Of a DNA stretch of 25,607 nt, positions 1 through 25,607 are shown in pieces. The notes under the pieces were generated by a model. The model did no database searches. It worked only from the letters and a program-made list of their open reading frames with translations, and was not told the DNA's origin. This stretch comes from Thermoflexales bacterium (lineage in GTDB: Bacteria; Chloroflexota; Anaerolineae; Fen-1058), in NCBI GenBank assembly GCA_041740315.1, contig JBGSMF010000026.1:1-25607 (forward strand). The letters are read 5' to 3'. The translations under genes were made by a program, and so were the position numbers. Within the stretch, counting starts at the first letter, position 1. Every line of letters starts with the position of its first letter.

Positions 1-130
1 TGCGTAATCCGGGCCATGCCGGCCGGTGAATCCGGTGGATGTCGGCCACCCATTCCGGGCCATGCCGGCCACCTGTTCCGGCGGCATGCCGGCCACTTTT
101 TGGGTATCGCCGGAATCGATGGCCGCCATG
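1..130. repeat. IS21 left terminal inverted repeat plus multiple sub-terminal repeats (putative IstA binding sites)
   Basis: The motif CCGGGCCATGCCGGCC(ACC) occurs at 9-24 and 55-73. Related copies are GATGTCGGCCACC at 38-50, GGCGGCATGCCGGCCAC at 80-96 and CGCCGGAATCGATGGCCGCC at 110-129. Confidence 0.6.
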
Positions 131-235
131 CTCCGGAATCGGCGAGAGAATTGTTGATCAAATAATAACAAGCGGCGCTGGCTAATCTTATCATTGTGTG
201 GCAAGCTTTGCTTCTGAAAAACACAGGAGGCAAAG

Positions 236-1771
236 ATGTCACAAGAAAGGTTAACCATGCGCAAAATACGCGAAGTACTTCGTTTGAAGTGGGAGTGCGG
301 ACTGAGCGAGCGAGCCATCGCCCGCAGTTGCAGCATTGCCCGCAGCACGGTGGGGGAATACGTGCGCCGGGCTGAGGCGGCCGGGCTGAGTTGGCCGCTT
401 CCGGCAGACTTGGATGAGGCCAGCCTTTTTCGACTCCTCTGCCCAACGCGAGAAGCCTCAAGCTCAAGAATCATTCCATGTCCTGATTGGTCGGTGATCC
501 ACACCGAGTTGCACAAGAAAAGTGTGACGTTGCGTTTGTTGTGGGTGGAGTATCGCGAAGCCCACCCAGGTGGCTATGGCTACAGCCAATTTTGCGAGCA
601 TTATCGCGAGTGGGCCAAGCGGCTCAAGCCCTCGATGCGTATCACTCACATCGGTGGGGAGAAGGCCTTTGACTATGCGGGCCAGACGGTGCCCATCGTC
701 AACCCTGAGACGGGCGAGGTGCGCCAGGCCCAAATCTTTGTGGGAGTGCTGGGGGCCAGTTCGTACACCTACGCCGAGGCGCACTGGAGCCAAGGCTTGC
801 CCAACTGGATTAGCGCCCACGTCCGAATGTTTGCTTTCATAGGTGGGGTGCCAGAGATCATTGTGCCGGACAATCTCAAGGCTGGAGTCACCCATCCCTG
901 CCGCTACGAGCCAGACTTGAATCCCACCTACCACGACCTGGCTCAACACTATGGCGTTGCCATCATTCCAGCCCGTGTCCGCAAACCCAAAGACAAAGCC
1001 AAAGCCGAAGTGGCGGTCCAAGTCGTCGAGCGGTGGATCCTGGCCCGCCTGCGTAACATGACCTTCTTCAGCCTGGCCAGTTTGAATCAGGCCATCCGTG
1101 AACTGCTGCAAGAACTCGACGCGCGCCCGATGCGGCACCTGGGCCGTTCCCGCCGCGAACTGTTTGAGGCGTTGGATCAACCCGCCCTCAAGCCGCTGCC
1201 TGAGCGACCGTACGAATTCGCGCTGTGGAAAAAGGCCAAAGTCAATATTGACTACCACGTCGAGTTCGAGCGGCACTATTACAGCGTTCCCTACACCTTG
1301 AGCCGCCAAACCGTATACGTGCGGGCGACCGAAAGCACCCTCGAAATCTTTTACCAAGGCCAGCGTATCGCCTCTCATCTTCGCTCGACTCTGCCAGGAC
1401 GGCTTTCCACCCAAACCGAGCATATGCCGCCCGCCCATCAACACTATCAAGAGTGGTCGCCTGACCGCTTTACCCGCTGGGCCCAGACCATTGGCCCACA
1501 CACCACCCAGCTCATCCAAGCGGTGCTAGGCTCTCGCAAGCACCCCCAACAGGCCTATCGCTCTTGCCTGGGTATCCTGCACCTCACTCAACGCTACGGC
1601 GAAGAGCGCCTGGAAGCCGCTTGCCGCCGCGCCCTGCCCGCCAGCATTTTCTCCTACAAAGGCCTCAAGAATATCCTGGCCGCCAAGCTCGACCAGGCCG
1701 AACCCGATGAATCATCCAGCGTGATTCCAAGCAGCCACGAAAACATTCGTGGTCAAAACTATTATACCTAA
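236..1771 (+). CDS. istA: IS21-family transposase IstA (N-terminal HTH plus DDE integrase core)
   Basis: 511-aa ORF with RBS CAGGAGG at 220-226, 9 nt before the ATG. The N-terminal HTH (LSERAIARSCSIARSTV) and overall length and architecture are typical of IstA. It is followed 13 nt later by an IstB-like ORF. Confidence 0.9.
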   Translation: MSQERLTMRKIREVLRLKWECGLSERAIARSCSIARSTVGEYVRRAEAAGLSWPLPADLDEASLFRLLCPTREASSSRIIPCPDWSVIHTELHKKSVTLRLLWVEYREAHPGGYGYSQFCEHYREWAKRLKPSMRITHIGGEKAFDYAGQTVPIVNPETGEVRQAQIFVGVLGASSYTYAEAHWSQGLPNWISAHVRMFAFIGGVPEIIVPDNLKAGVTHPCRYEPDLNPTYHDLAQHYGVAIIPARVRKPKDKAKAEVAVQVVERWILARLRNMTFFSLASLNQAIRELLQELDARPMRHLGRSRRELFEALDQPALKPLPERPYEFALWKKAKVNIDYHVEFERHYYSVPYTLSRQTVYVRATESTLEIFYQGQRIASHLRSTLPGRLSTQTEHMPPAHQHYQEWSPDRFTRWAQTIGPHTTQLIQAVLGSRKHPQQAYRSCLGILHLTQRYGEERLEAACRRALPASIFSYKGLKNILAAKLDQAEPDESSSVIPSSHENIRGQNYYT

Positions 1772-1783
1772 GGAGACTCCCTC

Positions 1784-2479
1784 ATGTTGATTCAACCCTT
1801 GCTCGATAAATTGACCCAACTCCGCTTGCCCGCTTTCCGGCTGGCCCTCGAAGAACAACTCCACAATACTCACTATGTTGAGATGTCCTTCGAGGATCGC
1901 CTGGGCTTGCTCATTGATTGTGAATGCACTCATCGTGACAACAAGCGCCTCCATCGCCGCCTCAAGGCCGCCAAGCTCCATCTGCCCGCCACCCTCGAAG
2001 ACCTTGACTTTTCTTCCTCGCGCGGCCCCGACCGCCGTCTCGTCCTCCAGTTAGCCCAAGCCGACTGGATCAATCAGCACCTCAATCTCCTCATCCTCGG
2101 CCCCACCGGCGTCGGAAAAACTTTCCTCTCGTGCGCCCTGGCTCACGCGGCGTGCCGCCACGACTTGTCTGTCCGCTACCATCGCACCTCGCGCCTCTTG
2201 CACCAGGCTACCCTCGCCCACGCTGATGGCTCTTACCCAAAGTTCCTCGATACCCTCGCTCGCTTTCAACTCCTCATCCTCGATGACTGGTTACGCGATC
2301 CCCTCTCGCGCGCCCAGTCTCAAGACCTGCTCGAAATCCTTGACGATCGTTATGCCCGCTCCTCGACCATGCTGGTCTCCCAGGTCCCCATCGCAGACTG
2401 GCACGCCCGTTTCCCAGACTCGAATACAACAGACTGCCACAGATTTGGATCGGTTAATCCGCCAAGTGACAGTCACTGA
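1784..2479 (+). pseudogene. istB: IstB helper ATPase, N-terminal approx 212 codons intact, then disrupted by an insertion (foreign 20-aa tail)
   Basis: Walker A GPTGVGKT and Walker B LLILDD are present. The IstB-like sequence ends at ...ADWHARFPD (codon ending 2419) and then reads into unrelated sequence. The missing IstB C-terminus reappears at 5016-5141. Confidence 0.8.
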
Positions 2480-2727
2480 TCCATCGCATCCTCTGTTCGG
2501 ACGTACTTTCTCCGTTGTGCGCTGCAGCTCTCCACGCGGCCGATCTTACTTGACCATTCAACTTCCAAACGGTCACCATCGATCCGTGCTGCGGTCAGCG
2601 ACTGACTTTGATGGGACAACCAGGCAAGTACCTGCCGGTCAAGACTTGCCGAGAATCTCGGTGCGGACTATCCTTCCTGTTGCTCAATGGGTTCGAACCA
2701 AGTTAGCTGCAACAGAGGAGGTTTACT

Positions 2728-2931
2728 ATGACGCTCTACCCGGCCCTGTCGACCAAGCCGACCCCGTCGTCATCCCTGCCACGGATCAAGGAACAGAACA
2801 ACCCCTTGCCGTCGATTTGGGACAAACTGGATCTACACCATCAACGCCAAGTGGCTCAACATCTAGCCCAACTGATTCGGCGCATCCGGTTACAGGCGCA
2901 TTGCCTGGAGGCAAACAATGAGCAGTCTTGA
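2728..2931 (+). CDS. Possible small ORF (67 aa) overlapping the start of the recombinase gene; function unknown
   Basis: Strong RBS AGAGGAGG 7 nt upstream of the ATG. The stop overlaps the recombinase start by 14 nt. The N-terminal half is low-complexity and Pro/Ser-rich, so this may not be a real gene. Confidence 0.3.
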   Translation: MTLYPALSTKPTPSSSLPRIKEQNNPLPSIWDKLDLHHQRQVAQHLAQLIRRIRLQAHCLEANNEQS

Positions 2932-5014
2932 TATGTTTCCGTCCAAGGTGACTACTGCACATCGGGCGAAACTGGCCTATGTGTATATCCGCCAGTCGTC
3001 GCTGAGTCAGGTAACCCGGCATGCCGAGAGTACAGATCTGCAATATCGCTTGGTTGAGCGGGCTGTTCAACTGGGTTGGCCACGTGAACGAGTCAAGGTC
3101 ATTGATGAAGACTTGGGCAAGTCAGGCGCATCGGCCGAACATCGTCTAGGCTTTCAACATCTCATGGCCGAGATTGGCCTAGGTCATGTTGGACTGGTCT
3201 TGAGCCTGGATGCCTCCCGACTGGCCCGAAACAATAGTGACTGGTATCAACTGCTAGAGTTGTGCTCGCTTTTTTACACTCTCATTGCAGATAGCGAAAG
3301 TCTGTATGACCCATCCGGCTATTCGGATCGGTTGTTGCTGGGGCTCTCGGGGATGATGAGTGAGGCTGAGCTTCACCAACTCAAGCTGCGCTTGCACGCA
3401 GGAGAACGTCACAAGGCTGAACGGGGCGAACTGCGCCAGCCTCTCCCGGTCGGATTGACTCGCTTGCGGAGTGGCGAGGTCACCCTGAATCCTGACGAGG
3501 AAATCCAGTCGTGCATTCTCTTGGTCTTCCAAAAGTTCAAAGAACTGGGAACAGCCGCCGGTGTTGTACACTACTTGCATCGCGAGAATCTGCTTTTGCC
3601 ATCTCGTCCTTTGCGCGGGCCAGCCCCCCACGAGGTGATCTGGCAGCCTGCCCGTAGCAGTGCTGTGTTAGATATCTTGCATAATCCCGCTTATGCCGGC
3701 GCTTATGTTTACGGCCGTCAGGCTCACGACCCGACCCGCCGCAAGCCAGGCCGCCCTCGTACAGGCACTGTTCGTCTTCCCGTTGACAAATGGTCCATTC
3801 TTCTCCATAATAGATATCCAGCGTACATCACCTGGGAAGAGTTCTTGGCTAATCAAGCTCGACTCCAATCCAATCAAAATCGTTACAAAGAGGGCAAGCC
3901 TGGCGCGCCCCGAAAAGGGCAGGCTCTACTACAAGGTATCGTGATCTGCGGCCGTTGTGGGGCACGCATGCGGTTGCGTTATTCGGGCCCCAACGGCGAG
4001 TTCCCGGTCTACGAATGCATCTATGCTTATAGCCAGCAAAGAGGGTCACGCTGCCAAGAGGTACGTGGACTCGGTCTGGATGATGAAGTCGAGCGGCTGG
4101 TCTTGGAAGCGCTAGCACCCGATCAGATCACCATAGCTGTGGCTGCCCTGGAGCAATTGGAACAAGAAAACGCAGCTCTACGCAAACAATCGCAACTTCA
4201 CCTGGAGCGTGCCCAGTACGAAGCTGAACGAGCACATCGCCAGTATGAAGCCGTGGAACCCGAGAATCGGCTGGTAGCTCGGACACTTGAACGGCAGTGG
4301 GAGGACAAGTTACGTGCCGCGGAAAAGGCTGAACAAGATTATCAACTCTGGCTCCAACAACACCGCCTAGAACTCACTGCGACGGATCGGCAAGACATTC
4401 TCGCCCTTGGCCAAGATCTGCCCACGCTCTGGATAGCACCGACGACCAGTTCAGCCGATCGGAAACATATCCTTCGTTTGGTCGTCAAGGAGGTAATCGT
4501 CGATCAACATCGCGCTCGTGGAAAAGTGTGGGTACAGATCAATTGGCAAACTGGTGCAAGCAGCGAACACTGGTACATCCGCCGTGTCTTCAGCTACGAG
4601 GATCATGCCGATCTTGAGCGGCTGGAGATGCGCGTACGTGAAATGCATGCAGAGCAGAAAATGGACAAAGAAATTGCGGCGACCTTGAATGCAGAGGATT
4701 TTCGGACGGCGCGTGGTCAGCTGTTCGATGGCAAAACGGTCTGGTTGCTGCGGCAACAATTGGGGGTACCTTCAGTCAAACCCAACGGCCCGCATCCTAT
4801 ATGTTGGCCGGATGATACTTACTCGGTCGAAGGCGCAGCGGCAGCCATCGGTGTATTTCCAGGTACGATCTACAAATGGCTCAGAGAGGGTCAACTCGAG
4901 GGAGAACAGATGGGCAAAGGCTTACCCTGGAAAATCCCCCTGACCCAGGAACAAATCACTTCTCTACAAGATTATGTCAAGCGAGTCAGGCGTTCCAAAA
5001 AGGAGGTATCATGA
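2918..5014 (+). CDS. Large serine recombinase (resolvase catalytic domain + recombinase domain + zinc-ribbon/coiled-coil) with an extra C-terminal excisionase/AlpA-like HTH
   Basis: RBS GGAGG 6 nt upstream. The N-terminus reads LAYVYIRQSSLSQV...VLSLDASRLARN, a serine-recombinase catalytic motif. A Cys4 zinc ribbon (CGRCGARM...YECIYAYSQQRGSRC) is followed by a long coiled coil. The C-terminal ~60 aa contain an HTH_17-like helix (AAAAIGVFPGTIYKWLREGQL). Confidence 0.9.
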   Translation: MSSLDMFPSKVTTAHRAKLAYVYIRQSSLSQVTRHAESTDLQYRLVERAVQLGWPRERVKVIDEDLGKSGASAEHRLGFQHLMAEIGLGHVGLVLSLDASRLARNNSDWYQLLELCSLFYTLIADSESLYDPSGYSDRLLLGLSGMMSEAELHQLKLRLHAGERHKAERGELRQPLPVGLTRLRSGEVTLNPDEEIQSCILLVFQKFKELGTAAGVVHYLHRENLLLPSRPLRGPAPHEVIWQPARSSAVLDILHNPAYAGAYVYGRQAHDPTRRKPGRPRTGTVRLPVDKWSILLHNRYPAYITWEEFLANQARLQSNQNRYKEGKPGAPRKGQALLQGIVICGRCGARMRLRYSGPNGEFPVYECIYAYSQQRGSRCQEVRGLGLDDEVERLVLEALAPDQITIAVAALEQLEQENAALRKQSQLHLERAQYEAERAHRQYEAVEPENRLVARTLERQWEDKLRAAEKAEQDYQLWLQQHRLELTATDRQDILALGQDLPTLWIAPTTSSADRKHILRLVVKEVIVDQHRARGKVWVQINWQTGASSEHWYIRRVFSYEDHADLERLEMRVREMHAEQKMDKEIAATLNAEDFRTARGQLFDGKTVWLLRQQLGVPSVKPNGPHPICWPDDTYSVEGAAAAIGVFPGTIYKWLREGQLEGEQMGKGLPWKIPLTQEQITSLQDYVKRVRRSKKEVS

Positions 5015-5015
5015 A

Positions 5016-5141
5016 ATCTTCGGCGACCCCACTCTCGGCGATGCCATTCTCGACCGCCTGGTCCATAACGCTTATCGGATCAATCTGAAGGGGGAATCCC
5101 GCCGAAAAACCAAATCCCCCTTGCCCATGTCGGCCACTTGA
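5016..5141 (+). pseudogene. istB: IstB C-terminal fragment displaced by the nested insertion
   Basis: The frame-0 translation is ...IFGDPTLGDAILDRLVHNAYRINLKGESRRKTKSPLPMSAT*. This matches the conserved IstB C-terminal motif (DPTLADAILDRL.H.A..I.L.GES.R). It has no start codon of its own. Confidence 0.75.
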
Positions 5142-5227
5142 TGGTATCATGTCTATGCTAGCGCCGCTTCATCTCAACGAGTGGCCGACATGGCCGGAAC
5201 TCATGGCCGACATCGCCGGAATACGCA
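5141..5227. repeat. IS21 right terminal inverted repeat with sub-terminal repeats
   Basis: GTGGCCGACATGGCCGGAAC (5181-5200) and CATGGCCGACATCGCCGGAATACGCA (5202-5227). The terminal 23 nt are the reverse complement of the left end, with 3 mismatches. Confidence 0.6.
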
Positions 5228-5532
5228 ATCAAGATTGGTTCCGTATTGAGGCCGCAGCAGGCAGTAGGGTTATTGTACAGACGATGAACCTCACTGGAGG
5301 CGCTGATACTATTGTAGAAATTTACGATGCCGCCGGAATGTTATTGCTGGCCACAGATGACAATAGCGGGGATGGACAAGCTTCATATTTGGAATGGCAG
5401 CCGCAGGCCTCAGATACCTATCATATTCGCGTGGTTGCAGCTCCAACAAGTGCGTATGGATGCAACGTTGGTTATGATCTCGCTGTAACACAAAATATTG
5501 CATTGTTCTTGCCGCTTATAGTCCGAGAATAG
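5228..5532 (+). pseudogene. 3' remnant of a gene truncated by the IS insertion: C-terminal pre-peptidase (PPC / bacterial collagenase-type) beta-sandwich domain
   Basis: The reading frame runs straight out of the IS end into ...DWFRIEAAAGSRVIVQTMNLTGGADTIVEIYDAAGMLLLATDDNSGDGQASYLEWQPQASDTYHIRVVAAPTSAYGCNVGYDLAVT. The hydrophobic and Gly pattern (DT.L.LYD..G..LA.DDDSG.G..S.L...GTYYI.V..Y......Y.L.V) is typical of PPC domains found at the C-termini of secreted proteases. The 5' part of the gene would lie upstream of position 1. Confidence 0.6.
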
Positions 5533-5631
5533 TTACGACAGCGCGTTTGCCAACGCAAATCGGTGGGGCCAAAGCGTCGGATAAGCTATCAGTGTGCAAG
5601 CAGCCAGCAAATGCACGATGAGGGATAAAGA

Positions 5632-5844
5632 ATGTCTATGGTAATTACTTGTCCATTCTGTAACCATAACGAATTTGCAGTGATTGAAAGTTGCATGGTA
5701 GAACTTGCGACTTGGAGCAAAAAAGGACTTGGGAACGTTTGGAGGCCCAATTTTGATTTGAAAATATGCAAACAATGTGGGTACACAGCCTGGTTTGCGT
5801 GCCCCGATGACAGGCTTGAACAAGTTAATTACAAGAGCGAATGA
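5632..5844 (+). CDS. Small zinc-ribbon protein (70 aa), hypothetical
   Basis: Two Cys pairs, CPFC...(42 aa)...CKQC, plus an extra C. RBS GAGGGA 6 nt upstream. It lies in a distinctly AT-rich islet (5540-5900) and is followed by a 12-bp inverted repeat (5847-5858 / 5871-5882). Confidence 0.45.
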   Translation: MSMVITCPFCNHNEFAVIESCMVELATWSKKGLGNVWRPNFDLKICKQCGYTAWFACPDDRLEQVNYKSE

Positions 5845-5903
5845 AGCGCGAGCCAAGCCGCTCATGCGAGTGGGCTTGGCTCGCCGTCAATAAGGAGTGA
5901 TTT

Positions 5904-6917
5904 GTGCAAGCAGTCATTTTTCCTGCTCCGAATAGAATTGTCCTGGAACAAGTCGCCGATCCTCGCTGTGAGGCGGATGAGGTCGTCGTGCAAGTAAGCC
6001 AAGCGGGGATTTGCGGCACCGATTTGCACATTTATCGCAACGAGTATAACAGCACCTTCCCACTGATAGCGGGTCACGAATTCACCGGGGAAATTGTCCA
6101 GGTGGGTCAACACGCCAGCCAGTTCCATATTGGTGAACGGGTAGCGGTTGATCCAAACCTTTATTGTGGGCAGTGTTACTTTTGCCGCCAGCAACAAGCC
6201 AATCATTGTCTGAACTGGCAGGGAGTGGGAATTACCCGCCCAGGAGGATTTGCAGAGTATGTGGCCGTGCCGGCTTGCGCGTGTTACTCAGTTCCTGATC
6301 ACTTGACCGATGCGCAGGCGGCCTTTATCGAGCCTCTCTCGTGCGTCATTCATGCTCTGAATCGCTTGCGTGTCTGGCCGGGCAATGACGTACTGATTTT
6401 TGGGGCGGGGCCAATGGGTTTGTTGTTGGTCCAGGCCCTACGTCACAGTGGGGCGTCGCAAGTAGTAGTGGTGGAGAAAGAGCCTAATCGTCGGAGCTTG
6501 GCGCAGCGCATGGGAGCTACTGCCACACTGGCTGCCGATCCATCTCAAATGGAACGCTTGCGGGAACTCTCTCCCTATGGATTTGCCATCGTCATAGATG
6601 CCACGGGGGTGCCGGCGGTTATTGAGCAGGCGCTCTGTTTTCTGAGACCGCGTGGGCAATACTTGCAGTTTGGTGTGGCTCCGCAGGGGGTGACTATCCA
6701 GTGGTCGCCTTATGAGATATTCCGCAATGATTGGACGATCTTGGGCAGTTTTGCGCTTTGTTATACGTTTCAGTCAGCGATAGCGTGGCTTGCGAATGGA
6801 ATAGTGGATATCACGTCGCTGGTCAGTCATACACTTCCGCTGGCCGAGTTCTCTCGCGGCTTTCAAGACTTTGCGGATGGTCGGACATTGAAGGTGCACA
6901 TTCGCCCTAAAGGATGA
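5904..6917 (+). CDS. Zn-dependent medium-chain dehydrogenase/reductase (L-threonine 3-dehydrogenase / sorbitol dehydrogenase-like)
   Basis: GTG start with RBS AAGGAG 7 nt upstream. Catalytic Zn motif [10 protein letters not shown]...[12 protein letters not shown]. Structural Zn site [15 protein letters not shown]. Rossmann motif GAGPMG. Confidence 0.85.
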
Positions 6918-7160
6918 GCGAAAAACTGTTGGCCGGATACGAGAGATGAATCCTCTTCATGAAAACTCTGCCCTGCTCATTTGATTGCCACAATCGCAAC
7001 TTGATGTTGTTACACACTTGCCCATGTTCATTGAGTGATGCCAAAATCCTGTGTTATTCGGTGAGCGGCTAGGCAGGCAGAGATCATGGCCAATGAACCC
7101 CACTGATCACAAGCTTGGCACTGACCCTCGAAATCACCCCAACTTTCAAGTTCATCCGCC

Positions 7161-7604
7161 TTATCTAGAACTTTCTGGCAGATCTATGCCTCGCACGCTG
7201 TCCAGGTGAAGCATTAGGCTCTGGCTGTCCTCTGGCAACTCGCCCTCATCGCTCTCGTCCAGCGAGGGCGCAAACACAAACTCCATACAGCCATCCGGCG
7301 CATCCTCAGAAAGTGGGACAAAAGCCAACGCAAAGAGGTACAGTCCAGCAATGCCTTCTAGAAATTCGTCGGCATCCTCGATCTGGAGCGGCTCGCCGCA
7401 GTCGGGGCAAAGCAAGGGCAGAGCATAGCCATTGGCAAAGACCAGCCTGGTAGGCGCGTCCTCAAGGGCAGGGATAACGTCTACCACTTGTTGCGCGCCG
7501 ATGAGGTCATTTGTGTATTCGATCACGCAGCAGTAATTCTCGCCGATGTCAATCATCGGGCAATTGTGCTCGCCACACGTCACCAGACCATCCAAAAGTG
7601 CCAT
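7161..7604 (-). CDS. Hypothetical acidic protein with Cys pairs (CGEHNCP, CPDCGE)
   Basis: 147-aa ORF with RBS GAAGGA 7 nt upstream on the minus strand. It is divergent from the downstream gene. No recognisable family. Confidence 0.5.
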   Translation of the reverse strand: MALLDGLVTCGEHNCPMIDIGENYCCVIEYTNDLIGAQQVVDVIPALEDAPTRLVFANGYALPLLCPDCGEPLQIEDADEFLEGIAGLYLFALAFVPLSEDAPDGCMEFVFAPSLDESDEGELPEDSQSLMLHLDSVRGIDLPESSR

Positions 7605-7925
7605 AGGCTAGTCCTTCTTTGCTGTGTGTATGCCAAAGCCTGTTGCACGGTCTCTTCCACTTCAAATGCACCCCACAGTGGCAGTGCATCTTCGCGTGGC
7701 TTAGATGGCAACCGCACGTTGGTCAATCGTCACGGGCTACTCCACAACAACCTGATATGCTGCCAGCTATTTTACTCTCATAGCTTACAAGTGGCAACTT
7801 GATTTTGGCAATGCGAGGACACTCGAGTTTAGCGTATAGCCTAGCTCACTTGTGCCATCTTGAACATCTTCCTAATGTGGTAAAATAAATACTAATCGTT
7901 GACCATTCAATCGGAGCAGCGTTCG

Positions 7926-8783
7926 ATGCAAAATCTAGCCAAACAAGATGTCATTGCTATGCGCGAGACTCGTTACCGACGGCGCATGGATATCCGTATC
8001 ACTACGCAAGAACAAGCGCGCGAGTTTGTCAACGACGTAGGCTTTTGCTTTCTCTTCCCTATTAAAGGTGTGGAACTACCTTCCCTTTGGGATGCCATCG
8101 CTGGACGGGTGGTGCCTACATCCTCTTCACACAGCGGCTATGAAATTGATCGCACCTGGGGCTGGAAAGACGAATCACTGGACAAAAAGTGGTGGTACTA
8201 TGGCAAGCTCATCCGCAGCAAGGCCACTTTGACTAGCTTGGATTTGCTAGTACACTTTTACGCATTGAGTGAAAATTATGGGGATTATGAAAACGACTAC
8301 CTGGAAGAATATCGCGCCGGGCGACTTTCCTCCGAGGCTCGATCAATTTACGAGACATTACTCAAGCACGGTGCTCTAGATGCAGTCCGGCTACGCCGCG
8401 AGGCACATATGAGTTCTGACTCGGCCAAGTCTCGTTATGATCGAGCACTGACCGAATTGCAAAAAGAACTCAAGGTTTTGCCCATCGGTATCGCTGAGGT
8501 CGGCGCGTGGCGTTATGCCTTTATCTACGAGCTGTTACCGCGCTGGCTGCCAGAGATACCAGAGAAGGCACGCGCCATTGGCCTGGGCAAGGCCCGGCGC
8601 GCCGTCCTCAATCAATATATGCGCAACGTCATAGCCAGCACGCCGCAAAAAGCTGCACGCGTCTTTGGTTGGTCGTTGGACGAAACGCGCAAAGCAGCCC
8701 AGGCACTGGTAGACGCAGGCCACCTGGAACTGGACGTCAAGGTCAAAGGCATCAGCGAGTTGCAGATGGTGATAAGGTCATGA
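7926..8783 (+). CDS. Hypothetical protein, paralog A (N-terminal ~110-aa unique region plus ~180-aa domain shared with the downstream gene)
   Basis: ATG at 7926 with GGAG 9 nt upstream; an alternative TTG lies at 7899. The C-terminal 180 aa are ~75-80% identical to the next ORF. Possible promoter: TTGAAC at 7860-7865 and extended -10 TGGTAAAAT at 7878-7886. Confidence 0.6.
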   Translation: MQNLAKQDVIAMRETRYRRRMDIRITTQEQAREFVNDVGFCFLFPIKGVELPSLWDAIAGRVVPTSSSHSGYEIDRTWGWKDESLDKKWWYYGKLIRSKATLTSLDLLVHFYALSENYGDYENDYLEEYRAGRLSSEARSIYETLLKHGALDAVRLRREAHMSSDSAKSRYDRALTELQKELKVLPIGIAEVGAWRYAFIYELLPRWLPEIPEKARAIGLGKARRAVLNQYMRNVIASTPQKAARVFGWSLDETRKAAQALVDAGHLELDVKVKGISELQMVIRS

Positions 8784-9394
8784 ATCATTCAGGCAACGGT
8801 CGTCCTCGTCGTGTGCTGGGCAGAACAAGGCGACCAGTGATAACAAGGGTTTTTGCCAATTGCGAGCAGTCGCTCCTGAGCGAAAACTATGGCGATTATG
8901 AACACGACTATATGGAAGAGTACCGCGCCGGCAAATTGAGCGCCGAGGCCAAAGCGATTTATGAAGCGCTGTTGAAAAATGGCGCGTTGGATGCAGTGCG
9001 CCTGCGGCGCGAGGCCCGGATGAGTTCAGAGGCTGCCAAGAGCCGCTACGACAAAGCTCTGACCGAATTGCAGGTTAGCCTCAAGGTGCTGCCCATCGGC
9101 ATTGCCGAGGCCGGGGCATGGCGCTATGCCTTTATCTACGAACTGTTGCCGCGCTGGCTGCCCCAAACGCCCGAAAAGGCGCGCGCCATCGGGCGAGGAC
9201 AGGCCAGGCGCGCCATCCTCAATCAATACCTACGCAACGTGATTGCATCCACTCCTCAAGTGGCCGCCCGCCTCTTTGGCTGGTCGCTGGCTGAAACGCG
9301 CCAGGCCGCCGAAGCGCTGGCAGAAGAAGGACATTTGACATTGGATGTCAAAGTGACAGGCATCAAAGAACGGCAAATAGTGACCCGCCTTTAG
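8780..9394 (+). CDS. Hypothetical protein, paralog B (C-terminal domain duplicate of the upstream gene)
   Basis: ATGA start/stop overlap with paralog A. The shared sequence is LSENYGDYE(H/N)DY(M/L)EEYRAG...RYAFIYELLPRWLP...LNQY(L/M)RNVIASTPQ. The 8507 start in the ORF track is an upstream out-of-context extension. Confidence 0.6.
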   Translation: MNHSGNGRPRRVLGRTRRPVITRVFANCEQSLLSENYGDYEHDYMEEYRAGKLSAEAKAIYEALLKNGALDAVRLRREARMSSEAAKSRYDKALTELQVSLKVLPIGIAEAGAWRYAFIYELLPRWLPQTPEKARAIGRGQARRAILNQYLRNVIASTPQVAARLFGWSLAETRQAAEALAEEGHLTLDVKVTGIKERQIVTRL

Positions 9395-9464
9395 CCTGAT
9401 GGCCGTGAGCGAGGAGCGGGGTTGCGCTTATACGCAAGGCGCGTAAAATGGGTGTATTCATACC

Positions 9465-9500
9465 GCCAAAGAGCGGGAAGAAAACGGCTTGCTCTTTTGG
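9465..9500 (+). terminator. Putative intrinsic terminator after the paralog pair
   Basis: CCAAAGAGC (9465-9473) pairs with GCTCTTTTGG (9491-9500), with a 17-nt loop, and is followed by T residues. Confidence 0.4.
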
Positions 9501-9584
9501 CAAATTGGAGCAGTCTTGGAAATGAGCAAGTCATCTAATCACCAATCCTAACAACCCGCGCCGACAGCGGGAAATCTCAGGAGA

Positions 9585-10094
9585 ATGACTATGAACATGG
9601 TAGACGCTTTGATCGGCCTAATACTTTTGATGGGGCTATTGTTGGGGGCCAGCCAGCGGACAGTGCGACTGATTATGAGCACGGTCATTGCTGCACTGGC
9701 GCACATTGTTGTCCCTACTCTGTACCCAGAAGTGGGGCGCTTTTTTTCTGAATTGATTATGCTGCCGCTCAACATGGGCCATGCATTGGCTTTTCTACTG
9801 ATCATGGTCGCCTTCCTCGGCATCTTTGAAGCCATCATGCGCAAATCATTCAAAGAAACCTTTTTGCCCAAGATCGGGATAGTGGATCATATTATGGGCG
9901 CGCTGATTGGCTTGCCGTGGGCTGTGCTGGTGGCAAGCGCTGTCCTGATGCCCATGCTATACCTGGGTTCCGTGCCCGGCGACTCGTGGGTGATCACGCT
10001 CATCCGCTCACTGTTCCGTCCTTTTGGATTGACGGTCTTGCGCCTAATTTATCCGCCTGGCTATTCGCTCATTCTCGACTCTTTTATTGGTTAA
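9585..10094 (+). CDS. cvpA: CvpA-family (colicin V production) integral membrane protein
   Basis: 169 aa with 4-5 hydrophobic helices. RBS CAGGAG 6 nt upstream. Its position immediately upstream of mutS2 matches the cvpA-(polX)-mutS2 arrangement of Firmicutes. Confidence 0.75.
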   Translation: MTMNMVDALIGLILLMGLLLGASQRTVRLIMSTVIAALAHIVVPTLYPEVGRFFSELIMLPLNMGHALAFLLIMVAFLGIFEAIMRKSFKETFLPKIGIVDHIMGALIGLPWAVLVASAVLMPMLYLGSVPGDSWVITLIRSLFRPFGLTVLRLIYPPGYSLILDSFIG

Positions 10095-10100
10095 ATTTTC

Positions 10101-12485
10101 GTGGATTACAAACATTGTCTCACACTTGAACTGCCCAAAGTGCTCGATCGCCTGGCCAATTACGCCTCGTTTTCGGCCGGCCGAGAGCTGTGCTTGCAGC
10201 TTGCGCCATCATCAGACTTGACCGAGGTCAAACGCCGCCTGGCGCTCACCCGAGAGGCGCGCATCTTGCTCTCTGGCAACGCCGATGTTCGCCTGGGAGG
10301 CGTGCGCGATATTCGGCCGTTGGTAGACCGAGCCGGGCATGGCATTTTGCTCTTGCCACAAGAACTGTTGGAAATCCGCGATACACTGGTGGCAGCGCGC
10401 TCGGTGTACCGCACCCTCACCCGCATGAGCAACCAGTTTCCCTTGCTGGCTACTACTGCCGCCCGCATCGTCGAGGTGGCAGAGATCATTGAAGAAATTA
10501 ACCGCTGCATAGACGACAAAGCTGAGGTGCGCGACACCGCCAGCAACGAACTGGCCGCAATTCGCCGCGACCTGCGCGGGGCCCGCGACCGCCTGGTGGA
10601 CAAGCTCAACCGCATCCTCACCGCCTCGCGCAACGCGCCCTACCTGCAAGAAGCGCTCGTCACTCAACGCGGAGGGCGCTATGTGGTTCCCATCAAGGCC
10701 GATTTCAAGGGCCGCATCCCCGGGGTGGTGCACGATCAATCGGCTTCTGGCGCAACGCTCTTTATCGAGCCGCTGTCTTGCGTGGAAATGGGCAATCGCC
10801 TGCGCGAACTAGAACTGAGCGAGCAGCGCGAAGTGGAAAAGGTGCTGACCGCTATTGCCGCAATGATCGCCGAAGAAGGCATCTATATCATCCGCACCAT
10901 AGAAGCATTGGCCGAGCTAGACATGGCCTTTGCCTGCGCCAACTATGCCGAGGCTATCCACGCCACCGAGCCGCAGATCATGCCACCGCCAAGCCGCTCT
11001 CGCCCGGCGGCTCAGGCCAGCGGCCAACACCCAGGCACTACCCTCAAGCTTGTGCAGGCCCGGCATCCCTTGCTCGACCCGGCGCGCGTGGTGCCGATTG
11101 ACGTTATGCTGGATGAACAGACCTTTATCGTCGTCATCACCGGGCCAAATACCGGTGGCAAGACCGTGGCGCTCAAGACGGTGGGCCTGCTGTGCCTGAT
11201 GGCCTATTGCGGGCTTCATCTCCCCGCCGGCGATGGCAGCGCACTCTCAATCTTTGATCCCATCTATGCCGACATTGGCGACGAGCAATCCATCGAGCAG
11301 AACCTGTCTACCTTTTCAGCCCACATGGTCAACCTGATCGGCTTTTTAGATAAAGCCGACCAGCGCGCGTTGGTCTTGCTAGACGAGCTGGGCGCAGGCA
11401 CCGATCCCACCGAAGGCTCGGCTTTGGCCAGGGCCATCTTGGAGCACTTGAGAGCGCGCAGCGTGACGACGCTGGTGGCCACCCACTACCCTGAACTGAA
11501 AATATGGGCCTTGCCCAGCACCACGCCCGGCGCGATCAATGCCAGTGTAGAGTTTGACGCGGAAACCCTCTCACCCACCTACCGGCTGAGCGTTGGCCTG
11601 CCTGGCCGCAGCAATGCGTTTGCCATCGCCGAGCGCTTGGGCCTGGGCTTGGGCATTGTAAACGCCGCGCGCGCGCTGATTACCGAAGGCAACCTGCACG
11701 CCGAAGATTTGCTGGCCGACATTCACCGCGCCCGCCAAGAGGCCGAAACCGCCCGCCAGCTTGCCAGCCACGCTCAAACCCAGGCCGAGCGGGCCGAAAA
11801 AGAGCTGCGCACGCGCCTGGCCAACATTGAGCAAGAACGGCGCGAGGTGCTAGAGCAAGCGCGCGACGAAGGGCAGGCCAAGCTGGAACAACTAGAAGAA
11901 GAAATTCGCGCCCTGCGCGGCAAGCTTTCAGATGTGCGCGCCGCCGAGGTGGCTGCCATCCAGGCCCGCCGGAGCGAACTGCTCAAAAGCTCCTTGCCTA
12001 AAACACCGGCCGTGGTCATGCCAGAGCCGCGCCACTCTGTCGCCATCGGTGATCGGGTCTGGGTGGCGCGCCTCAAGGCAGAAGGCCAAGTGATCTCGAT
12101 AGATGGAGAAGAAGCCAAAGTGCAAGCCGGGCGCTTGAGCCTGCGCCTGCCCGTGATGGAGCTGGAATGGCGCGCCTCGCCTGAAAAGGTGGCGGCCCCG
12201 TCCGCTGGCTCGTCGGCCCGTGCCGCAAGCGCTTCACCCGGCATTGAACTGGACCTGCGCGGACAGTTGGCACAAGATGCCCTGGTGCAGCTAGACCGCT
12301 ACCTGGATCATGCGGTGCGATCTGGCTTGCCATGGGTGCGCATCATCCACGGCCACGGCACCGGCGCGCTCAAACGCGCTGTGCGCGAGGCGCTGAAAAA
12401 GAATGCGCTAACCAAAAACTTTGAGCCGGGCAAAGAAGGCGAAGGCGGCGACGGTGTGACGGTGGCCTGGCTGGCAATAGAGTGA
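10101..12485 (+). CDS. mutS2: Endonuclease MutS2 (MutS domain III/IV, ABC ATPase, C-terminal Smr domain)
   Basis: GTG start 6 nt after the cvpA stop. Walker A GPNTGGKT at residue ~345, DELGAGTDP, and a coiled-coil linker. C-terminal Smr reads IELDLRGQLAQDALVQLDRYLDHAVRSGLPWVRIIHGHGTGALKRAV. Confidence 0.9.
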   Translation: MDYKHCLTLELPKVLDRLANYASFSAGRELCLQLAPSSDLTEVKRRLALTREARILLSGNADVRLGGVRDIRPLVDRAGHGILLLPQELLEIRDTLVAARSVYRTLTRMSNQFPLLATTAARIVEVAEIIEEINRCIDDKAEVRDTASNELAAIRRDLRGARDRLVDKLNRILTASRNAPYLQEALVTQRGGRYVVPIKADFKGRIPGVVHDQSASGATLFIEPLSCVEMGNRLRELELSEQREVEKVLTAIAAMIAEEGIYIIRTIEALAELDMAFACANYAEAIHATEPQIMPPPSRSRPAAQASGQHPGTTLKLVQARHPLLDPARVVPIDVMLDEQTFIVVITGPNTGGKTVALKTVGLLCLMAYCGLHLPAGDGSALSIFDPIYADIGDEQSIEQNLSTFSAHMVNLIGFLDKADQRALVLLDELGAGTDPTEGSALARAILEHLRARSVTTLVATHYPELKIWALPSTTPGAINASVEFDAETLSPTYRLSVGLPGRSNAFAIAERLGLGLGIVNAARALITEGNLHAEDLLADIHRARQEAETARQLASHAQTQAERAEKELRTRLANIEQERREVLEQARDEGQAKLEQLEEEIRALRGKLSDVRAAEVAAIQARRSELLKSSLPKTPAVVMPEPRHSVAIGDRVWVARLKAEGQVISIDGEEAKVQAGRLSLRLPVMELEWRASPEKVAAPSAGSSARAASASPGIELDLRGQLAQDALVQLDRYLDHAVRSGLPWVRIIHGHGTGALKRAVREALKKNALTKNFEPGKEGEGGDGVTVAWLAIE

Positions 12486-13333
12486 CACAAATTGTGGGGA
12501 ATCTTATGGCAAATTATGTGCTACGGCTATTGGTTGGCTTTTTGCTCAGCGCGCTGATCGGCCTGGTGGCCTACAATCGCCGCGCGCTCACTCGCAGCGG
12601 GGTAGCTGGCGCAATTCTGACCGGCACGCTGATATTTGGCTTTGGCGGATGGGAATGGGGCATACTGCTCATTACCTTTTTTGTCTCATCCAGCTTGCTT
12701 TCGGCCTATCAAAAAAATAGCAAGGCTCTGGCGAGCGACGAATTTGCCAAGGGCGGCCCGCGCGACATCTGGCAGGCGCTGGCCAATGGCGGGGTAGCGG
12801 CCGCCGTAGCAGTGGCCTATAGCCTGTTTCCTCACCCCTTGTGGCTGTTTGCGTTTGTGGGCGCGTTGGCCGAAGCCAACGCAGACACGTGGGCCACAGA
12901 AATCGGCATATTGAGCGATGAAACGCCACGCCTGATTACCAGCGGGCAACTGGTTGTGCCGGGAACTTCGGGCGGGGTGACGTGGGATGGCGCCAGTGCC
13001 GCCTTGATGGGAGCCGGATTGATCTCGGTGCTGGCGGCGTTATTTCAATGGGGCGCCGGCGCAACCACCGGTCTGGTGTTGGCGCTGGGCGCAGTGGGAG
13101 GATTGGCAGGTTTTATCGGCTCGCTGGCCGATAGTGTGCTGGGCGCAACCGTGCAAGGGATTTACAGTTGTGATACCTGCCACAAAGAAACCGAAAAAAG
13201 CCTGCACCGCTGCGGCGCCGTTACCCGCCTGGTGCGCGGCTGGCAATGGTTGAATAACGATTTGGTCAATTTTTTTGCCACTATGGCTGGCGCTCTCGTT
13301 GCTGCTGGGCTGGGCGCGCTATATGCTTTTTGA
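12482..13333 (+). CDS. DUF92/TMEM19-family integral membrane protein
   Basis: GTG overlapping the mutS2 stop; an alternative ATG lies at 12506. Multi-pass membrane protein with a C-terminal CDTCHKETEKSLHRCG motif. Confidence 0.65.
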   Translation: MTQIVGNLMANYVLRLLVGFLLSALIGLVAYNRRALTRSGVAGAILTGTLIFGFGGWEWGILLITFFVSSSLLSAYQKNSKALASDEFAKGGPRDIWQALANGGVAAAVAVAYSLFPHPLWLFAFVGALAEANADTWATEIGILSDETPRLITSGQLVVPGTSGGVTWDGASAALMGAGLISVLAALFQWGAGATTGLVLALGAVGGLAGFIGSLADSVLGATVQGIYSCDTCHKETEKSLHRCGAVTRLVRGWQWLNNDLVNFFATMAGALVAAGLGALYAF

Positions 13334-13382
13334 CAATATTCGAAAAAATTCTAATCTTTTTCCAACACTTTTAAGGTATAAT
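13330..13382 (+). promoter_or_regulatory. AT-rich putative promoter region upstream of ftsH
   Basis: Perfect TTGACA at 13330-13335 and perfect TATAAT at 13377-13382, but 41 nt apart. Intervening weaker hexamers (TAATCT at 13352) could pair with the -35. The exact promoter is unresolved. Confidence 0.35.
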
Positions 13383-13428
13383 AGGGTGATTAGGTTGGGA
13401 TTGAACTGTAGTTTAGCGGGAGGATAGT

Positions 13429-15342
13429 TTGGGAGAGCGAAGGAATCTAGTCGTTTACGCGGTGGTGTTTTTCATCATCATTGCCATACTCGTCAGCAGC
13501 GCCATGCGAACAACGCCGCCAACTGAAATAACCATAGCCCAGTTGGCAAGCGCCATCCAGGCCGGACAGGTGCAAAAAATCACCGTCAGCGGCGATCAAC
13601 TCGCGATAAAATTCAAAGACGGCCGCCAGGACGGCGCGCTGCAAAAAGAATCATCTACCGGCATTGCAGAACAATTAAAAGTATATGGCATCACCCAGCA
13701 AGACCTGGGTAATGTAGAATTCAGCGTACAAGAGCCGGCTCGCTACAACGATATGTTGCAGGTTGTTCTTGTGCTTTCGCCGATCATCATCGTAGGCGTC
13801 TTTATCTTTTACCTGTATCGCCAGGCGCAATCTGCCAACAACCAGGCTTTTTCAATCGGTAGAAGCAAAGCCCGCGTTTCCAGCGGAGAGCAGCCCACGG
13901 TCACGTTTGATGATGTAGCTGGCGTAGAGGAAGCCAAGTATGAGCTGGAGGAAGTGGTCGAGTTCCTCAAAGAACCGGAAAAATTCATTCAACTTGGCGC
14001 GCGCATTCCCAAGGGCGTGCTGCTGGTGGGGCCGCCCGGCTGCGGCAAGACGCTGCTGGCCAAGGCCGTTTCGGGCGAAGCAGGCGTGCCGTTCTTTTCC
14101 ATCTCTGGCTCCGAATTTGTGGAAATGTTTGTGGGCGTGGGCGCCAGCCGCGTGCGCGATTTGTTCGACCAGGCCAAGCGCCACAGCCCGTGCATTGTAT
14201 TTGTAGACGAAATTGATGCGGTGGGCCGGCATCGCGGGGCCGGGCTGGGCCACGCTAACGACGAACGCGAGCAGACCCTCAACCAAATCCTGGTAGAGAT
14301 GGATGGCTTTGGCACCGACACCAATGTCATCGTCATCGCCGCCACCAACCGGCCTGATATTCTGGACCCCGCCCTGCTGCGGCCGGGGCGATTTGACCGG
14401 CGCGTCGTGCTGGATCGGCCCGATATCAAAGGGCGCAGAGAAACCTTTGAGGTACACGTGCGCGGCAAGCCGCTGGCAGACGATGTTGACCTGGCAGTGA
14501 TTGCCAAGGTTACGCCGGGCTTTGTGGGGGCTGATATCGAAAACGTGGTCAATGAAGCGGCCATTTTGGCGGCGCGCCGCAACAAAAAGGCCATTGGCAT
14601 GGCAGAATTCGAAGAGGCCGTCGAACGCCTGATAGCCGGGCCTGAACGCAAGAGTCGCGTGCTCAGTGGACAAGAAAAGCGCATCGTGGCCTACCACGAG
14701 GCCGGCCATGCCGTGGTGTCGCGCAACCTGGAGCACGCTGACCCTGTTCACAAAATCACCATCCTGTCGCGCGGCAGTTCGCTGGGGCATACCCTGACGC
14801 TGCCCTCTGAAGAACGCTACCTGGGCAGCAAGCTAAGATTCCTAGACATCCTGACAGTCGCCTTGGGGGGGCGCGCTTCCGAGCAAATCGTTTTTGGCGA
14901 GGTCACCACGGGCGCTCATGCCGACCTGGAGCGTGTGACGGAACTGGCGCGGGCGATGGTGACCCGCTACGGGATGAGCGAAAAGCTTGGCCCAATGACC
15001 TATGGTCATGCCGAAACGCTGGTCTTTTTGGGCAAAGAGCTGGGCGAGCGACGCAACTACAGCGAGCCGGTGGCGCAGGAAATTGACGTCGAAGTGCGCC
15101 AGATGGTAAAGGGCGCCTATGAAAGAGCACTAGCCATTTTGAACGAACAGCGCGACCGCTTGGAGGCCGTGGCGCAACGCTTGCTGGAGGTGGAAACCAT
15201 TGACCAGCAAGCGTTTGAATCGCTTTACACCAATGCCCCCGTCCCGCCCCAACCAGAAGCCGGCTCGGCCGAGCCTTTGCCTGCGCCGCCGCGCACTCAG
15301 CCTTCACCAGGCACGCCACGCCTGGCGCCGACGCCGGCATAG
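13429..15342 (+). CDS. ftsH: ATP-dependent zinc metalloprotease FtsH
   Basis: TTG start with RBS GGGAGGA upstream. Two TM segments flank a ~90-aa periplasmic loop. AAA+ Walker A GPPGCGKT, Walker [13 protein letters not shown], and Zn motif HEAGHA. Confidence 0.9.
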
Positions 15343-15354
15343 GCAAGATTACCC

Positions 15355-15383
15355 AGACCCTAAAACCTTTAGGGTCTCTTTTT
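15355..15383 (+). terminator. Rho-independent terminator of ftsH
   Basis: Perfect 10-bp stem AGACCCTAAA/TTTAGGGTCT with a 3-nt loop (ACC), followed by CTTTTT. Confidence 0.75.
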
Positions 15384-15390
15384 ACCAGAT

Positions 15391-17349
15391 ATGAAACTGG
15401 TTATCGTCGAATCACCGACCAAAGCCAAAACGCTTGGGCGCATGCTGGGAAGCGGCTATACCGTGCGCGCCAGCATGGGCCACGTGCGAGATTTGCCCAC
15501 CAACGCTCTGGGGGTAGACATCGAGCACAACTTTAAGCCCACCTACTACCTGTTGCGCTCAAAATCCAAAACGCTCAAGGCCTTGCGAGCAGCCCTGGAA
15601 CAAGCCCACGAGTTATACCTGGCCACCGATCCCGACCGAGAAGGCGAGGCCATTGCATGGCACCTGCTCCAGGCGCTTAGGCCGCAAGACAAGCCCGTGC
15701 AACGTGTTACCTTTCACGAAATCACCCCTGCCGCCATCCAGGCCGCTTTCAGCCAGCCGCAAGCCAATGTAGATATGTGCCTGGTCAACGCACAACAGGC
15801 CCGCCGTATTCTAGATCGCCTGGTGGGCTATCAGGTCAGCCCGCTGCTGTGGAAATCTACCGGAGGCAAAAGCGCCGGGCGGGTGCAAAGCGTGGCGCTG
15901 CGCCTGGTGGTAGACCGCGAGCGCGACATCCGCAACTTTGTGCCCGAAGAGTACTGGACCATTCACGCCGACCTGGCCAAGCAGGCCGATCACAGCCTGC
16001 ACTTTATGGCGCGCTTGATCCAGATTGGCGACAAAAAAGTAGGTCTGGGGCAAGTCATACATCTCAAGACCAAAGCCGATGCCGAGCGTATCATTGCCGA
16101 TTTAGCGGACGCTCTCTACCGCGTCAAGCAGGTCAAGCGAGAAAAGAAACAGCGCAAACCCTGGCCGCCCTTTACCACCAGCACTATGCAACAAGCCGCC
16201 TCGGCACGCCTGAGAATGTCGCCCGACGAGGCCATGCGCATCGCCCAAGAGCTGTACGAGGGCATTGACGTTGGCGCTGGCAAGCCGCTCGGCCTAATTA
16301 CGTATATGCGCACAGATTCAACCACCGTGTCGACAGAGGCGCAAGCTGCAGCCCGGCAGGTGATTGAAGAGACGCTCGGCCCACAGTACTTGCCCGCTGC
16401 CCCGCCAGTTTACAAGACCAAAGTAAAAAACGCCCAAGAGGCACACGAGGCCATTCGCCCCACCGATGTCCGGCGTTATCCCAACACCATCAAGGCTTAC
16501 CTGAGCGAACGGCAATTTCAACTCTACGACCTCATTTGGCGGCGATTTGTGGCCTCGCAAATGGCGCCCGCCGTTTACGATGTGATGACGGTGGATGTTA
16601 ACGCTCAAGTGGGGCAAGGGCCGCTTTATCTATTCCGCGCCATCGGCCGCACGCTCCTTTTCGATGGTTTTCTGCGCGTGTGGCAAGAGTCGGAGGAAAA
16701 AAACGAGGATGAGGACGAACCGCAAACCCTGCCCGAGTTGGCTGTGGACGAGGCGCTGGACTTGCTTCAATTGATTTCCAAGCAGCACTTTACCCAGCCG
16801 CCGCCGCGCTACACCGAAGCGTCGCTAATCAAGGCGCTCGAAGAACGTGGCATCGGCCGGCCCAGCACCTATGCCAGCATCGTCAACACGCTCAAACAAC
16901 GCCAGTATGTTGTGTTGGAGAAACGCCTCTTGTGTCCCACGCCGCTGGGCGAAGCGACGTGCGATGCCCTGGTAGCCGCCTTTCCAGACTTGATGGATTA
17001 CGGCTTTACGGCCAAGATTGAGGATTGGCTTGATGATATTTCAAGAGGCGAGCGCAATTGGATAGCTGCGCTGCAAGATTTCTACTCGCCCTTTGCCCTG
17101 GCCCTGGCAGCCGCGCCCGGCAAAATGCAAGGCATTGCCGCGCCGCCGTCTCAATCCTCGCCTACACAAACAAGCCAGGCCGCCAAACGCAAACCCCGGG
17201 CGGGCAAAACAAAAAAGGGCATGCTCACAGACATTGCATGCCCCAAATGTGGCGCGCCCATGGCGCAAAGAACAAGCAAGCACGGCCCCTTTTTAGGCTG
17301 CTCGCGCTACCCCCAGTGCAACGGCACCCGCAAAATAGAAAGCGCCTAA
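15391..17349 (+). CDS. topA: DNA topoisomerase I with a single C-terminal Cys4 zinc ribbon
   Basis: Toprim N-terminus MKLVIVESPTKAKT. The active-site region and overall length are typical. C-terminal zinc ribbon CPKCGAPM...CSRYPQC. Confidence 0.9.
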   Translation: MKLVIVESPTKAKTLGRMLGSGYTVRASMGHVRDLPTNALGVDIEHNFKPTYYLLRSKSKTLKALRAALEQAHELYLATDPDREGEAIAWHLLQALRPQDKPVQRVTFHEITPAAIQAAFSQPQANVDMCLVNAQQARRILDRLVGYQVSPLLWKSTGGKSAGRVQSVALRLVVDRERDIRNFVPEEYWTIHADLAKQADHSLHFMARLIQIGDKKVGLGQVIHLKTKADAERIIADLADALYRVKQVKREKKQRKPWPPFTTSTMQQAASARLRMSPDEAMRIAQELYEGIDVGAGKPLGLITYMRTDSTTVSTEAQAAARQVIEETLGPQYLPAAPPVYKTKVKNAQEAHEAIRPTDVRRYPNTIKAYLSERQFQLYDLIWRRFVASQMAPAVYDVMTVDVNAQVGQGPLYLFRAIGRTLLFDGFLRVWQESEEKNEDEDEPQTLPELAVDEALDLLQLISKQHFTQPPPRYTEASLIKALEERGIGRPSTYASIVNTLKQRQYVVLEKRLLCPTPLGEATCDALVAAFPDLMDYGFTAKIEDWLDDISRGERNWIAALQDFYSPFALALAAAPGKMQGIAAPPSQSSPTQTSQAAKRKPRAGKTKKGMLTDIACPKCGAPMAQRTSKHGPFLGCSRYPQCNGTRKIESA

Positions 17350-17400
17350 CAAAAAGTGTGGCTGGTATAGGGATGCCAGGTATCTTTTAATCTGGGGTGA

Positions 17401-17420
17401 GGGCAGGGCATGCCCTGCCC
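17401..17420. other. Perfect 20-bp palindrome between the convergent topA and lexA genes
   Basis: GGGCAGGGCATGCCCTGCCC. There is no flanking U-run on either strand, so it is either a bidirectional hairpin terminator or a protein-binding site. Confidence 0.4.
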
Positions 17421-17489
17421 AGACAGTGTAATCACAAAGATTACCCCCACATTTTGAGATGTTACGATGCCAGCCACTTTAGCAGGCTG

Positions 17490-25607: not shown

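Follow-up and report, generated by a model that had tools for sequence, protein, structure and literature searches.

A large serine recombinase element in the istB gene of an IS21-family element belongs to a cross-phylum and apparently undescribed family of mini-elements

Introduction

Large serine recombinases (LSRs) act as transposases in the clostridial transposons Tn4451/Tn4453 (TnpX) and Tn5397 (TndX). In these transposons each end as well as the target contains the GA at which crossover takes place, movement is by way of a non-replicating circle, and nothing more than the 2-bp core is duplicated; circularization of Tn4451 forms a promoter at the joint that turns on expression of the recombinase. 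The element analyzed here interrupts an IS21-family insertion sequence in the window (the whole stretch of DNA under study, 25,607 nt) and shares with them the LSR enzyme, the GA crossover and the lack of duplication beyond the 2-bp core. It differs in its size of 2.6 kb without cargo genes, which would be entirely coding and includes two small accessory ORFs, in its target, which is one conserved gene motif instead of many loose sites, in its joint, which would complete an ORF and not, as in Tn4451, a promoter, and in its hosts, which are Alphaproteobacteria, Chloroflexota, Acidobacteriota and others, but not Firmicutes. Furthermore, its LSR gave no match at E <= 0.01 in a Pfam scan to DUF4368, the C-terminal domain typical of the multi-targeting TnpX/TndX-type clade (Durrant et al., 2022, PMC10083194).

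The phage-type integrases of phiC31, Bxb1, A118 and SPbeta (SprA) have the Resolvase, Recombinase and zinc ribbon domains with coiled coil in common with the present LSR, as well as short attP and attB sites, a 2-bp core and an imperfectly palindromic attP with attB-like inner arms. However, the sequence similarity is distant, the present LSR has an additional C-terminal region of ~200 aa with a weak helix-turn-helix (HTH), and the element represents the recombination module alone, found in both orientations via GA or TC cores. IS607 is also a serine-recombinase insertion sequence that moves via a circle, lacks terminal inverted repeats of the classic type and does not duplicate its target. 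It encodes a small serine recombinase, TnpA, that carries its DNA-binding domain at the N-terminus, shows hardly any target specificity and is usually accompanied by TnpB, whereas the enzyme studied here, an LSR of 698 aa, has its catalytic domain at the N-terminus and uses a long specific site. As no TnpB-like ORF was present within 2419-5026 and the protein has the size and domains of an LSR, membership in IS607 was rejected.

IS911, IS30 and IS21 are known to have junction promoters that arise only upon circularization, and in the 'integration-dependent immunity' of mycobacteriophages attP lies inside the repressor gene. As in these systems, where a site inside a promoter or gene lets the integrated and the excised state yield different products, the present element is proposed to separate the 5' end of an accessory gene (ribosome binding site (RBS), ATG and nine codons) from its body. 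Integrase-borne elements of ~4 kb that disrupt IstB_IS21 were given as candidates by Mageeney et al. (2020, PMC7192596), who described no family, mechanism or att sites for them; these interrupt IstB near position 56 of the 178 in the Pfam model and thus at another site than the family described here. The insert in the window is one copy of a large, cross-phylum and apparently undescribed family of LSR mini-elements that is aimed at one spot in istB.

Results

The host of the insert is an IS21-family element (window 1-2418 and 5027-5227) with a split istB, as had been proposed in an earlier note on this DNA. IstA (236-1771) reached 296 bits on NCBIfam transpos_IS21 (NF033546, cut-off 160), and the N-terminal part of IstB (1784-2419) 207.6 bits on IS21_help_AAA (NF038214, cut-off 200). 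The latter spans positions 2-210 of Pfam IstB_IS21 (E 2.4e-55) and is 98% identical to the intact 249-aa protein P0121. The peptide at the downstream junction, which the earlier note had read as IstB-like, corresponds to positions 197-234 of the same profile (5001-5141, E 6.5e-10), and the IstB C-terminus is identical to that of P0121. The element belongs to the IS21 family, with the IstA transposase and the IstB helper ATPase in tandem, terminal inverted repeats and a length of 2619 bp, and the termini TGCGTAATCC and GGAATACGCA carry repeated subterminal motifs. The left terminus starts at nt 1, so that the window begins exactly at the end of the IS; its right limit (window 5227) was set where the alignment to contig L081 stops, at reconstructed position 2619. 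The called ORF of the istB N-terminal part continues into the insert, to 2479. The truncated IstB lacks the conserved C-terminal 37 residues, and the inactivation of the IS that had been claimed outright is a probable consequence.

Removal of the insert yields a 249-aa IstB, for which full-length 249-aa homologues of up to 98% identity exist, in line with the former view that excision restores an intact gene. Without 2419-5026, the window aligns unbroken to L081 (96.3% over 2619 bp), and the empty site of L081, CGTTTCCCAGACCCCACTCTCGGC, is identical to the reconstructed target, so that exactly the predicted attB was found. Four more uninterrupted copies of the IS (L082-L085) are 90% identical. 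The empty site holds a single GA; upon insertion this core is left at both junctions, without any longer duplication. The previous limits, 2420-5027, are equivalent to those used here because GAC occurs at both junctions.

Table 1. Features of the interrupted IS21-family element and of the inserted LSR element (window positions)
Feature	Position	Strand	Remarks
Host IS21-family element, left part	1-2418	+	istA 236-1771, istB 5' part from 1784; collinear with L081
istB N-terminal part	1784-2419	+	212 codons, end ...ADWHARFPD
attL (B arm, core, P' arm)	2392-2443	+	core GA 2417-2418; junction comparison, ~45 loci
LSR element	2419-5026	+	2608 bp; base after left core through end of right core; absent from L081-L085
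orf1 body	2430-2921	+	DUF5372-like SH3/KOW-like barrel and helix, then disordered tail
orf2, 67 aa	2728-2931	+	+1 frame relative to orf1 tail; GAGGAGG 2715-2721
LSR, 698 aa	2918-5014	+	GGAGG 2907-2911; Pfam domains, invariant columns
attR (P arm, core, B' arm)	5000-5051	+	core GA 5025-5026
Proposed orf1 RBS and start	5001-5013	+	AGGAGG 5001-5006, ATG 5011-5013; usable only with ends joined
istB C-terminal part	5027-5141	+	...PTLGDAILDRLVHNAYRINLKGESRRK...; stop codon 5139-5141
IS21 right end	5142-5227	+	terminus ...CCGGAATACGCA at 5227; inverted repeats I15, I16

The shared 2-bp core that the earlier note had suggested looking for is the GA at both window junctions; the assignment of the junctions as an attL/attR pair is borne out. 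On the basis of family comparison the crossover is placed at this GA (2417-2418 and 5025-5026). In ~35 of 42 loci the same dinucleotide, GA or TC, is present at the two junctions at attP coordinate 11-12, and in 8 loci the left and right cores disagree at one base. The ends of the element, formerly described as free of inverted repeats, each contribute one arm to an imperfect palindrome of ~52 bp (attP, GGCAT-N11-TTCGGN-GA-NCCGAA-N9-ATGCC), while attB follows the pattern TTCGGC-GA-yCC; we infer an extent of ~25 bp per arm for the att sites. Read in the direction of the LSR gene, the attP core is either GA or TC, and this sets the orientation of the insertion relative to istB. In the frame of istB the P arm of attR reads R-Y-H-E-I-F-G-D, and part of the Pfam IstB match of the ORF at 4974-5141, as far as profile position 197, lies within the element. 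IstB does resume beyond the insert, as noted before, with the C-terminal part listed in Table 1, but YHEIFGD at 5007-5027 is the attP P arm of the element and not host istB.

Three Pfam matches of the LSR, all above their cut-offs, lie in the order Resolvase (PF00239, 56.5 bits, aa 20-171), Recombinase (PF07508, 52.6 bits, aa 198-318) and Zn_ribbon_recom (PF13408, 35.6 bits, aa 337-393); the former description of the 2608-bp insert as a minimal LSR mobile unit holds. More than 8000 homologues exist, and R25-Q26-S27 is invariant across 19 of them with 63-79% identity; from its position and general knowledge of the family we take Ser27 to be the catalytic nucleophile. The best match among solved structures is YokA of SPbeta (E 9e-4), and the score on NCBIfam XisF is 77 (cut-off 375). 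An excisionase-type HTH at aa 634-667 is weak (TIGR01764, 18.7 bits, under the cut-off). The LSR presumably catalyzes recombination of attP with attB in both directions.

The ~500 bp upstream of the LSR gene had been regarded as non-coding DNA, but the region consists of two conserved overlapping genes, orf1 and orf2. The TGA of orf1 (2919-2921) overlaps the ATG of the LSR gene. Orf1 matched Pfam DUF5372 weakly (19.1 bits, E 1.3e-3; gathering threshold 25 bits), and the domain was matched by six of eight family members, two of them at 25.0-26.2 bits; Orf1 may be a divergent or borderline member with an SH3-like barrel. Its proposed ATG overlaps the LSR stop codon (5012-5014) at the opposite end of the element. 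With the ends joined, the first nine codons consist of 5011-5026 and 2419-2429 and Orf1 has 172 aa in all, with the predicted N-terminus MKSSATRIQQ. Since RBS and ATG lie at the right end and the body at the left, full-length orf1 would in most insertions exist only when the ends are joined. Of 39 reconstructed joints, 38 keep the right-end ATG in frame with orf1 over a spacer of 23 nt, and a stop codon in the ATG frame occurs in 0 of 33 distinct joints compared with 16 of 33 in a control frame; the fixed spacing thus preserves the reading frame across the joint.

Alternatively, element and target could be as described but orf1 unsplit: its translation in integrated copies would then begin at a codon that is internal or non-canonical, and the right-end AGGAGG-ATG would be only a by-product of the palindromic attP and the C-terminal codons of the LSR. 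The motif at the orf1 ATG, GGCATCATGA, doubles as mirrored attP arm and LSR C-terminus, so that its conservation alone is no proof of a start: GGYAT beside the ATG (GGTAT in the window, GGCAT in most relatives) is also found in the attP arm, and GGCAT..TGA is mirrored on the opposite arm. Moreover, GTG, TTG or ATG codons occur in several elements shortly ahead of the conserved core, 3-14 codons from the left end, 704 representative orf1-family proteins have been called by gene finders, and in L013 and L106 the host arm of an istB subgroup supplies an ATG at the equivalent position, which renders orf1 complete in the integrated copy. However, ~15 elements offer no in-frame start of their own until after the conserved core has begun, and no in-frame start is available in the upstream flank at 18 of 32 distinct left junctions of integrated copies. 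The N-termini of the called homologues are heterogeneous and flank-derived, and in the closest relatives gene callers annotate orf2 and not orf1. Given also the constant spacing and the open frame across the joints, we regard an unsplit orf1 as possible but rather unlikely; under the split arrangement, orf1 would be expressed specifically from the circle.

One metagenome contig (L094) carries a circularly permuted copy whose ends are joined exactly as predicted and whose orf1 is intact over its full length. This is the one joint among 241 million metagenome records, on a contig that is rearranged or possibly chimeric; joined ends were absent from 80 genome loci, and a first search pattern gave no match either. 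No circle of the window's own copy was seen.

The 67-aa ORF that had been called doubtful, orf2, is conserved across the family. Its peptide was detected by tblastn in ~45 loci, in the same relative frame except in three, with the motif W-x2-L-x5-Q-x-Q-V-A-Q-x-L-A-x-L-I-R-R. Among 34 distinct aligned copies the ATG mostly lies 287-311 nt from the left end, and in the window the 3' end lies 11 nt past the LSR start codon. Frames 1, 2 and 3 are free of stop codons in 35, 41 and 8 of 43 elements, respectively. Fusion of both parts in one frame in L011, and two frames that are open together for ~190 nt, could indicate that orf1 and orf2 form one protein via a programmed +1 frameshift, now or ancestrally. 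This is improbable in our view, since orf2 starts at an ATG of its own, with GAGGAGG ahead of it in the window and in many relatives, and independent pipelines annotate it as a separate gene (JGI and ENA call a gene of 60-70 aa in the closest relatives). With orf1 and orf2 as two genes, all three ORFs of the window have normally spaced AGGAGG-type sites. The lengths sum up exactly (2097 + 519 - 8 = 2608 nt), and in a circle of 2608 nt every base would be coding; no promoter was identified. Orf1 and Orf2 showed no similarity to known directionality factors and are candidate directionality factors.

Other copies, which the earlier note had proposed to search for, are present in hundreds of genomes. 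At least 597 LSR relatives occur in species-representative genomes, and LSRs at >=52% identity were found in hundreds of genomes and on 458 plasmids, of which 274 are conjugative. The family resides in Alphaproteobacteria, Chloroflexota, Acidobacteriota and others, and the homologous elements in L001-L064 measure 2.52-2.64 kb. At ~48 loci the two halves of an IstB flank the element, and these IstBs are only 22-50% identical to that of the window. At 36 of 42 reconstructed attB sites the same istB codons encode W-x3-[FI]-x-D-P in frame; two further sites belong to the IstB G-S-E-R-L subgroup (L030 with an intact site, L040 with one arm only), and only 3-4 of the 42 lie outside istB. Very probably, 2419-5026 is an integrated minimal IS-like LSR element whose preferred site is the DNA encoding IstB W-x3-F-G-D-P. 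Copies in the same genome are 99.8-100% identical while their flanks are unrelated, belonging to different IS21 elements, which indicates that the family was mobile recently. Strains with several identical copies include Rhizobium altiplani BR 10423. Many relatives were found on collapsed contigs of 2.5-3 kb.

Excision would restore istB precisely, and IstB_IS21 is listed among the disrupted Pfam domains that are candidates for 'regulated gene integrity' (Mageeney et al., 2020, PMC7192596); a reversible insertion might accordingly toggle IS21 transposition for the benefit of host or IS. We hold such a switch to be quite unlikely, as near-identical elements in multiple copies over many IS21 types and phyla resemble selfish spread, the occasional insertions outside istB show that sequence and not function is recognized, and the elements in that study are ~4 kb long and occupy a different position in IstB. 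A native passenger of an IS21 lineage, or an old immobile insertion inherited with the IS and carrying a relic LSR, would fit the lack of a circle for the window copy and a composite of IS21 and element that occurs twice, identically, in one genome (L035/L036, as in IS-borne spread), but is most improbable because the segment is not carried by all homologous IS21 elements (L081-L085 are uninterrupted), identical elements occupy unrelated IS21s within one genome as well as a few non-istB sites, and the window copy has three intact ORFs and matching junction cores.

Discussion

For a selfish mobile element aimed at istB, the following cycle can be proposed. The LSR would cut both GA dinucleotides and join the ends, thereby releasing a 2608-bp circle and restoring istB. 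The circle would bear attP, the imperfect palindrome of ~52 bp, and the joined ends would place the right-end RBS and ATG ahead of the left-end orf1 body, so that in most insertions full-length Orf1 would be encoded only by the circle or by a head-to-tail tandem. The overlap of the orf1 stop with the LSR start should boost LSR synthesis from the circle through translational coupling, and the LSR would finally recombine attP with attB (TTCGGC-GA-yCC) of another istB copy. An action of the LSR in both excision and integration is presumed here. We consider it an even call that the family represents undescribed cross-phylum 'serine insertion sequences', IS21 hyperparasites with a 2.6-kb circle that lacks any non-coding base and holds three overlapping genes, in which attP cuts one accessory gene, so that it is mostly complete only in the circle, and a GA/TC flip of the core in the palindromic attP sets orientation.

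This would be a new LSR-driven family of insertion sequences, a parasite of a parasite whose niche is the helper gene of another transposon. As a target, istB offers many copies that are conserved across phyla and often reside on conjugative plasmids, and no host gene is harmed. Many copies of IS21 are probably silenced by the family, above all those on the symbiosis plasmids of rhizobia. Canonical LSRs require a directionality factor for excision, which raises the question if a circle-only Orf1 and an always-available Orf2 decide between excision and integration. The many diverged LSRs with attP and attB defined to the base pair, a common core and a common arm pattern further provide a data set on specificity rules for engineering. 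If the LSR is bidirectional without a classical directionality factor, or if Orf1 and Orf2 act in a state-specific manner, hundreds of natural attP/attB pairs with one conserved 20-30-bp target would be at hand, and the excised state would be sensed by a new kind of logic. For annotation, thousands of genes for a "recombinase family protein" beside truncated istB "pseudogenes" become readable as one element, together with two small genes that pipelines have mostly missed.

An istB gene split by a large serine recombinase element

The first 5.2 kb of the window constitute an IS21-family element in which istA is followed by the N-terminal part of istB. IstB homology breaks off at ...ADWHARFPD (2419) and picks up again just past 5027, and the gene of a large serine recombinase (LSR) lies between the two halves. 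Splicing of the halves yielded an IstB of 249 amino acids for which full-length 249-aa homologues with up to 98% identity were obtained, in line with the earlier note, which had proposed that excision restores an intact, in-frame IstB. One 249-aa homologue (P0121) is encoded on contig L081, which carries an uninterrupted copy of the IS. Upon removal of 2419-5026, the window aligned with L081 without gaps (96.3% identity over 2619 bp, the length of the host IS, window 1-2418 plus 5027-5227), and the empty target in L081, CGTTTCCCAGACCCCACTCTCGGC, is the same as the reconstructed site. Therefore the insertion is real and an empty site exists. Four more uninterrupted copies are 90% identical, and the existence of such copies rules out a natively bipartite IstB. 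Domain content, IstB halves and empty site thus all bear out the initial reading of an LSR insert in istB; its limits, 2420-5027, are equivalent to 2419-5026, since GAC is common to both junctions.

The truncated IstB lacks the conserved 37 C-terminal residues, and therefore the host IS has probably lost its function, except where IstB is provided in trans. The window is the entire NCBI contig and its first base lies exactly at the IS terminus, as expected where an assembly breaks at a repeat. Neither the IS nor the element has another copy elsewhere within the window, and exact look-ups with the window's own LSR and IstA matched no record. An ORF with a pre-peptidase C-terminal (PPC) domain begins inside the right end of the IS, which ends at 5227, and probably represents a host gene cut short by the IS21 insertion.

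Features of the window and the matches that define them
Feature	Position	Strand	Evidence
istA	236-1771	+	NCBIfam transpos_IS21, 296 bits (cut-off 160)
istB, N-terminal part	from 1784	+	IS21_help_AAA, 207.6 bits (cut-off 200); Pfam IstB_IS21 positions 2-210
orf1 body	2430 (first base of left-end motif) to TGA overlapping LSR start (ATGA, 2918-2921)	+	open frame
orf2, 67 aa	2728-2931	+	+1 frame relative to orf1 tail in all but three loci
LSR, 698 aa	2918-5014	+	all three large serine recombinase domains
Sigma-70-like site	3783-3811	+	TTGACA-17-CATAAT (11/12)
IstB C-terminal peptide	5001-5141		Pfam IstB_IS21 positions 197-234, E 6.5e-10
PPC-domain ORF	5149-5532	+
AlkZ-related ORFs, two	7899-9394	+	direct repeat 611 bp apart, 71-76% identical
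Vault-domain protein, 845 aa	20179-22716	+	Major Vault Protein shoulder PF11978, 5e-27; vault repeat PF17795, 6.5e-9

Extent of the family

More than 8000 database homologues exist for the window LSR. The top 120 share its length of about 698 aa and are 64-79% identical, and the contigs that carry them mostly measure 2.5-3.5 kb, as is typical of a multi-copy repeat collapsed in assembly. At least 597 relatives were detected in a scan of one genome per species. Among the matches listed they occur in Alphaproteobacteria (Bradyrhizobium, Rhizobium, Mesorhizobium, Azospirillum, Sphingomonadaceae) as well as in Chloroflexota, Acidobacteriota, Actinomycetota, Gemmatimonadota and others, and multiple copies in a single genome are common. 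In PLSDB, relatives are present on 458 plasmids, 274 of them conjugative; their annotation goes no further than 'recombinase family protein' or 'transposase'.

The flanks of 64 close loci (LSR identity at least 52%) were probed by tblastn with both IstB halves. In about 48 of them the halves flank the element, the N part stopping at residue 212 and the C part lying on the opposite side; they were seen in either orientation and in IstBs only 22-50% identical to that of the window. The order istA, truncated istB, small ORF and LSR recurs in the two nearest relatives (79% and 72% identity). For 16 distant loci (L065-L080), with LSRs 42-44% identical, neither flanking IstB halves (tblastn) nor a match to the left-end profile was obtained. 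Their hosts include Planctomycetota and Solirubrobacterales, and several have other conserved upstream sequence in common, e.g. CGCACTACTCATGTTGTGGA in L070, L072 and L074; these loci probably represent sister families that use different targets.

Junctions and attachment sites

For alignment, right ends were anchored on the LSR stop codon and left ends by an nhmmer profile of the motif CAGAcTGCC..., which was used instead of a simple regular expression, CAGACTGCC, that missed half of the family. The 23 nt between the anchors were numbered as the coordinate of attP, the joined element ends. GA or TC is common to both junctions at positions 11-12 in about 35 of 42 loci, with single-base differences in the exceptions. 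Separate crossover positions for two orientation classes were discarded, as the fixed coordinate gave a single position. In the window the GA core occupies 2417-2418 and 5025-5026, which defines an element of 2608 bp (2419-5026). At the junction on the istB N side, L002, L006, L013, L027, L042 and L054 have AA, not GA, each a C-to-T change at the CpG of the core and the next base. Such cores could result from decay that immobilises the copies, or from recombination with a target that has an Asn codon.

Oriented on GA, the 42 reconstructed target sites gave the consensus GA.TGG....gTcTTCGGC-GA-yCC, and at 36 of them IstB W-x3-[FI]-x-D-P is encoded in frame. The target in L030 is the equivalent position in the G-S-E-R-L subgroup of IstB on the opposite strand, L040 has sequence of this subgroup on one arm, and three or four of the 42 targets lie elsewhere. 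When joined, the ends make up an imperfect palindrome of about 52 bp, GGCAT-N11-TTCGGN-GA-NCCGAA-N9-ATGCC. Elements with a GA core relative to the LSR gene run in the direction of the F-G-D codons, those with TC against it; because the two attP arms are almost symmetric, flipping the core suffices to reverse the orientation of insertion. The P arm of attP resembles IstB codons (window 5004-5027 reads R-Y-H-E-I-F-G-D), so that the Pfam match of the C-terminal IstB fragment extends into the element. The resemblance of the P arm to the B arm of the target might suggest that excision and integration are equivalent; we do not claim this, as the approximately 8 inner nucleotides alone fit the consensus.

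On the 3270-bp contig L040, one element copy lies between the C-terminal parts of two IstB types (DPTYADAIL... and GSERLTGALLDRL...), which suggests recombination between two inserted copies.

Two conserved genes upstream of the LSR gene

The DNA in front of the LSR gene, previously described as non-coding apart from one doubtful 67-aa ORF, turned out to contain two genes, as judged from open frames, codon-position signature and conservation across the family; the doubtful ORF is orf2. A structured RNA in this region was dismissed, since it is coding and Rfam gave no match in window 1-5600. The orf1 frame spans 142-171 codons in nearly all elements, and pairwise differences in its conserved part (14026, 12167 and 23973 at the three codon positions) have a coding signature. 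Its similarity to Pfam DUF5372 is weak, with six of eight members at E 1e-3 to 8.5e-6 and two reaching the cut-off. Orf2 carries the motif P-R-L-W-P-x-L-x5-Q-x-Q-L-A-Q-x-L-x2-L-L-x-R. Its ATG is located 287-311 nt from the left end in most copies, often preceded by GAGGAGG (window 2715-2721), and the ORF extends 13-25 nt into the LSR gene. Among 43 distinct elements, the stretch between nt 300 and the LSR start contains no stop codon in frame 1 in 35 cases, in frame 2 in 41 and in frame 3 in only 8, indicating that frames 1 and 2 are both maintained. In the closest relatives, JGI and ENA annotate orf2 (60-70 aa) but not orf1; L011 has the two joined in a single frame. Fusion of orf1 to IstB in the integrated state was rejected, as the frames differ and the orientation varies.

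A proposed start for orf1 at the right end of the element

The left end of the element has no dedicated orf1 start. At the right end, AGGAGG-N4-ATGA is conserved (window 5001-5014). Its ATG shares bases with the LSR stop codon, and once the ends are joined the constant 23-nt spacer puts it in the orf1 frame. This frame is open in 38 of 39 reconstructed joints; among the 33 distinct ones, none has a stop within 60 nt, compared with 16 in a control frame. About 15 elements have no in-frame ATG, GTG or TTG of their own until after the conserved core has begun, and the upstream flank lacks an in-frame start in 18 of 32 distinct integrated junctions. Where orf1 homologues have been called by gene finders, their N-termini are heterogeneous and derived from the flank. 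With the joint (AAGGAGGTATCATGAAATCTTCGGC-GA-CTCGAATACAACAGACTGCCACAGA as predicted for the window), Orf1 of the window comprises 172 aa (MKSSATRIQQTATD...), and the circle would consist of 2097 nt (LSR) plus 519 nt (orf1) minus an 8-nt overlap, i.e. 2608 nt, with orf2 nested inside. As caveats, GGCAT..TGA is also a mirrored arm motif of attP, and some elements have internal starts near the orf1 N-terminus. In addition, IstB subgroups with W-Y/H-E (TGG yAT GAr; TGG CAT GAG, TGG TAT GAA) have an ATG exactly at the joint-ATG position, and these host codons complete orf1 in the integrated copies of L106 (1-130) and L013 (left junction). On balance we lean towards expression of full-length Orf1 specifically from the circle.

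The P arm looks copied from the W-Y/H-E istB codons of L106 and L013. The sigma-70-like site inside the LSR gene points to the right end; in a circle, transcription from it would continue through orf1, orf2 and the LSR gene.

A permuted copy with joined ends

In metagenome contigs a first, strict joint pattern gave no match, while a relaxed degenerate pattern yielded 17 chance matches and a true one on contig L094; among the genome loci no joint was found. The L094 copy, 93% identical to the L014 element, consists of element nt 2458-2635, the joint AGTCATCGGC-TC-GCCGAACACGA and nt 1-2450, and contains a full-length orf1 including its MKSS start. Since it is circularly permuted, its ends appear to have once been joined exactly as predicted, in a circle or a head-to-tail tandem. 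Both copy ends (reverse complement 5862-8489) are at element nt 2450/2458 (LSR aa ~643), and the copy adjoins IstA and a shortened IstB (aa 143 to 21), in surroundings that are rearranged or possibly chimeric. The arrangement could stem from tandem insertion into attR, rearrangement or chimeric assembly via a circle, and the joint is supporting evidence for joined ends, short of proof.

Recent mobility and a proposed cycle

Three copies in OY970201.1 are 99.8-99.9% identical; that of L027 is in a different IstB from those of L026 and L054, which occupy one IS21 type with flanks 98-100% identical. Copies in CAWJXM (97.7-99.8% identical) lie in two different IstBs and, in one case, outside istB, and those of R. 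altiplani (strain BR 10423) are 100% identical with unrelated flanks. Azospirillum brasilense ATCC 49958 and Bradyrhizobium diazoefficiens NK6 are further strains that carry several identical copies. An identical 5188-bp composite of IS21 and element occurs at two places in one genome, which could reflect hitch-hiking on IS21 or, equally well, independent site-specific insertion into identical IS copies.

We propose that the LSR would cut the element out at the GA cores, whereby the circle would complete orf1 and, as the orf1 stop and the LSR start overlap, should increase production of the LSR; attP of the circle would then recombine with attB in another istB. As Orf2 could be produced from integrated and excised copies alike, and Orf1 chiefly from the circle, the two are, speculatively, candidate factors that set the direction of the reaction.

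Relation to known systems and other contents of the window

The element is most like the TnpX/TndX transposons in its GA core and in its proposed circle and joint-dependent expression, whereas it lacks their DUF4368 domain, cargo genes and loose target choice. All sequence criteria applied place the window protein among the LSRs, though at a large distance from characterised integrases (NCBIfam XisF, 77 bits with a cut-off of 375; SPbeta YokA, E 9e-4). Full-text searches retrieved no description of an istB-targeting LSR element family, though one may exist beyond the searched literature, and no paper mentioning DUF5372; IstB is mentioned neither in the text nor in the supplements of Durrant et al. 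(2022). Mageeney et al. (2020; PMC7192596) refer to IstB_IS21 only in passing, as a domain disrupted by other elements; according to their supplementary file 5 these are ~4 kb long and, in the genomes coded Nmu1 and Mva2, interrupt IstB_IS21 around Pfam position 56 of 178, another IstB position than that hit by the window element. istB may be a recurrent target of several integrase lineages.

Elsewhere in the window, the two adjacent AlkZ-related ORFs look like tandem paralogues, and the vault-domain protein is encoded on this bacterial chromosomal contig among genes for FtsH, TopA and MutS2.
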